Shown: piece by piece, positions 1-64,000 of the stretch
How the letters are laid out: the number at the start of each line of letters is the position of its first letter
Numbering within the stretch: position 1 is the stretch's first letter
Virus record (IMG/VR): IMGVR_UViG_3300044984_001443
Location: 5,608 to 69,607 of that record
Direction: 5' to 3' (one strand)
Length of the DNA stretch: 64,000 nucleotides
DNA from: a virus
Position numbers and translations under genes: made by a program
Notes under the pieces: generated by a model
The model's database searches: none
Told to the model about the DNA's origin: nothing
What the model saw: only the letters and a program-made list of their open reading frames with translations

Positions 1-3
1 CTA

Positions 4-516
4 TTGACCGATGTCGTGGGTGGCGAGAACGGCCCTGTCGGACTTGGACGTGATCCATTGGTTGCTCAGTATCTCCTACCCGAATGGTCTAAGAACATAA
101 GCGACGCGCTAATCAATCAGGCAAATATCAAGGGTAGTCCTGGATTTGATCCAGGATTTGAGCAAGCGAAGCAGGTAGAACAAATGACCGCATTGGGCCT
201 CAGTGTCCAAGACATTGCCGCGACCTTGAGAATTGAACCCAAGCTCCTTGAGAAGTATTACAAGTACGAGATTGAGACATCTGCCCAACGTATCAATCAA
301 GCGGTAGCCAAAGTCGCCCTCCAAAGCGCCCTCGGAGGAGATACGGATATGGTCAAATTCTGGCTCAAGACTCGAGCTGGATGGAAGGAGACGAAGGAAG
401 TTCAGATGACCGGAGCCAACGGAGGACCTATCCAATTTCAGGAAGTCAAGGCGAACTTCTTGGCCTCTATTGAAGCTGAGATCACCGACATTGATTACGA
501 AGAAGACTCGAAATAA
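4..516 (+). CDS. terS: terminase small subunit (true start may lie upstream of the window)
   Basis: HTH-like segment (GLSVQDIAATLRIEPKLLEKYY..EL), FWLKTRAGWKET and TGANGGPI motifs typical of TerS; upstream of TerL. Confidence 0.75.
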   Translation: MTDVVGGENGPVGLGRDPLVAQYLLPEWSKNISDALINQANIKGSPGFDPGFEQAKQVEQMTALGLSVQDIAATLRIEPKLLEKYYKYEIETSAQRINQAVAKVALQSALGGDTDMVKFWLKTRAGWKETKEVQMTGANGGPIQFQEVKANFLASIEAEITDIDYEEDSK

Positions 517-529
517 CGCGCCAACAAAA

Positions 530-541
530 TTGAGCTATACT
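530..541 (+). promoter_or_regulatory. putative late promoter -10 element TTGAGCTATACT (copy 1)
   Basis: identical 12-mer also at 3038-3049; both lie 30-32 nt upstream of a start codon. Confidence 0.5.
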
Positions 542-573
542 ACTCGCAGCAAACTTCGGCAGGTGATACGATC

Positions 574-1215
574 ATGCAAGGTATTCTTTCAGCGTTAGCA
601 AATAAATTTGGAAACAAAGCTCGCGACGATGTGATGCCGTTGATTGACAAAGCGTTACAAGGGAAATGGAAGGATCTTGCAGGAACTGCTTACGAAACTG
701 TTGCACCGCTCCCTTTGCAAGCGATGACGTATTCTCCAGAGGCCGAAGCTGCTCTGATAAAACTTTATCACGGTGGTAAAGCCTTCAAGAAATGGGATCC
801 TAAGAAGATTGGCAGCGGTGAAGGGTTCCTAATGCCGTTGGGTCCAGGATTGTATGCTGGAAACAATCCTCAATTGGCTGAGGTGTATATGAAATATGGC
901 GGAAAAGACCCCGCTCTTTTGGAACTGTTAGTAGACGATACGAACATTTTACAGACATCCAAAAAGATGTCACCGTTGCATCGAGCAGCGTATGATGCTG
1001 CAACAAAGCGATTTGATGAAATGGGTCTAAGAGGTAGTTCCAACGGTATCCCAAACTCATTTTTAAGTGGAAGATACTACGACAAAGAGTTGACTAGAAA
1101 TGCGCTCGTAGATTCTAAAATCGATGGTCTGAAACAGCATCTGAACGATGATTTCGGTGACGAATTTGCCATTTATAACCCTGACATCATCAAATCAATA
1201 ACAAGGTTAAAATGA
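574..1215 (+). CDS. ADP-ribosyltransferase-like protein (ART-PolyVal-like domain)
   Basis: LYHGG..F.KWD..KIGSGEG....GPGLY motif and C-terminal DEFAIYNP with candidate catalytic Glu. Confidence 0.55.
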   Translation: MQGILSALANKFGNKARDDVMPLIDKALQGKWKDLAGTAYETVAPLPLQAMTYSPEAEAALIKLYHGGKAFKKWDPKKIGSGEGFLMPLGPGLYAGNNPQLAEVYMKYGGKDPALLELLVDDTNILQTSKKMSPLHRAAYDAATKRFDEMGLRGSSNGIPNSFLSGRYYDKELTRNALVDSKIDGLKQHLNDDFGDEFAIYNPDIIKSITRLK

Positions 1216-2966
1216 CCGACGTTCTCAAGTCGACCGACAAACCGAGCGTCGAGTACCTCTCAGCCCGAGAAAAGTTTGACAGTCTGCCAGCGAAGAAGCG
1301 GGCGGAGATGGTACGCGCAATGTCAGACGAAGACGCTGCCAAGCTCCAATTTGACTGGGAGTTCCTTGGTCGCCCGAAACAATTGGCTCCAGATCACAAG
1401 AAGTCAAAAGCGACTTCTTACTGCATGTGCGCCTATCTCCGCGCTCAAAGTAAGACAGACAAAAAATTAAAAATCGAAAATTTTCCAGGGTGTCATCACC
1501 ATTCGAAAGTTGATCAATCGACACTTGACCGGCGTGAATGGGTTGAAGAAGAGAAAACAAACGTCGTAATCGCCTACGAACCGCCAGACGAAGACGGATG
1601 GACTCCAATCCAACATCTTACGCCGAACGTATGGATCAAAGAAGTACCGAATCCTAATGATGACGTTTGCGAGTTCCGCAAGCAATGGGCGACATGGGTT
1701 CTATTGGCAGGACGTGGATTTGGTAAGACTCGAGTCGGAGCTGAACTCGCTCGAGAGATGGTTGAAACGAATCAGGCGAAGCGCATCGCAGTCATCAGCC
1801 CGACTGCCTCAGACGCTCGTGACGTTGCGGTAGAAGGTCAATCAGGTCTAGTCAACGTTTGCCCTCCGTGGGCGCGTCCGTTGTATGAGTCAACGAAACG
1901 TCGAGTCACTTGGCCCAATGGAGCGCAAGCATCCCTCTTCTCAGCAGAAGAACCAGAACGATTACGCGGTCCTCAATTTGACTTCGCATGGGTTGACGAG
2001 ATTGCAGGTTACGACATCAACACGCAACAGATGACTTGGGACATGTTGCAGTTCTGTTTGCGCCTTGGAACAAATCCGCGATGCGTCGTAACGACAACTC
2101 CGAAACCCACTCCATTGATCCAGCAGTTGGTCAAACTCGCAAGGCATCCGATCAATAAGATCGTGATGACAACGGGATCAACGTATGAGAACAAGACCAA
2201 TCTTGCCGCGCCATTCATGCGGCAGATTACGCAATACGAAGGAACAAATCTAGGTCGTCAGGAGATCTATGCAGAACTGATTGACATCGAAGAATCGGGT
2301 ATCTTAAAGCGGTCTTGGTTCAAACAATGGTCTTCCAAGAAAGCGATGCCAGTCTTTGAATTCGTTCTTCAGAGTTACGACACTGCGTTCACAGAGAAAA
2401 CTGAAAATGATCCAACCGGATGTATCACCTTTGGCGTCTTCAGACCGACACCGGATGAACCTCATTGCGTCATGCTCCTGGATTGCTGGACCGAGCATCT
2501 GAAATACCCTGAACTCCGCAAGAAAGCAGTTGAAGAATTCAAATGCGTTTACGGAGACCAAGAAGCTCCAGTTGATATGCTGTTGATTGAAGACAAAGGT
2601 TCCGGTATTCCTTTGATTCAGGATTTGCAACGCGCAGGGTTACCGATACGGAAATACAATCCCGGAAGACCTGACAAGGTCATGCGCCTCCATGCTGTCT
2701 CTCACCTCGTTTACAATGGGCGCGTTTACATTCCTGAGAGCAAACAGGTTCCAGGGGAATTTGTCACATGGTCAGAAGACTTCCTGCGTGAGGTTTGTAG
2801 CTTCCCCAATAGCGCACATGATGAATATGTCGATTGCCTGAGCCAAGGTCTCGCAGTCTTCAGAGATCAGGAGTGGCTCTCCATTGATCCAGAACCTGAG
2901 CAGGATGATTGGGAACCTGACGAAGACGAGAAGAGAACCGTTTACAGTAACCCTTATGCGGCGTAG
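1212..2966 (+). CDS. terL: terminase large subunit
   Basis: Walker A AGRGFGKT, RLRGPQFDFAWVDE Walker B, TTTPKP, RNase H-like nuclease with SYDTA and FPNSAHDEYVD. Confidence 0.95.
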   Translation: MTDVLKSTDKPSVEYLSAREKFDSLPAKKRAEMVRAMSDEDAAKLQFDWEFLGRPKQLAPDHKKSKATSYCMCAYLRAQSKTDKKLKIENFPGCHHHSKVDQSTLDRREWVEEEKTNVVIAYEPPDEDGWTPIQHLTPNVWIKEVPNPNDDVCEFRKQWATWVLLAGRGFGKTRVGAELAREMVETNQAKRIAVISPTASDARDVAVEGQSGLVNVCPPWARPLYESTKRRVTWPNGAQASLFSAEEPERLRGPQFDFAWVDEIAGYDINTQQMTWDMLQFCLRLGTNPRCVVTTTPKPTPLIQQLVKLARHPINKIVMTTGSTYENKTNLAAPFMRQITQYEGTNLGRQEIYAELIDIEESGILKRSWFKQWSSKKAMPVFEFVLQSYDTAFTEKTENDPTGCITFGVFRPTPDEPHCVMLLDCWTEHLKYPELRKKAVEEFKCVYGDQEAPVDMLLIEDKGSGIPLIQDLQRAGLPIRKYNPGRPDKVMRLHAVSHLVYNGRVYIPESKQVPGEFVTWSEDFLREVCSFPNSAHDEYVDCLSQGLAVFRDQEWLSIDPEPEQDDWEPDEDEKRTVYSNPYAA

Positions 2967-3037
2967 AACGTGCGTCAATCGCTTCTGTTAAATGTCAATC
3001 GAATTAGACAGATAAATTGCAGCGCAGCAATAAATAG

Positions 3038-3049
3038 TTGAGCTATACT
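3038..3049 (+). promoter_or_regulatory. putative late promoter -10 element TTGAGCTATACT (copy 2)
   Basis: exact repeat of 530-541 in an intergenic gap. Confidence 0.5.
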
Positions 3050-3078
3050 GTGCTCAAACTTTTGTTTGCGGGTGATCT

Positions 3079-3861
3079 ATGGCAAAACCGACTTATCATG
3101 AACTGCTCAAACCGCATAAGGCTCGCAAGCCACATGATGTAGATAAGATCATTGCTCTGGCAAAATATTATAACGATCTGTTTGACCTGCCGGAGAACCT
3201 TGTCCCTGCTGCGGCAATGAAGGAGTCGGATTTTGACTATTTGGCAAAATCCCCCACTGGCCCATTAGGATTGATGCAGATGGGCGGTGCGGCGCGACGT
3301 GAAACAGGTGTCACAAATCCATTTGATCCTGAACAAAGTCTGATGGGCGGCGCGGCCTATTATCGCCATTTGATGGATAATTTCAAAGCCAAACCCACAA
3401 ATGTTAAAGAACTGAGCGCGATGTACACCGAAGGTCCAGGTGCAGGTGGTAAAATGGTTCGCGGCCTTCGCCCATACAATACGCAAGCAATTGAACATTA
3501 TAAGAAGTTGCAAAAAGGTCGACAGAAAATCAATAGTTCAGATGAAATGATTGCTCTTGCGAATGAGGAGCAAGAAGTCCAAGGTAATCCAATGGAAATT
3601 GATATCCCGATTAATTTCAACGGATATAGTGAAGGTTCTTTAGAACAAATCTTAAGCGGATATGGTCAGAACGAATCTAAAGGGTTAAGTACAAAGAAAT
3701 ACATGGAATTACCCAAGAAGGCACGCGAAATCTTGGAACGCTTTAAGAAGCTCTATATCGAACCTTCTCCTTCGCTAGTTGAACTACCTGAAGAATTTGA
3801 CGAATTGCAAGATATGATGAGTTCTGTAAACAATATCGACACTGTTCCGATTAGGTGGTAA
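3079..3861 (+). CDS. lytic transglycosylase (SLT domain) protein, probably virion-associated
   Basis: AMKESDF (catalytic ES), A.SPTGPLGLMQM, NPFDPEQSLMGGAAYY motifs. Confidence 0.85.
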   Translation: MAKPTYHELLKPHKARKPHDVDKIIALAKYYNDLFDLPENLVPAAAMKESDFDYLAKSPTGPLGLMQMGGAARRETGVTNPFDPEQSLMGGAAYYRHLMDNFKAKPTNVKELSAMYTEGPGAGGKMVRGLRPYNTQAIEHYKKLQKGRQKINSSDEMIALANEEQEVQGNPMEIDIPINFNGYSEGSLEQILSGYGQNESKGLSTKKYMELPKKAREILERFKKLYIEPSPSLVELPEEFDELQDMMSSVNNIDTVPIRW

Positions 3862-3863
3862 CG

Positions 3864-4253
3864 ATGCAAGGAATTTTAGAACTTCTCGCCAATCTAAAAC
3901 GCGCCAACAGTTACAGTGATCAGGCTGAAAAGCTGACTAATCACACTGACGGTTGGGAGAACAACGGTAATGGTGACGCACTGCGCCATGCCATCGCAGG
4001 TGGTTTGATTGCCCGCAACATTTCACCAGAAGCTGCGAAATCTGCCAATTGGATCCATGAAAATCTCCTCGGTCTCGGGCAACCTGATTCAGAAAAAGAA
4101 ATGGATCTGGCGAACACTCAGTTCGGCATAACTTATGGCCCTTCGTTCCCATCAGATCAAGAGTTCATTGATTATCTTCACCGCGTAAAGAACACAGGTC
4201 TCCTGAAGAAAATCAACAAGTCGCATCGTTACACCGCTGAACAGGACTATTGA
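3864..4253 (+). CDS. DUF6973/serum-amyloid-A-like domain protein
   Basis: GDALRHA...IHE...EKEMDLANT.FG pattern; ATG at 3864 after AGGTGG. Confidence 0.55.
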   Translation: MQGILELLANLKRANSYSDQAEKLTNHTDGWENNGNGDALRHAIAGGLIARNISPEAAKSANWIHENLLGLGQPDSEKEMDLANTQFGITYGPSFPSDQEFIDYLHRVKNTGLLKKINKSHRYTAEQDY

Positions 4254-4254
4254 C

Positions 4255-6198
4255 ATGGCCGACCTTTACGACCTCCTCGCTAAGATCAATAAGCAGAACA
4301 CCCTCAAAGCGCCAGATCGCAATCCGCTGATTTCAAATCAGGCGGAAATGGCGAAGAAGGTGAAAGCGTTTCTGAACAAATACGAAACGAAGAAGGTCGG
4401 CAAGATCGATTCACCTTGGAATAAATACGGTGCAGGTCACGAACTCGGTTCACTTCTATTTGGCGAATCACCCGAACTTCTTGACGACATGTCCTACGGT
4501 CTGAACCCGTTGACCTCAGGTGGTAGAACCGGGCGTCTTCCGATTCCTGACAAACGCCTGCTTGACATGCCTATCCCGACTCCTGTAGAAGGTATGCTCG
4601 GTGTTATCAAGAACAAAGGCGAAAATTGGCTGACTGGGTCGGTTGAAAATGCTTTGAAATATTTGCGACAAACTGAGGGGCCGGAAAATCCCATTGAATA
4701 TATGATGAGGAATCATCCTGATATCGCTAATCCAATTTTAGATCGACCTGATAATTTCAGAAATATAATCAATACTCCTGAATACAAAAGTTACGTTAAT
4801 TCATTACCTATTAATCAATGGATCGACGGTCCGCTTACAAACTACATCAAGAACTCAATGGCGACTCCGGAAGATCCGATTCGCCTGCGTGCAGATCGCC
4901 TTGCAAAAGCGGCAGAAGATCGCCTTTACGCAGCTAAAGATAAAGCATTCAAGAAGTATCCTGAAGGTGGTGTTCGTTTAGAAAACGATATCCGTCGTGC
5001 TCAAGAACGTTACGACGATGAAATGTCGGCGGCGTTGCATTATGATCCTTCATCATATACATTTAACACAGGGTTGTTGAATAAGAAAAGAGGTAATGAA
5101 AATTTTAATCCCGATGGGATGGCTTCTTCTGAACTTGCTAAAATGTGGGAGAATGCTTCAGATTCAGCGATACAACCAGATACTGCTGGAAACTATTCTA
5201 GAAACTGGTTATCTAATCAAACTCCTGAAAATATAGAAAAAGGTTACGTTAAAGAAAGTCCTAACCTATGGGTTAAAAATCTTCCTTCAGATTTGACAAA
5301 AGTTTACGAGCTTTCAGGAAATTCAGTAACCGGTTTCGACCACCTCGTCGACGAAATCGGCAACGCGCTCAGCCCGACATCCGACCTACCAAACAACCTT
5401 CGCCTCACTCCTGAAGACCTCGCAAACCCGCGCAGGAATTCTATGGAATCAATGGTTGACATGGTTGCCAAAATCAACCAACATCGCCGCCGCATGGCGA
5501 TCGAAGCTGAAAAGAAAGGTAACGAAGCGATTCGTGATTATCCTGATTGGAATGTTGTAAAAGAATACCCCGACGGTTATCGCATGGTACGCCTCCCTGA
5601 TGTTGCAGATTCTGAAGAAGCCTTCAAGATCGGTAAAGCCTGCGGCGAGAAAGGTGGATGGTGTACGCAAGGTGACAACATGATCCAGAACTATGGATCA
5701 GGTGAATCGCGTTTGAATCTCCTCCTTGATCCTGATGGAAAACCTGTTGCTCAGATTGAGACAACTAAAGAATATGTTGATCCGATAAATCACGTATATC
5801 ATAATCTTATGGACCATGACAGACGTGTAGAGATAGATGGGTATATGGGTCTCGATGACCGTGGGGCGGTCGATATGGACCCTTGGTACGCCGCCATCAA
5901 AGACTCTCCTGAATACCAAAACTATCTTCAAGAGTCTCCGAAATTCAACATCGGTCAAATCAAAGGTAAACATAACGGCAAACCGAAAGCCGAACATATT
6001 CCGTATCTTCAAGATTTCGTGAAGTCTGGTAACTTCTCGGATGTGAGTGATTTGGATAATGTGGAAATGTATCGAAAGAATTCATTAACCCCTGACGAGC
6101 AATTGTTGGCTGACACTGATTATTTGACAATGGAGCAGATTCAACAGCTCCGTGAAGGAAAACCTTGGACCCCAATTGACACCACTGAAGATTGGTAG
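4255..6198 (+). CDS. large protein with C-terminal PcfJ-GK-like domain (polyvalent-protein family)
   Basis: G..GGWCTQG...YGSG.SRL.LLLD.DGKP.AQIE...IGQIKGKHN. Confidence 0.55.
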   Translation: MADLYDLLAKINKQNTLKAPDRNPLISNQAEMAKKVKAFLNKYETKKVGKIDSPWNKYGAGHELGSLLFGESPELLDDMSYGLNPLTSGGRTGRLPIPDKRLLDMPIPTPVEGMLGVIKNKGENWLTGSVENALKYLRQTEGPENPIEYMMRNHPDIANPILDRPDNFRNIINTPEYKSYVNSLPINQWIDGPLTNYIKNSMATPEDPIRLRADRLAKAAEDRLYAAKDKAFKKYPEGGVRLENDIRRAQERYDDEMSAALHYDPSSYTFNTGLLNKKRGNENFNPDGMASSELAKMWENASDSAIQPDTAGNYSRNWLSNQTPENIEKGYVKESPNLWVKNLPSDLTKVYELSGNSVTGFDHLVDEIGNALSPTSDLPNNLRLTPEDLANPRRNSMESMVDMVAKINQHRRRMAIEAEKKGNEAIRDYPDWNVVKEYPDGYRMVRLPDVADSEEAFKIGKACGEKGGWCTQGDNMIQNYGSGESRLNLLLDPDGKPVAQIETTKEYVDPINHVYHNLMDHDRRVEIDGYMGLDDRGAVDMDPWYAAIKDSPEYQNYLQESPKFNIGQIKGKHNGKPKAEHIPYLQDFVKSGNFSDVSDLDNVEMYRKNSLTPDEQLLADTDYLTMEQIQQLREGKPWTPIDTTEDW

Positions 6199-6252
6199 CC
6201 AACAAGCTCCACAACCTGCTAAACTACGTCAATATTCTTAAAGAGAAACAAC

Positions 6253-9009
6253 ATGATTGAAATCACAGATCCGATGGAAGAAATGGAAGAATCAGCAGAA
6301 GAGATACTTCCGGAACAAGAAATCGATGAAGTCGTGGAACAAGAGGACGGATCTGCTGTTATTTCACTTGATGACCTTGAAGAAGGTCCGCAGATGTTTG
6401 ATGGTAATCTTGCGGAACACGTTTCTAGCAGCGAATTGTCGTATATTGCAGACGATTTGATCGAAGCGATTGAACGTGATCAGAAAGCTCGTGAGAAACG
6501 GGACAAACAATATGAAGAAGGTCTGCGTCGCACAGGTCTAGGTGACGACGCACCGGGCGGCGCTCAGTTTTCTGGCGCAAGCCGTGTCGTACACCCGATT
6601 CTTGCTGAAGCGTGTGTCGATTTCTCTGCGCGGGCGATCAAAGAATTGTTCCCCGCAGGCGGTCCGGTCAAAATTGAGTCCGATGGAGAGCTTAACCAGG
6701 AAGAAGAGAAACAAGCTGTCTCTCTTCGTAAATGCTTGAATGAGCAATTTGTTCGTAAAATGCCCGAATATCGACGCGTTTTTGAGCAAAAACTGACTCA
6801 ATTACCCCTTGGTGGTAGTCAATTCACGAAATTCTACTATGACGCGTCCAAAGGGCGTATTCGCAGTGAATTTGTTCCAATTGACGATATTTTCCTTCCT
6901 TATTACGCAGATTCGTTCTACGACGCAGAACGGGTCACGCATCGTCAGTATCTTGTTGAGTCAGATTACCGTTCACGCGTAGAATCTGGTCAATACTTGG
7001 ACACTGCGATCCTTGCTGCAACAGATCCTGAGTTCTCATCTTCCAAAGAAGCCAATGATAAGATCGAAGGTAAGGAACGCGACGGTTATAATGAAGACGG
7101 CGCTCGCATCGTTTATGAAGTCTACACATGGCTTGAAATCGATGACGATGAATTCACGCAAGGTGTCAAAGCGCCGTATATTGTCTCTATTGACGAGTAT
7201 GACCAGAAGGTTCTTAGTATCTATCGCAACTGGGAAGAGCAAGATATTACGCTCACCAAGCTCGATTGGATCGTTGAAGACATCTTTATCACTTGGCGCG
7301 GTGCATACGGTATCGGTTTACCACACCTGATCGGCGGTTTGTCTGCCGCTGCAACAGGTTCACTCCGCGCCCTACTTGACAGCGCTCACATCAACAACGC
7401 GCCCACATTGTTAAAGTTGAAGGCCAGTCGTATCTCTGGTCAGAATCAAACGGTTGCCGTAACGCAGATTGCAGATATTGAAGGCCCGGTCGGTATTGAT
7501 GATATTCGCAAGCATATCATGCCGATGCCGTTCAACCAACCTTCTCCAGTTCTGTTCCAACTTCTTGGTTGGCTGACCGATGCGGCAAAGGGTGTCGTTA
7601 GTACCGCAAGCGAAAAGATTGCTGATGCAACGTCAAATACTCCTGTAGGTACTGTTCAGGCGTTGATTGAACAAGGGGCTGTGATCTTCTCCAGCATCCA
7701 CAGTCGTTTGCATTACAGTCAGGCAAAAGCGTTTGAAATTGTTCTTCGCCTATTGAAGACATATCAACCGCAGGAATTGCAGAAGTTCGGCGTTGATCCG
7801 CAAGCGGCAAATCTGATCAACGTGCGCCCTGTAAGCGATCCGCAAATCTTCAGTGAAGCGCAACGCTTCGCACAGATGCAAGGTGTTCTTCAACTTGCCG
7901 CTTCTGATCCTGAAATGGCGATGAAGTACAATAAGGTGGAACTTCATCGCTCGATGTTGATGTTGATGAAGGTCAACAATGTTGATCGTATTCTTCCGCC
8001 TCCGCCGCAACCTCCGCAACCTGTTGATCCTGCTGGTGAGATGATCGCATGGATGCAGGGTAAACCTGTTGCAGTTGCCCCGCAGATGGACCACATGGCG
8101 CACATCATGGTTCACATGAACTACCTGCGGAACTCGATGTATGGGCGCAATCCTGTCATGGTTCCCATTACTGCCAAAGTTCTTGATCACCTTGGTGAGC
8201 ATCTTGGTTACTTCATGGCGATGCGTTTGGCAAACAGTGTTCAACAGTCGCAAATGGAAGCGCAACAGGTAATGCAGATGGGCGGTATCCCTGCTCAAAT
8301 TCCTCCTGAAACGTTGATGGCTCAGGAGTCTGCCAATATCCTTGGTATGGATGATGAAATCGCTTTTGAAGCTGTTCAGCTGATCGAAGAGATTGCTGAG
8401 TTCGTACGCATCAATGGGCCACAAGATCCTAATATGGCTTCTGTTAAGATGACTGCAGATATCCAGCGTATGGATATTGAGCGTCAGCGCGATAAAGACT
8501 TGATGGAAGCGAAATTGAAGTCTGAGGCAGAAATGCGTCGTGCAGAAGGTGACGCAATGAAGCTCCAACTTGACGAACGTAAGTTGGTCATGGCTCAGAT
8601 GGCTGAACAGATTCGTTCTGAAACCAGTAAGAATATTGAAGAAATGCGCCAAATGGTCGAACTTCGTAACAATGAAGAAGACAACCGTATTCGTCAAATG
8701 ACTGAGCTGATGAAGAATGAAGATGACAACCGCACTCGTTTGCTCGTTGAGAAGATGAAAGGTGAATTCACCGCTTTCGCACAATCTTTGAACTCTGATA
8801 AAGAGCAAAAGGACAAGGAGGAGTCTCCTCAGTTGAAACAGATTGAGAAGATGTTGCAGCAAGCGGAAGCCACCAAGCAGGATGATCGCCTCGGTGTGAT
8901 TATGGAAGGTCTTAAGGAAGCTATCGCTTCTGCAAGACAACCGCGAGTCACAACCGCAATGCGCGATGAAAATGGCGAATTAATTGGCGCACGTTCAGAA
9001 CTCGCTTAA
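6253..9009 (+). CDS. portal protein with long C-terminal coiled-coil extension
   Basis: GASRVVHPILAEAC, LPLGGSQFTKFYYD, GAYGIGLPHLIGGLSAAATGSLRALLDS, PVGTVQALIEQG motifs of podovirus-type portals; 918 aa. Confidence 0.9.
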   Translation: MIEITDPMEEMEESAEEILPEQEIDEVVEQEDGSAVISLDDLEEGPQMFDGNLAEHVSSSELSYIADDLIEAIERDQKAREKRDKQYEEGLRRTGLGDDAPGGAQFSGASRVVHPILAEACVDFSARAIKELFPAGGPVKIESDGELNQEEEKQAVSLRKCLNEQFVRKMPEYRRVFEQKLTQLPLGGSQFTKFYYDASKGRIRSEFVPIDDIFLPYYADSFYDAERVTHRQYLVESDYRSRVESGQYLDTAILAATDPEFSSSKEANDKIEGKERDGYNEDGARIVYEVYTWLEIDDDEFTQGVKAPYIVSIDEYDQKVLSIYRNWEEQDITLTKLDWIVEDIFITWRGAYGIGLPHLIGGLSAAATGSLRALLDSAHINNAPTLLKLKASRISGQNQTVAVTQIADIEGPVGIDDIRKHIMPMPFNQPSPVLFQLLGWLTDAAKGVVSTASEKIADATSNTPVGTVQALIEQGAVIFSSIHSRLHYSQAKAFEIVLRLLKTYQPQELQKFGVDPQAANLINVRPVSDPQIFSEAQRFAQMQGVLQLAASDPEMAMKYNKVELHRSMLMLMKVNNVDRILPPPPQPPQPVDPAGEMIAWMQGKPVAVAPQMDHMAHIMVHMNYLRNSMYGRNPVMVPITAKVLDHLGEHLGYFMAMRLANSVQQSQMEAQQVMQMGGIPAQIPPETLMAQESANILGMDDEIAFEAVQLIEEIAEFVRINGPQDPNMASVKMTADIQRMDIERQRDKDLMEAKLKSEAEMRRAEGDAMKLQLDERKLVMAQMAEQIRSETSKNIEEMRQMVELRNNEEDNRIRQMTELMKNEDDNRTRLLVEKMKGEFTAFAQSLNSDKEQKDKEESPQLKQIEKMLQQAEATKQDDRLGVIMEGLKEAIASARQPRVTTAMRDENGELIGARSELA

Positions 9010-9066
9010 ACTACTTGCACAATGCTCAAGGGCGTGTAAAATGAGTAAATACTTGTGGAGATACAA

Positions 9067-10080
9067 ATGAACCCGATGATGCAACCTCCCATTGGAATGA
9101 TGAATCGGCAACCTTCGCAAAATAACATGCCGGTCAGAGCACCGATGCCTCCTGGAATTCCTAATTCCCCGATGCCTCCTGCAGTCATGGGTCAATGGAG
9201 TCCTCCGCAAGCTCCCCAGTATATCAAAACGATGATTCAGAAAGGTGATACGCTTTCTGCATTGGCAAAACGTCATGGAACGACTGTAAGTTCTTTAATG
9301 TATTTGAATGGTATCAAAGATGCAGATACGATCTATGCAAATAAAGAAATAATGGTTCCTAACCCGCGTTTTCCCAAGATGCAACCTGGTATGACAATGG
9401 GTGGGCAAAACCCCGCGCTTGCTCCTGCCGGTGCTACACAGAGTATGCGTAACGGCCCCCAAAACCCGAGAGGTATGCCGCAAGAACTCGGTCCTGATCA
9501 AGTTAACGACGCTATGATGCAAATGTTACCTGCCGGAAAAGCTGCAACGTTGGGCGCTGGAGCGTTAGGTGCGTTGATGCCGAAGGCGATTCAGAAACTC
9601 GGGCAAATGGCTCCTCGCATGGCACAAGCCGGGAAAGTTGATGCAGGTATGATGCGTAAAGCGTTCGGTGCTCGCGGTGATATGCCGTTAGCAATGAATA
9701 ATGTTCGCCCCACAGGTGGAAACGCTCAAGGGATGGCAGCAGCAATGTTGTCCTCACCGCTTAATCGTGTTATGGCTGGTAGAGGTAGTATCCCCGCTGG
9801 TTCAATAGATGAAGCGATGGCGAGTCTTAAAAACATCCCACCGGGTTCTTTAGATGGCGTAATGGGTGCAGGCAAAAAGGCGGCTCCGAGTCTTCTGGAT
9901 GACGTTATGGCGGGGCGTAAAAACATTCCTCCAGGTTCAATTGACGACGTTATGGCGTCACGCGGAGATATTCCGGCAGGTTCATTGGACGATGCAATCG
10001 CATCTATAAATCAATCTCCGCTTGCCGAAGAACTCAAATCGATGTTGAATCATGTTGCCCATCGCAGTAGCAAGTGGTGA
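9067..10080 (+). CDS. LysM-domain protein with Pro/Met-rich low complexity and C-terminal tandem repeats
   Basis: IQKGDTLSALAKRHGTTVSSLMYLNGIKDADTIYANKEIMVP = LysM; GGAG RBS before ATG 9067. Confidence 0.75.
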   Translation: MNPMMQPPIGMMNRQPSQNNMPVRAPMPPGIPNSPMPPAVMGQWSPPQAPQYIKTMIQKGDTLSALAKRHGTTVSSLMYLNGIKDADTIYANKEIMVPNPRFPKMQPGMTMGGQNPALAPAGATQSMRNGPQNPRGMPQELGPDQVNDAMMQMLPAGKAATLGAGALGALMPKAIQKLGQMAPRMAQAGKVDAGMMRKAFGARGDMPLAMNNVRPTGGNAQGMAAAMLSSPLNRVMAGRGSIPAGSIDEAMASLKNIPPGSLDGVMGAGKKAAPSLLDDVMAGRKNIPPGSIDDVMASRGDIPAGSLDDAIASINQSPLAEELKSMLNHVAHRSSKW

Positions 10081-10185
10081 TTGTCGTTTTTGTAAACACT
10101 ACATAGAATATTTTGACATGTGCGCTTTCGGAAGACATGAATTTGTAAGCGGAAAACCTTGTCCGATCTTTCGGAGGAGAGGCGA

Positions 10186-10623
10186 ATGACTGTCACATCC
10201 AAGCAAGCTGAAGAGCGTTATGGCGACCCGAAGAAGGAAACCTTCATGGTGCTGTTTGACGTACCTCCGCGTCTTGAGATCGGCGTCATCCCGAACCGCA
10301 TCTACTGCAACTTGCACATGATCAAGCCGCTGACGGCTGCGTTCGAGAACCTGATCCAGCGCGGCAAGGTGGCAGAACTTAAGACATGGGATGGTTGTTT
10401 CAACATTCGCCAGAAACGCACAGGCGAGTCGATGTCCCTGCATTCATGGGGACTGGCAATCGATGTCAACGCAACCTGGAACCGCCTCGGTCGCCCGCCT
10501 GTTCTGTCACCTGAGTTCGTCGCCTGCTTAACTGATGCGGGTTTCGAATGGGGAGGGGATTGGAAACTCCCCGATGGAATGCACTTTCAACTTGCCGAGC
10601 TTCCTGCAAAGGGTTCGAAGTGA
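10186..10623 (+). CDS. endolysin, peptidase M15 family (L-Ala-D-Glu peptidase-like)
   Basis: GCFNIR, SLHSWGLAIDVN, WGGDW..PDGMHFQ Zn-binding motifs; strong RBS. Confidence 0.9.
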   Translation: MTVTSKQAEERYGDPKKETFMVLFDVPPRLEIGVIPNRIYCNLHMIKPLTAAFENLIQRGKVAELKTWDGCFNIRQKRTGESMSLHSWGLAIDVNATWNRLGRPPVLSPEFVACLTDAGFEWGGDWKLPDGMHFQLAELPAKGSK

Positions 10624-10862
10624 TTCAGTTTCTCATCGCCCTCGATCAGTTGATCAACACCCTGTTCAAGATCAAGGGTGACGGGCGAGGCTTTGCCGAC
10701 GAGACGATCTCGGCGCGGCTGTTTCGCTGTTACCTGCAAGGGCTGATTAGCGACAAGCCGTACCGAGCCATTGACGCGCTGTTCTTCTGGGAAGAGGCGC
10801 ACTGCTACAACAGTTGGACAGCGGAACGCGAGCGCAGACAACTGCCAGGGCACTACAAATGA
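10620..10862 (+). CDS. conserved phage lysis-region hypothetical protein
   Basis: IALDQLINTL...ADETISAR...IDALFFW..HC pattern; GTGA overlap with endolysin stop. Confidence 0.65.
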   Translation: MIQFLIALDQLINTLFKIKGDGRGFADETISARLFRCYLQGLISDKPYRAIDALFFWEEAHCYNSWTAERERRQLPGHYK

Positions 10863-11119
10863 CAGAGACGCTTAGCAACGGCCTGACAAAATTCTGGGAC
10901 TTCCTGGACACTCGCGGCGTCATCCGGCGAGTCGTGCTGGGCATCGCCATCTACATGCTCTGGGTGCAAGCGAACTGGGCCAACGAGTACGCGCTGACGG
11001 CGCTGGCGCTCGGCAAGTCGGATGCGTCCATCGCGGCAATTGTCGCGGCCATTTCAGCCCCGGCAACGATGCTGGTCGGGTACGTCTTCAAGAACTACCT
11101 TGATTCGAGGGCCACATGA
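10859..11119 (+). CDS. putative holin (2 TM segments)
   Basis: two hydrophobic helices, 86 aa, between endolysin and spanins. Confidence 0.55.
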   Translation: MTETLSNGLTKFWDFLDTRGVIRRVVLGIAIYMLWVQANWANEYALTALALGKSDASIAAIVAAISAPATMLVGYVFKNYLDSRAT

Positions 11120-11120
11120 A

Positions 11121-11624
11121 ATGCTCGCGTTCTGGACTTTTCTGCGAAGCCCCGTTGCGAGATACCTTGGCGCTGCTATTGCTCTCGCCGCTGTTGCTTG
11201 GGGCGCTTATCTGGCTGTTGATCATCGCGGTTTTGATCGTTGCACAGCAGAGCGCGATCTGGCTGATCTCCACGCTCAGGAAGAAGCGCACCAGTTTCTG
11301 CTCGCCGAGCAAGCCCGTGGCGATGCCATCAGCGCAGAACTTGCAAAAACCCAGGGGAAGCTGAATGCAACGAAAACGGAATACCTTGCTTACGCCAATA
11401 GCATTCACGGCCACTGCCCTGCTTCTCTCGGCTTGTTCCTCGGCACCGAAACCCTCACCCCTCCTCAACTGCCCGCAACCACCGGCGCATCTACTGACGC
11501 CGCCCCTCCCGTGGCTGCCGCTCAAATCGCAGCCAACATCGCCGAAAACAGATGGCGGTTTGAACTCAACCGCGCCCAGTGCGCCGCTCTCCTTGAGTGG
11601 CACGGCAAAGAGGCTTTGAAATGA
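11121..11624 (+). CDS. Rz-like inner-membrane spanin
   Basis: N-terminal TM anchor followed by Ala/Gln-rich coiled coil; lysis context. Confidence 0.7.
   Translation: MLAFWTFLRSPVARYLGAAIALAAVAWGAYLAVDHRGFDRCTAERDLADLHAQEEAHQFLLAEQARGDAISAELAKTQGKLNATKTEYLAYANSIHGHCPASLGLFLGTETLTPPQLPATTGASTDAAPPVAAAQIAANIAENRWRFELNRAQCAALLEWHGKEALK
11365..11619 (+). CDS. Rz1-like outer-membrane lipoprotein spanin embedded in the +1 frame of Rz
   Basis: signal peptide with lipobox LLLSA-C, Pro-rich CPQPP.HLLTPP; fully nested in Rz. Confidence 0.75.
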   Translation: MQRKRNTLLTPIAFTATALLLSACSSAPKPSPLLNCPQPPAHLLTPPLPWLPLKSQPTSPKTDGGLNSTAPSAPLSLSGTAKRL

Positions 11625-11701
11625 GAGAGTTCTGTGCCGCCTGCTTCGGTGCTGCGTTCATCGCTGTGGCGTTGTACGTCGTCGTGAGTTGGGCCATCTG
11701 A
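11621..11701 (+). CDS. 26-aa single-TM peptide
   Basis: manual translation MREFCAACFGAAFIAVALYVVVSWAI; ATGA overlap with Rz stop and GAGG RBS. Confidence 0.45.
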   Translation: MREFCAACFGAAFIAVALYVVVSWAI

Positions 11702-11937
11702 TGACTACCCCCGCTGACATGATCGCGCTGCTTGAGTACGCGCATCCTCACATCGCGCTGCGGATCAAGGTGCTATGGGGAATGCCGGAGTGCGCCGAGT
11801 ACATGACCAAGCTGATGCTGCCGCGCCGGGTGGATCGTGTTGGGTTTGATGAGCCGACTGCACAGTCATTGGTCGCCTTGCAAGAACTTCACGCCAAGCT
11901 GTTCCCGCAACCCCACGACGTTTGGGAGGCAGCGTGA
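11701..11937 (+). CDS. hypothetical protein
   Basis: LE..HPHI..RI..LWG..EC..Y...L....R.DR.GF pattern seen in small proteobacterial proteins; coupled to neighbours. Confidence 0.6.
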   Translation: MTTPADMIALLEYAHPHIALRIKVLWGMPECAEYMTKLMLPRRVDRVGFDEPTAQSLVALQELHAKLFPQPHDVWEAA

Positions 11938-12044
11938 CCCTCTACACCCTGTTGATCTTCGTTATCCCCGTTGCCCTGTTCGGCGCGGTCCTGTGGGCCG
12001 CGCTTGGCAAGTTCGATGACGAGATGAAGGGGTACGACAAATGA
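11934..12044 (+). CDS. 36-aa membrane peptide
   Basis: manual translation MTLYTLLIFVIPVALFGAVLWAALGKFDDEMKGYDK; GGAGG RBS; overlaps on both sides. Confidence 0.5.
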   Translation: MTLYTLLIFVIPVALFGAVLWAALGKFDDEMKGYDK

Positions 12045-12292
12045 GACTTTGGTATCCACGATTTGCCAACTGCATCATCTGGGCGATTGGTATGCAGCTT
12101 ACTCGCGGCGGCTGGGTCTGCTGGCGGAAGAGCACTACCGGCTGGTGGCCGCACGCTGTCTGGTCGCGTGATCGGATCGACTGGTACGAATATGTCCCGT
12201 TGAACTTCAGCGGGAAATTGAAATGGTGGCAAGTGCTCTGGATTGTGTTGTTCAGAGGTGGCCCGAGACATATTGACAGGGATGAACTCTGA
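12041..12292 (+). CDS. Trp-rich hypothetical protein
   Basis: ORF translationally coupled to neighbours. Confidence 0.55.
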   Translation: MRLWYPRFANCIIWAIGMQLTRGGWVCWRKSTTGWWPHAVWSRDRIDWYEYVPLNFSGKLKWWQVLWIVLFRGGPRHIDRDEL

Positions 12293-12558
12293 TGGTGACT
12301 AAACAGGAGAAGGACGATGTGGAAGCTCGGATTAATGCCGAAATCCAGGTGGAGGCGTTTCTTTCAATATTGGAAACACGGCACGGCCTTAAGTCTACGG
12401 ACATACCTGCGATCTTGGACGATATGCGGTGGCTGCGTGAACATCGCAATGGCATTAACCGTGTCAGCTGGTCTGTCGCATTGGGGATTCTAGCCATCGC
12501 ACTTTCAGGCGTCATGCACGCGTTATGGGAAGGCGTCAAAGCCTCCGCAGTTAAATAA
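12292..12558 (+). CDS. hypothetical membrane protein (C-terminal TM)
   Basis: ORF, hydrophobic C-terminal helix. Confidence 0.6.
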   Translation: MVTKQEKDDVEARINAEIQVEAFLSILETRHGLKSTDIPAILDDMRWLREHRNGINRVSWSVALGILAIALSGVMHALWEGVKASAVK

Positions 12559-12576
12559 CTTTTAAAGGAAACAATC

Positions 12577-13041
12577 ATGGCAACAGGTGACATCAAATGG
12601 ATTTCTGGCGGCTTGCTCGCCATCGGTAACAAGATTCACAACCTCAGCAGCGACACGTTCAAGGTTGGACTGGTGACAAGCGTTGTCACCCCCGCCATTG
12701 CAGACACGGACGGACGCTGGGGCGCAGGCGGCTCAGTTAACTACGCGACCAACCAAGTTACACCGGGCGGTAACTACTCAACGGGCGGGCCGGCATTAGC
12801 GTCTGTAGGCTGGACCAATGTGTCGAATGTACCGACTCTGCGTGCCGATGACGTAGCGATTGCACAGCACGCAAGTAATCCCACCAACGCACGTTGGGGC
12901 ATCATCTACAACGACACCGACGCCAGCAAACGGGCGATTGCCTTCGTTGATCTTGGTTCAGATCGCAACCTCACCACGGGCGCATTCTCCATCGATTTCG
13001 GTGGTGCTGGACGTGACGTATTGACCTTGACGCAGAGCTAA
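12577..13041 (+). CDS. putative virion structural protein
   Basis: HNLSSDTFKVGLV, GNYSTGG, ARWGIIYNDT..KRAIAFVDLG pattern common in phage structural modules. Confidence 0.65.
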   Translation: MATGDIKWISGGLLAIGNKIHNLSSDTFKVGLVTSVVTPAIADTDGRWGAGGSVNYATNQVTPGGNYSTGGPALASVGWTNVSNVPTLRADDVAIAQHASNPTNARWGIIYNDTDASKRAIAFVDLGSDRNLTTGAFSIDFGGAGRDVLTLTQS

Positions 13042-13043
13042 CC

Positions 13044-13490
13044 ATGACCACACTACTTGAAGAACTTACCACCGGACCGCTGGCCGCTGAACTCGCACCG
13101 CATATCGCAGCCGGCGCAGACGGCGTGGTTGCGGCCATTCTCAACCGGGCAGACATTCCCGCAAAGGGCAAAGTGACAAGCCACGACATCCGCCAATATT
13201 TGATGCTTGTGGATTTGCTGATTTCGATAGAAGCCAGCCCGCAGCCGGCTTGCGTCGCCGCAAAACGTGCGATGGAAGTCTTCCCAATCTTCGACCTCTC
13301 CAACCCGATGATTCTAGGCAAGTTCACTCAAGTCTTGGACGGTCTGGTGGCGGAAGAACTGATTCCAGATTTCACTGAAGTTCACAAACTCACGATTCTG
13401 AGTCTGGCAGATACGTTCATCAGCAGGGCGGAACAAGCAGGACTCGGTAACGTGACCATCGAACAAATCGCGCAAGCGACAAGGGGCTAA
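13044..13490 (+). CDS. hypothetical protein
   Basis: ORF in operon; C-terminal SRAEQAGLG.VT motif. Confidence 0.6.
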   Translation: MTTLLEELTTGPLAAELAPHIAAGADGVVAAILNRADIPAKGKVTSHDIRQYLMLVDLLISIEASPQPACVAAKRAMEVFPIFDLSNPMILGKFTQVLDGLVAEELIPDFTEVHKLTILSLADTFISRAEQAGLGNVTIEQIAQATRG

Positions 13491-13493
13491 GCC

Positions 13494-13931
13494 ATGACTA
13501 CTCATACCCTAGCGCAAGGCACGCGCAGCAGTGCTGTTCTAGCACTTGGCACGCTGGCGAGTGCAACCTATGTCACGTCTTCAGCGATTGACCTTGGCGC
13601 AGCGATTCCGATTGATGTGACCTTTGAAGTTGAGGCGAATGCCAACGGCACGCCATCGGGTAACAAACAGTTGATTCTGTTTTGTAAGTTCAGCCTGGAC
13701 AATTCAAACTGGGGGTCTGGCCCGGAAAGCGGAACCACGGCAACGGAAGAAGCCGACCTGCATTTCATAGGCGTGTTACCAATGGTGGATACCAACGACC
13801 ACCGTAAGTTCTTTTCGATCAGCGGATTGCCAACTGCGCGATACATGAAGCTGGTAGCGAAGAATGATCTTGGTGTGGCGTTGACTTCGGGCAACGTCTA
13901 TCAAGCCAATATCTCAGCTAACTCGGCGTAA
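13494..13931 (+). CDS. putative structural beta-sandwich protein
   Basis: ORF in operon, beta-rich composition. Confidence 0.55.
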   Translation: MTTHTLAQGTRSSAVLALGTLASATYVTSSAIDLGAAIPIDVTFEVEANANGTPSGNKQLILFCKFSLDNSNWGSGPESGTTATEEADLHFIGVLPMVDTNDHRKFFSISGLPTARYMKLVAKNDLGVALTSGNVYQANISANSA

Positions 13932-13934
13932 GCA

Positions 13935-14780
13935 ATGTCGTCGTTGATTTTGCCTCGGAGGTTTACGCAGCAACCGCAGGGGGCTGTTGAGGTTGCTGAT
14001 AGCTTAAAAAATGGTTCTATTTTTCTGCTTAATCCTGCGTTATCTCAGCCAAATAGACACATAAATTTAGTTGGAAAAAACCCAATCACGGTAGTTGGAA
14101 CGACACCAACAGCGGGTAATGTAATCACTCCTATCGGAAAAGGGCTGCAGTTCCATCCCGCTGGAGGGAGTAACGGAATTCCAGCGTTGTCTGTTTCTGC
14201 TACCGCATTGGATATAACAAAAGACCTTACCTATTTTTGGATTGGGTATCCTTCTAACGTAACGGGAACGTGTGAGCTACTAGCTAGGGGCACTGAATCA
14301 GGTAATTGGTCAATTAATTTTGGCATCTCATCTACTACTCGCGTATATGCTACTTACGTTGACAACCCACCAACGGCAGGATACACAGCAGCGTTAACAA
14401 GCCAAAGTTTTGCGATTGGTAAACTTGCTGCTGTTGCGTACCGTAGGTCGGCCAATGTTATTTCTGTTTTTGATGGCGTGGCAAAGGGTAAGGCATCAAC
14501 TACAGGAACAAACGCAGGATTTAGAAATACCACCAACACTCTTGTTTTGGGTGGCGGTGGGGTAACTTCAACACCATCACTGCACGCAAAAACAGTATTT
14601 GCGTTTGCCGTTAATTACGATATACCTGATGGCGAAGTTTTTTCTATCCTCGCAAATCCCTGGCAAATCTTCAAACCCCGCAAGAGTATCCTCTATTTCG
14701 ACGCCCCATCATTCCCCGTTCTATCCTCCCTAACTGCCAGCTATATCACCAGCAGCGGCGGTCGATTGACTGCGAACTGA
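13935..14780 (+). CDS. ConA/LamG-like lectin domain protein (putative receptor-binding)
   Basis: N-terminal LILP.RFTQQPQG and C-terminal LANPWQIFKP flanking a beta-rich core. Confidence 0.55.
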   Translation: MSSLILPRRFTQQPQGAVEVADSLKNGSIFLLNPALSQPNRHINLVGKNPITVVGTTPTAGNVITPIGKGLQFHPAGGSNGIPALSVSATALDITKDLTYFWIGYPSNVTGTCELLARGTESGNWSINFGISSTTRVYATYVDNPPTAGYTAALTSQSFAIGKLAAVAYRRSANVISVFDGVAKGKASTTGTNAGFRNTTNTLVLGGGGVTSTPSLHAKTVFAFAVNYDIPDGEVFSILANPWQIFKPRKSILYFDAPSFPVLSSLTASYITSSGGRLTAN

Positions 14781-14781
14781 C

Positions 14782-15927
14782 ATGCCGCAAACTTTATACA
14801 TCGTCACCTATCCCGCAGGCGGCGGAACACCGTCAAATGCGCAGATCGTCGCAGGGCAGAACGCATCCGGTGCAGCAGCATCATGGGCGGGTAATGCGAC
14901 GTGGACAGGATCAGGTCAGTATCTAGAGGCGACCGGGCTTTCAGCATCGACGGAATACGATAGTGCGGCCGTAATCTATGACGGCACGACGTATTCCAAT
15001 GTCGTTGAGGTTAGCGGGACTTGGACGACGCTGAGTTCTGGCGTCACAGTCACCTGTACCCCCGGCGCAACCACTGCCGCAGGTATTCAGGCCGGCATAT
15101 CGCAGGACATTACCCTTGCGACCAATCTTGGCAACGCAGTTGCAGCAGGTACAACAGCATCCGTCGCACAAGCTGTCGGCATCGCTTGCTCTCCCGGCGC
15201 AGCTACCGCAGCGGGCATCACCGCAGGCGTCACGCAGGCCATCGCCCTCGCCGCCACGTTAGGTAATGCCACCGCAGCGGGTACACATTCGGCAATCCAG
15301 CTAGGTTCTGACACCAACATCATCGCTGTCCCCGGAGCAGCGGTCGCGGCAGGCATACCCGCTACCGTCACGCAGCAAACAGACATCATCATCACCGCCA
15401 CCGCAGGAAGTGCAACGGCAGACGGTATCAGCGCGGGCGTCACCCAAGCGATCACGATCCAGACCACCGCAGACAACGCACTGGCGGCAGGTATCACGGC
15501 AGGTATTGACCTCGCTGGCGGTATCGACATCACTTGCTCAGTCGGTGGCGCGGTCGCTGCTGGCACTGTGGCGCAAGTCCTTGTCGGGATGACGATTGGC
15601 TGTCAGGTCGGCGATGCGACGGCGGATGGCACAGTAGCGACCATTAGGTTGTCAGATGGCAGCGGCGTCACCCTATCACCGGAAGACATTGCAGCGATTG
15701 CGGATGCCGTCTGGGCACATTCAACCGCCGTAGATTTTGCAGACAAGATGCTGATCTGCTCCCGCATTCTGCGCAACAAGACAGTCACCAACCCAACCAC
15801 AGGCGTGATGACCGTTTACGCCGACGATGGCACGACCCCGTATCTCACCGCTCAACTGCATGAAAACGTCGCTGAGACCCAGACCTATCGCGGTCAGGGG
15901 GCTGAAGTCAGGGATCGCCTACAATGA
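14782..15927 (+). CDS. repeat-rich fibre-like structural protein
   Basis: ~21-aa repeats (I...PG.A.AAG..A.V.Q); C-terminal IADAVWAH and RNKTVTNPTTG.MTVYADDGTT. Confidence 0.65.
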   Translation: MPQTLYIVTYPAGGGTPSNAQIVAGQNASGAAASWAGNATWTGSGQYLEATGLSASTEYDSAAVIYDGTTYSNVVEVSGTWTTLSSGVTVTCTPGATTAAGIQAGISQDITLATNLGNAVAAGTTASVAQAVGIACSPGAATAAGITAGVTQAIALAATLGNATAAGTHSAIQLGSDTNIIAVPGAAVAAGIPATVTQQTDIIITATAGSATADGISAGVTQAITIQTTADNALAAGITAGIDLAGGIDITCSVGGAVAAGTVAQVLVGMTIGCQVGDATADGTVATIRLSDGSGVTLSPEDIAAIADAVWAHSTAVDFADKMLICSRILRNKTVTNPTTGVMTVYADDGTTPYLTAQLHENVAETQTYRGQGAEVRDRLQ

Positions 15928-16412
15928 TTGTATCCCGTGGTTATGGTCTTCCACAGGTTGGTTCAATTGTCGCCAATGGACTTGGTCTTAAACCGCTTGA
16001 CGCCGCTATGCAGCATTCAGGTGTAGTGCGTTTGTGGATGCACGAATTGTACGCTCAGTCCATTGACGAAGATCATAAGAAACGTAAAATCGGTGCTTAT
16101 GCTGAACAACCGAAGGTTGAAACGCCAAAAGCCGCAAAACCAGTGCAAAGCAAGCCAAAAACAGCAAAACCCAAGCCTACCAGACAGCCAGCAAGCCGTG
16201 TTGAGCAAGTCCGCCCTACCTACCCTATACCCCGCGTTGCTCAGGTTGATGTTTTAAAAGGACTGGAAGAGGTTATCAATCATCTTCCGTTGCCAAACTA
16301 CAGCAAATTACTGAATCTTCCTAAGAACGTCAATAAACCTTTGGAAGAAAACGTAGTTCAACTAAAGCGCAGGAAGAAGGAAGAGGAGTGGTTGCTATTG
16401 CTCGCTGCGTGA
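15924..16412 (+). CDS. hypothetical protein
   Basis: MIVSRGYG start; C-terminal RRKKEEEWLLLLAA motif common in phage head modules. Confidence 0.6.
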   Translation: MIVSRGYGLPQVGSIVANGLGLKPLDAAMQHSGVVRLWMHELYAQSIDEDHKKRKIGAYAEQPKVETPKAAKPVQSKPKTAKPKPTRQPASRVEQVRPTYPIPRVAQVDVLKGLEEVINHLPLPNYSKLLNLPKNVNKPLEENVVQLKRRKKEEEWLLLLAA

Positions 16413-16425
16413 GGTATTATAAATC

Positions 16426-16599
16426 ATGAATGATCCTATATTGAATATATTGATAACTCATTTGAATGAGTTGAAAGAATCCATTATCAACTACCCTGCT
16501 CAGGATTATCCGTCCTATCGTGAGCGGGTCGGTCATTATCAAGGTTTTAAAGAAGCACTTGATATGGTGGCCGAAGCAATTAGTCAGGACGATAATTAA
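16426..16599 (+). CDS. small conserved protein preceding GroES
   Basis: manual translation MNDPILNILITHLNELKESIINYPAQDYPSYRERVGHYQGFKEALDMV...; GAGG RBS. Confidence 0.6.
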   Translation: MNDPILNILITHLNELKESIINYPAQDYPSYRERVGHYQGFKEALDMVAEAISQDDN

Positions 16600-16617
16600 C
16601 TTCTGAAGGAGAAGTGT

Positions 16618-17022
16618 ATGTACGATGTAAATTGGGCGTTTCCAGATGTTGACTCTGGGAATCGTCCGTTGGGTGGGCGCGTATTGGTTCAGCTTAAACG
16701 AATCAAACGCACCACGGCATCAGGTATTATCCTGAACCAAGAGACTCGTGATTTTGAGAAGTACAACACTCAAATCGCCAAAGTCGTTGCCCTTGGACCC
16801 CTTGCTTACAAAGACCGCCAAACGATGCAACCTTGGCCGGAAGGCACTTGGGCTGAAGTCGGCGACTTTGTTCGTGTTCCGAAATATGGTGGTGACCGCT
16901 TTGAGGTCGCTGTTCCTAATGAGCCTGAAGAACCGATTGTTTTCATGCTCATCAACGACGTTGAAATCAGCTCTGCCATTGTTGGCGACCCGCTGAGTTT
17001 TGACCACTACATCAATAAGTGA
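16618..17022 (+). CDS. groES: GroES-like co-chaperonin
   Basis: RPLGGRVLVQ, TTASGIIL, AKVVALGP, VGDFVRVPKYGG, MLINDVEI. Confidence 0.85.
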   Translation: MYDVNWAFPDVDSGNRPLGGRVLVQLKRIKRTTASGIILNQETRDFEKYNTQIAKVVALGPLAYKDRQTMQPWPEGTWAEVGDFVRVPKYGGDRFEVAVPNEPEEPIVFMLINDVEISSAIVGDPLSFDHYINK

Positions 17023-17029
17023 GGACAAT

Positions 17030-17980
17030 ATGCCAGATATTGTGAGTATCAACGAAGAAATTGAAAAAGAAGTAAATGTCAACGAAGAAGGCGAAGTCGT
17101 TGAAGGTTCTACCGAAAAACCTGTAGAAGAAGGTGAGCAACTGACTTCTGAAGAGCAGCACGAAGAAGACAGTGCTCAGAATGATGAAGAACGCGAAGCG
17201 ATTCGCGCTCGTCGCCGTCAGGAACGTCAGGACAAAAAGCGCCATCGTCAGGATAAGGAAGAATCTTATCGCCGCGAGATTGAAGGTCTGCGCCGTCAAG
17301 TTTCTGACATGAATGAATGGAAAAATACAGTTGAGCAGCGTCGCGTTCAGTCTGGAATTGGACAGATTGATCGCTCAATGAAAGAAGCAAACGATGCGAT
17401 TGAAATTGCCAAACAAGCGATTCGCGAGGCAACTGAGACGCAAAACGGCGCAGCATTGGTTGATGCTCAAGAGCTTTACTACGCTGCCCGCAAGCGTAGT
17501 GAGGAACTCAGTCAGTTCAAACAACGTGTCAATCAGCAAATGCAACAGCGTCCTCAGCAAAACATTGATCCTTCGATTGCAAAGAACGCGCAGAAGTGGA
17601 TGGATGGTAAGGACTGGTACGATCCTGTTGGCAAGAACTCGGACAGTAAGATTGCGCTGACTGTTGACAATGGATTGGCTGAAGAAGGTTGGGATCCACG
17701 CACTCCTGAATATTGGGAAGAGTTGGATAGCCGGCTCAAAAAATATTTACCGCACCGCTTTACAGGTGGTAATGCTCCGGCCTATAATGACTCTAACAGT
17801 TCACAAAGGAGGTCTCCGACAGGTGGTTCTGGTCAAGGTAAGTCTCAAGGTTCCGGAACTTTTACGCTTTCACCCGACAGGGTTAAGGCAATGAAAGAAG
17901 CAGGGATGTGGGATGATCCAGAAAAACGCAAGCGAATGACTAAGCGTTATATGGACATGGACAAACAGAATCGTAACTGA
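17030..17980 (+). CDS. capsid scaffolding-like protein
   Basis: acidic N-terminus, long coiled coil, EGWDP.TPEYWEELD.RL motif, position before capsid genes. Confidence 0.7.
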   Translation: MPDIVSINEEIEKEVNVNEEGEVVEGSTEKPVEEGEQLTSEEQHEEDSAQNDEEREAIRARRRQERQDKKRHRQDKEESYRREIEGLRRQVSDMNEWKNTVEQRRVQSGIGQIDRSMKEANDAIEIAKQAIREATETQNGAALVDAQELYYAARKRSEELSQFKQRVNQQMQQRPQQNIDPSIAKNAQKWMDGKDWYDPVGKNSDSKIALTVDNGLAEEGWDPRTPEYWEELDSRLKKYLPHRFTGGNAPAYNDSNSSQRRSPTGGSGQGKSQGSGTFTLSPDRVKAMKEAGMWDDPEKRKRMTKRYMDMDKQNRN

Positions 17981-17994
17981 AAAGGACACTCAAA

Positions 17995-18528
17995 ATGGAC
18001 GAACGTATTAAGAAGACCCAAGATGCAACGCGCCTCACCCGCTCTGCAGAAGTGCAACCTGCCCGTGAAGCTGCTGACGCATCGCTTGTTAGCTCACAAG
18101 AACGTCGTAAGATGTTTCGTGAGTTTTCACAAGAAGCATTGCCGACCCCGCCTGCCATTCCTGGATGGCATTTTATTTGGCTTTCGACAACCAACCAATA
18201 TGACCCGATTTACAAGCGCGAGCGAATGGGTTATGAGCCGGTGAAAGCAGAAGAAGTTCCGGGTTACACGAATTATCGTGTTAAATCTGGGGAATTTGAA
18301 GGTCTCGTTGCGGTAAACGAGATGTTACTGTTCAAAATCCCACAAGACATCTACCAAGAGATCATGGAAGAATATCATCACAATATGCCGCTTGAGGAAG
18401 AAGAAATGCTGAAAGCCAATATCGAAAAGATGGCTGACCGCGATTCTTCTGGCAAACGCCTCGGGTCAATTGAAGGTGATGGCATCAACTCCCTAGGTCA
18501 ACGGGTAAAAACTCCTGTTTTCTCTTAA
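17995..18528 (+). CDS. conserved head-module protein
   Basis: LPTPPAIPGWHFIWL...GYEPVKAEEVP...EMLLFKIP pattern. Confidence 0.65.
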   Translation: MDERIKKTQDATRLTRSAEVQPAREAADASLVSSQERRKMFREFSQEALPTPPAIPGWHFIWLSTTNQYDPIYKRERMGYEPVKAEEVPGYTNYRVKSGEFEGLVAVNEMLLFKIPQDIYQEIMEEYHHNMPLEEEEMLKANIEKMADRDSSGKRLGSIEGDGINSLGQRVKTPVFS

Positions 18529-18542
18529 TGAAAGGAATCTAA

Positions 18543-19166
18543 ATGAGCACTTCTAACGCTCCCTTTGGTTTCCGTCTGGCTCGTCAGCCTTCGGTTCACG
18601 GCATTGCCCGTAAGTTCCCGATTGCGTCTGGTTTGGCGGTAAATCTGTTTATGGGCGATGCAGTTAAATTGATCGGCACCATCACTGGTGAAGGTTCTAT
18701 TGACTTGGCAACGACTGACGGTACTCGTACCGGCACTGCCAGCACCGTTCCTGTCCTGGGTATCTTCGTCGGTTGTGAATACACTGACGGCAATGGTCGC
18801 CCTGTCAAAGACAATATGTGGCCGACTGGTCAAGTGTCTAGCGACGCTTTTGCATGGGTTATCGAAGGCGATCAGAACGAGTTTATCGTTCAAGCTGACG
18901 GTGCTGTTGTTGCTCTTGACATTGGTTCTCAAACCAATATCACTGGTTTCGCTGCTCCCGGTGGATCTACTATGACTGGTATCTCCGCCATGACTGTCTC
19001 TGCTACCCCGATCGCAGACGACGCACAAGGTCAATTCCAGGTCGTTGAGTTTGTTGAAGACGGTTCCAACACCGTTGGCGACACCTACACTCAATGTATC
19101 GTTCGTATCGCTAATCCGCAACTTGGCCGCGCCGGTCGTGTTGTTCAAAACGCCGCTGGCACCTAA
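18543..19166 (+). CDS. capsid decoration/minor capsid protein
   Basis: NAPFGFR, IASG...NLFMGD.V, GIFVGCEYTD; immediately upstream of MCP. Confidence 0.65.
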   Translation: MSTSNAPFGFRLARQPSVHGIARKFPIASGLAVNLFMGDAVKLIGTITGEGSIDLATTDGTRTGTASTVPVLGIFVGCEYTDGNGRPVKDNMWPTGQVSSDAFAWVIEGDQNEFIVQADGAVVALDIGSQTNITGFAAPGGSTMTGISAMTVSATPIADDAQGQFQVVEFVEDGSNTVGDTYTQCIVRIANPQLGRAGRVVQNAAGT

Positions 19167-19179
19167 GGAGAATTAGATC

Positions 19180-20094
19180 ATGGCTACTCCGATGCGTAGT
19201 ACGGATTTCCGCTCTATTGTTGAGCCGATTCTGAACGAGTCTTTCGATGGTATTTACGACCAGCGTAAGGACGAATGGAAACAATTCATGACCGAACAGT
19301 CGGGTACTCCGCGTTCGTATCATGAAGAAGTGATGCTGTATGGTATGGGTGCGGCTCCGGAACTGCCTGACGGCCAAGCTGTCACGTATCAATCCGGTGG
19401 CGAACTGTACGTTGCTCGCTACACCTACAAGGTCTTCGGTCTGGCTTATGCCCTGACTAAAGTCCTGGTTGAGGACGGCGATCACATCCGGATCGGCAAC
19501 ACTTTCTCGAAGCACTTGGCTCAGTCTATGATTGAAACCAAGGAAACCAACTGTGCGAACCTGCTGAACCGTGCGTTCAACAACTCGTACAAAGGTGGTG
19601 ACGGTGTTGAAATGATCTCCAATGCTCACCCGATCATTGGTGGTACTCAGTCCAACCTGCTGGCTTCCGCTGCCAATCTGTCGCAAACCTCTCTGGAACA
19701 GATGCTTATCCAGATTCGTAACGCGGCCGACAGCAACGGTAAGAAGATCCGTTTGAACCCGCAGAAACTGATCATCTCTCCTGCCAACGTGTTCCAAGCT
19801 GAGGTTATCCTCAAGTCGGTCCTGCGTTCTGGCACGGCGAACAATGACATCAACGCGGTCAAGTCCATGGGTCTGCTGTCTGGTGAAACCGGCGTCGTTA
19901 GCCGTATGACTAGCAACACCGCTTGGTTTGTCAAGACCGACAATGACGAAGGTATGAAACTTCTGATGCGTCGCCGTCTTGAGAAATCCATGGAAGGTGA
20001 TTTCGAGACTGACAGCGTGCGTTACAAGTCCACCGAGCGTTACGGCATGGGTTGGACCGACTGGCGCGGTATCTACGGCACTGCTGGCGTTTAA
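19180..20094 (+). CDS. major capsid protein (HK97 fold)
   Basis: ARYTYKVFGLAYALT, LAQSMIETKE..CANLLNRAF, MEGDFETDSVRYKSTERY..GWTDWRGIYG; strongly biased codons. Confidence 0.9.
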   Translation: MATPMRSTDFRSIVEPILNESFDGIYDQRKDEWKQFMTEQSGTPRSYHEEVMLYGMGAAPELPDGQAVTYQSGGELYVARYTYKVFGLAYALTKVLVEDGDHIRIGNTFSKHLAQSMIETKETNCANLLNRAFNNSYKGGDGVEMISNAHPIIGGTQSNLLASAANLSQTSLEQMLIQIRNAADSNGKKIRLNPQKLIISPANVFQAEVILKSVLRSGTANNDINAVKSMGLLSGETGVVSRMTSNTAWFVKTDNDEGMKLLMRRRLEKSMEGDFETDSVRYKSTERYGMGWTDWRGIYGTAGV

Positions 20095-20101
20095 TGCCAC
20101 T

Positions 20102-20171
20102 ACCTGTCGCTATTCAACACTGACGGTGCGAATCCGTGTTGTTCTCGAGTAGCATGAGAATAGCGACAGGT
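20102..20171 (+). other. structured intergenic RNA element after the MCP gene
   Basis: perfect 14-bp inverted repeat ACCTGTCGCTATTC/GAATAGCGACAGGT enclosing an internal hairpin. Confidence 0.55.
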
Positions 20172-20193
20172 TATCTAATCAAAGGAGCATTAA

Positions 20194-20631
20194 ATGACCT
20201 ACTTCACAGGTGCTGTCACGATCGGTAGTCACCCTTCCGAGGACGTTACTCCCGGGAAAGGTACTGTTGTTCTTTCTCAATCTACCACAGTCTCGACCGT
20301 CGCAGGTTCTCATGCTGCGGTTAGTTCTTCTGTAACACTTCCTGCCAATTCGAAGATCGTTGCGTATTATGTCGATACTTTGGTGGCTGCGACTGGAACG
20401 ATTGCCAACTTGACTACGACGGTTGGTAGTGCTGCTGGTGGCGCTCAGTATATGACGTCCACTGACTTCATTACTACGACTCGTGGTGCGGTTGCATTGA
20501 CCGTTGCTCAGTTGGCTGCGATGGCTAACATTGGTTCTAATACCGATGTGTTCATTACCATTGATGCTAATGCTGCTGCGACTACAACGCAAGGCACGCT
20601 TCAGTTGACCGTCCTTTACACGATGGCTTAA
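20194..20631 (+). CDS. virion structural protein
   Basis: Thr/Ala-rich, TLPANSKIV; highly expressed codon pattern; follows MCP. Confidence 0.65.
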   Translation: MTYFTGAVTIGSHPSEDVTPGKGTVVLSQSTTVSTVAGSHAAVSSSVTLPANSKIVAYYVDTLVAATGTIANLTTTVGSAAGGAQYMTSTDFITTTRGAVALTVAQLAAMANIGSNTDVFITIDANAAATTTQGTLQLTVLYTMA

Positions 20632-20636
20632 CAAAC

Positions 20637-20664
20637 TCTCCCGCTCCGGCGGGAGATTCAGTTT
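20637..20664 (+). terminator. possible intrinsic terminator/hairpin
   Basis: TCTCCCGC-TCCG-GCGGGAGA stem, weak U tract. Confidence 0.45.
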
Positions 20665-20674
20665 GGAGTATCAA

Positions 20675-20911
20675 ATGTACGCATTGGCCCCATTTTCAAA
20701 CGCGCTGACCGTCACTAAATCCGATAGCACTGCGGTCAATTGTACTGCAATCTATATCGGTGGCGCAGGTGACCTCCATGTCAAAATGACTGCCGGTGGA
20801 GCAACTGTTATCTTCGTTGCACCTCCTGTCGGAACAGTTCTAAATCTTCACATGAACAACGGTCGCATTATGGCAGCGACCACTGCGACCAACATTGTCG
20901 CCCTGAGCTGA
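20675..20911 (+). CDS. small structural (spike-base-like) protein
   Basis: AIYIGGAGDL.V.M, PVGTVL, TTATNIVAL motif. Confidence 0.6.
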   Translation: MYALAPFSNALTVTKSDSTAVNCTAIYIGGAGDLHVKMTAGGATVIFVAPPVGTVLNLHMNNGRIMAATTATNIVALS

Positions 20912-20912
20912 T

Positions 20913-21893
20913 ATGTCAACAAGCGGAACAGTTGGTAACACTCGCATCAGCGTAACGAAGCTGATCGAACATGCTGTCCGCCGTTGCGGGCTTTCTGTAA
21001 CGCAACAATCCGCTGAAACGCTAGACATTGCCAAAGATAACCTCTTCATGATGTTGTTGGCACTGGCAAATCGCGGGTATTACCTCTGGTGTCTTGAGAA
21101 ATATTTTGTATCGCTAACCTCTGATCGGGCGACGTATGACACGCCGATCGGTACAATTGACGTATCAGATTTGGTACATTCCAGACCAACCCGCGTCACA
21201 GGAACTGACACAATTGCGGTTGACAGTCACATCACTGAACTTGCTGAAGCGACTAGAATTGTTCGTTTTGGTATTGATTTTTCATTGATTACCCCTGCTG
21301 AAACTATAACGTTTTCAAGTTCAGTAGATGGTATCGCTTGGAATCCTGAGAAAACAATCGTTAAAACTGATTGGAATATTGACCAGTTGTATTGGTTCGA
21401 ACTTGAAACCAACGTAACTTCTGCGTTCTTCAAGATAGAGTCTACGACCGACGATATTGCTCTGAATGACTTTTACCTTGCTAACGCGGTTTATGATTTG
21501 CCGATGGCACCGATCAGTCGTGACACATATTCAGCAATGAATAAGTACGCGCTTGGTACAAGTATCAATTACTTGGTTGAAAAGAAGCTTCTGCCGACGT
21601 TGACCCTTTGGCCCATTCCCAACAACAGTTACAATCATTTGACTATCTGGGTACATCGCCAGATTCAAGATATTGGTGTTTTCACTAACGACCTTGAAAT
21701 TCCTAACCGTTGGATGGAAGCAGTTGTTTGGCAACTGGCCTTCCGCCTGTCAATGGAACTCCCTGGAATTGACCCTGCGCGTATTTCGTTGTTGAGCCAA
21801 GGTGCTGACAAGTACGTTATTGAAGCAGAACTGGATGAGGTTGACGGAATGCCTTCATACTTCCAACCTTCGATCGGTGTCTATACGTCATGA
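20913..21893 (+). CDS. head-tail connector/adaptor protein
   Basis: MSTSGT...LIEHAVRRCG...LANRG..LW, TLWPIP, IPNRWMEAVVWQLA. Confidence 0.7.
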   Translation: MSTSGTVGNTRISVTKLIEHAVRRCGLSVTQQSAETLDIAKDNLFMMLLALANRGYYLWCLEKYFVSLTSDRATYDTPIGTIDVSDLVHSRPTRVTGTDTIAVDSHITELAEATRIVRFGIDFSLITPAETITFSSSVDGIAWNPEKTIVKTDWNIDQLYWFELETNVTSAFFKIESTTDDIALNDFYLANAVYDLPMAPISRDTYSAMNKYALGTSINYLVEKKLLPTLTLWPIPNNSYNHLTIWVHRQIQDIGVFTNDLEIPNRWMEAVVWQLAFRLSMELPGIDPARISLLSQGADKYVIEAELDEVDGMPSYFQPSIGVYTS

Positions 21894-22111
21894 GATATTT
21901 GCCTGTCAGGACACGTGGTTCTGCGGCGATTGCAATTTGTGGGCGCTGTAGGAAAAAGGTCTATTACACAGACTTGATCAGAGATCCTAATGATCATCAA
22001 TTCTATTGTGAAGATTGTGTAGATGACCTTGATCCATATCGTAAACCTGCTCGTGAACCTGAGAATATAACACTCAGTCACCCAAGACCTGATGAGGCGT
22101 TAGATGGCTGA
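21890..22111 (+). CDS. small Zn-binding protein
   Basis: AICGRC...CEDC.D..DP...PRPD. Confidence 0.65.
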   Translation: MRYLPVRTRGSAAIAICGRCRKKVYYTDLIRDPNDHQFYCEDCVDDLDPYRKPAREPENITLSHPRPDEALDG

Positions 22112-22706
22112 AGCACTGACTTACGATTCATTGGTTTCCGATGTTGCGTTGTATGCTGAGCGTAGTGACGAACCGTTTATAACTCAGATTCCCAGGTTCA
22201 TTATGCTTGCCGAAAACCGATTGGCTAGTGAGCTTCGCGGTCTTGGATATCTTCGCTTTGCTAATTTCACAATGGAAATTGGACAACCTGTTTATTCCAA
22301 ACCTGCTAGGTGGCGTGAGACAAAAGATTTCTCTATCTTGATAAATGGTGAGCGTAAGTTCATTTATTTAAGATCGAATTCTTGGTGTCGCCAGTATTGG
22401 TCAAACACCGCTACGGTGAATGTTCCGGAATATTATTCCGATTACGATTACGAACATTTCTATATCGTCGGCACACCTGATCAAGCGTATGTCGCTGAAA
22501 TATCTTATCATGAACGTCCAGAGCCATTGTCTGAATCAAATCAAACGAATTGGACAACTCAGTACGCTCCGCAACTCATATTATATGCTACGTTATTAGA
22601 AGCACAGCCATTCTTGAAACTTCCTGAGAAACTCCAAGAATGGCAAGCAATGTTCGAAAGATCTGCTCAAGCATTCGCACATGAACAACAACTGAGGGTT
22701 CAATGA
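22104..22706 (+). CDS. tail adaptor (tubular protein A-like)
   Basis: TYDSL..DV..Y.ER, IPRFIMLAENR, TNWTTQYAPQLILYATLLEA.PFLK. Confidence 0.7.
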   Translation: MAEALTYDSLVSDVALYAERSDEPFITQIPRFIMLAENRLASELRGLGYLRFANFTMEIGQPVYSKPARWRETKDFSILINGERKFIYLRSNSWCRQYWSNTATVNVPEYYSDYDYEHFYIVGTPDQAYVAEISYHERPEPLSESNQTNWTTQYAPQLILYATLLEAQPFLKLPEKLQEWQAMFERSAQAFAHEQQLRVQ

Positions 22707-24814
22707 TGGCAGGATACACCGACGTACTGTTTAATGAAGCGATACCTTTAGCTGAATCTTCGTACGCTTCGTATTCGTTAACTGAGAACGAGACCTTTCA
22801 ATGGCCTTACAATTACTCAGGGGACGAACACGTTATATGTAAACTCATTGACGTAACGTGCTCAGCAGGGGTCGTTGTAACTGCGCCCGCTGCGAATCAG
22901 GTTTCTAAAGGTGAGTCGTTCATAGTCAGAAATATTGGTTCTGAACTGCTAACAATTCTTAAGAACGACGGCACGCCTCTGGTCACAGTTGATTTCGGTA
23001 AGACCACTTTCATATATGTCACAGACAATAGTGATGTCGGGGGTAATTGGGGCATAATTGAATTTGGAACAGGTGTTTCCGCCGCCGATGCTGTTTCCCT
23101 TGAAGGTTACGGACTCACCGTCATCGGTAGTGTCCTAAACTCTGCATTCCCCTCGGAGACACAATCTTCGAGTTGGACCATTGACCAGTATGACCGGGCA
23201 AAAGCCTTCATTTACACGGGAGGAGCTGGAACCCTAACCCTCCCCGCCTCAGCCACAGTGGGTGACGACTTCTTCTGTCTGTTGCGTAATGCCGGATCTG
23301 GTACACTGACCATTGACCCTGATTCTACTGAAACTGTTGATGATCAGGTCACCCTCCAGATCAACCCTGGTGAATCACTGATTCTGGTATGCAATGCGGT
23401 TGAATGGTACACCGTTGGATACGGTCGCTCAATGTTGTATCAGTTTACCCAGTTGACCAAAGACCTGACTGCTGGTGGAACCATCACCTTGTCCGACAGT
23501 GAGTCTAGCAACAAACTGTTCAAGTTCACAGGTACTCCTGCTGGAACTGTGAACGTAGTGGTTCCTGCGGTGGTTGCAGTCTATTACGTTTACAATGCCT
23601 TTTCCTCGGCTCAGAGCATTAACCTGAAGACCGCTTCCGGAGCCTCTGCCGCCATTGGACAAGGTCAACGCGCCATTGTATTCTGCGATGGAACCGATGT
23701 TCTGGCCGCTCAAACTGCTACGATTAGTGGTGATCTTAGTTTGACCGATGGCACAGCGGCTTCACCCTCACTAAAATTCGCTACATCCACTAACACTGGA
23801 CTACACAAGTATGGCGCGTCCGGACTGGGGTTCTCCGTAGCAGGTTCCTTGGCAGGTTTCTTTGGGACGGCAGGTTTCACGGTTTCTTCCGGGTATCTTC
23901 AACTCCCATCCAACACATCCCCAAGTCAAACCGCTGAGGGGGCGATGGTTTGGGATAATGATTCTGACTTGTTGGTAATTGGAACCGGGGCAAGTCAGAA
24001 AACAATGGTGGATACGAGCTCCACTCAAACCGTCGCGAATAAAACCCTCGCCTCTACAAATATGACTGTTGACACTAGGATTAGTGGGGTCCTAGTTTTA
24101 CCATCAGGAACTGGGGACATTGGGGAGGCGGTAACTCAGTGGAACAGTTCTACTGACCACCTTACTATCGGATCCGGATCTGCGATTAAGACGCTAGTCA
24201 ATGCTGATGATGTTATTGCCATAGCTCAAGGTGGAACCGGGCAGGCTTCTAAGACCCCCGCCTTTGACGCATTGGCTCCTACTACCGCCAAGGGTGACTT
24301 GATTGTCTACAACGGTACTGACAACATCCGATTGGCTGTTGGAACCAACGGACAGTTTGTATCTGCTGACTCTGCTGAAGCTTCTGGACTTAAATGGGCA
24401 TCACTACCTGCCGGCGAGGTCACACTGACTAATGCTGTAACCATCCAGAACAAGAAGCTCCAAGACTCCATCCTGATCAACTACGCAGAGTATGACAACG
24501 GAAACAAGACCGGTGCCACTGCTATCGCTTGGGTGAATGGTCAGCGTCAGAAGATGGCAATGACTGGAAGCTGCACCGTCACATTCGATTGGACTGGGTG
24601 TGAGGCTGGAACCTATATCCTGGTCGTGAGTATGACCAATAGCTCGGCCTATACGATCACCTGGAGCACTGGAACTCCAGCATCCACCAGTTGGATTGCT
24701 AGAACCTCTGCCCCGTCTCTTTACACTGGGGGATCCGGTCGTAAGACTATCTTCTGCTTCTACTACGACGGAACAAATGTAATCGGTTCTGGGGACAAAG
24801 TGGGGTCCGTATAA
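22703..24814 (+). CDS. tail fibre/structural protein
   Basis: TLPASATVGDDFFCLLRNAGSGTLTI, DGTAASPSL.F, IAQGGTGQ fibre motifs. Confidence 0.7.
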   Translation: MMAGYTDVLFNEAIPLAESSYASYSLTENETFQWPYNYSGDEHVICKLIDVTCSAGVVVTAPAANQVSKGESFIVRNIGSELLTILKNDGTPLVTVDFGKTTFIYVTDNSDVGGNWGIIEFGTGVSAADAVSLEGYGLTVIGSVLNSAFPSETQSSSWTIDQYDRAKAFIYTGGAGTLTLPASATVGDDFFCLLRNAGSGTLTIDPDSTETVDDQVTLQINPGESLILVCNAVEWYTVGYGRSMLYQFTQLTKDLTAGGTITLSDSESSNKLFKFTGTPAGTVNVVVPAVVAVYYVYNAFSSAQSINLKTASGASAAIGQGQRAIVFCDGTDVLAAQTATISGDLSLTDGTAASPSLKFATSTNTGLHKYGASGLGFSVAGSLAGFFGTAGFTVSSGYLQLPSNTSPSQTAEGAMVWDNDSDLLVIGTGASQKTMVDTSSTQTVANKTLASTNMTVDTRISGVLVLPSGTGDIGEAVTQWNSSTDHLTIGSGSAIKTLVNADDVIAIAQGGTGQASKTPAFDALAPTTAKGDLIVYNGTDNIRLAVGTNGQFVSADSAEASGLKWASLPAGEVTLTNAVTIQNKKLQDSILINYAEYDNGNKTGATAIAWVNGQRQKMAMTGSCTVTFDWTGCEAGTYILVVSMTNSSAYTITWSTGTPASTSWIARTSAPSLYTGGSGRKTIFCFYYDGTNVIGSGDKVGSV

Positions 24815-25300
24815 ATGGCGACTGCAACACTTTATGCTGACTCCCTTTACACTACATCCTCCAACTGTGGAAACAATTTGGGGAATTACATAGCCCAATT
24901 TTACACCTGTGATGTAAGTGATTATAGGTATTTCGATGTAACTTTCTCGGATTGGGATTCCATTCCTATCGGATCACATATTACGTCTATACAGGTTACA
25001 GCCACGGGGTACACAACGACCTCGGGTCTAGCCTACCCTCCACGTGGAGCGATCTATACAGCGTGTGGAGATTGGGAAACGGTTATCAGCCCTAATCCAA
25101 TAGCTAACGGTGTTGGATATTCTGGTGTTGATTATGTTGATATTTATCATACTGGATCTGAACCGAATGGATCCGGTTACGCATTAAGGATATATGTCAT
25201 AAACCAGGAGGGTTTTTACTCCTCGGATGGCGGGTTTACAAACCCACAATTGATTGTCACGTACACCGAACCCCCGGCGTCACTCTTACTAAGGGACTGA
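24815..25300 (+). CDS. hypothetical tail-associated protein
   Basis: Tyr/Thr-rich ORF ending PQLIVTY; tail operon. Confidence 0.55.
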   Translation: MATATLYADSLYTTSSNCGNNLGNYIAQFYTCDVSDYRYFDVTFSDWDSIPIGSHITSIQVTATGYTTTSGLAYPPRGAIYTACGDWETVISPNPIANGVGYSGVDYVDIYHTGSEPNGSGYALRIYVINQEGFYSSDGGFTNPQLIVTYTEPPASLLLRD

Positions 25301-25301
25301 G

Positions 25302-25754
25302 ATGTCAAAACATTTCTACCATGAAGAACTTGGGTTGCATACCGAAACCCCGTTTCGTAACTTCTTCTCAAGTATGTCACTCCCGTATGAGCTGAATGAT
25401 GAGGTTGTTAGAAACCTCGGATGGCTTCCGGTGGTTCGTGAACCTCGCCCCGAGGATGATGAGGTTCAGTCCTTCGTTCCTTATAACCGGGTCTCAGGAG
25501 AGAACTACGTATTCGGGTGGGCACCAGTTCCTCACACACAAGAGAAACTGGATAGCATCGCTAAGAGTAAGGTCAAGAAAGCCAATGCCAGAGAAGTGAA
25601 GGAAGACCTCCAAGTCCAAAATTTCCTGGATAAGACCCCGGCTCAGATGAATCAGTATATTGAGAATCAGGTGCTCGATATTGAATCTGCCAAGAAAATC
25701 ATGAAGCTGATGGGTCGTGTTTTACTGGTCATTGCCCGAAATGTCAATGAATGA
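25302..25754 (+). CDS. tail fibre assembly-like protein
   Basis: ORF between fibre genes. Confidence 0.5.
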   Translation: MSKHFYHEELGLHTETPFRNFFSSMSLPYELNDEVVRNLGWLPVVREPRPEDDEVQSFVPYNRVSGENYVFGWAPVPHTQEKLDSIAKSKVKKANAREVKEDLQVQNFLDKTPAQMNQYIENQVLDIESAKKIMKLMGRVLLVIARNVNE

Positions 25755-27276
25755 ACTCTCATCTGATATTCGCCAAGAGGATAAGTTCCCCTCAAGGGAT
25801 TCCCGCGTCTGGCAGGATTCTCAAGAGAAGATCCGTGAGGTCTCTGGCGACTATACGGTTTCAGCCGATGACGATTACCTGCTAGTAGATGCTACGTCAG
25901 GTAGTATTGATATAACTCTACCTGATGCCATCAGCCGTAGAAAATTAACCATCGTTAGAGTAGCAGGAACTAACACGGTCGTTTTGCTCCCGGTAGGTAC
26001 GGATACCATCGACGGAAGTGTTAGCAAAACGATCAGTTCTTCTAACAACCCTGTATATCTTAAGGGAGTTCCTGGTGGGTATGTGACCTCAGCCACGGGT
26101 GCAACACTAGGAGCGAACACGTTCACTGCTACTCAGACCATCCAGGGTAACTTGGCGTTTGACGGCACTGGTAGAAGGATTACTGGCGACTTCAGCAATG
26201 CGACTATTGCTAATCGTACACTGTTTCAGACGAATTTAATAAACGGATCTACCTCTGTAGGAGCCGTTCCGAATGGAACCAATGTAAATGCTCAATTCAT
26301 TGCGTTTTCTAACAGTGATCCTACTAATTCTTCCTTAATAAACATTACAACAGCATTAGGGTCCGACGTTAGATTAACATCGGGGGCTACCGGAACCGGA
26401 ACATCGCTCCCATTGACCATCTACACGGCGGGTGCTGAGAGGGTAAGGATTGATACGAGTGGGAATGTTGGGATTGGACAAGCACCAGTGGCAAGGCACA
26501 ACGTAGTCAATACAACTGCGTCCACAGATGCCTTCTCGCTCTACCAGAACGGCTCTACCGGATTAAGTGCTTCCGATGGTTTCAAGGTTGGTGTTGGGTC
26601 GGACAACCTAGCTTATATTTGGTCGTTTGATCTTAACGACATTAAGTTTGGGACATCCAACACTGAGAGGATGCGGATAGCGTCATCTGGCTATGTGGGG
26701 ATCGGTGGAACTGCATCAACGAAACTCCAAATATATTCTTCCGCAAACACAGGTTTATTGGTTTCATCCACAGATGGAACTACCTTTAAAGGGATTATGT
26801 ACAACACCAACGACACCCAATTAACAGTTGGTACGGTGACTAATCATCCACTTGTTTTATATACAAATAATACCGAGAGGGTGCGGCTCAATTCATCCGG
26901 TAACCTCCTAGTCACCCATCCCGCATCACTAGGCTACGGGGTAGGCGCAGGTGGAACAGTTACACAGGCTACAAGCAAAGCTACGACGGTGGCGCTAAAT
27001 AAACCCTGCGGCACTATCACAACACACAATGCTAACTTGAACGCTGGTGCATCGGTTACCTTTTATTTTCAGAACGACCTTATTACAACAGGCGATGTAT
27101 TGATACTATGCCCAAGTTGGACTGCAATAAGTCCAACAAACTATAATATTGAAGTGGTAGGTTATGGGTCAGGAACTCCGAACTTCTTCATAATAAAGAT
27201 AACCAATATTTCAGCTACTAACCGAGCGGAAGTAATTACCATACCTTTTGTAGTAATTAAGGGGTACAGTTCGTGA
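25747..27276 (+). CDS. tail fibre protein
   Basis: three ER(V/M)R(I/L).(S/T)SG repeats; C-terminal GYG.GAGGTVTQATSK.T.V.LNKPCGTIT. Confidence 0.8.
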   Translation: MNELSSDIRQEDKFPSRDSRVWQDSQEKIREVSGDYTVSADDDYLLVDATSGSIDITLPDAISRRKLTIVRVAGTNTVVLLPVGTDTIDGSVSKTISSSNNPVYLKGVPGGYVTSATGATLGANTFTATQTIQGNLAFDGTGRRITGDFSNATIANRTLFQTNLINGSTSVGAVPNGTNVNAQFIAFSNSDPTNSSLINITTALGSDVRLTSGATGTGTSLPLTIYTAGAERVRIDTSGNVGIGQAPVARHNVVNTTASTDAFSLYQNGSTGLSASDGFKVGVGSDNLAYIWSFDLNDIKFGTSNTERMRIASSGYVGIGGTASTKLQIYSSANTGLLVSSTDGTTFKGIMYNTNDTQLTVGTVTNHPLVLYTNNTERVRLNSSGNLLVTHPASLGYGVGAGGTVTQATSKATTVALNKPCGTITTHNANLNAGASVTFYFQNDLITTGDVLILCPSWTAISPTNYNIEVVGYGSGTPNFFIIKITNISATNRAEVITIPFVVIKGYSS

Positions 27277-27737
27277 ACACACTAAAACAAGTAATCCACT
27301 ATCCAGATACCAATTCAGTTGAAGCAACTTGGATTGATGAAAATAACATTCAAATCAAATGTCACTCCTATGCTGATGTTCAAATGTATTTGTTCCGTGC
27401 TGATGCTTTGGAACTAGGTACACCCTTAACAGAATATGAGGAAATGATTGCTTTGGTAGAAGCCAACATTGTTCCTTATGTTGAGCCTCCTCCTATTATC
27501 CCTGAAGCAGTCACTATGCGGCAAGCACGGTTGGCTTTATTAGGCGCGGGGATGCTTACCTTTGCGAATGACGCTATCGCTGCGATGGAAGGTGTCGAGG
27601 GGGAAGCTGCGCGGATTGAGTGGGAGTACGCCCACGAAGTGCGCCGAGATGCACCTCTGGTATCAGGTATGGCGTCTGCTCTTAGTTTGACTGAAGAACA
27701 ACTTGATACATTGTTCCTTACTGCTCAGGGGTTATGA
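27273..27737 (+). CDS. tail fibre-associated protein
   Basis: VTMRQARLALL...IEWEYA.EVRRD.PLV..M...L.LTEEQLD.LF motif. Confidence 0.65.
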   Translation: MNTLKQVIHYPDTNSVEATWIDENNIQIKCHSYADVQMYLFRADALELGTPLTEYEEMIALVEANIVPYVEPPPIIPEAVTMRQARLALLGAGMLTFANDAIAAMEGVEGEAARIEWEYAHEVRRDAPLVSGMASALSLTEEQLDTLFLTAQGL

Positions 27738-27740
27738 GAT

Positions 27741-29459
27741 ATGTCTGATGTAAAGAATCTGGTCTCCCTCCTCCCCAAACCCGGAGTTCAGCGGGATGGA
27801 ACGTCATTGGACTCAGATCAATACACAGATGGTCAATGGGTGAGATTCCAGCGTGGACGTCCACGTAAGATGGGTGGATTCTTTCGCATATCAGACCGTA
27901 TGCGCGGCCCAATCAATAACACCTATGTCTTCTCTGAAGAAGGTATTCATTACATCAGTTCTTTCTCACCATCTGGAATTGAGGGTATTGGTGTAGATGA
28001 CAATGGTTTAGGAGGCGCAGTAGCTGATCGGACTCCGTCAGGTTATACCAGCATCGAGGGCGCACGTTGGTCGGTAGATTCAATGTTCGATGCTGCCGCA
28101 GGTAGTCAGAAATCCATTATCCTGACCACCCCAACAGTTCCAAATTCTTCAACCGAACAGGCTGTGTATTGGGCCGATGCGAGTGACCTCAGTCAATTTG
28201 TTGAAATTACCGACGTCAATGCGGTGGCATCAGGTGGGGTATTCTGTGCCCCACCCTACGCAGTTCTATATGGAACTGATGGTAAAGTGACTTGGTCTAA
28301 TCAGAACGAGCCGCAGAATTACACCACTGGGGATGCTGGTACAGCGCGCGTCACGGGGGCAAAGATCGTTCAGGGTTATTCCATGAGAACCGGCGCTGGT
28401 CTGGGCGGGCTACTTTGGTCACTGGACGCAGTTATCCGTATGGATTACATTGGTGGTCAGGCGGTTTTCCGGTTCCAGAAACTATCACAGTCAGCATCGA
28501 TATTGACTCAGAACACCGTGGTTGAATACGACGGAATGTATTTCTGGATAGGTAATGATCGGTTCCTGATGACCGATGGTTCCAGGGTTGAGGAGCTACA
28601 GAACACCTGTAATTTGAATTGGTTCTTTGATAACCTGAACCCAGCGAATAAGAACAAAGTTTGGGGAATGAAGATTCCACGATTCGGGGAGATTTGGTGG
28701 TTCTTCCCATTTGGTGAAAACACTGAATGTAGTCATGCTGTAATCTACAACATTCGTGAGAAGACTTGGTATGATGTAGAACTTCCACGTTCAGCCGGAT
28801 TCCATGCCCAAACATTGCCGTTTCCCCTGATGTATCAGTCGGTAGCTGACAACTTGGTTAGGATAACATTGTCTGGTGTCACCGGATCATTCACTGTAGA
28901 AGATCTAGTCAAAGGTGCAACTTCTAAGGCCGTGGGTCAGATCATGAGTATTGTTGGATCTAACTACTATGTCAAGTTGGTTTCTGGTACATTGTTACAT
29001 GCTGAAGTCATCAGTAACTTAACTATCACGGGTTCAGCAACCATTGATACTCTGAACTCAACCTATAGTTTGTTTGGACATGAACGTGGTAAAGACAAAG
29101 TTGAGGGTGAGAGCATCACTGCTATCGACAGCTATTACACTACCCTGGACTTTGGTATGCCCACTGGTGGACTTGATCCGCAGGCATTACAGGGAGCAAA
29201 CCGTTGGACCCGCATCACCCGTATCGAACCTGACTTAGTTCAGGTCGGTGAGATGACGGTTGAAGTGTTGAGTAGAGAATTTGCCAACTCCCCTGAGATA
29301 GCAGTTGTATCTGAACCATTTCAACCCACCACTGAAAGAATTGACATAAGAACCCAAGCTAGACACCTCAAGTTGAGATTCCGATCTAATACTCAAGGTG
29401 GTCATTACGAAGCAGGGCGCACACTGCTTCATATTGAAGTCGGTGATAACAGGACATAA
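27741..29459 (+). CDS. tail nozzle/stabilisation protein (tubular protein B-like)
   Basis: KPGVQRDGT, DGQWVRFQRGRPRKMGG, FGEIWWFFP, IYNIREKTWY, RITRIEPD. Confidence 0.8.
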   Translation: MSDVKNLVSLLPKPGVQRDGTSLDSDQYTDGQWVRFQRGRPRKMGGFFRISDRMRGPINNTYVFSEEGIHYISSFSPSGIEGIGVDDNGLGGAVADRTPSGYTSIEGARWSVDSMFDAAAGSQKSIILTTPTVPNSSTEQAVYWADASDLSQFVEITDVNAVASGGVFCAPPYAVLYGTDGKVTWSNQNEPQNYTTGDAGTARVTGAKIVQGYSMRTGAGLGGLLWSLDAVIRMDYIGGQAVFRFQKLSQSASILTQNTVVEYDGMYFWIGNDRFLMTDGSRVEELQNTCNLNWFFDNLNPANKNKVWGMKIPRFGEIWWFFPFGENTECSHAVIYNIREKTWYDVELPRSAGFHAQTLPFPLMYQSVADNLVRITLSGVTGSFTVEDLVKGATSKAVGQIMSIVGSNYYVKLVSGTLLHAEVISNLTITGSATIDTLNSTYSLFGHERGKDKVEGESITAIDSYYTTLDFGMPTGGLDPQALQGANRWTRITRIEPDLVQVGEMTVEVLSREFANSPEIAVVSEPFQPTTERIDIRTQARHLKLRFRSNTQGGHYEAGRTLLHIEVGDNRT

Positions 29460-29513
29460 TATTGTTTACAACCCGAGTAACAGTTGCTACAATGTAACGA
29501 GATGAATTAGGAG

Positions 29514-30983
29514 TTGCCCGTGTTATCTTTCGACGAATGGCAGAAGTCGCAGCAACAACCGGCGCAAGCGCAACAACCTCTGTCATTCACTGATTGGCAA
29601 CAACCTATGTCGCTCCCTGATTGGGAATATGACTATGCGTATGACCCCGCCAAAGGTGTGACCCAGAACGATCTGTTGGGTGACTACTACGGCAAACTCT
29701 CCAACGAATATCTTCCTCAGCTAGATACGTTTGCTCAGCAGAATGCTGGACGAATGGTTGCGTTTGATCCTAACAAATTCAAATCCATCGAGGATTTTGG
29801 ATGGGGTGATAGTCGGGGAGATCTTCGTGGAGATTTGATAGCAGACGGTTATTACATCGGTGATCAATTCACAAGTTTTAGTTCTAATCCATGGGATGGT
29901 TTTGCTGAAGATAGACAAGTTGGAACAGGTCCGTATTATCAAGATGCTGATGGAAAATGGCAGCAGTTTAATTCTGGATATGACCCCTCAACAGGTAGAA
30001 GAATAGACGAATGGAAAAGGTATTCTGATTCGTTAGCCGACGGAACATTGCTTCATTCGGGTTATATGGACGAGTATGGTTCTTTTCAATCTACCAAAGA
30101 ACTCGGAGCATTCCGTAACGCCAGTGAAGAACAACGGTTAAAAGATATCATTGTTCAGGATGGATCCTACAAAACGGGGAACAAGGGTTATCACGACTTC
30201 ATGAGTTCTCAACAACTTGTTGATGCCTCTAAGAAAGGCGATGAGAAGTGGAGTAAAGATTATGCCTATGAAGAATCTATTGCACCACTGCTGAATGATC
30301 CTAATTGGGTTCAGCGGGATGAGTCTGGGAATATAACAAATATCCGAGCAGAACTATATCCTTATCTAATGCGTCAAGCACTAGGCGATGAATATAGCGG
30401 CATGTCTCGTGGGGGTACAAAGAGGTCCGGTGGTTTTGGTGATGTGGTCAAAGGTCTGGTATTAGGTGTCGCTACTGGAGGACTAGGTTTGGCCGGAGCA
30501 GGGGCACTCGGTTTGGCCTCGGGTAGTCTTGCAAGCGGTCTGACAGCAGGCGCTATTTCCGGCGGACTATCATCTGCATTGACTGGTGGCGATGTTCTCA
30601 AAGGCGCTTTGACGGGTGGTGTCACTGGTGGTTTGACAAAGTTCGCAAGTCCTTATGTTGGTAGTGGATTGAATAACATGGGTGTTACAAACCCATTGCT
30701 TAACAAAACTCTAACCGGGGGTATAATTGGCTCCGGTGTAAGTGCTGTAAAAGGTGGAAACGCAGGAACAGGTTTCTTGACAGGTGCGACAAATGCACTT
30801 GGTCAACAATTAGGAAATCAAGTGTTCGGTTCCGACAAGTCCTTTGTAAAAGATCTAGCTGTCAACGCCGGTACAGGCGCAGTCAATTCAGCTATCACCG
30901 GTCGCAAATACGACCCATCTTCGTTGATTAACGGTAAGAATTTAATGTCTTTTGCTGACTGGGTCAGCTCTCAGAACGGGTGA
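29514..30983 (+). CDS. putative internal virion/ejection protein
   Basis: Gly/Ala/Leu-rich C-terminal zipper (GGLSSALTGGDVLKGALTGG); after tail genes. Confidence 0.55.
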   Translation: MPVLSFDEWQKSQQQPAQAQQPLSFTDWQQPMSLPDWEYDYAYDPAKGVTQNDLLGDYYGKLSNEYLPQLDTFAQQNAGRMVAFDPNKFKSIEDFGWGDSRGDLRGDLIADGYYIGDQFTSFSSNPWDGFAEDRQVGTGPYYQDADGKWQQFNSGYDPSTGRRIDEWKRYSDSLADGTLLHSGYMDEYGSFQSTKELGAFRNASEEQRLKDIIVQDGSYKTGNKGYHDFMSSQQLVDASKKGDEKWSKDYAYEESIAPLLNDPNWVQRDESGNITNIRAELYPYLMRQALGDEYSGMSRGGTKRSGGFGDVVKGLVLGVATGGLGLAGAGALGLASGSLASGLTAGAISGGLSSALTGGDVLKGALTGGVTGGLTKFASPYVGSGLNNMGVTNPLLNKTLTGGIIGSGVSAVKGGNAGTGFLTGATNALGQQLGNQVFGSDKSFVKDLAVNAGTGAVNSAITGRKYDPSSLINGKNLMSFADWVSSQNG

Positions 30984-30987
30984 TAAA

Positions 30988-31830
30988 ATGGATGACTATG
31001 GTGATCTTTTCGGCGGTACTTACGAACCTGTAGATTACAGTTCTTCAAATTGGGTACCTACCCCTTGGGATACACCTCAAACTTACGACGGACTGTCACT
31101 TACCCCTGTTGATTGGAGTCAGACGACACCTGAGCAAGAAGGTGTCGGTGTTGGTAGTTTTGGAGATTATTCGTACGATGAAGTCCTTGGGTCAATGTTT
31201 GCACCTGAATCTAATGCGAATCAAAGTACGCTGAGCAAAATTGGCAGTTTCCTTGGTGACAACTGGAAAGGTCTTTTGGCAACAGGTGTCGCAGGATTTG
31301 ATGCGTATAATCGTTACGATCAACAAAACGATAAATCCGCACAAGACGCCTTAACTGCAAACTCAACTATCCTCGGTAACGACTTCCGTAATTACTCGGG
31401 AATGACTTCCGGTGCAAGTGATCAAACGACTAAGGCGCGTGATAATGTTCTTGTCGAAGATTATATGGCTAGACAAGCATTAAGAGACGAAGTTCAACGG
31501 AGTATTTTAGAAAAAGATGGTGTCAACACAGGTGGTCTTTCTGCAATAATGAAACAATTGAACCCTGGTTACGCGGATAGAACTTCTAGAGTCGCGGGTT
31601 ACGAAAATAACTTCAATCAGTATGCAGATGACTTACTCGGTGTTCGCGATGTGCAAGGTAATTATGACCGTCTAAAGTTTGCTCAGCCACAAATTCAAAC
31701 GATCGCACCAACTTCACCAGTTCAAACGGAAAATCCATTTGCAAGCCTACTATCGGGTATCCCTGAAGATGTAGACCCTGCACTTTCTTCAGCGTATATG
31801 TCCTACCTCAATTCCTTTGGTCAGGGTTAA
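30988..31830 (+). CDS. putative internal virion/ejection protein
   Basis: ORF in ejectosome-like block. Confidence 0.5.
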   Translation: MDDYGDLFGGTYEPVDYSSSNWVPTPWDTPQTYDGLSLTPVDWSQTTPEQEGVGVGSFGDYSYDEVLGSMFAPESNANQSTLSKIGSFLGDNWKGLLATGVAGFDAYNRYDQQNDKSAQDALTANSTILGNDFRNYSGMTSGASDQTTKARDNVLVEDYMARQALRDEVQRSILEKDGVNTGGLSAIMKQLNPGYADRTSRVAGYENNFNQYADDLLGVRDVQGNYDRLKFAQPQIQTIAPTSPVQTENPFASLLSGIPEDVDPALSSAYMSYLNSFGQG

Positions 31831-31832
31831 TC

Positions 31833-32750
31833 ATGGCACAAATCCAAGACGCCTTCCAGTACAGCAGTCAGTCCAATAGTTCAGGTAGTTCTTCAACTGA
31901 CCAGCTTCCGAATTGGTATTTGAATGCTGGGAATAAGTCTACTGACTATTTCAATAAACAACTGAACAATCTTCCGACGCAAGGTTATCAGGGTGATCGC
32001 TACGCCGGTTTGTCTGGTCTACAGCAGTCGGGTATCGGACAAGGTCAGGGGTACATTGACCAAAGTCAACCGATGTACGGTCAGGGTGCAAACATGATGG
32101 GTCAGGGTGGAAACCTGATGCAAGGGGCATACAATCGCTTGAGCGGTGCTGGTCAGTATGATCCTGCTCAGATGCAACAGCACATGAACCCGTATTTGAA
32201 CGGCGCATTGAACACAATGACCAATCTGGCAAATAGGAACTTGACTGAGAACGTTATGCCCGGAGTAAACAGTACCTTTACCGGGGCAGGGCAGTTTGGC
32301 TCTACACGCAACGCTGATTTTATGAACCGTGCAATTCGTGACAACCAAGACAGTATCAACAATGCAGCGGGGACAATGTTGAACCAGTCTTACGATCAAG
32401 CTGCAAATGACTATCTGAACTGGGATAAATCTGCCATTGACGCAGGTCAGGCGATGGGTTCTACTGGTCAGAATATGGGTGCGCTCGGACAAATGATGGG
32501 CCAATATGGTATCACTGGTCTGAACACTGGTATGAACCTTGGTCAAATGTCACAAGCTGATCAACAGGCTGCACTTGATGCACAGAAAGCTCAATGGACT
32601 GAGAACTACACGTTCCCGAACGATGTTTACGGTGGTCTTTCTAACGCCTACAACACCTCTGTCGGACGTCTTACCAATCAAGGTTCCATGTCTCAAAGTT
32701 CTAGCGGATCGAATACTTCGTATCGTACTGACAGCGGTATCACTGTTTAA
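31833..32750 (+). CDS. DNA pilot/ejection protein
   Basis: Gln/Gly-rich; MNPYL..A, AGQFGSTR motif typical of podovirus ejection proteins. Confidence 0.65.
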   Translation: MAQIQDAFQYSSQSNSSGSSSTDQLPNWYLNAGNKSTDYFNKQLNNLPTQGYQGDRYAGLSGLQQSGIGQGQGYIDQSQPMYGQGANMMGQGGNLMQGAYNRLSGAGQYDPAQMQQHMNPYLNGALNTMTNLANRNLTENVMPGVNSTFTGAGQFGSTRNADFMNRAIRDNQDSINNAAGTMLNQSYDQAANDYLNWDKSAIDAGQAMGSTGQNMGALGQMMGQYGITGLNTGMNLGQMSQADQQAALDAQKAQWTENYTFPNDVYGGLSNAYNTSVGRLTNQGSMSQSSSGSNTSYRTDSGITV

Positions 32751-32759
32751 GGAATCAAA

Positions 32760-34385
32760 ATGGCGTCTCCTTTGGATATCTACGCAGACCTGCAAGAGGA
32801 ATACGGTCGCCTCACGCAAGAGGAATTGGCTAACCGCGCAGCGCAAGTCAGTTCCCTTGGTGGCGCATTGTCGCAGATGAAGTCTGCTCGTGGTTCCCGC
32901 CTTGATCCTCAGTTCTCAGCTTTGATTGGTGCGCTAGGTGGTGCTTTCCGCAACAATACCTCTGCCGGTGCAGAAGGTCTGAAGGCGTACAACGAAGCTC
33001 AGGCACAACTCGAAGCCGATCCGGTTAACGAATACAATGCCGTCGGCGGTTATTTGACCAAAGAGACCGATCGTATTACCGAACTCAAGAAAGCCCTTTT
33101 GGCAGGTATGAAGGGGTTGAAGGCAGATCAAGGGAATGGTTGGAGAAGTGATTTCAAAGTAATCGGTAACGCAGGCGTTGCTTTCAATCCGAACACAATG
33201 GAAGTAGAAGAGATTTATCGTAACGAAGCCAATTCGCCTTTGTATGGCAGAATTTATGATGAATTCTTGAAGCAATCTTTGAAACCTGAACTTCGTTTTG
33301 AAGGTCCTGATGCAGATGAAAAACGTCTGGCATGGGTGGCAAACAAAACTGATGCCGCTATGAAAATGGCTAAAGCTACTGACAAGACTCGTATCGGTAG
33401 CCCTGATCCTTACCCGACTGACGGTGGTGTTCATCGCCCTGGAATGGACCCTAACACTTTGCCGAAACCTGTTCAGTTCAGCTTTACACCTGATCAAATC
33501 GCTAAGTTCAAAGACCCTGCTTATTTGGCGCATGTTAGAAAGTCAATGTTACCTGAAGAAGCAGCACAGTTTGACGCATGGTTGAAAGCGCAGGCTCCTA
33601 CATTGGCGCAACCCGCTGGCCCAGTGAGCGGTGCTCCTGCTGCAAAAGCGGCAAGTGGTGGTCCGGAGTTAATGACTCCTGAAATTCTGAAGATGAAGGA
33701 AGAGCAGTACAAGAACTACGCTAAGGAACACGCTGCTGATAAGGATGCACTCAAGTCTTCTTTGAGCATGATACCTTCAATGAGCGTGATGAAAGCCATC
33801 CTTAGTAACAAAGACATGCGTATGATGAGTGGTCCGTTGCATGAGAAATTGGTTGCCGGTGCGGGTTATTTGAACTATCTTGATCCTGACAGTAAGTTTG
33901 TCAAGGTAGGTGATGATGTGCCGACATACTTCTCCAATATGATGAACTTGGTTCGTGACAAAATTCAAGCTCTTGGTTCAGGTACAGCAGTGTCTAACCT
34001 TGACTTGATCGTTACGCAAAAGTCCGTTGGTGACCTTCGTAACAATCCTGAAGGTAACAAGAAATTGCTCGCCATCATGGACTTGCAGAATGCCACTTTG
34101 AATGAGAAGTTGGGCAAAAAGATTGGTTACTTTGAATCCAATAAGAACGGATATGAAGGTTATGATCAGGTTGCGATAAAGAACGCGGATGAGCCGACGC
34201 ACATTATTCGCCGTGATCAGAACACTGGGAATTATTACGTCCAGAACAAATCTGATTGGGTCAAAGAATGGTCTGCCAAGAAAAAGATGAAACCTGAAGA
34301 AATCGTTAAGTATTGGAAGAACGAAGCCAATGACGCTACGGCGAAATTGGTTGACGGTACTTCTATCAAGTTCGGAGGTCGGTAA
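32760..34385 (+). CDS. putative ejection protein
   Basis: helical; GSGTAVSNLDL motif; block position. Confidence 0.55.
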   Translation: MASPLDIYADLQEEYGRLTQEELANRAAQVSSLGGALSQMKSARGSRLDPQFSALIGALGGAFRNNTSAGAEGLKAYNEAQAQLEADPVNEYNAVGGYLTKETDRITELKKALLAGMKGLKADQGNGWRSDFKVIGNAGVAFNPNTMEVEEIYRNEANSPLYGRIYDEFLKQSLKPELRFEGPDADEKRLAWVANKTDAAMKMAKATDKTRIGSPDPYPTDGGVHRPGMDPNTLPKPVQFSFTPDQIAKFKDPAYLAHVRKSMLPEEAAQFDAWLKAQAPTLAQPAGPVSGAPAAKAASGGPELMTPEILKMKEEQYKNYAKEHAADKDALKSSLSMIPSMSVMKAILSNKDMRMMSGPLHEKLVAGAGYLNYLDPDSKFVKVGDDVPTYFSNMMNLVRDKIQALGSGTAVSNLDLIVTQKSVGDLRNNPEGNKKLLAIMDLQNATLNEKLGKKIGYFESNKNGYEGYDQVAIKNADEPTHIIRRDQNTGNYYVQNKSDWVKEWSAKKKMKPEEIVKYWKNEANDATAKLVDGTSIKFGGR

Positions 34386-36163
34386 TGGGCTTTACATCTG
34401 ACGAAGACTTTGCTTCAACAATGATTAAACCTGAAGGTTTGAAACAAGGGTTTACCACTGAAAAAGATTATGGCGCTCCGACCAACGATGCGAATTTGAA
34501 CGTCGCAAAAAGTCGCGGACGCATGTCTTCGTTTGGTACAGGTGTCGGTTACGGTACAAAGCAAATCAAGAACGCTTTAGAAGAAGCGTATCTGAAGTTT
34601 GTTGGTACTGACCAAGAACGTGAAGACTTGCAGAAAGAAATCGCGCATGAGAAGGACGTTTACGGGCGCGTCACCTCTAAATGGAATCCAAATGCAGGGT
34701 ACATGAAGGGTGGTAACACTGCTGCTCAGGTTGGATTTGGCATGGCACTGCCGACTGCACAATCAAAAACAATGGGTGCGCGTGCGTTGGTCAATGCACT
34801 TATCGGCGGTGGTTACGAAGGACTGACCACATCAGGTTCTTTTGGTGACCGTTTGGGTGCTGCTGGCCTTGGCGCTACCGGTTCTGGAGCAGGTTCCGTT
34901 GGTATGGATTTGATTGCCAAGCGTCTTAGCTCTTGGTTGGGAAAAAGTACGCAACCTGAAGCAATCGCTCGTCGTGACGCAATGGTTCGTAAAGGTTTTG
35001 AACCTCGTATCGGTGATATTGCAGACCCCCATACCGCAACCTTACTTAAATCTGGCGAGAACCTGTTGGCTGATACCACGTTGGGCGCAACAAAGTTCAC
35101 CGATGATATCGCTGGTATCGAACGCATGATTGTTCCAGATCGTGCAACAGGTATCAATGCGCTGACCTCAATCGGTAAAGAAACTGAAAAAGGTGTTCGC
35201 GCAGCTTCCAATGTAATGTGGGAACCGTTTGAACAAGCCATTCAAGGGAATGTTACCAAGGTTCGCCCCGTTGGTTTACATGAATCATTAAATAAGATCC
35301 TTGTTGAATATCCGCAAGTGTTTAGTCAGACCAATATCCCAAATCAAATTACTCGGGATAAGCTGATGAACATTGCAAGCATGGATCCTAAGAAATTGCA
35401 ATCTATTCCAATAGGTGAATATCATGATCTTCGCAAAGCGTTAGGTGCAGTCACGGCCAATGTAAAGATCAAGGCCACCCCGATTGCAGCAGGGTCTCCC
35501 GCTCCATTGGATAAGAAAGCTGTAGGGATGGTTAAAGATCTTTACCGCAAAAGTTCAGAGGACATTGACCGTTGGGGTCGCAACGGAAGTAATCAAAAAG
35601 CGCATCAGCTTTTCAGCAAGGCCAATGAAGAGTACAAGAACGTAATCCTTCCTTGGGAAGAGAACACTATTGCCAAAGGGTTGAAAGAAGGTCCGGATAA
35701 GTTCGGTACAAAGGAAACCGCCCAATTGGTCAGTGGTGGAGATCGCCTTGAAGCCAATGAGGTTAGAGACCTTATCAAGAAGTTCGGTCCGTATGGTGAA
35801 TCTGATGCGATTGATGTGTTAACAGGTATGAGTCGTCAAGGGCAAGGTGTTACAGGGCATGATCCAATTCTTTCTGGTATGGATGTGACCAGAGGTATCT
35901 TGGCATCACCATTGGCAATGGCTTCGCGAATGAAACCTGTTCAAGATGTTTACTTTGGTGATCCACTGCTTGGCAGTAAAGCGATGAACACTGCTCGCCG
36001 TGCAGGTATGGGTTACGCAAGAGAACACGGTGATGTTCCATTAGTTGGTGGTTTGGCACTTTACGATCTTTTGTTTGGTGGCGGTGAAGACGGCGATCGT
36101 AATTCTGACGAACCGGGTGTCAATATGCCTATCAGCAGTGCAAATCAAATGGGCACAAGGTAA
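34385..36163 (+). CDS. putative ejection protein
   Basis: Gly/Ala-rich N-terminal half, helical C-terminal half; last gene of the virion block. Confidence 0.55.
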   Translation: MGFTSDEDFASTMIKPEGLKQGFTTEKDYGAPTNDANLNVAKSRGRMSSFGTGVGYGTKQIKNALEEAYLKFVGTDQEREDLQKEIAHEKDVYGRVTSKWNPNAGYMKGGNTAAQVGFGMALPTAQSKTMGARALVNALIGGGYEGLTTSGSFGDRLGAAGLGATGSGAGSVGMDLIAKRLSSWLGKSTQPEAIARRDAMVRKGFEPRIGDIADPHTATLLKSGENLLADTTLGATKFTDDIAGIERMIVPDRATGINALTSIGKETEKGVRAASNVMWEPFEQAIQGNVTKVRPVGLHESLNKILVEYPQVFSQTNIPNQITRDKLMNIASMDPKKLQSIPIGEYHDLRKALGAVTANVKIKATPIAAGSPAPLDKKAVGMVKDLYRKSSEDIDRWGRNGSNQKAHQLFSKANEEYKNVILPWEENTIAKGLKEGPDKFGTKETAQLVSGGDRLEANEVRDLIKKFGPYGESDAIDVLTGMSRQGQGVTGHDPILSGMDVTRGILASPLAMASRMKPVQDVYFGDPLLGSKAMNTARRAGMGYAREHGDVPLVGGLALYDLLFGGGEDGDRNSDEPGVNMPISSANQMGTR

Positions 36164-36831
36164 CTTGAGCAAAGTGCGGTAGGCTACCATAGCTACCCAC
36201 TTGCTCAAACCCTGCTGCTGGCCGTCTCCTGGCCTGCTACAAAGCAATTTAGCGCCCGTTTTGCCCTGTGTTTACAGGTTACACGGTAAGGCGTCATTTA
36301 ATTTGTAAACATTCGTAAGGTCAGATGTTTACAACCTTGCTCAACAACCCTACAGTGTAGTGCCGATTTAGCATATAGGGTTTATTGCATTGCAACAAAG
36401 CATTAGGGGTTAGCTAAGTTTATTGCCACCAAAACATATTGCAAAATAAAAAGCCGGCATATATTACTAGCCTAACTTACTAAACATTGGTGTAAGTGCT
36501 TGTTTTTATTGGGCAGTTCACTAAACACAAATCGATCACTTTAACGTTAGCGTGACAGCATAAGCAAACGCTTATATAGGTATGCTTAAATTGTCGTCTT
36601 AGGAGTTTGTGCACTGCAACAATTGTAATGCTTTGGTTAATGAAACTCACTCTGACGCGGGATAGAATATTATATAAATATTTCTTGAGAATTGAGACGA
36701 TATGGGTGGTCGAAGGACGATTGTTTGAGCAACTGTTGCTGCGACGTTTGGTTGCAATGACAATTGTTTTGTGCCACAATTGGCTTACTGTTAATTAACA
36801 GTATCGTAAAACATAGGTTAAAGGAGAAGTT
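36164..36831. other. non-coding control region (candidate replication origin or genome-end region)
   Basis: ~670 nt without a convincing ORF; hairpin 36166-36208; inverted repeat TTGTAAACAT/ATGTTTACAA 36303-36334; AT-rich; GA/TC-free tract. Confidence 0.5.
36752..36780 (+). promoter_or_regulatory. sigma70-like promoter TTGCAA-17-CACAAT
   Basis: hexamers with 17-nt spacer; member of repeated promoter family. Confidence 0.55.
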
Positions 36832-37050
36832 ATGTTACCGAGTTTTAAATTTGGTCCGGTTGTATTGGTGATTATCGCAGCTATATCAATTGGATATTAT
36901 GCAGGACGTAATTCAATAAAACAGATTGATCGTATATGCCCTGAGCAGAAGGCGAAGTTGATAACGTCAAGTCATTCAAATGCTGGTACGATTTGTGTCT
37001 ATCAAGAACCTTGGAAGAACAAAGGTAAGATCAAGAGGATTGAACTATGA
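36832..37050 (+). CDS. small membrane-anchored protein
   Basis: AAGGAG RBS, N-terminal TM. Confidence 0.6.
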   Translation: MLPSFKFGPVVLVIIAAISIGYYAGRNSIKQIDRICPEQKAKLITSSHSNAGTICVYQEPWKNKGKIKRIEL

Positions 37051-38498
37051 TTTTCAAACGTAAGCCGCGTGACTATCAGCTTGAAGACTTTGAACGGTCA
37101 AAAGACCTGCGAAACTTCGCCCTTCTATTCGAAATGGGGTTAGGGAAATCCAAGGTAACAAATGACACTGCGTTGCACTTATACAGCAAGGGGAAGATCA
37201 ATGCTGTTGCGATCATTGCCCCGAAAGGTATTCATGCAAAATGGGCCAAGGAAGATTTTCCTAATGACTTCCCAGATGGATTGGAATACCGTGCCGCCGT
37301 TTGGCGTTCTGGTAATCAGAAGTCAATTGATGAATGTGAGCGATTATTCAACCCTGGTGAGCGACTTCGCATACTTTGTATGAACATTGAGGCGTTGAGT
37401 CAAGACAAAGGTCCTGCTGAAAAGTTCCTGATTCGCTTTCTTGACTCGACTGATTGCATGTTGGTTGTTGATGAGTCTGATACTATCAAGAATCCAGATG
37501 CCAAACGAACAAAACGCTTGCTCAAATTGGGTGACAAAGCATCTTACAAGCGGATATTGACAGGTACTCCGATCAATAACTCGGTTTTTGATCTGTATTC
37601 GCAAATGACCTTCCTTGACACTGACATCTTTGGTCAATCGTTTACGAGTTTCAAGCACACTTACGCAGAAGTTCTGCCTCCGACACATCCTACAATGATG
37701 GCAATCATGCGGAAAGGTGCGCGTTTTGCTCCAGTGCTGGTTGAAAAGGATGTTGACGGTAAGCCGAAGTGGAAGAATCTTGATAAGTTGAAAGAGGTGA
37801 TGAAACCGTATGTCGCAATACGGCTCAAGAAAGACCATTCAGATCTCCCTGACAAAGTATATCAGTCAATTTATTATGATCTTGAACGTCGGCAGCGCAG
37901 ATTATACGATGAATTAAAGCTCAAAGCGAAGATCGCACTTGAAGATGATACGGTGACTGTCCTGCATAAGATGACATTGATCATGCGTTTGCAGCAAGTT
38001 TTGTCAGGTTATCTTCCAGGTGATACGACTGATGATTTGATTCCATTGTTCAACAATCCAAAAGACAATCCGCGCATTGAAGCTCTATTGACCTTGCTTG
38101 AAACAGTGAGCGGTCAGGTTATCATTTGGTGTCGCTTTGTTGATGAAATCAAACAAATTGCCAAACTTCTTGGTGACGAATGTATCACCTACTTCGGTGA
38201 GACTACGAATCGTGAAGAACGCATTGAATTGTTCAAGACCGGAAAGGTTCGCTACATGGTTGCGAACACTGCGGTCGGCGGAGCAGGTTTGAACTTGTCA
38301 AACAGTGCGACGGCTGTCTACTACAGTAACGACTTCAGTTATCGCAACCGCGCTCAGTCGGAAGACCGACAACACCGCATCGGTCAAACTGAAACTGTGA
38401 CCTGTATTGATATCGTTGCTGATAATACTGTTGATGAGCATATCACCAAGATTCTTCGTGACAAGAAGGATATCAGTCATGAAATGATGACGTTATAA
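37047..38498 (+). CDS. SNF2-family (superfamily 2) helicase
   Basis: EMGLGKS, VVDES, LTGTP, GGAGLNL, QSEDRQHRIGQ. Confidence 0.92.
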   Translation: MIFKRKPRDYQLEDFERSKDLRNFALLFEMGLGKSKVTNDTALHLYSKGKINAVAIIAPKGIHAKWAKEDFPNDFPDGLEYRAAVWRSGNQKSIDECERLFNPGERLRILCMNIEALSQDKGPAEKFLIRFLDSTDCMLVVDESDTIKNPDAKRTKRLLKLGDKASYKRILTGTPINNSVFDLYSQMTFLDTDIFGQSFTSFKHTYAEVLPPTHPTMMAIMRKGARFAPVLVEKDVDGKPKWKNLDKLKEVMKPYVAIRLKKDHSDLPDKVYQSIYYDLERRQRRLYDELKLKAKIALEDDTVTVLHKMTLIMRLQQVLSGYLPGDTTDDLIPLFNNPKDNPRIEALLTLLETVSGQVIIWCRFVDEIKQIAKLLGDECITYFGETTNREERIELFKTGKVRYMVANTAVGGAGLNLSNSATAVYYSNDFSYRNRAQSEDRQHRIGQTETVTCIDIVADNTVDEHITKILRDKKDISHEMMTL

Positions 38499-38504
38499 CG
38501 CCGC

Positions 38505-38533
38505 TTGCATTGACCTGTAATAGTGGGTAAACT
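38505..38533 (+). promoter_or_regulatory. sigma70-like promoter TTGCAT-17-TAAACT
   Basis: hexamers with 17-nt spacer in intergenic gap. Confidence 0.6.
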
Positions 38534-38568
38534 TGCTGCACTTACTAAATTGTTTATAGGGTAACAAA

Positions 38569-38916
38569 GTGTCTAAAGTGTACTGCGTGACTGAACCGAT
38601 CACTTACCGAGATGGTAATCCAGTTCCGTTATTTGATATTACGCCAGCGATTGAATATGGTGAGATTGAGATTTTGACTCGTCATAATCAGTCGATGCAA
38701 TTCAGCGTTCCAATGATTAGAAGTTTGCGCGACAAGTTGAAGGATTTCAATGACAATGATTTCATTCTTCCTGTTGGTGACCCGATAACTATTGGAGCAG
38801 TCTGCGCGGTTGTAGCTGATATCAATGGTGGTTATTACAAGGTGCTCAAGTGGGATAAGAGAACTCGCAAGTACATGCCGATTGAAATTCAAGTGTGGGG
38901 TAGTCAACTTTCTTAA
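38569..38916 (+). CDS. conserved phage hypothetical protein
   Basis: DITPAIEYGEI, LKDFNDNDFILPVGDP, LKWDKR..KY.PI. Confidence 0.7.
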   Translation: MSKVYCVTEPITYRDGNPVPLFDITPAIEYGEIEILTRHNQSMQFSVPMIRSLRDKLKDFNDNDFILPVGDPITIGAVCAVVADINGGYYKVLKWDKRTRKYMPIEIQVWGSQLS

Positions 38917-38929
38917 TATAGGTGCTATA

Positions 38930-39439
38930 ATGGAAAAAGAATTTACGTTGAAAGACTTGATTTTTGCTGCAAAGTTGCAACAGGAGCTTGAGAATCAACT
39001 CATTAACGAAGAAAATAGGTTGAAAGAAATAAAAGAACAATTGAACTACCAGCGGTACGAAATTGTTCCTGGGATGATGCAAGAACTTGGTATCAACTCA
39101 TTTGAACTTGACAACGGTTACAAGGTGTCAATCAAGGATGAGTATTACGCCAAGATCCCTGAAGCGTTTCAGTATGAGTGTTTCGAGTGGTTGCGTAAGA
39201 ACGAACTTGACGGCATTATCAAAACTGCGGTAAACATGAATTTTGGCAAGGGTGAAGATGAATCTGCTCAACATCTGATTGATTGGATGACTGAGAACGG
39301 TTTAACACCTAATGTCAAAGAAACTGTTCACCCGCAGACCCTCCGCGCCTTTGTAAAGGAAAGGTTATCTAATGGTTTGGAACTTCCTATTGACTATTTT
39401 GGAGCTTCAGTAGTAAAAACTACTGTTATTTCAAAATGA
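38930..39439 (+). CDS. conserved phage replication-module protein (HNH target gene)
   Basis: IVPGMMQELGI.SF.L.NG, FEWLR.N.L.GIIK, VHPQTLRAFVKE pattern. Confidence 0.75.
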   Translation: MEKEFTLKDLIFAAKLQQELENQLINEENRLKEIKEQLNYQRYEIVPGMMQELGINSFELDNGYKVSIKDEYYAKIPEAFQYECFEWLRKNELDGIIKTAVNMNFGKGEDESAQHLIDWMTENGLTPNVKETVHPQTLRAFVKERLSNGLELPIDYFGASVVKTTVISK

Positions 39440-39996
39440 AACTTATCGATTTGGAAAGATTGAAAGAACTTCTGGACTATGATCCAGAAACAGGTTTGTT
39501 TAAGTGGAAGGTTCATTTAAAATATTCTCCAAGATACGAAGGTGACTTGGCAGGTTACAATAATGAAGGTTATGTTAAGATAACCATCGACGGCCTATCT
39601 TATAGAGCACATCACTTAGCATGGTTTATAACTACTGGAAATTGGCCCAAGTTAGAGATTGATCATATTAATGGTGACAAATCTGACAATTCAATCTCTA
39701 ACCTCAGAGATGTGACCAGAATTGTCAATATGCACAACAAAGGTGAATACAAAAATAACAAAACAGGATACACAGGTGTTCACTGGTATCCTAGATATGA
39801 AAAGTTTGCAGCACAGATAAGAACTAATGGTAAGTGTAAGACGTTAGGTTATTTTGAAACCGCTGAAGAAGCTCACGAGGCTTATCAAGAAGCCAAACTG
39901 AAACAACACCCTTCAGCGTTTGTTAAAGAACGTATGTCGGCAGGTCTTGAACTACCTGTTGACTTTTCGGAGCCTCTGTCGTTAAAACGACGGTGA
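39436..39996 (+). mobile_element. free-standing HNH homing endonuclease with AP2-like domain
   Basis: LLDYDPETGLFKW, YRAHHLAW, IDHINGDKSDNSISNLR, NNKTGYTGVHW...LGYFETAEEAHEAY; AT-rich codons. Confidence 0.9.
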
Positions 39997-40007
39997 TTTC
40001 GAAGTAA
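39916..40007 (+). pseudogene. orphaned original 3' end of gene 38930-39439
   Basis: encodes AFVKERMSAGLELPVDF(fs)GASVVKTTVISK*, a duplicate of the upstream gene's C-terminus with a 1-nt deletion. Confidence 0.85.
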
Positions 40008-40223
40008 AGACTTTGCTGGCAGGCTGACAATCCTACTGTCGTTAACGGAGCATTCTGCACCTGACTTGTCTAACGGTGTGGCGTTAGTTGTGGAACGTAG
40101 ATCCGGGGCGAGCATAGCCCGATTGGTCACAACGAGTGCCGACTGACCGGCGTAAGCGGTCATTCTTCAGACTGTGGCAAGTTTGGAGTCTCTCCCTTAA
40201 TTGCCAATCAAAAGGAGCCGATC

Positions 40224-41009
40224 ATGGCGAAAACCGAAGTTGCTGTAAAAGAAAACACCGCTGTTGCAATTGCTGATGATGTCTATTCGCAGGACGCTGG
40301 AAGTGGTTTTGAGGAAACGTCGCAAGAAAGTTATGCGATTCCGTTTCTGAGTATCCTTCAGTCCGGTAGCCCGCAAGTCAAGAAGTCTGATGGGGCATAT
40401 ATCAAAGGTGCTGAAGAAGGTATGCTATTCAACTCTGTCACCCAGGAATGCTACGGTGAAGAAGGTGTTGAGGTCATCCCCTGTCACTACACGCAACGCT
40501 TTATTGAATGGGGTACGCGTGAATCCGGTGGCGGTTTCTTTGGTGAGCACCTACCATCTGATCCGATTTGCAGCACTACGACTCGTGACGAAAAAGGTCG
40601 CAACCTGTTGCCGAACGGCCATGCTCTCAATGACACGCGCAATCACTACGTCCTGATTCGCCGCAATGGTCAGTTGTCGCCGGCCATCATGAGCTTGAGT
40701 TCCACCCAAATCAAAGCATCCAAGCAGTGGATGTCGATGATGCAAGGTATCAAGCAAAAGAACCCGGCGACAGGTATGTTTGAAATTGCACCGATGTTCA
40801 GCCATGCGTACAAAATCAACACCGTTGCTCAGTCTAACGACAAAGGTTCTTGGTTTGGTTACAAGTTTGCAATGGTCGGTAAGGTGACTGATCAGGCTGA
40901 GTACGAGGAAGCCAAACAGTTCAACCACATTGTCAAGTCTGGTTTGGCAAAGGTCGAGCGCAAGATGGAAACTGAGGCTGCGAGCAATACTGCGACTGAG
41001 AAGTTCTAA
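40224..41009 (+). CDS. putative ssDNA-binding/recombination protein
   Basis: DAGSGFE...YAIPFLSILQSGSPQV, SSTQIKASKQW, SNDKGSWFG; acidic C-tail ending in F; strong codon bias. Confidence 0.65.
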   Translation: MAKTEVAVKENTAVAIADDVYSQDAGSGFEETSQESYAIPFLSILQSGSPQVKKSDGAYIKGAEEGMLFNSVTQECYGEEGVEVIPCHYTQRFIEWGTRESGGGFFGEHLPSDPICSTTTRDEKGRNLLPNGHALNDTRNHYVLIRRNGQLSPAIMSLSSTQIKASKQWMSMMQGIKQKNPATGMFEIAPMFSHAYKINTVAQSNDKGSWFGYKFAMVGKVTDQAEYEEAKQFNHIVKSGLAKVERKMETEAASNTATEKF

Positions 41010-41068
41010 TCAGGTGTAAGGGTTAAAGGTTCACTAACCTTCGAGCGGGTGAAAAGCCCGTACGAATA

Positions 41069-41097
41069 TTGCAGTGTTACCGGGCAGGGTGTAAAGT
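41069..41097 (+). promoter_or_regulatory. sigma70-like promoter TTGCAG-17-TAAAGT, -10 inside an inverted repeat
   Basis: hexamers; CGGGCAGG/CCTGCCCG arms 41081-41110. Confidence 0.55.
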
Positions 41098-41142
41098 AAT
41101 AGCCTGCCCGCTATAGGGGTCACATAGAAAATAAAGGCACGA

Positions 41143-42651
41143 GTGATGAGTCTTGCAGAACGCTTTTTCAATATCTACGGCGGTTTAGATCGGGCAAGAG
41201 GTAAGAATAAAACAACTGCAAAAGTTGGTAAGAATGGTAAGCGGGATTCAAGTAATCAAACCTTACGCGAACCTTACGATGTCAGGTGTTGGGATCGTCA
41301 TCTCAACGGTGAAGAAGGTCTCGGTGTTATTCCGATTACTGACAATGCGACCTGTAATTGGGGCGCAATTGACGTAGACATCTACCCGCTTGATCTGGTT
41401 GAACTTGAAGCTAAGATCAACGGTTTAGAACTCCCATTCGTTGTTCTTAAAACCAAATCAGGTGGGGCACATCTTACAGCATATTTCAAAGAGTTCCAAT
41501 CGTGTGCTGAAGTACGGGCAAAGATGGCCGAGGCCAGTTTTGCTTTAGGACTTGGAGAACGTGAGTTCTATCCAAAGCAGGTCAAGTTAGCGAACTCAAG
41601 TGACATTGGAAACTGGCTAAACATGCCATATTTTCAAGGCGCATTGACCGAACGCTATGCAATTATCAATGGTAAGCCCGCCACACCGGAACAGTTCCTT
41701 GACTACGTTGATTCAATCCGTTTAGATGCAGTAATTGACTTCGTTGTACCAGAGACAACTTCAGAGTTCTCAGACGGCCCGCCTTGCTTGCAAGCGATCA
41801 CAAGTTCAAAAGCGGGTGAAGGTGAGCGTAATACCGTCCTGTTCAATATCGGTGTCTACTGCCGAGCCAAATTTGAATCAAGTTGGGAAGACAAACTCAG
41901 CGAGTTCAATCATCAATTTGTAGCACCTCCATTAAACCATCGTGAAGTTACGGCGATTGTAAAGTCACTTGAGAAAAAGAATTATGCGTACACTTGTAAC
42001 AACGTTCCTCTATGCAATAACTGCAATCGAGAGACGTGTAAGGGTAGAGATTATGGAATTCACGCTTTTCAGCATATTGATGTTGGTATCGCATTAGACA
42101 GCATTACCAAGATGAACTCAGAGCCACCGATGTGGATTCTGTCAATTGAGGGTGTGCGTACTGAGGTAGAAACAGAAGATATATTGTCGCAAGAACGTTT
42201 CAAGATCGTTTGCGTAAACACCATAAACAAGATCCCAGGTAAGATGAAGGCCGAAGAATGGGATAAATTTATGCGGAACAAGTTGTCAACCATAGAGATT
42301 ATAGAAGTACCTAAAGAAACGCGCATGAGCGATCGTATTACAGATCACTTGACACGCTACTTTGCAACGACTCCGCCGGCAAGGTCTCCAACCGACATTA
42401 ATATTGGTCGTTGGGTTGACGAACCAGATGGTTACTATACTCGAGGTTCTGACTTTATGGACTACCTTAGAAGGCAGAACATTGAATTTGATGCTCGTAA
42501 AGTCTGGGTACTGATGATGGACTTAGGTGTAAAACCGATATATTATAGGAAAAATGAATGTTGGATTGTACCAAAAGAAGTGTATGACCCAAACGGCAAA
42601 GAAAAGAAGTTATCACTCCCACCAAAGGACATAAAGCATGAGGATTTCTGA
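41143..42651 (+). CDS. AEP-superfamily primase with PriCT-like domain
   Basis: WGAIDVD, KTKSGGAH, GNWLNMPY, GPPCL, GEGERN. Confidence 0.85.
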   Translation: MMSLAERFFNIYGGLDRARGKNKTTAKVGKNGKRDSSNQTLREPYDVRCWDRHLNGEEGLGVIPITDNATCNWGAIDVDIYPLDLVELEAKINGLELPFVVLKTKSGGAHLTAYFKEFQSCAEVRAKMAEASFALGLGEREFYPKQVKLANSSDIGNWLNMPYFQGALTERYAIINGKPATPEQFLDYVDSIRLDAVIDFVVPETTSEFSDGPPCLQAITSSKAGEGERNTVLFNIGVYCRAKFESSWEDKLSEFNHQFVAPPLNHREVTAIVKSLEKKNYAYTCNNVPLCNNCNRETCKGRDYGIHAFQHIDVGIALDSITKMNSEPPMWILSIEGVRTEVETEDILSQERFKIVCVNTINKIPGKMKAEEWDKFMRNKLSTIEIIEVPKETRMSDRITDHLTRYFATTPPARSPTDINIGRWVDEPDGYYTRGSDFMDYLRRQNIEFDARKVWVLMMDLGVKPIYYRKNECWIVPKEVYDPNGKEKKLSLPPKDIKHEDF

Positions 42652-44170
42652 TAATCAGTCGTTGATACTTGGCCCTCCAGGATGCGGCAAAACGACGAAA
42701 GTGTTGAGTGAGATCGACACGTTGTTGCAAGCTGGGGAATCACCTGACAGAATAGCATTTGTCAGTTTTACAAAGAAGGCGATTGCAGAGGCAACGGGCA
42801 GAGCAGGTGAAAAGTTCAATCTCAAACCGCGTCAATTGCCGATGTTCAAAACGGTTCACGCAATGTGCTTCGCCGGACTTGGCATAGGTAAGAATGATGT
42901 CGTTGGTAAGGAACATTATAGAGAACTTGGAGAATGGTTAGGTTATCGGTTTGAAGGTACTTGGGATGAAAGTGAAGGAATTCCAGTTGGCAGTGAAAAA
43001 GGCGACACGCTTTTGTTCCTGGATAATCTTGCGCGGATTACACAGAAACCGCTTCGGGAAGTATGGGAAGAGAATTACCACGAATGTGAGTGGGAAGAAT
43101 TAGAACGCTTCCAAGAAGGTTATCAAGACTTCAAGTCCAGCAAGTATGTCATGGACTTTACCGACATGTTGTCTGCTTATATTGCGATGTGCGACCCATC
43201 TCCGGCGCGGCAGGTGATTGTTGATGAAGCGCAGGACTTATCTTCACTCCAATGGTCTGTTTTGAAACACGCTTACGGCAATGTTCGGAAAACGATAATT
43301 GCTGGTGACGATGATCAAAGTATCTACAAATGGTCTGGCGCGGATGTTAATGCGTTTCTTGCATTAGAAGGTGACAAAACTATTCTGAGCAAGTCGTACC
43401 GTCTGCCGCGTTCTGTTCATGAAATTGCCAACGGTATAGTTCAGAAGATTGAGAACCGCTTTGACAAACCGTTTGACCCGCGTGATTCAGAAGGTGAAGT
43501 CAATTTCATGACCTCACTTGAAGAAGTTACAGTGGGTGACGAAAGTACATTGTTCCTTGTTCGCAATACTTATCTTGCAAGGCGTGTGCAAGATTACATG
43601 CACCGAATGGGTATCCCTTATACGAACAAGTATGGTTTCTCATCAGTACGTTCGGCGCATATCAAAGCTATTGAAGGTGTGGAGAAGCTGCGTAAGGCTG
43701 AACCAGCAACGGGTGCAGAAGTCAAGGCAATGTATGACAATATGCGAATTGGTGAATACCTAGCTCGCGGCTTTAAGGTCAAGGTTGCCAACCTCAAAGA
43801 TACCGATCTATTTAGCTTTGCAGAACTGCGAAATAATTTTGGCCTATTAGACATAAGTTTATGGCAAAATGTACTTAGCGGTATTGGTGACGACCTTATA
43901 GCCTATTATCAAAGATTGAAAGCAAATGGTTACAATCTTGATTCAAAACCCAACTGTTCAATATCAACAATTCATGCTGCAAAAGGAGGTGAAGCTGATC
44001 ATGTGGTCCTTCTTTCAGACATGGCTTACCGTTCTCACCAAGAATATGTGAAGCAGCCAGACAATGAACGTCGGGTTGCTTATGTTGGTGTAACAAGAGC
44101 AAAGGAAAAACTGACCATCGTTCTTCCTTCTTCAAAACTTTTCTACGATTACTACGGAGAGAGTCAATGA
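42638..44170 (+). CDS. UvrD/Rep-like superfamily 1 helicase
   Basis: GPPGCGKTT, VDEAQDLS, AGDDDQSIY, KSYRLP, STIHAAKGGEAD, YVGVTRA. Confidence 0.92.
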   Translation: MRISDNQSLILGPPGCGKTTKVLSEIDTLLQAGESPDRIAFVSFTKKAIAEATGRAGEKFNLKPRQLPMFKTVHAMCFAGLGIGKNDVVGKEHYRELGEWLGYRFEGTWDESEGIPVGSEKGDTLLFLDNLARITQKPLREVWEENYHECEWEELERFQEGYQDFKSSKYVMDFTDMLSAYIAMCDPSPARQVIVDEAQDLSSLQWSVLKHAYGNVRKTIIAGDDDQSIYKWSGADVNAFLALEGDKTILSKSYRLPRSVHEIANGIVQKIENRFDKPFDPRDSEGEVNFMTSLEEVTVGDESTLFLVRNTYLARRVQDYMHRMGIPYTNKYGFSSVRSAHIKAIEGVEKLRKAEPATGAEVKAMYDNMRIGEYLARGFKVKVANLKDTDLFSFAELRNNFGLLDISLWQNVLSGIGDDLIAYYQRLKANGYNLDSKPNCSISTIHAAKGGEADHVVLLSDMAYRSHQEYVKQPDNERRVAYVGVTRAKEKLTIVLPSSKLFYDYYGESQ

Positions 44171-44280
44171 GCGAAGCGATAGCGATGTTGAAAGCGGTTT
44201 ATAATCGTCTTATAGAGTTACAAAGGTATGTTCCGGCAGCAGAAGTTAAACGAATTATCGAAAGGTTAGAAAATGACTGA
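44167..44280 (+). CDS. small hypothetical protein (37 aa)
   Basis: manual translation MSEAIAMLKAVYNRLIELQRYVPAAEVKRIIERLEND; GGAG RBS, overlaps on both sides. Confidence 0.5.
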   Translation: MSEAIAMLKAVYNRLIELQRYVPAAEVKRIIERLEND

Positions 44281-45130
44281 AATGGAAGAATTGTTCGTTT
44301 ATTGGGTCAAAGAACGTGAAGCAATCCGTGTCAAGAAAGAAGCGGGTGAGCCAAAACCTTGGACTGATGACCCTATTTTCCAGACTTACAAGTTCACAAA
44401 TGTAAGGCGTGAAGATGATACGGTCAGCAAGTGGATCACTGAAAACTGGATTGAGCCGAACGACCCGCATCCGAACATGTGGTTTGCGATGATCGTTGCA
44501 CGTTTGTTCAATTGGCCTCCGACACTTGAAGAGATTTGTTTCCCGCAAATCACCTTTCCAGAACTTAAAGAAAAGTGGCGGCGCAATCTCAAAGGTCTGC
44601 GTGACATTGGTAAAGAGAAGATCTTCACAGGGGCATATCTTGTTTCAACCAACGGTGTGAAGATGGACAAGATTGATTACATTCTTGACCGCGTGTTGAC
44701 TCCGATATGGGAGAAGGGTCGTGCTCCTAAGATACAGTTGCTAAATGAAAATAAACCAGAATCACTCGAAGGATACTGGACACACTTGCGCCAATTCGAC
44801 GGTCTCGGTAGTTTCATGGCAGGGCAGGTGATTGCAGACTTGAAGTTTACTTCTGAACTCAAAGATGCACCAGACTGGTGGACTTGGGCACCCCTTGGAC
44901 CGGGTTCAATTCGTGGTTTGAATCGTTTTCACGGTCGCCCCGTTGATAAATCGTTGCGCCAAGACAAAGGGCTAGAAGAAATTCGTGAAGCACAGCGATT
45001 GTTGTACGACGAACTTGAATGGCATCTTCCGGCGCACAACATACAGAACTGCTTTTGCGAATTTGACAAATACCTTCGCGTCAAGAACGGCGAAGGTCGT
45101 CCCCGTTCACTTTACCCAGGAGTTAAGTAA
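44273..45130 (+). CDS. aGPT-Pplase1-family DNA base-hypermodification protein (HhH-glycosylase-like fold)
   Basis: EREAIR.KKEAGEPKPWTDDPI.QTYKFTNVRREDD, RLFNWP.TL, GLGSFMAGQVIADL, GPGSIRGLNR, QNCFCEFDKY. Confidence 0.85.
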   Translation: MTEMEELFVYWVKEREAIRVKKEAGEPKPWTDDPIFQTYKFTNVRREDDTVSKWITENWIEPNDPHPNMWFAMIVARLFNWPPTLEEICFPQITFPELKEKWRRNLKGLRDIGKEKIFTGAYLVSTNGVKMDKIDYILDRVLTPIWEKGRAPKIQLLNENKPESLEGYWTHLRQFDGLGSFMAGQVIADLKFTSELKDAPDWWTWAPLGPGSIRGLNRFHGRPVDKSLRQDKGLEEIREAQRLLYDELEWHLPAHNIQNCFCEFDKYLRVKNGEGRPRSLYPGVK

Positions 45131-45468
45131 TGACAATGCAAATCAAAGTTTGCGGTTTACCGTTTGATGTCAACTTTGTTGAAGGTGGTCATGCCGTAAG
45201 TCACAATAAAGAACGTATCCATCTATACGGCGAAGTGTCTTACGAAAATGAGTCAATTCGCATTGACAATACCAAATCGTTGCAGATGATGAACCAAACG
45301 TTCTGGCATGAAGTTATGCACGTTATTGTCGAACGTATGAGTATTCGTGAGTTAATGACTCAAGACAATTGTCACCTTGAAGTACCGATTGATCAAATTG
45401 CCCTCGGTATCTTCACTGTTTTGAATAGTATCGATAAAGATGTAATTGTCTACAAGGAGGAAGCATAA
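45130..45468 (+). CDS. HEXXH zincin-like protein
   Basis: YGEVSY..ESIRID...QTFWHEVMH. Confidence 0.6.
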   Translation: MTMQIKVCGLPFDVNFVEGGHAVSHNKERIHLYGEVSYENESIRIDNTKSLQMMNQTFWHEVMHVIVERMSIRELMTQDNCHLEVPIDQIALGIFTVLNSIDKDVIVYKEEA

Positions 45469-46434
45469 ATGCTAGTTATCCGTGGTCAAAATGTAAACGA
45501 TATCTTGCCAGTCGGCATCATGCACTTGAAGAATGGAGAAAAACGTGACTCAAGAAACGGACCGGTCCTCGAAATCCCAACAACTGTTGCAGTGCATTAC
45601 GACTATCCCGATGAACGTGTCCTCTTCGAGCCTTTGCGAGACGCCAACCCCTTCTTTCATCTCTTCGAAAGTCTCTGGATGCTCGCTGGACGCAACGATG
45701 TGGGATTCCTTAATGAATACAACTCAAGAATGGCGCAGTACAGCGATGACGGGCAAGGATTCAATGCTGCCTACGGGCAAAGACTTCGTTCCGGATTTGG
45801 CTATGATCAACTTGATGAAGTCATTAAACGTCTCAGAAAAGATCCCGACGATAGACAGGTCGTACTTCAAATATGGGATACCGCTGACCTTACAAAAGAC
45901 ACTAAAGATAAAGCCTGTAACCTAGTTATCACCCCGCGCATCCGTAACGGCAAACTCGACTGGACAGTGTTCAATCGTAGCAATGATTATTTGCTCGGCA
46001 TGACCGGAGCTAATGTCGTTCACATGTCGATCATTCAAGAATATGTTGCTCGTATGATCGGTGTGCCAATGGGCAGCTACGAGCAGATCAGCAATTGTCT
46101 ACACGTTTATACAGAACTGACGCCGCATTGGGAGAAGATGAAAGACCTACCTTTGACCGTTGACTGCCCTTACAAATCTGCCCGCGTTACACCGTTCCCA
46201 TTGATAACCAACAAAGAAAGTTGGATGTCAGATCTGTACACTTGGATGGACAAGCTGTGGGGCGGACAGGTTTACGTTGATCCGTTCTTTAACTACGTTG
46301 CGAAGCCGATGGCTATCGCGCACCGGGCACACAAGGATGGGCGCAACGGGTTACAATATGTAAACGCTATACAGGCAACCGACTGGAGATTAGCTTGTGA
46401 ACAATGGCTTACTCGCCGTGAATCAAGTGTTTGA
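45469..46434 (+). CDS. thymidylate synthase-family enzyme, probably dUMP hydroxymethylase
   Basis: SRNGPV, RDANPFFHLFESLWMLAGRND, AYGQRLR, KDKACN (catalytic Cys), NRSND..LG..GANVVH (Asn at the dUMP-specificity position). Confidence 0.85.
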   Translation: MLVIRGQNVNDILPVGIMHLKNGEKRDSRNGPVLEIPTTVAVHYDYPDERVLFEPLRDANPFFHLFESLWMLAGRNDVGFLNEYNSRMAQYSDDGQGFNAAYGQRLRSGFGYDQLDEVIKRLRKDPDDRQVVLQIWDTADLTKDTKDKACNLVITPRIRNGKLDWTVFNRSNDYLLGMTGANVVHMSIIQEYVARMIGVPMGSYEQISNCLHVYTELTPHWEKMKDLPLTVDCPYKSARVTPFPLITNKESWMSDLYTWMDKLWGGQVYVDPFFNYVAKPMAIAHRAHKDGRNGLQYVNAIQATDWRLACEQWLTRRESSV

Positions 46435-46504
46435 AGATTGTATGCAAAACATTTCAAACACAATTGAAAAGAATATTAACAACACCCTCGCTAAAGGACC
46501 ATTT

Positions 46505-47035
46505 ATGTCAGCAAATGATAAGCAAATCGGCGGCAACCACTATGATAAAAGTGGTGAGCAACATTGGGATCGTATGTTCCGCTTGTATGGACGAGGTTAT
46601 TTTGTCGGATGTTCGACAGGTTATATTGAACGTTACCATTTGAAGAACGGTAAGCAAGATCTTAAGAAAGCCATCCACTTCATTCAGAAGTTGATTGAAC
46701 TTGAGTATCCTGAAGAGAAGGAAAAAGGTTTAGATATAGCTTTGAAAGAACCTGCTAACTGGGATGAATTCTACGCAAAACAGAGTTCCGAACCGATTTC
46801 CGATATTCTTAAAGAATTGGATAGTATGGCGAGAGAAGTTGCAGGTATTCCCGACCATCTCAAAGAGTTCGTTCCTACCGACCGGCAGAAAGAAGTCGCT
46901 GCAAAGTTCGAAGATCTACGCGAAAAACACATGAATGCCATCAGCCCGATGATGCAAAGAATCTTGGAAGATAAAGAATGGGACGTTGACGCCGATGAAC
47001 CGTTACCCAACGGTTATGTAAACCAAGACAAATAG
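46505..47035 (+). CDS. DUF3310-like protein
   Basis: ANDKQIGGNHY...QHWD...YIERY..KNG.QDLKKA.HFI.KLIE. Confidence 0.75.
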   Translation: MSANDKQIGGNHYDKSGEQHWDRMFRLYGRGYFVGCSTGYIERYHLKNGKQDLKKAIHFIQKLIELEYPEEKEKGLDIALKEPANWDEFYAKQSSEPISDILKELDSMAREVAGIPDHLKEFVPTDRQKEVAAKFEDLREKHMNAISPMMQRILEDKEWDVDADEPLPNGYVNQDK

Positions 47036-47047
47036 TTGTGGTAATAT
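47019..47047 (+). promoter_or_regulatory. extended -10 promoter TG-G-TAATAT followed by a hairpin
   Basis: TGTGGTAATAT; GTTGTGCCG/CGGCACAAC hairpin at 47051-47077; GA 15 nt upstream of -10. Confidence 0.5.
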
Positions 47048-47098
47048 GGGGTTGTGCCGTTTGTATAGCGGCACAACAACTAATCTTATAGGTGATAT

Positions 47099-47263
47099 AT
47101 GAAACATGAGCAAAGTTTGCAGTCGCAAGAAGACGAAGTTATCATTTGCCCAGAATGCGGGTCAGATGATGTTTCTCCGTTGCACTATCAAGGCGATTAC
47201 GCTGTTCCTGAAACGAACTACAATCATTGTAATGAATGCGGTTATTCTTGGGGGTACGAATGA
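47099..47263 (+). CDS. Zn-ribbon protein
   Basis: manual translation MKHEQ...CPECGSDDV...HCNECGYSWGYE. Confidence 0.6.
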   Translation: MKHEQSLQSQEDEVIICPECGSDDVSPLHYQGDYAVPETNYNHCNECGYSWGYE

Positions 47264-47484
47264 TGATCTGTCCACACTGCCACGCAGAAGTTGAAGGTAA
47301 ATGGGTTGACGAAGGTATCGGCGCTTACGAATATTGGGGCGCGAAAGGTAACGATGTGCAAATGGACTTTGTATGTGAAGAATGCGACGGTCAACTAGAA
47401 TCTGAGCAATCGTACAGCGATTACGTTTCTGACATGAAAGCTGACTACGAAATTGAATGTTACCGTGACCGGTGGGACATCTAA
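47260..47484 (+). CDS. Zn-finger protein
   Basis: CPHC...DEGIGAYEYWGAKG...CEEC. Confidence 0.65.
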   Translation: MMICPHCHAEVEGKWVDEGIGAYEYWGAKGNDVQMDFVCEECDGQLESEQSYSDYVSDMKADYEIECYRDRWDI

Positions 47485-47651
47485 TGCAAACCTTCTTACT
47501 GACCATAACACTGACGCAGTTACAGAAGGAACTTCTCCAGGAGATTGTTGAAAAAGAACTGATGAGTATCCAAAGTTCAAACCCTTGGCCCGGTGGAGGT
47601 AAATCTCAAGTAATTATGTCTTTAAAATTCTTACTGGCGAAACTTAAATGA
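47484..47651 (+). CDS. small hypothetical protein (55 aa)
   Basis: manual translation MQTFLLTITLTQLQKELLQEIVEKEL...; TAATG and ATGA overlaps on both sides. Confidence 0.5.
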   Translation: MQTFLLTITLTQLQKELLQEIVEKELMSIQSSNPWPGGGKSQVIMSLKFLLAKLK

Positions 47652-49663
47652 CCGACAAACTCTTCCTCGACCTTGAAGTTTATCCAAACTACTTCCTTGC
47701 CAAACTCATGAACGACGAAGGTCGTTTTCGTGAGTTTGAAATGTATGAAGGGCAGGGATTAGATGTTGTCAAACTTCGCGCACTGCTCAATTCTTACACT
47801 GTTGTCACCTTCAACGGAAATAATTACGATTGGCCGATTCTGTCACTTGCTTTGAACGGTGCTGATAACGAAGCATTGAAAGAAGCTTCCGACGCCATCA
47901 TTGTCAATGACATGAAACCTTGGAACTTCTACAAGCATTTCCGTTGCCAAGCGTTGAGCTATGACCACATTGACATCAAGGAAGTTGCACCCGGCGTCAT
48001 GGTCAGTTTGAAGTTGTATGCAGGGCGACTCCATGCACCAAAGATGCAAGACCTACCTTACGACCCTGATTCATTGTTGACACGTGAACAGATGCAAGCG
48101 GTCAACCTGTATTGTGGTAACGACTTGCATGTTACGAAGCAGTTGTTTGATGCAATCAAAGGGCGTGTGACGTTGCGGGAAACTATGTCAGCAGAATACC
48201 GTACTGACCTCCGCAGCAAGTCTGACGCCCAAGTGGCCGAGGCAGTAATCAAAACGGAACTATTCCGGTTGACCAATAAGAAACTTGTCAAACCTTCAGT
48301 AAAGGAAAAAGAATTCTTTTACAAGGTTCCGGAGTACATGAGTTTTCACACTGACCAGTTGAACAATGTGTTTGAAATGGTCAAACGCAGCCCTTTCACT
48401 GCCAAGACTAACGGTCAGATTGAGATGACCGAGGAACTTGCCAATACGCTGATTCACATCAATGGTACGACTTACAAGTTAGGCATCGGCGGTTTGCACA
48501 GTCAGGAAAGTGAGATCAGCTATCAAGCTGACGATGAGCACATGATCGTTGACCGTGACGTTACTTCGTATTACCCTAGCATCATTCTTAACCAAGGGTT
48601 GTATCCTGAAACCCTCGGTCCGCATCTGTTGGAAGTGTTCAAAGTTCTTGTTGACAGGCGCGTTGCTGCCAAGCGTAAGAACCGTGAACTTAAGAAGTTA
48701 GGTGTGAAGGGTCACACGTACAGAAGTTATTTAGAAAAGTCAAACAAAGATGACGCGTTTTCTTGTACAGAATATAAGGAACGCGTCTCACTCGAACAAG
48801 ACCTTGACTTCGACCGTTCTGTCACTGTTATGGATTCATTGCGAATTACTATTAACGGGGCATTCGGTAAGTTAGGTTCTGTTTACTCTGCATTGTATGC
48901 ACCTGACTTGATGATTCAAGTTACTGTTACCGGGCAATTGACATTGTTGATGTTGATTGAGCGTTTTGAAATGGCGGGCATTAAAGTCATCAGTGCAAAT
49001 ACTGACGGTATTGTGACCCGTTACCCGCGTTCACGGCATGAGGAAATCGCTGCACTTGTTAAGCAGTTTGAACAGGAGACGCAATTTGAATTTGAAGACA
49101 CGCACTATTCGGGACTATATTCGCGCGATGTCAATAACTACATCGCTATCAAGCCAGACGGCGAGGTTAAGACCAAAGGTACGTTCAAAGCAGGAGATCT
49201 TCAGAAGAATACTCAGAACGATATCTGCAACGAAGCGTTGATTGCTTACCTGAAAAACGGTACACCGATTGAAGAAACAATCCGCGCTTGCAAAGACATA
49301 CGAAAGTTTGTTACGGTGCGAACTGTGAAGGGTGGTGGTCAATTCAATCCTAAAGAAGAGCACCCTGTTGTCGCAGCCGTTCGCGCAGTTACAAGCGGCA
49401 AAGAACCACCTGTTCAGAAGTACCTCGGTAAAGTTGTCCGTTGGTACTACGGAACTGAAGACACCGGAACAATCAACTACGTCAAGTCAGGTAACAAAGT
49501 CCCACGAACAGATGGATGTGTGCCTTTGATGGATTTACCGCTTGACTTTCCTAGCAATGTAGACTATAATTTTTACATTAACGAGGTTAATGATTTGTTG
49601 ATGGATATAGGTTTAGTCGCCCGACCACCTGTAGTTAAGAAGACAAGGAGTAAGAAAGTATGA
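47648..49663 (+). CDS. family B-like DNA polymerase with 3'-5' exonuclease
   Basis: ExoI DLEVYPNYF, ExoII TFNGNNYD, ExoIII YCGND, motif A DVTSYYP, motif B RITINGAFGK, motif C NTDG. Confidence 0.92.
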   Translation: MTDKLFLDLEVYPNYFLAKLMNDEGRFREFEMYEGQGLDVVKLRALLNSYTVVTFNGNNYDWPILSLALNGADNEALKEASDAIIVNDMKPWNFYKHFRCQALSYDHIDIKEVAPGVMVSLKLYAGRLHAPKMQDLPYDPDSLLTREQMQAVNLYCGNDLHVTKQLFDAIKGRVTLRETMSAEYRTDLRSKSDAQVAEAVIKTELFRLTNKKLVKPSVKEKEFFYKVPEYMSFHTDQLNNVFEMVKRSPFTAKTNGQIEMTEELANTLIHINGTTYKLGIGGLHSQESEISYQADDEHMIVDRDVTSYYPSIILNQGLYPETLGPHLLEVFKVLVDRRVAAKRKNRELKKLGVKGHTYRSYLEKSNKDDAFSCTEYKERVSLEQDLDFDRSVTVMDSLRITINGAFGKLGSVYSALYAPDLMIQVTVTGQLTLLMLIERFEMAGIKVISANTDGIVTRYPRSRHEEIAALVKQFEQETQFEFEDTHYSGLYSRDVNNYIAIKPDGEVKTKGTFKAGDLQKNTQNDICNEALIAYLKNGTPIEETIRACKDIRKFVTVRTVKGGGQFNPKEEHPVVAAVRAVTSGKEPPVQKYLGKVVRWYYGTEDTGTINYVKSGNKVPRTDGCVPLMDLPLDFPSNVDYNFYINEVNDLLMDIGLVARPPVVKKTRSKKV

Positions 49664-51048
49664 ACATCGCATTAGTCTATCATGAAAGTGGTATTCCCGG
49701 AGGTCACTGTGAATACAGTGACGTTCTGTTGCAAGGGTTGAGAGAAAACGGTGCGAATGTTCGTTTCTTTTACATTAGCCCTAATGTGCAAAATAATGGG
49801 GCGCGTGCTGCCCAAAAGAGCGCGTCTCTGAGCGCTACAGCAGGCGTAGACCAAAAGGGCAATAGGTATACCTATGGTAAAAATGTCGAGTGCTTTTACC
49901 ATAGCGAGACAGGGTTTGTAAAAGAGAAAGACTTGTACGGTAACGCATTTTTGGCAAAACAACTGCGTTCTAAATTGAATCAGTTTGATGTGATCATTTG
50001 GCAAGACCTTGGTGGTTTTAAGAATCCTCATAATGAAAAGAATAAGGACTGGTTGAAACTTGTTCAGCGCAGACCGGGGCAGAAACAGATTGCAATGTTC
50101 CACGACCACGGTGCATTTTTGAGATACCCTTGGTTTGACAAGATTCAAGATCAGTTTGACTTCTTGGTAACGGTACATCCTGCGAGTTACAACATGGGTG
50201 CGAACTTTGATATCCCGCGTTGCATGATCTTGAATCCTCAGTTCTTACCTGATGAGGTGGTTTCTAATTGGCGCAATAGAGACAAGATGACAACGATGTC
50301 CATCGGTGCTTGGAAGGGTTCCAAGAAAATGCACGAAGTTGTTATGGCCGTCCCTTGGATGAATCGTGATATCAAAATAGATATGTGTGGCGATGGTACA
50401 GAGCGCCGGTATTTGACTGCAACTGATAAGTGTAAACCTACCTATATTCGTAACAAACAGACCGATCCTAATTTTACAAAAGAAATGTCTCTTGAAGACG
50501 ATCGTTTTTGGAACCATGCACTGAATCACCCTGGATTCAAATGGCACGGCCCGGTGGATGCGGTAACAAGGGACAACCTGTACGACAACTGTTTCATGTT
50601 CGTTGACCCTGCATGGTATTCTGTAAACGCTAAGATCGATGCTCACTTCTCAAGGGTGTTGGTTGAAGCTATGAAGAACGGAATCGTTCCTTTTGCAAGG
50701 GACTTGGGTTTGGGTTATGGTAACGGTACTGGTAGCATGTTTGTTTCAGGAGAGCATTATGTTAATATCCCTTGGAACGCTACGCCAAAACAGTTCGCTG
50801 ACATTGTCAATAGGTTTATGGAAACCATCAATGAAGGTGAGTACGAACGAATTGTTTCTAACAATCTGAAACTAGTCGGTCAAACAGACTATCGATTGAT
50901 TGGTAAGCAATTTATTGAGGCCATTGAGGGTACTGAAACTCCGGGCTATTATGGAAAATGGGAGATCGGTAAAACTTCTGCAAAGTTTAAAGAAGCTTCT
51001 GATAAACAGTGGTATGGCGAGTCCAAAGGTTTTTGTTTTGAAAGGTGA
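49660..51048 (+). CDS. GT-B glycosyltransferase (putative DNA-modifying)
   Basis: MNIALVY..G.PGG, FHDH, SIGAWKGSKK, C-terminal FVDPA...FSRVLVEAMKNGIVP GT-B signature; coupled to polymerase. Confidence 0.7.
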   Translation: MNIALVYHESGIPGGHCEYSDVLLQGLRENGANVRFFYISPNVQNNGARAAQKSASLSATAGVDQKGNRYTYGKNVECFYHSETGFVKEKDLYGNAFLAKQLRSKLNQFDVIIWQDLGGFKNPHNEKNKDWLKLVQRRPGQKQIAMFHDHGAFLRYPWFDKIQDQFDFLVTVHPASYNMGANFDIPRCMILNPQFLPDEVVSNWRNRDKMTTMSIGAWKGSKKMHEVVMAVPWMNRDIKIDMCGDGTERRYLTATDKCKPTYIRNKQTDPNFTKEMSLEDDRFWNHALNHPGFKWHGPVDAVTRDNLYDNCFMFVDPAWYSVNAKIDAHFSRVLVEAMKNGIVPFARDLGLGYGNGTGSMFVSGEHYVNIPWNATPKQFADIVNRFMETINEGEYERIVSNNLKLVGQTDYRLIGKQFIEAIEGTETPGYYGKWEIGKTSAKFKEASDKQWYGESKGFCFER

Positions 51049-51051
51049 GAC

Positions 51052-52029
51052 ATGTACAACAAAACAGCGATGGTTGACTTCGACGACACGTTATCGTTCA
51101 CAACGAACAGAGACTTTGAAAATGCAAGGTGTGACTACGACGTTGTTGCCAAACTTCATCAGTTGAAAGCACTAGGTTGGACAATTGTTATACAGACGGC
51201 AAGGGGTTATCTTTCTTGCAACGGTGATCGCGCTGCTGCTGATAAGAAGTACCGTGGTCAAATAGAATCATGGTTGAAACAACATGGTGTTCCTTACGAT
51301 GAGCTCACGTTTGAAAAACGCCTTGCCCAACTTTACATTGATGACAAAGCAATGACCCCTGAATCTTTTAAAGATACGGTTTTCACCGAAGAAAAAGGGT
51401 TGTCAGGGGCATATGTAATACGAATTGGTAATCGTATTCATAAGACCTCACCAACTGTAAAGAAAGAAGCCGCGTGGTATGACAAAGCAGGTGGGTTCTA
51501 TGTACCTGATAATCGCATCTTGTGTGGCGAAACCTTGTCAATGGATTTCATTCCGACAAACTCTGGTTACAAGTGGTATCCGATACTAGATGTGTTAGAT
51601 ACGATGTCAATGACAGAAGTCGATTGTAAAGATTGGTCGCATTACATCGATCGTTTGAAAGACCACGCCTCGTTAGCGGGTCTAGACTGCTCAAAAATTG
51701 AGCAACTCGGTATGAAATTTGAAACTAGAGCGAACGAACATCGGAGTTTTTGCCACGGTGACTTCTCTATTGACAATATTATCTGGTTTAACGAACTACC
51801 TTATCTGATTGATCCAATTGATATGAGCGATTCATATTCTTCGTGGGTGCTTGACTACAGTAAACTGATTCAATCTGCTGAACGTGCAGGGGTTGTTATC
51901 AAGACTGAACCACTGTTATCGCAGGATTTCTTAGGTTTCCTTGTGATGAGTCATTGGTTACGCTTGATCAAATATGTTTCAGGTGATCTGAAAGAACGCG
52001 CCATTTTGAAAGTGAAGGTATATGTTTAA
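51052..52029 (+). CDS. fusion of HAD phosphatase (capsule-biosynthesis EcbF/BcbF-like) and APH/choline-kinase-like kinase
   Basis: N-terminal DFDDT, QTARG, WLKQHGVPYDEL.FEK, YIDDKA; C-terminal CHGDFSIDNII..YLIDP. Confidence 0.75.
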   Translation: MYNKTAMVDFDDTLSFTTNRDFENARCDYDVVAKLHQLKALGWTIVIQTARGYLSCNGDRAAADKKYRGQIESWLKQHGVPYDELTFEKRLAQLYIDDKAMTPESFKDTVFTEEKGLSGAYVIRIGNRIHKTSPTVKKEAAWYDKAGGFYVPDNRILCGETLSMDFIPTNSGYKWYPILDVLDTMSMTEVDCKDWSHYIDRLKDHASLAGLDCSKIEQLGMKFETRANEHRSFCHGDFSIDNIIWFNELPYLIDPIDMSDSYSSWVLDYSKLIQSAERAGVVIKTEPLLSQDFLGFLVMSHWLRLIKYVSGDLKERAILKVKVYV

Positions 52030-52456
52030 GAACGCTAGAGCGCTAGGATTGAAAATTGGATTCACCTGCTCAACTTTTGATCTTCTTCACGCAGGTCATA
52101 TTGCAATGCTTGAAGAGGCCAAAGAACAATGCGAATTCTTGATTGTAGGTCTATTGTCTGACCCTACTATCGACAGACCTGATACGAAGAACAAACCTGT
52201 TCAGTCGTTGTTTGAAAGGTGGTTGCAGTTGCAAAGTGTGCGATACGTCGATATGATTGTACCGTTTTCAAATGAAAAGGACATTGTCGACATGTTGTTG
52301 ATAATTAGACCGGACGTTAGGATAGTGGGTGAAGAGTATCGCGGGACAAACTTCACAGGGCACGATCTTCCGATAGAATTGTATTTTAACAAACGCGAAC
52401 ATAGCTTCAGTTCATCCGAACTCAGATGTCGCGTTGTAAATGGAGAAAAGAAATGA
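52022..52456 (+). CDS. tagD: glycerol-3-phosphate cytidylyltransferase-like (HxGH nucleotidyltransferase)
   Basis: FTCSTFDLLHAGH, LIVGL..DPTIDRP..KNKPVQSL.ER, R.HSFSSSELR. Confidence 0.85.
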   Translation: MFKNARALGLKIGFTCSTFDLLHAGHIAMLEEAKEQCEFLIVGLLSDPTIDRPDTKNKPVQSLFERWLQLQSVRYVDMIVPFSNEKDIVDMLLIIRPDVRIVGEEYRGTNFTGHDLPIELYFNKREHSFSSSELRCRVVNGEKK

Positions 52457-53187
52457 ACCCTGTTCCGCATTATACATGGAGTTTCAGTAGCTTAGGTCTC
52501 TTCGAGTGTCCCCGTAAGTACGAGTTGCTCCGCGCAAAACGGTTGATCGAAGTACCGAAGTCAGAAGCTGGTAACGAAGGTGCGCGGTTACATGAATTGA
52601 TTGAAGCGTATATCAAGGGTGGTGAACTTGATCCCGATATTACCCGGTGGAAGCGCATCCTTGATGTCTACAAGGCAAAGGACGGAAAGTGCGAAGAGGA
52701 ATATGCGTTCAAGTGGGAGAATAGCGGGACACTTGGTGAATTTATGGACGGCACAAACGAACGCAAACTTGTACGTTGCAGAGCCGACGACCCCGACAGG
52801 TATTACCTCGGTTACATCGATTGGATGAAGATTGACGGTAACAAGTGTGAAATTGCTGACTGGAAGACTGGTAAGGTCAAGGTGACGAAGCAGTTGCAGC
52901 TATACGCATGGGTCGTTATGCTCGCACACCCTGAAGTTGACACGGTAAAGGTCACATTCCACTTCTTGAACTATAACGACCAAGTGAGTGATTGGTTCTA
53001 CCGTAAAGACATGGACAAGATGTTCAAATACTTCAAGGACATTCTTGAAGAGATTGACAACTGTTATCGCACCGATGTTTGGTTTGAAATCCCTGGAGAT
53101 ATAGTCAAGAAGACCGGACGCGGGCAACACTGTTCGTACTGCCCTGCAACATTGGAACACTGTTCACATGGAAAGGAGACGTTTTGA
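52453..53187 (+). CDS. PD-(D/E)XK exonuclease (Cas4/RecB-like)
   Basis: WSFSSL..FECP, G.RLHE..E, GYID, ADWKTGK, QLQLYA, C..CP. Confidence 0.85.
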   Translation: MNPVPHYTWSFSSLGLFECPRKYELLRAKRLIEVPKSEAGNEGARLHELIEAYIKGGELDPDITRWKRILDVYKAKDGKCEEEYAFKWENSGTLGEFMDGTNERKLVRCRADDPDRYYLGYIDWMKIDGNKCEIADWKTGKVKVTKQLQLYAWVVMLAHPEVDTVKVTFHFLNYNDQVSDWFYRKDMDKMFKYFKDILEEIDNCYRTDVWFEIPGDIVKKTGRGQHCSYCPATLEHCSHGKETF

Positions 53188-53417
53188 AACAGACGAATAG
53201 TCTCAATCTTAATCGCTTCATAAATGCAGATAAGAAGCGTCGTAATTTACTTTCTCTTCTCCCTGATCAATTCACACCCGTACAGGCGGTTGAAAAGTGG
53301 GGTATGTCAAGAGCCAATGTTGACGCAATGACGCAAAAGATGAGGTGGTACAATTTGATTGTACCGAATGAAGGTAAGAAAGGTCGTATTTTCACCAAAG
53401 TAAAGGAACGACTATGA
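53184..53417 (+). CDS. small winged-helix-like protein
   Basis: LPDQFT...WGMS......KM...NLI......GRIFTKV; similar to 54072 and 55823. Confidence 0.55.
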   Translation: MKQTNSLNLNRFINADKKRRNLLSLLPDQFTPVQAVEKWGMSRANVDAMTQKMRWYNLIVPNEGKKGRIFTKVKERL

Positions 53418-53620
53418 GTGTCACTTATACTTGTGATGTTTTCTGTGACAGATGTGGAGACTGGACACATGGGCTTTGTTCAGATAAACCGACAGGTTTG
53501 GCAAGCAAGGCGTTGAAGATTGCAAAGAAGGAAGGTTGGTCTCGTGATGTTAAATCAACGTTCTTAGACCTATGTCCAAACTGTCTTAATGAATTTAGAA
53601 AGGAAGAAAATGGAAATTAA
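53414..53620 (+). CDS. Zn-finger protein
   Basis: FCDRC...AKKEGW...DLCPNC. Confidence 0.65.
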   Translation: MSVTYTCDVFCDRCGDWTHGLCSDKPTGLASKALKIAKKEGWSRDVKSTFLDLCPNCLNEFRKEENGN

Positions 53621-54075
53621 GTTCTTAGATAAGAGGTTGGCTGAGTTCAAACCTTCAACCAAGTTGGCAGCAGGTTACGATCTTCGTGCTTGCATTGACA
53701 AAGATGTGTGGATTCCACCGGGAGGGCAGGAGAAGATTCCTACGGGGGGTTGCAATGGATATTTCAACTTTGATCGACGATGAAGAAAAGGTTGAAGAAA
53801 TCGTTCCTTGTGCCATCATCATGCCGCGTTCTGGCCTCGGTTGCAAAGGTGTAAAGCCTCGCAATACACCCGGCTTGATTGATGCTGACTATCAAGGTGA
53901 GATCATTGTCTGCTTATACAACGAAGGAAACGATTCAGTTCATATTCAACCGATGGACCGCATTGCACAACTCGTATTCACCCTTGCAATCCACCCGGTA
54001 ATGCAGCAAGTTCAAGAGTTCAGCAATGCGACTGAGCGCGGTGCAAATGGATTCGGAAGTACGGGGAAGCAGTGA
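53610..54075 (+). pseudogene. dut: trimeric dUTPase split by a +1 frameshift in a G6 run (53744-53749)
   Basis: frame 1: AAGYDLRA...KIPTG; frame 2: VAM...PRSGLG, GLIDADYQGEI, DRIAQL, ERGANGFGSTG; removing one G restores PTGVAM. Confidence 0.85.
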
Positions 54076-54311
54076 TGCCATTTAACTTTTCAGGTATGAC
54101 GAAGTTGTCAGGTGATGCAGAAAAGATGAGTCTTTCTTGTTTGAAACTTGTTAAAGATGAGTTCACTCGTAAAGACTTCATTGAAGCGGGTAATCTTAAA
54201 CCGAGCACTGCAACAAAGTATCTTCATCATTTGATAGGCGCAGGTAAGATTAAAGAAACGTCTGCTTACAAGACGCCAAGGACGTATATTAAGGTTGCGG
54301 CAGACGGCTAA
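54072..54311 (+). CDS. small winged-helix-like protein
   Basis: KDEFTRKDF...NLKPSTATKYLHHLIGAGKI......PRTYIKV. Confidence 0.6.
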   Translation: MMPFNFSGMTKLSGDAEKMSLSCLKLVKDEFTRKDFIEAGNLKPSTATKYLHHLIGAGKIKETSAYKTPRTYIKVAADG

Positions 54312-54324
54312 CGTGTAGCACAAT
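54295..54324 (+). promoter_or_regulatory. sigma70-like promoter TTGCGG-18-CACAAT
   Basis: hexamers, interrupted inverted repeat, GA/TC-free downstream. Confidence 0.5.
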
Positions 54325-54366
54325 ACACCTGCCGCACTTTTACGGCTTACATATAGGGTGTATAGC

Positions 54367-54576
54367 ATGACACGCAACGAAATTGAAAGCTGGTTACTTG
54401 AAAAGCTGGAAAGTCAAATTGCAAAAGCCAAAGTAGCAATGGAAAAGGTACTGACCCATCTTAATCTACACGACTGGCGTGCAGCAAGTGACGCACATCG
54501 TGAGATTGATTACTGGCTCAGTCGGTGCAAGAATACTCAGAGACTTATTGACGAACTTGACGAGGTGACGAAATGA
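54367..54576 (+). CDS. hypothetical protein
   Basis: ORF after promoter; AGGG RBS. Confidence 0.55.
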   Translation: MTRNEIESWLLEKLESQIAKAKVAMEKVLTHLNLHDWRAASDAHREIDYWLSRCKNTQRLIDELDEVTK

Positions 54577-54758
54577 AATTCACTGTCTGCGAACATAAAG
54601 GTAACTCCCGCGTTGCATTGTTGTCTGAGAATGATGACCCTAAAGATTGGAATGCAAACGGGCAAGAGATTGAAGCTACCGACTGGCAAGAAGCCCGCAA
54701 CAAGGTTGACATGTCGAACATCTGGGAATCTCCGTATGGGGAATATTTCTATGTCTGA
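54573..54758 (+). CDS. hypothetical protein
   Basis: GAGG RBS, ATGA overlap. Confidence 0.55.
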   Translation: MKFTVCEHKGNSRVALLSENDDPKDWNANGQEIEATDWQEARNKVDMSNIWESPYGEYFYV

Positions 54759-54915
54759 TAACCCTGACCACATGGATTTAATTACTGAGAATCAACAGTT
54801 GCGCGAGATTCTAGAAGAAATTCGTCAAAGGTTGGTACTTGATCTTCCTATTAACGATAGCGATATTCCCGAATTGATCGATATAATTCTCGGTTACGCG
54901 GAGGAAGAAGAATGA
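54751..54915 (+). CDS. hypothetical acidic protein
   Basis: ORF overlapping neighbours. Confidence 0.5.
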   Translation: MSDNPDHMDLITENQQLREILEEIRQRLVLDLPINDSDIPELIDIILGYAEEEE

Positions 54916-55826
54916 AACAGTTTAAACCTATGCTCGCTAGTCCTGCTGACATGAGTAAGTTACGCTTTCCGCTTTGGCTCAGCCCGAAGTTGGATGGTAT
55001 CCGTGCTCTAGTCATCAATGGTGTTGTGATGAGCCGCAGTCTCAAGCCGATACCAAATCAACATGTTCAAGAACTATTTGGTCATCTTGAAGGTTACGAC
55101 GGTGAACTGATTGTTGGCTCACCAACTGACAAAGATTGCTTCCGCAATACAACGTCAGGCGTAATGTCACGCGACGGTAAACCTGATGTCAATTACCATG
55201 TCTTTGATCGGCATGATTTGATCGACACACCTTGGAATTCTAGATTCTGCTCTATTACAACTTCTTCCAAAGTCTTTCTTGTTCCACATTACGATGTTCA
55301 TAGTCTTGAAGAGATAGAAAATGAAGAATTGGGCCATTTAGATATGGGTTACGAAGGTGTCATGCTTCGTGATCCTAATGGTCCATACAAGAACGGTCGG
55401 TCAACTGCGAAGGAAGGTTGGTTGTTGAAAGTCAAGCGGTTTGAGGACAGTGAAGCCCTTGTGCTCGGTATGGAAGAGAAATTGCACAATGGGAACGAGG
55501 CAACGGTCGGCGAACTTGGGCAGACCAAGCGAACCTCACATCAGGAAAACCTCGTACCGCTGAATACGATGGGTGCGTTGATTGTGCGTGACCTGAAGAC
55601 TGGGACGCAGTTCAACATCGGGACAGGGTTTACCGATGAAGAACGTGCTTGGTGGTGGAAGTTCTTCGGCAATCAAACCGATGACTTCAAAATGAACAAC
55701 GGCGCTTGGTGTAGGTTGGTGAAATATCCAAGTGAAGTTGTCAAGTACAAATACTTCGCACAAGGAAGTAAAGATAAACCTCGCTTTCCTGCGTATCTCG
55801 GCTTGCGCCACAAGGAGGACATGTGA
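54912..55826 (+). CDS. ATP-dependent DNA ligase
   Basis: SPKLDGIR (motif I), YDGEL, VFD, EGVMLR, LLKVKRFEDSE, IGTGF, PRFP. Confidence 0.92.
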   Translation: MKQFKPMLASPADMSKLRFPLWLSPKLDGIRALVINGVVMSRSLKPIPNQHVQELFGHLEGYDGELIVGSPTDKDCFRNTTSGVMSRDGKPDVNYHVFDRHDLIDTPWNSRFCSITTSSKVFLVPHYDVHSLEEIENEELGHLDMGYEGVMLRDPNGPYKNGRSTAKEGWLLKVKRFEDSEALVLGMEEKLHNGNEATVGELGQTKRTSHQENLVPLNTMGALIVRDLKTGTQFNIGTGFTDEERAWWWKFFGNQTDDFKMNNGAWCRLVKYPSEVVKYKYFAQGSKDKPRFPAYLGLRHKEDM

Positions 55827-56125
55827 TGTCCAACCGTAAACGCGGCGAGGCCCACGCCGAGCGGGTCACGATGCTGGCCGAGATGCCCGATGGGTTCTCG
55901 ATCTGGGAGTTTGCAGATCACTTTGGGCTGAAGTACCAGCAAGCTCGTCACACCATCAACGCTATGGAACACAGCGGGCTTATCACCAAAACCGGTCCTC
56001 ACAGCGGACGCATATTCAGAAAGGTTGTAAGTGTTGACACTCGTACTCTCGATATTCCTTACTTCAACCCCTCCGCCACCTCAACCCCCACAGGGTTGGC
56101 TGGATTGTTCTTTCGATATTCATAA
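55823..56125 (+). CDS. small winged-helix-like protein
   Basis: MPDGFSIWEFADHFGLKYQQARHTINAMEHSGLI......GRIFRKV. Confidence 0.6.
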   Translation: MMSNRKRGEAHAERVTMLAEMPDGFSIWEFADHFGLKYQQARHTINAMEHSGLITKTGPHSGRIFRKVVSVDTRTLDIPYFNPSATSTPTGLAGLFFRYS

Positions 56126-56143
56126 CAACTATCGGTGCAAACC

Positions 56144-56317
56144 ATGACCTGGAAGATTCATCATTACGAACCTGAAACCCGGTGGTGTTCTTCTTGTAGG
56201 AACACCAAGATTGCGAAGGGTGGTGAGTTCATCACCTATAACAATGGTCTTAATCGGAAATGGATATGCTATGACTGTCGAATCGATAAAAGCGCAGATA
56301 GACCAGTTAGCGAATGA
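56144..56317 (+). CDS. small Zn-binding protein
   Basis: WCSSC...WICYDC. Confidence 0.5.
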   Translation: MTWKIHHYEPETRWCSSCRNTKIAKGGEFITYNNGLNRKWICYDCRIDKSADRPVSE

Positions 56318-56564
56318 TTGCTACGAAGATGGTTGGAAAGATTGTAAGGAGAACCTTTCTTTACAACCTTTTGAACCTGAAAGAACTGAGCGACTAGAGC
56401 GTGAGTGTAAAGAATTAGCTGCAAAGAATCGTATTCAAGCTAAGAAGCTGAACTTAGCAGTGAAGTTACTACGATCAGCGCAAGCGTCCGAATGCGGACA
56501 ACTTGGTCAGTACGACAGGTTCTTTCAAGAAGGTTACGAAGTCGGGTTTGAGGAACAGGCTTGA
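56271..56564 (+). CDS. hypothetical protein
   Basis: ORF, coiled-coil-like. Confidence 0.5.
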   Translation: MTVESIKAQIDQLANDCYEDGWKDCKENLSLQPFEPERTERLERECKELAAKNRIQAKKLNLAVKLLRSAQASECGQLGQYDRFFQEGYEVGFEEQA

Positions 56565-56637
56565 TCAACGGGTCGCCCAACTTTTCCGAAAGGAGAAGCT
56601 GATACCGGGATGCTTGGCGACCCACCCTTTAAAATAG

Positions 56638-56665
56638 TTGCTAATGATTTTAAATGCTGTAAACT
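56638..56665 (+). promoter_or_regulatory. sigma70-like promoter TTGCTA-16-TAAACT
   Basis: hexamers; family member. Confidence 0.55.
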
Positions 56666-56799
56666 TGTAACTGCGCTGCTTAGTTATTAGAGCAATGCCG
56701 CCTTCTTCGGTTCGTATGCTTGGGGCGTTAAATGAAGAAACGGACGTATCTCAACCCAAGACCTGTCCAATAGGAAGGTCGAACATAAGGAGTTTCGAA

Positions 56800-57285
56800 A
56801 TGAAACTCGTTAAGATCTTAGCTGAAAATTGGTTCAAAAACGCCCCGTTCCATGAAGTGAAAATGGTCGGTATCAAACATCTTGGCATCCCCGCTGAGAA
56901 GTTTGAGAACAAGCAACCTGAAGGATTCAAACGGGCGCTTGTGCGGCAGACGTTCAATGCAGGTCATGAATACGGTGAGGAGTTCGAAATTATCGAACCG
57001 CCGAATCCTTTTGGAACCCCCGGTAAGCGCAAGACAGGTAGTGAGAATTACGAATATTCGTTTGTAAGAAACGGTCTTCGTCTTCCACATACAGATTTCC
57101 GTTGGGAAATGTTGGCGGTGATTGCTCGTAACACCTCCTGGAAAGATGCTGTTGCCGATTGGGAAACAGATCATAAGCCCAATGAACGATATGTGAAACC
57201 TACTGAAAAGAAAACAACGGTTTCTTTTAAAGAACAGATCGCCTTTGCTCTGAAGCAAGGCTGGATCATCAAGACTGGAGAATGA
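56800..57285 (+). CDS. hypothetical protein
   Basis: TAAGGAG RBS before ATG 56800. Confidence 0.7.
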   Translation: MKLVKILAENWFKNAPFHEVKMVGIKHLGIPAEKFENKQPEGFKRALVRQTFNAGHEYGEEFEIIEPPNPFGTPGKRKTGSENYEYSFVRNGLRLPHTDFRWEMLAVIARNTSWKDAVADWETDHKPNERYVKPTEKKTTVSFKEQIAFALKQGWIIKTGE

Positions 57286-57288
57286 ATC

Positions 57289-57504
57289 ATGCTCTACAAC
57301 ATCTACAAACAAAATATCCCTTCAGTCATCGCCAAGAGTAAGAGCAATTATACAAAGATGTTCGAAGCTGATCTTCAATTAGTCGACACCATCTACGTTG
57401 AACGTGGTTGTCCGTTTGATGCAGCGAAAGCAAAAGGTTACATTCACCCGGTAATCGAAGCCGTCAATGGATATCACCCTGAAACAGGGAAACCGTTAAA
57501 ATGA
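57289..57504 (+). CDS. hypothetical protein
   Basis: ORF with GGAG RBS. Confidence 0.55.
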   Translation: MLYNIYKQNIPSVIAKSKSNYTKMFEADLQLVDTIYVERGCPFDAAKAKGYIHPVIEAVNGYHPETGKPLK

Positions 57505-57749
57505 AATTCTCTCCTGATACGTTAAGTGTGATCATTCAGGTTGTCAACGCTATTGCACCCGATGCAATGGATATTTGCGAAGCGAATGATGAGTTGATTG
57601 AAATGGCGATCGATGCCAACCGGCCGAGCACCTTCTGCGGTACGAAAGGTGAGGAAGCTGAACTTGAGATCACCGCGCTCATCAAAGAACACGGTTACGA
57701 GGTTGTTCTTGAGCACTTGTCAAAGCAACGTAATCTGCAGTTTATTTAG
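57501..57749 (+). CDS. hypothetical protein
   Basis: ATGA overlap with upstream ORF. Confidence 0.6.
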   Translation: MKFSPDTLSVIIQVVNAIAPDAMDICEANDELIEMAIDANRPSTFCGTKGEEAELEITALIKEHGYEVVLEHLSKQRNLQFI

Positions 57750-57750
57750 C

Positions 57751-57795
57751 TTGTTAATGAACTTACGGCATGGCACTATTTGCTTGCCGTAAGTT
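57751..57795 (+). promoter_or_regulatory. sigma70-like promoter TTGTTA-17-CACTAT, -10 in loop of an 11-bp inverted repeat
   Basis: AACTTACGGCA/TGCCGTAAGTT arms. Confidence 0.65.
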
Positions 57796-57821
57796 TACGG
57801 CCAACCATATAGGAGCTAGAA

Positions 57822-58040
57822 ATGAAATTCGGAATGCGTATCAGTTACAATCAATACTTGGTCATGGACCAAGCGACCTTCAACAAACTCACTGAAGTGC
57901 TGAGCAAGTCTGAAGTCCGTTATCAAAACGGTTATGGTGCTGACGCACTGTTCACACCTGACCAGATGGAAATTGCTATCGCAACCATCAAGGAGCATCA
58001 GTTGGTTGACGCTCTTCCTTCTGTTGAACCTGCTGAATAA
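57822..58040 (+). CDS. hypothetical protein
   Basis: AGGAG RBS. Confidence 0.65.
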   Translation: MKFGMRISYNQYLVMDQATFNKLTEVLSKSEVRYQNGYGADALFTPDQMEIAIATIKEHQLVDALPSVEPAE

Positions 58041-58086
58041 CTTTCCGCCGGAGGCGTAACAACCTCCGGCACTTAGGAGAAATGAA

Positions 58087-59193
58087 ATGAGTCATGAATT
58101 AGATTTTAGCACCGGCGAAGCTGCGATCGCATATACAGGAACGAATGTTCCTTGGCACGGCCTGGGATTTAACCTTGAAAAAGGTGCGTCTATTGAGGAC
58201 TGGTCAAAAGCTGCACGAATGGAATGGGAGATTTTCCGTGCTCCTGTGAAGTTTGATGTGGTTAATGACATTGCGAATGTCGACGAACTGACAAAGACTC
58301 TTATCTATCCTGACAAGCATGTCTTATATCGCAGTGATACGAACAGCCCGTTGTCAGTAGTTAGTCCGTCGTACAACATTGTGCAACCTCAGGAAGTGCT
58401 TGAGTTTTACCGTGACCTCGTCGGTACGGCGGATATGCAACTTGAGACAGCAGGTGTTCTGTTTGGCGGGCGGCGGTTCTGGGCCTTGGCTAATACCGGA
58501 AGAATGGTTGACCTTGCCGGTACGAAGGTCGACGGAAAGACAATACCCGACACAGTCAAAGGTTATCTCTTGTTGACTACGTCATGCGATGGTACGTTGG
58601 CAACGACGGCGCAATTCACCAGCGTTCGCGTTGTCTGTAATAATACCTTGTCTGTTGCAACGAAGGATAACAATACGCGCATTCGTGTTCCTCACAATCG
58701 GGTCTGGAAACCTTCGGAAGTCAAAGAACAACTTGGCTTCGTTGACGAAGGTTGGAATAAGTTCTCGCAGCAATTGAAGTTGCTTTCGCAAGCAACTGCG
58801 CCGCGTGATCGTGCCGTAGAGTATTTAGTGACTCTATTTGGTGATCTTGATGTTGTTCAACGTCCGAAGCCAGCGGGTAATCGGGAAGGTGAGAATGACG
58901 CATTCTTGAAGGCGAGTCAAGATTGGTGGGATGAAACCATTGCCTCTCAATCACCTGCGGTGACACAGAAATGTGCCAACATCTGGTCGTTGTTTTCCGG
59001 AGAAGGTATGGGTAGCGATTATACGAGCAGCGATGGAACTTGGTTCGGTTTGATGAACGCTATCACCGAAACAATGGATTACCACACCTCGCACCGTACT
59101 ACTGACAGTCGCTTGAACAATTCCTGGTATGGTGCAGGAAACGCGCTGAAGACCAAGGCGTTTGAACTTGCACTTGACTACGCCACGGTTTAA
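58087..59193 (+). CDS. DUF932 family phage/plasmid protein
   Basis: PWHGLG, LYRSDT..PL.VVS..Y.IVQP.EVLEFY, LETAGVL.GGRRFWALA, SCDGTLAT, RVVCNNTL, GTWFGL.NAITE. Confidence 0.85.
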   Translation: MSHELDFSTGEAAIAYTGTNVPWHGLGFNLEKGASIEDWSKAARMEWEIFRAPVKFDVVNDIANVDELTKTLIYPDKHVLYRSDTNSPLSVVSPSYNIVQPQEVLEFYRDLVGTADMQLETAGVLFGGRRFWALANTGRMVDLAGTKVDGKTIPDTVKGYLLLTTSCDGTLATTAQFTSVRVVCNNTLSVATKDNNTRIRVPHNRVWKPSEVKEQLGFVDEGWNKFSQQLKLLSQATAPRDRAVEYLVTLFGDLDVVQRPKPAGNREGENDAFLKASQDWWDETIASQSPAVTQKCANIWSLFSGEGMGSDYTSSDGTWFGLMNAITETMDYHTSHRTTDSRLNNSWYGAGNALKTKAFELALDYATV

Positions 59194-59228
59194 ATGACGC
59201 TGCCGCATGGCATAATACCCATGCGGCA
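59188..59228 (+). promoter_or_regulatory. promoter with -10 CATAAT in loop of a 10-bp inverted repeat
   Basis: TGCCGCATGG-CATAATAC-CCATGCGGCA; weak -35. Confidence 0.55.
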
Positions 59229-59256
59229 TTTACCGCTAACTGAATAGGGGTACGAA

Positions 59257-59649
59257 ATGTTTGAAACTATGTTGCGTGAAATGTTACTTCATCTGGTTCG
59301 TGAAGATGCGGAGTTTCGCAGTGAAATTTATGGTCTGTGTGAGGAGCAATATAATCGTTCTGTTGGTGTGGCGGTTCAGTACGTTATTCTGAACGACGGT
59401 ATTGCGAAAGCTACGATTAGGCAAATGATAAAGCAGTCACTTGAAGAAGATGGTGATATACAGGACGTCATTCGCAAGCAAGCGACAACGGATACCGGTG
59501 AGTTGATTATCGATATGATTGAACGTGACCTGTCTGTTAATCAAGCGTTGATAAGCAAAATCGAACTGGTATTAGAAGACAACCCGTTTATTGCTGAAAC
59601 GATAGACGACAAAATTAAAGACCTAACCTTCGAGGTATCTGTATCTTGA
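59257..59649 (+). CDS. hypothetical acidic protein
   Basis: ORF with AGGGG RBS. Confidence 0.65.
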   Translation: MFETMLREMLLHLVREDAEFRSEIYGLCEEQYNRSVGVAVQYVILNDGIAKATIRQMIKQSLEEDGDIQDVIRKQATTDTGELIIDMIERDLSVNQALISKIELVLEDNPFIAETIDDKIKDLTFEVSVS

Positions 59650-59888
59650 CCAACAACCTTGTCAATCTTTTCCCTACAACCAACGATGTTCAATCGGAAA
59701 CACCTGAGCAGTTGTTGGAGCGCACGTTGCCAGTTATCAAAGGCTGCGATAAGGTGATCATCATTACCGTTGATGATCGCGCTGGTTTCTGGCAGACCAA
59801 TATCTTCAAAGCCGGGGCGTCAAATGCTGAAGCAAACTTGGCAGTTGACATTGTTAAACGTCATCTGTTAGATACGATTACTTCGTAA
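59646..59888 (+). CDS. hypothetical protein
   Basis: TTG start with GAGG RBS, overlap with upstream stop. Confidence 0.55.
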   Translation: MTNNLVNLFPTTNDVQSETPEQLLERTLPVIKGCDKVIIITVDDRAGFWQTNIFKAGASNAEANLAVDIVKRHLLDTITS

Positions 59889-59901
59889 GAAAGGAAAGAA
59901 C

Positions 59902-60057
59902 ATGGATGTCGAACTTGAACTTTATTTACCTGAAGACTTATACAATAAGTTGCTGCAAACTGCGAACCTTTCAGATCAATCGATTCAGGATGTGGTGCGC
60001 GTTTTGCTTGCAATCGTTGTGTTAGAAGGAGCTGAAGATGATTCAATTGACGCTTGA
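59902..60057 (+). CDS. ribbon-helix-helix (Arc/CopG-like) DNA-binding protein
   Basis: manual translation MDVELELYLPEDLYNKLLQTANLSDQSIQDVVRVLL...; AAGGA RBS. Confidence 0.5.
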   Translation: MDVELELYLPEDLYNKLLQTANLSDQSIQDVVRVLLAIVVLEGAEDDSIDA

Positions 60058-60220
60058 AGATGGAAGTATCGGACTGATCAATGAACAACAGATTCTTGCT
60101 GTTACGCCGAATGATCAGAATCCTCAAACAACGGATGTCTTTGTTGCAGGTGAACTTTGTATCCCTGTGCAGGAAAAGGTAAGTGAGATCCTCGCGCTTA
60201 TTCAAATGAAGTTCAACTGA
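60038..60220 (+). CDS. FlbD/SwrD-like small protein
   Basis: MIQLT.EDG....IN..QI.AV......T.V...GE..I.VQE.V.EI..LI pattern; AAGGAG RBS. Confidence 0.5.
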   Translation: MIQLTLEDGSIGLINEQQILAVTPNDQNPQTTDVFVAGELCIPVQEKVSEILALIQMKFN

Positions 60221-60235
60221 GAGCGAAAATAGTTG

Positions 60236-60263
60236 TTGCTTTTGACGGTGGTCGTAGTATAAT
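60236..60263 (+). promoter_or_regulatory. sigma70-like promoter TTGCTT-16-TATAAT
   Basis: perfect -10; predicted start coincides with 5' end of a long stem. Confidence 0.65.
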
Positions 60264-60271
60264 TCTTGGTA

Positions 60272-60434
60272 GTGGGATAGGTTGTATAAGTTCTGAGTTG
60301 TTGCTTAGATATTCCGGGTATCTAAGCTGAGTTGGGGAAGTGCCACCACATCCGTGACCAACGATATGCGAGGCGAGAGCTTCGAGTGTTGAGGTAGGTG
60401 GGTAGCAACTCAGAACTTATGCAACTTATCCCAC
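60272..60434 (+). ncRNA. putative structured ncRNA with 31-bp closing stem
   Basis: 60272-60302 pairs with 60404-60434 with three G-U wobbles; internal hairpins GCTTAGATA/TATCTAAGC and CGAGGC-GAGA-GCTTCG. Confidence 0.65.
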
Positions 60435-60480
60435 CCCTTATCTTTTAAACATTTTGCCGGAATGGCAATAGGAGAATCAA

Positions 60481-60987
60481 ATGTCTGATGAAATGATGGT
60501 TGCTGAGAAAGCCGGTATGTTGGTTGGTACGACTGACGAAGGTGCTGTTGAGGTTATCGGTTGGGTGATGGCAGGTGATGAGTATGACCTGCGCGAAGGT
60601 GAAACTCTGGTTACGCATCACAAGACCGCTGAGAAATTGGGTGTTGGCGATATGTTCAAGACCATGAAAGCTGAGAACGCCCCGGTGAAAGCCAAGAAAG
60701 AAAAGGTCGAAGGTGAGCCGGGTGAACGTGCTGCTCGTGAGCGTTTCGAACTGACTCCTGAAATGAACTTCGAAGTGCTGCGCCCTGACTTCGTTGCCGC
60801 AACTACTGAAGATGATCGCGGTGAAACCTATCGCCTGCTGTTTGATTTGAAGAACGTCGGTAAGTTCTTTGAAGCGACCAAAGGTTATAAGTTCATCGGC
60901 GAGCGTGACGGTAAAGAGAAGTTCTGTACCGCTCGCGAATGCGTAGTCTATGCCTTCAAACGCGGCGCTATCACACGCCCTGCTTAA
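60481..60987 (+). CDS. hypothetical protein, probably highly expressed
   Basis: TAGGAG RBS, biased codons. Confidence 0.75.
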   Translation: MSDEMMVAEKAGMLVGTTDEGAVEVIGWVMAGDEYDLREGETLVTHHKTAEKLGVGDMFKTMKAENAPVKAKKEKVEGEPGERAARERFELTPEMNFEVLRPDFVAATTEDDRGETYRLLFDLKNVGKFFEATKGYKFIGERDGKEKFCTARECVVYAFKRGAITRPA

Positions 60988-61025
60988 TTGAACTCCCTTG
61001 TAGCGTTCTCACTAAACGCTGCTTT

Positions 61026-61061
61026 GCCCGCCCAGTCTTCGGATTCGGCGGGCTTTTTCTT
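61026..61061 (+). terminator. intrinsic terminator
   Basis: GCCCGCC...TTCG...GGCGGGC followed by TTTTTCTT. Confidence 0.8.
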
Positions 61062-61171
61062 GGGCGTTATACGACGCGTTTTAAGGCGTTAGAGCACAGC
61101 AAGGTATGCCGTACTATATGCAAGGTAACTCTGATGCGCTGTAGGCGGTCGTATATGGGTTAAATAGTGGC

Positions 61172-61200
61172 TTGCTAAAGAATTAAACCTTGGCTACCAT
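61172..61200 (+). promoter_or_regulatory. sigma70-like promoter TTGCTA-17-TACCAT
   Basis: hexamers; family member. Confidence 0.6.
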
Positions 61201-61242
61201 GCAATTGCCGTTATGTAACGGTTTATCTTATAGGGGCTAGAA

Positions 61243-61320
61243 ATGAAACACTTTGAACAGCATCAATTCTACTGGTTTGTCGCACTTCCTTGTGATCTTC
61301 CGCGTTGCTATCTTATCTAA
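61243..61320 (+). CDS. 25-aa peptide
   Basis: manual translation MKHFEQHQFYWFVALPCDLPRCYLI; first ORF after promoter, TAGGGG RBS. Confidence 0.45.
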   Translation: MKHFEQHQFYWFVALPCDLPRCYLI

Positions 61321-61330
61321 GGAGAATGAA

Positions 61331-61363
61331 ATGAGCGATTACGAAATGGTTGCGATTCTCTAA
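61331..61363 (+). pseudogene. orphaned original 5' end (MSDYEMVAIL*) of gene 62041-62232
   Basis: strong TAAGGAG RBS; EMVAIL repeated in the downstream gene's N-terminus. Confidence 0.75.
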
Positions 61364-61409
61364 CACTTGTGGTACAATTTACAATGTACCATACTTAATG
61401 GAGAGTATC

Positions 61410-62054
61410 ATGGAATGGAGGTCTTTGGAAGAGTTTCCCAGTTATCAATTTTCAGACACAGGTCTTGTTAAGAAAGGCGACAAGTATGTGAACGTACATT
61501 TCTGGGGAAGATACCCTGCGGTAAGTTTATCAAATGGTTTTATGAGAAAGAGATTCAGAATCCATCGTGTTGTCGCATTGCTGTTTATTGGACCTTGTCC
61601 AGATGGGCAAATGGTTAGACATCTAGATGATGATCCTGAGAACAATAATGTTTCCAATCTTGCTTATGGAACCAGAGAAGATAACATTGCAGATGCCATT
61701 CGTAACGAAAGATTTAAGAAAGGTGACGAACATCATTCTAGAATAAATCCTGAATGTATGGCGAGCGGTGATAGAAATGGTGCAAGAACTCACCCTGAAA
61801 GTTTATCTAGAGGAGATAAGCATTGGACAAAACTCGACCCTGAAAAGTTGGCAAAAGGTAATAAACACGGTTCTAAAACTCATCCAGAAAGAGTGGCGAG
61901 GGGTGAACGGTGTGGCGCATCAAAGTTGACACAAGAGGCGGTTGATGAAATACGAGCTACTGAAAATTACTATGGTTGTGTGAATGCGTTGGCTAAGAAG
62001 TTCAACGTGAATCGGCAAACTATTACAAAGGTCAGAAAACATGAAACATGGTGA
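61410..62054 (+). mobile_element. free-standing NUMOD4-HNH homing endonuclease with C-terminal 15-aa repeats
   Basis: MEWRSL..FP.YQFSD.G (NUMOD4), IHRVVA..FIGP.P, VRHLDDDPENNNVSNL.YGT.EDN, repeats (H/D/N)PE...(R/K/S)G, C-terminal HTH. Confidence 0.9.
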
Positions 62055-62232
62055 TCAGTTTGAAATGGTAGCAATCTTAATGGCGCGTGACGGTATGTCT
62101 CGTGAAGAGGTCATGGAACAAATCAACGGGTTCAAGGAAGAGATCTTGATCAACGGTTGTTACGATGTTGAGGAAGACTTTATGTTAGAGTTCGGACTTG
62201 AACCTGATTACTTGGTTGATATTTTGTTTTAA
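62041..62232 (+). CDS. conserved small phage protein (HNH target gene, recoded N-terminus)
   Basis: LMARDGMSREE...FGLEPDYL.D pattern. Confidence 0.7.
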   Translation: MKHGDQFEMVAILMARDGMSREEVMEQINGFKEEILINGCYDVEEDFMLEFGLEPDYLVDILF

Positions 62233-62243
62233 GGAGAAATGAA

Positions 62244-62387
62244 ATGTCTAACCTTTCAGGTAAAAAGTGGTTCTATTCGATGGGTCAAAGGGATGCTTCC
62301 GTCAATAAGCGCATGTTGAATCGTAAGCAAAGTTCTTGGCCCGCGTGGGCTAGAAGTGCTTATGTCAATGGTTTTCACGGGCTTTAA
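62244..62387 (+). CDS. 47-aa basic protein
   Basis: manual translation MSNLSGKKWFYSMGQRDASVNKRMLNRKQSSWPAWARSAYVNGFHGL; TAAGGAG RBS. Confidence 0.55.
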   Translation: MSNLSGKKWFYSMGQRDASVNKRMLNRKQSSWPAWARSAYVNGFHGL

Positions 62388-62394
62388 CCTGCGC

Positions 62395-62439
62395 TTGTTA
62401 CCGACGTTGCGGCATTGCATAATTTGCTTGCCGCAATGT
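62395..62439 (+). promoter_or_regulatory. sigma70-like promoter TTGTTA-17-CATAAT, -10 in loop of an inverted repeat
   Basis: ACGTTGCGGCA/TGCCGCAATGT arms; near-copy of the 57751 promoter. Confidence 0.65.
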
Positions 62440-62461
62440 TGCGGCTTATAGGAGAAACGAA

Positions 62462-62662
62462 ATGAGCGCTGTAGAAGAACTTCAATTGAGAATCTGCAAA
62501 GCACCTTGTTCAGATGAGGTTTATAAGATCGTTGAAGATGCGCTGAACGTAATTGGTCACCTTGAAGCAACCTTGGCGTTTCGTAACTTTGAAGTTAAGC
62601 GGTTGACGGAAAAGAACCAACGTCAGGTCAAAATGCTTGAACAATGTGGATACGGAGAATAA
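62462..62662 (+). CDS. hypothetical protein
   Basis: TAGGAG RBS. Confidence 0.6.
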   Translation: MSAVEELQLRICKAPCSDEVYKIVEDALNVIGHLEATLAFRNFEVKRLTEKNQRQVKMLEQCGYGE

Positions 62663-62663
62663 A

Positions 62664-62900
62664 ATGATCAAAGTCAACTTCGAAGTTACCGATACGTTCG
62701 GTGGTGAAGCGAACTATGCGTGGGTCAATCGCGGCAGCGTGGAGTTCAAGAAACAGCCGACGCAACGGCAGATTGTTATCGCGTTGAAGAAGTTCGCAGG
62801 ATTGGTCGGTATTCGGTGTCGTAAGGATGACTACGGTGATCAAATTGTGTTACATCCTGCCGGTCAGTGTATTGTCGCTTTTGCTAATGTGGAGTATTGA
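62664..62900 (+). CDS. conserved phage hypothetical protein
   Basis: EVTDTFGGEANYAWV.R motif. Confidence 0.65.
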   Translation: MIKVNFEVTDTFGGEANYAWVNRGSVEFKKQPTQRQIVIALKKFAGLVGIRCRKDDYGDQIVLHPAGQCIVAFANVEY

Positions 62901-62901
62901 A

Positions 62902-63138
62902 ATGAAAACCTTTATTCTTATTGTGTGCGCTGTTGTTTATGCGACAGCAGTTCTTATGTTCTTCGATTGGGAGCTCTTGCTGTTCTTGACTCCGTTCCTT
63001 GTCTTGCTTGCGTTCGTTGTTTGGAACGGTCTTGCTTATTCAAGGGAGATGGATGATCTTGCTGAACAATATGAACGGGAACAAGAATTCACCGTTGTTG
63101 AGAAGGACGGGTTGACTTATGTGGAGCCAAAGAAATGA
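62902..63138 (+). CDS. 2-TM membrane protein
   Basis: two hydrophobic segments, GGAG RBS. Confidence 0.6.
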   Translation: MKTFILIVCAVVYATAVLMFFDWELLLFLTPFLVLLAFVVWNGLAYSREMDDLAEQYEREQEFTVVEKDGLTYVEPKK

Positions 63139-63368
63139 GAACAGTTGAATTAGAACTCGACTTTCCGATTGATGTGCCAATGGATAAACTGTTCAATGCG
63201 ATTGGTTATCTTTCAACATGGAACACGAACTATCCGAAAGTTTCAATCTATCGTGATAACAAGTCTCCTAACCTGATGGCACATTACTTCAAAGAGAACG
63301 GAGACTGCGGATATACAATCGGTGCTATCTGGGATGGAACTTGTCAGAGTTATTCGTTTCACTCTTAA
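63135..63368 (+). CDS. hypothetical protein
   Basis: ATGA overlap; ends YSFHS. Confidence 0.6.
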   Translation: MRTVELELDFPIDVPMDKLFNAIGYLSTWNTNYPKVSIYRDNKSPNLMAHYFKENGDCGYTIGAIWDGTCQSYSFHS

Positions 63369-63373
63369 ACCTG

Positions 63374-63394
63374 TCCGCCGCAAGGCGGATTTTT
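63374..63394 (+). terminator. intrinsic terminator
   Basis: TCCGCC-GCAA-GGCGGA-TTTTT. Confidence 0.8.
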
Positions 63395-63569
63395 ATTTGC
63401 TGCGATTAGTCAGGTGATCGTTTGATTGGCGTTGTTGGCGCAGTTCACCGACCGTTTTAACGCACCAGAGCAATGTGGTGTATAGGGTATGTTAGGTAAC
63501 GCTGCTCGGTGCTGCGTTTGGTGGCTTGTTGCTTGTCCCTGCGGCATGTTTTGCATGGTAAATTGGCGC

Positions 63570-63953
63570 TTATACGGCGCAATTTACGGCAAGCCACTGA
63601 ATCAAGTTCAACATGAATGGTGAGTGTCTGCGGATATACACACCGAGACTAGAACAATCAGTCATGCGATCATCGTAGTCAAGAAATCGTATATCCTTGT
63701 TATATTCTGTAACGACCCATGCCTTACCATTGGTAAGATTGTGAGCATGAGACCAGTTCAACTGCTCAAAAGAAACAACGTAGTCTTGAGTCTTCGTCTC
63801 TAGCCAGCAGGTGAATCCGTTGAAGCTGAAGTAATTGTCGGGTACACCTGATCCTGTTGATGTTTCGATCCGCTGAAGCATCCATCTCCCTTTGGGTAAG
63901 AGTTTAGATAGTTGGTTCTTGAGTTTGGCGTGGAGTTTCTGTTCGGGTGTCAT
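63570..63953 (-). CDS. VRR-NUC/Holliday-junction-resolvase-like PD-(D/E)XK nuclease
   Basis: E......K...RIET..G.GVPD......WLETK......EQLNW motif. Confidence 0.7.
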   Translation of the reverse strand: MTPEQKLHAKLKNQLSKLLPKGRWMLQRIETSTGSGVPDNYFSFNGFTCWLETKTQDYVVSFEQLNWSHAHNLTNGKAWVVTEYNKDIRFLDYDDRMTDCSSLGVYIRRHSPFMLNLIQWLAVNCAV

Positions 63954-64000
63954 GTCATTTACCTTTGTTTAATTACCTGCAATTGAACTTAAATGCAGGT

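Follow-up and report, generated by a model that had tools for sequence, protein, structure and literature searches.

Endonuclease genes of phages have been described between genes, overlapping their neighbours or splitting a gene into two polypeptides, and the seg and mob genes of T4 overlap neighbouring genes by 11-24 bp (PMC2988022). In mobE, found in nrdA of Aeromonas phage Aeh1, and mobA, found between T4 genes 39 and 60, a conserved coding region was invaded and the host function was retained; in these accounts the gene is cut into two reassembling polypeptides and nothing is duplicated (PMC2988022, PMC3045599). A further outcome is described for mitochondrial endonuclease ORFs (mORFs), which replace the C-terminus of a gene, as in atp6 of Allomyces macrogynus and atp6, atp9, cox2 and nad3 of Glomus sp. 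Two copies of the gene end then flank the ORF, the functional one being of different origin and the other one displaced (PMC3630166). In the cases presented there the ORFs are of the LAGLIDADG or GIY-YIG type and always occupy the 3′ end. Finally, the td intron of phage T4 is described as homing one-sidedly, through illegitimate repair of breaks at microhomologies, and this has been proposed as the route of such elements to new sites (PMC2988022).

Here we analyse a phage locus in which an HNH endonuclease gene lies inside the 5′ end of a small gene. The order of mini-ORF, HNH gene and gene for a 63-aa protein was confirmed in the window, by which we mean the whole 64-kb stretch of DNA that was analysed, and the initial annotation had described the ribosome-binding site, the mini-ORF, the overlap and the codons exactly as they stand in the sequence. 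The features of the locus are listed below, together with their matches to L003, an HNH-free relative, and L087, which carries a paralogue of the HNH gene.

61243..61320, + strand: conserved 25-aa upstream ORF (MKHFEQHQFYWFVALPCDLPRCYLI), the left flank of the locus; 61243-61310 is 68/68 identical to L003 1131-1198
61319..61324, + strand: AAGGAG ribosome-binding site of the orphaned 5′ end, with a 6-nt spacer to the mini-ORF ATG
61331..61363, + strand: mini-ORF MSDYEMVAIL*, the orphaned native 5′ end (codons 1-10, MSDY-type allele), with its TAA at the junction
61361..61369, + strand: left junction, nine bases TAACACTTG between the target remnant and the conserved leader; similarity to the L087 leader ends at about 61368
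61370..61391, + strand: cassette leader with TGGTACAAT (extended -10-like) inside the palindrome TGGTACA-N8-TGTACCA; kept in L087
61400..61405, + strand: GGAGAG ribosome-binding site of the HNH gene; L087 has GGAGA in the same place
61410..62054, + strand: free-standing HNH endonuclease gene, 214 aa (Pfam HNH_3, PHROG 59)
62041..62232, + strand: complete target gene for a 63-aa acidic protein with the N-terminus MKHGDQFEMVAILMARDGM; its ATG lies within the last HNH codons
62052..62161, + strand: right junction, a DQF-type tract 108/110 identical to HNH-free L003 and starting with the HNH stop TGA
62053..62079, + strand: duplicated 5′ segment, second and functional copy (DQFEMVAIL), the first copy being 61337-61360

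The HNH gene resembles T4 mobA-mobE and I-HmuI-like HNH_3 genes in its HNH_3 domain, its stand-alone ORF and its own start signals, and it is, like them, sporadic among close relatives and overlaps a neighbouring ORF. Unlike the known phage HNH genes it lies within a gene, at the 5′ end, and a duplicated segment keeps that gene whole. A conserved coding region has been invaded with retention of the host function, as described for mobE and mobA, but the locus holds a 10-residue orphan and a complete gene in place of two reassembling polypeptides (PMC2988022, PMC3045599). The placement of an endonuclease ORF between two copies of a gene end (61337-61360 and 62053-62079) is that of the mitochondrial mORFs, whereas the setting is a phage, the enzyme an HNH protein and the gene end a 5′ end; unlike the mORFs as described, the orphan keeps a ribosome-binding site and is translatable, and the host start codon lies inside the endonuclease ORF (PMC3630166). 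The functional mORF copy is foreign; the two copies here are different natural alleles with L003-like tracts on both sides, and either of them may have come with the cassette. A foreign functional copy is found at another HNH cassette of the same genome (cassette 1, see below). With the one-sided homing described for T4 the locus would share homology on one side only and non-homologous or microhomologous junctions, but the td case is a laboratory intron system, while we are dealing with a natural free-standing gene whose mechanism is read from its footprint (PMC2988022).

Phage-directed literature searches returned no description of a gene-end duplication beside a phage endonuclease gene. Gene-end duplication is known from fungal mitochondria and has apparently not yet been described in phages. 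The principle itself, which the initial annotation called under-recognised, had already been set out as gene-end replacement by mitochondrial endonuclease ORFs (PMC3630166); what is novel here is the 5′ end, the phage, the translatable orphan and a start codon that the host gene takes from within the endonuclease ORF. With its empty alleles of both types, the locus offers a clean natural case of a homing endonuclease gene able to occupy protein-coding DNA with the help of neither intron nor intein, at the cost of duplicating a gene end. It connects phages with the gene hybrids of mitochondria and suggests that break repair driven by endonucleases has one common outcome in both.

The two copies of the target gene 5′ end

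The mini-ORF reads ATG AGC GAT TAC GAA ATG GTT GCG ATT CTC TAA, the closing TAA belonging to the nine-base junction segment TAACACTTG. Its EMVAIL, at 61343, is the sole 6-residue word of the 63-aa protein that recurs when the 64-kb window is translated in all six frames (100 shuffles gave a mean of 0.07 repeats). A protein search yielded 35 homologue clusters of 59-84 aa. In the alignment, 12 of the 35 start exactly with MSDYEMVAIL and 24 have DYEMVAIL among their first residues, while DQFEMVAIL is a rare type confined to two clusters, the window's own protein and P0002. The insertion point adjoins the 5′ side of the invariant M-A-R-D-G block of this alignment, and 11 of the 35 clusters run uninterrupted from MSDYEMVAIL into MARDG as exact MSDYEMVAILMARDG. 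The DNA of empty alleles agrees. HNH-free L083 (MSDY) reads ATG TCT GAT TAC GAA ATG GTT GCG ATT CTT ATG GCG CGT, identical to window positions 61337-61359 at 23 of 23 bases, and HNH-free L003 (MSDQF) reads ATG TCT GAT CAG TTT GAA ATG GTT GCA ATC TTA ATG GCG. A third HNH-free allele, L082, is of the DY type, encodes MSEDYEMIAIL and uses GCA ATC TTG. AAGGAG with a similar spacer also stands 5′ of the gene in empty alleles (L003; loose ends, runs X7-X10). Because HNH-free homologues and the L083 DNA read through uninterrupted, the mini-ORF is the stranded native 5′ end of the target gene, cut after codon 10, which is what the initial annotation had predicted. A metagenome scan with an MSDY-type protein as the query returned three loci only, and searches of the cultured-phage collection with DNA (near and distant) and with the 63-aa protein gave no match and hence no annotated relative for comparison.

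In the downstream copy EMVAIL is encoded by GAA ATG GTA GCA ATC TTA, which differs from the upstream copy at 5 of 18 bases, all synonymous; the two copies also differ by an indel, DY versus DQF. These differences had been taken for a recoding of the segment by the cassette. Since the downstream sequence matches L003 at 108 of 110 positions, the codon differences are natural allelic variation rather than cassette recoding. The downstream copy is thus, as judged from this match, a natural DQF-type allele that is also present without an HNH gene in L003.

The joint between the two genes is tight. The HNH stop TGA (62052-62054) straddles codons 2 and 3 of the DQF-type allele, with one base from the former and two from the latter. 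The new target ATG, from which the gene overlaps the HNH ORF by 14 nt, is contained out of frame in the HNH codons CAT GAA. At the occupied locus no more than AAGG is found 9 nt upstream of the target ATG, versus AAGGAG in the empty alleles. This stop/start overlap and weak ribosome-binding site are features of a coupled gene pair, and translation of the target gene may be coupled to that of the HNH gene.

Four helices are predicted for the 63-aa protein (mean pLDDT 84.8), which has no Pfam, PHROG or PDB fold match with E <= 0.001. In the structure model helix 1 comprises residues 5-17, and the duplicated part encodes its first two-thirds (residues 5-13), so that, according to the model, the target protein would need the duplicated segment as the start of helix 1. 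Mean pLDDT is 93 at residues 11-20 and 66 at residues 1-10. Since disorder is limited to residues 1-3 and the first residues differ among homologues (MS, MG, MSN, MSSN), the replacement of MS by MKHG is probably harmless. For annotation, the arrangement explains a translatable ten-codon ORF and an odd MKHG... N-terminus, which gene callers would treat as unrelated.

The HNH gene and the limits of its cassette

The HNH ORF matches Pfam HNH_3 (E 4.7e-13) and PHROG 59, 'HNH endonuclease' (E 2.4e-34). This bears out the HNH part of the earlier designation as a NUMOD4-HNH gene; NUMOD4 is absent from the Pfam matches of the protein at E <= 0.01, and PF07463 (NUMOD4) is carried by some of its homologues. 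H52 and H71 are invariant among 11 aligned sequences, and D73, D74, N79 and N83 are nearly so (90% or more). From the sequence we infer that the protein would cut site-specifically, and with it a putative target site and cut position. From the orphan one can predict the position of the cut, and from the two alleles which one should be sensitive.

The closest homologue among the matches listed is 55% identical, and a scan of related loci added the paralogue L087 (57%), which is free-standing and intergenic on a 68,992-bp contig. HNH homologues start with MEW[RK]SL. The L087 leader aligns to the window from about 61368, with similarity lost further upstream, and thereby helps to place the left limit of the cassette. 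The leader in the window has the order TGGTACAAT, palindrome, GGAGA and ATG GAA TGG; the L087 counterpart of TGGTACAAT is TGCTACAAT, and its palindrome, TGCTACA-N8-TGTAGCA, has both arms changed relative to the window. The leader hairpin folds in both sequences (z -2.6 in the window and -4.1 in L087). The HNH cassette has its own conserved leader, with a promoter-like TGnTACAAT in a palindrome followed by a ribosome-binding site. A promoter scan marked TTGCGA-17-TACAAT, with TG before TACAAT, as a consensus match only, and found 4 sites in total versus 2.9 in shuffles. Searching viral contigs for the leader motif returned the same strain only. As a genome-wide promoter word, TGNTACAAT was rejected (4 matches versus 2.3 expected).

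On the right, the HNH protein of the window ends directly at a conserved TW, while L087 has 7 further residues and 10 of 10 aligned homologues extend past the conserved aromatic position (W in 8, Y in 2). Because L087 and all ten homologues run past this position, the right junction is placed at or inside the end of the HNH ORF. Base composition leaves the limits of this cassette, cassette 2 of the genome, unmarked.

Occupied and empty sites and the origin of the duplication

The structure of the locus is real, and an assembly quirk is ruled out by two further contigs. L002, a second IMG/VR contig of the same strain, is identical over 3569 compared bases, and a 1376-nt contig from run X7, a run that carries no flag as a possible source, spans 61029-62404, including both junctions, with zero differences. 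None of the 24 runs listed for this stretch is an RNA run. An HNH gene lies upstream in 1 of 80 viral loci with a target-gene homologue, namely L002, and all occupied copies found are identical. The gene is sporadic, the same site being empty in L003, L082, L083 and contigs with an MGDY allele (...AAGGAGAATTAAA ATG GGC GAT TA...), which belong to a relative present in four lake-water runs. In these runs the empty MGDY contigs have depths of 55, 41, 11 and 291 and the HNH-bearing form of 1-11, contig depth being a rough measure. Among the assembled contigs of runs X7-X10, none joins across the HNH gene in the same strain, a result equally compatible with the presence and the absence of such a form.

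The flanks are a mosaic with respect to L003:

60293..61243: about 90% identical
about 61160..61310: near 100% identical, with one indel (an extra 59-aa gene in L003 at 924-1118)
61311..61360, ribosome-binding site and orphan: unlike L003
62052..62161: 98% identical
rest of the target gene: about 82% identical
further downstream: about 75% identical

L003-like tracts thus flank the orphan and cassette together on both sides. The initial annotation had the cassette provide a new N-terminus. This holds in so far as the second copy starts at an ATG overlapping the HNH end; delivery by the cassette does not follow, given the L003-like tracts on both sides, and the orphan may equally have travelled.

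The best explanation, and in our view a likely one, is that a small conserved early gene was invaded at its 5′ end by a homing-endonuclease gene of the free-standing HNH kind. This would have left the start of a common MSDY-type allele, its ribosome-binding site with codons 1-10, stranded upstream as a ten-codon ORF, and the gene would be whole again through a second copy of codons 3-10, from a DQF-type allele, 3′ of the HNH gene. Its translation could then start via the weak Shine-Dalgarno sequence and/or by re-initiation of ribosomes leaving the HNH gene. The duplication may have arisen from double-strand-break repair with at least one non-homologous junction, that is, by one-sided homing, and flanking DNA was presumably exchanged between the two allele types as well. 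The arrangement would then reflect a selection filter, in which only products with a complete gene survive, and not a device built into the cassette. One-sided homing of the T4 td intron is reportedly the subject of work by Parker, Belisle and Belfort in 1999.

Two orders of events can be envisaged. In history (a), the HNH gene would first have come to lie immediately 5′ of a DQF-type gene, in place of codons 1 and 2, and would next have entered an MSDY-type genome, where one-sided repair left the recipient's 10 codons behind. In history (b), it would first have inserted after codon 10 of an MSDY-type gene and next have moved into a DQF-type genome with the orphan carried along. History (a) would keep the gene functional at each step, whereas history (b) fits the flank identities better; each would require at least one non-homologous junction. 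No intermediate with only one of the two junctions was found, and neither junction shows clear microhomology, the left one having nine bases of unassigned origin. A join of ATT CT (codons 9-10) with ATT CTT TAA, the end of the L003 25-aa ORF, was considered and set aside as speculation, as no such donor was found.

Several other readings of the locus were weighed against this invasion followed by selection. In one of them the duplication is part of the mobile unit: the cassette would carry a differing 5′ copy that both restores the gene and destroys its own recognition site, giving self-immunity. The copies do differ at the expected target site, at 5 of 18 EMVAIL bases and in DY versus DQF; the DQF type is rare, one of its 2 clusters among 35 being the occupied form; and at cassette 1 the functional copy is foreign (62-75% identical to relatives versus 80-88% for the gene body) and the displaced copy native-like (95%). 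However, the DQF allele occurs HNH-free in L003 and is hence natural, GCA ATC TTR codons are also found in the DY-type empty allele L082, and L003-like tracts lie on both flanks. We regard such a built-in strategy as unlikely, and a target-site duplication as very unlikely. The latter would have the cassette joined to a widely staggered break, fill-in copying about 24 nt and later recombination making the copies diverge, and it would account for a direct repeat that abuts both ends of the insert and for the flanking repeats at all three such insertions in the genome. Those repeats are, however, of unequal length (about 24, about 40 and about 90 nt), and the copies differ by an indel and substitutions, where fixed-length identical repeats would be expected. 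To our knowledge, no known HNH homing enzyme acts by wide-stagger target-site duplication.

The mini-ORF might also have been retained for a function, as a leader peptide or structure tuning HNH expression or as the donor of a -35 box. TTGCGA (61350-61355) lies in the remnant, 17 nt upstream of TACAAT with its TG, and an RNA fold pairs CUCUA of the junction with UGGAG of the HNH ribosome-binding site, a pairing reminiscent of T4 endonuclease genes, whose ribosome-binding sites are described as being masked (PMC2988022). L087, however, shares the leader without such an ORF, -35 box or masking stem, the 5-bp stem and the 9/12 consensus match are weak, and the promoter scan exceeded shuffles only by the margin given above; a function of this kind is therefore highly improbable in our judgement. 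We give hardly any credence to an endonuclease ORF housed in a group I intron or intein, or to a product of chance or assembly. The position of the HNH gene inside another gene speaks for an intron, but nothing further does. Across 60900-62500, Rfam matched no intron family at E <= 1 and gave one chance-level sRNA match. The HNH gene is read in a different frame from start signals of its own (ribosome-binding site and ATG), and upstream of it the mini-ORF closes with a stop codon; on these grounds the HNH gene is free-standing and not embedded in an intron or intein. No ribozyme core was found, and the duplication, by which the downstream copy is complete, makes splicing needless. Against an artefact stand the independent assembly of the structure in L002 and the run X7 contig and the chance expectation of 0.07 for the repeat.

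Further HNH genes in this genome

The 69,607-bp genome carries 4 HNH_3 genes. A gene end is duplicated at three of them, and at all three the HNH stop lies in target-derived letters, which agrees with the suggestion in the initial annotation that gene-end replacement is a general strategy. Outside this genome the small survey was negative, with no flank duplication at 18 sampled HNH loci: 0 of 8 distinct IMG/VR loci (20 examined by tblastn, 8 distinct for the word test) and 0 of 10 in cultured phages (10 records out of the 84 that matched). The survey threshold was 6 identical residues or a strong tblastn match, so that short or diverged repeats would escape. Matches by tblastn in high-GC actinophages were Arg/Pro-rich off-frame artefacts and were excluded. 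A general phage strategy is accordingly supported within this genome only.

The fourth HNH gene (L113 1285-1785, minus strand) is intergenic and has no duplication. Cassette 1 (window 39436-39996, HNH_3 and AP2) starts in overlap with the stop of a Pam3 gp33-like gene whose end is AFVKERLSNGLELPIDYFGASVVKTTVISK*, and its HNH ORF ends in a second copy of the gene end, AFVKERMSAGLELPVDF..., at 39916-40007, with a 1-nt deletion in a T run. The gene end is contiguous in five HNH-free relatives, L107-L111, of which L107-L110 read ...FVKERMSAGLELPVDFFGASVVKTTVISK*. The displaced copy is 95% identical to L109, and the last ~200 nt of the functional gene are 62-75% identical to the relatives versus 80-88% for the gene body. 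Judged by these identities, the functional copy of cassette 1 is clearly foreign and the displaced copy native-like.

At the third site, outside the window (L112 908-1477, minus strand), the HNH gene follows a 383-aa gene that ends ...RRIELQALDRWTAFNSK and a 10-residue tail, and a second copy, LENLDRWEAFNGKAANV*, comes after the HNH gene. Of the HNH-free relatives of this site, L117, which is on the same contig as L003, has the contiguous end ...RRIELQALDRWEAFNGKAANV*, while L118 and L119 diverge after AFNG. It is conceivable, though we would put it forward only tentatively, that HNH cassettes of this phage lineage regularly enter gene ends by a copy-and-join process that leaves a duplication and a target-derived stop. 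If this were widely true, an orphaned end would reveal, from sequence alone, where an uncharacterised endonuclease cuts and which alleles were its donor and recipient, and footprints of the same kind would account for many of the short orphan ORFs and unusual N- or C-termini beside phage HNH genes. As duplications of 3′ ends, cassette 1 and the third HNH gene are direct counterparts of the mitochondrial mORFs in the form described in PMC3630166.

Other HNH_3 genes of the genome

Besides cassette 2, the genome carries the following HNH_3 loci, the last two of them outside the window (L112 and L113).

39347-40007, window: cassette 1 locus
39436-39996, window: cassette 1, an HNH_3+AP2 gene inserted at the 3' end of a Pam3 gp33-like gene
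860-1720, L112, minus strand: third HNH_3 gene locus, after a 383-aa gene
1285-1785, L113, minus strand: fourth HNH_3 gene, intergenic

At cassette 1, the Pam3 gp33-like gene has its functional 3' end upstream, and this copy is of foreign type. The displaced 3' end is the native-like copy; it carries a 1-nt deletion and is joined in frame to the C-terminus of the HNH protein. The site is empty in five relatives (L107-L111). At L112, the last ~13 residues of the 383-aa gene occur in two copies, one on each side of the HNH gene, with LDRWTAFNSK... ahead of it and LDRWEAFNGKAANV* behind it. Here too TGGTACAAT is found 8 nt past the junction, and the site is empty in relatives L117-L119. The fourth gene lies upstream of the window's first ORF (4-516), which is on the opposite strand, and no flank duplication was found at this locus.

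Leader and flanks of cassette 2

In the predicted RNA fold of window positions 61358-61405, CUCUA, made up of the last codon and the stop of the orphan (the stranded native codons 1-10 of the target gene), would pair with UGGAG in the ribosome-binding site that precedes the HNH gene. This stem encloses a conserved hairpin (-15.2 kcal/mol, z -2.6). In the intergenic HNH paralogue (L087) the hairpin is predicted and the masking stem is absent. A promoter-like candidate at 61350-61378, identified by consensus match only, combines a -35 box (TTGCGA) within the orphaned gene remnant with a cassette-borne -10 box, TACAAT, extended by TG.

Upstream, the HNH-free relative L003 carries an additional gene of 59 aa (924-1118), flanked by the conserved promoter/stem-loop region on one side and the 25-aa ORF on the other. 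This gene is absent from the window (compared at 61243), and its flanks otherwise match exactly. The 25-aa ORF (61243-61320; ATG AAA CAC) and the target gene with its new N-terminus (62041-62052; ATG AAA CAT) both open with MKH, which is probably a coincidence.

Genome type and ends

Window positions 38569-41006 and 44273-46431 hold Pam3 gp32/33/34-like genes, a gene with a 5-hmdU DNA kinase domain and another that resembles thymidylate synthase. This gene content suggests that the phage has hypermodified thymidine. The genome also encodes an SU10-type adaptor and has direct terminal repeats. In a 12,426-bp contig of the same strain (IMGVR_UViG_3300044952_000568; L002/L116), the right end of the window continues directly into the left end of the genome, as expected for terminal repeats or concatemers.
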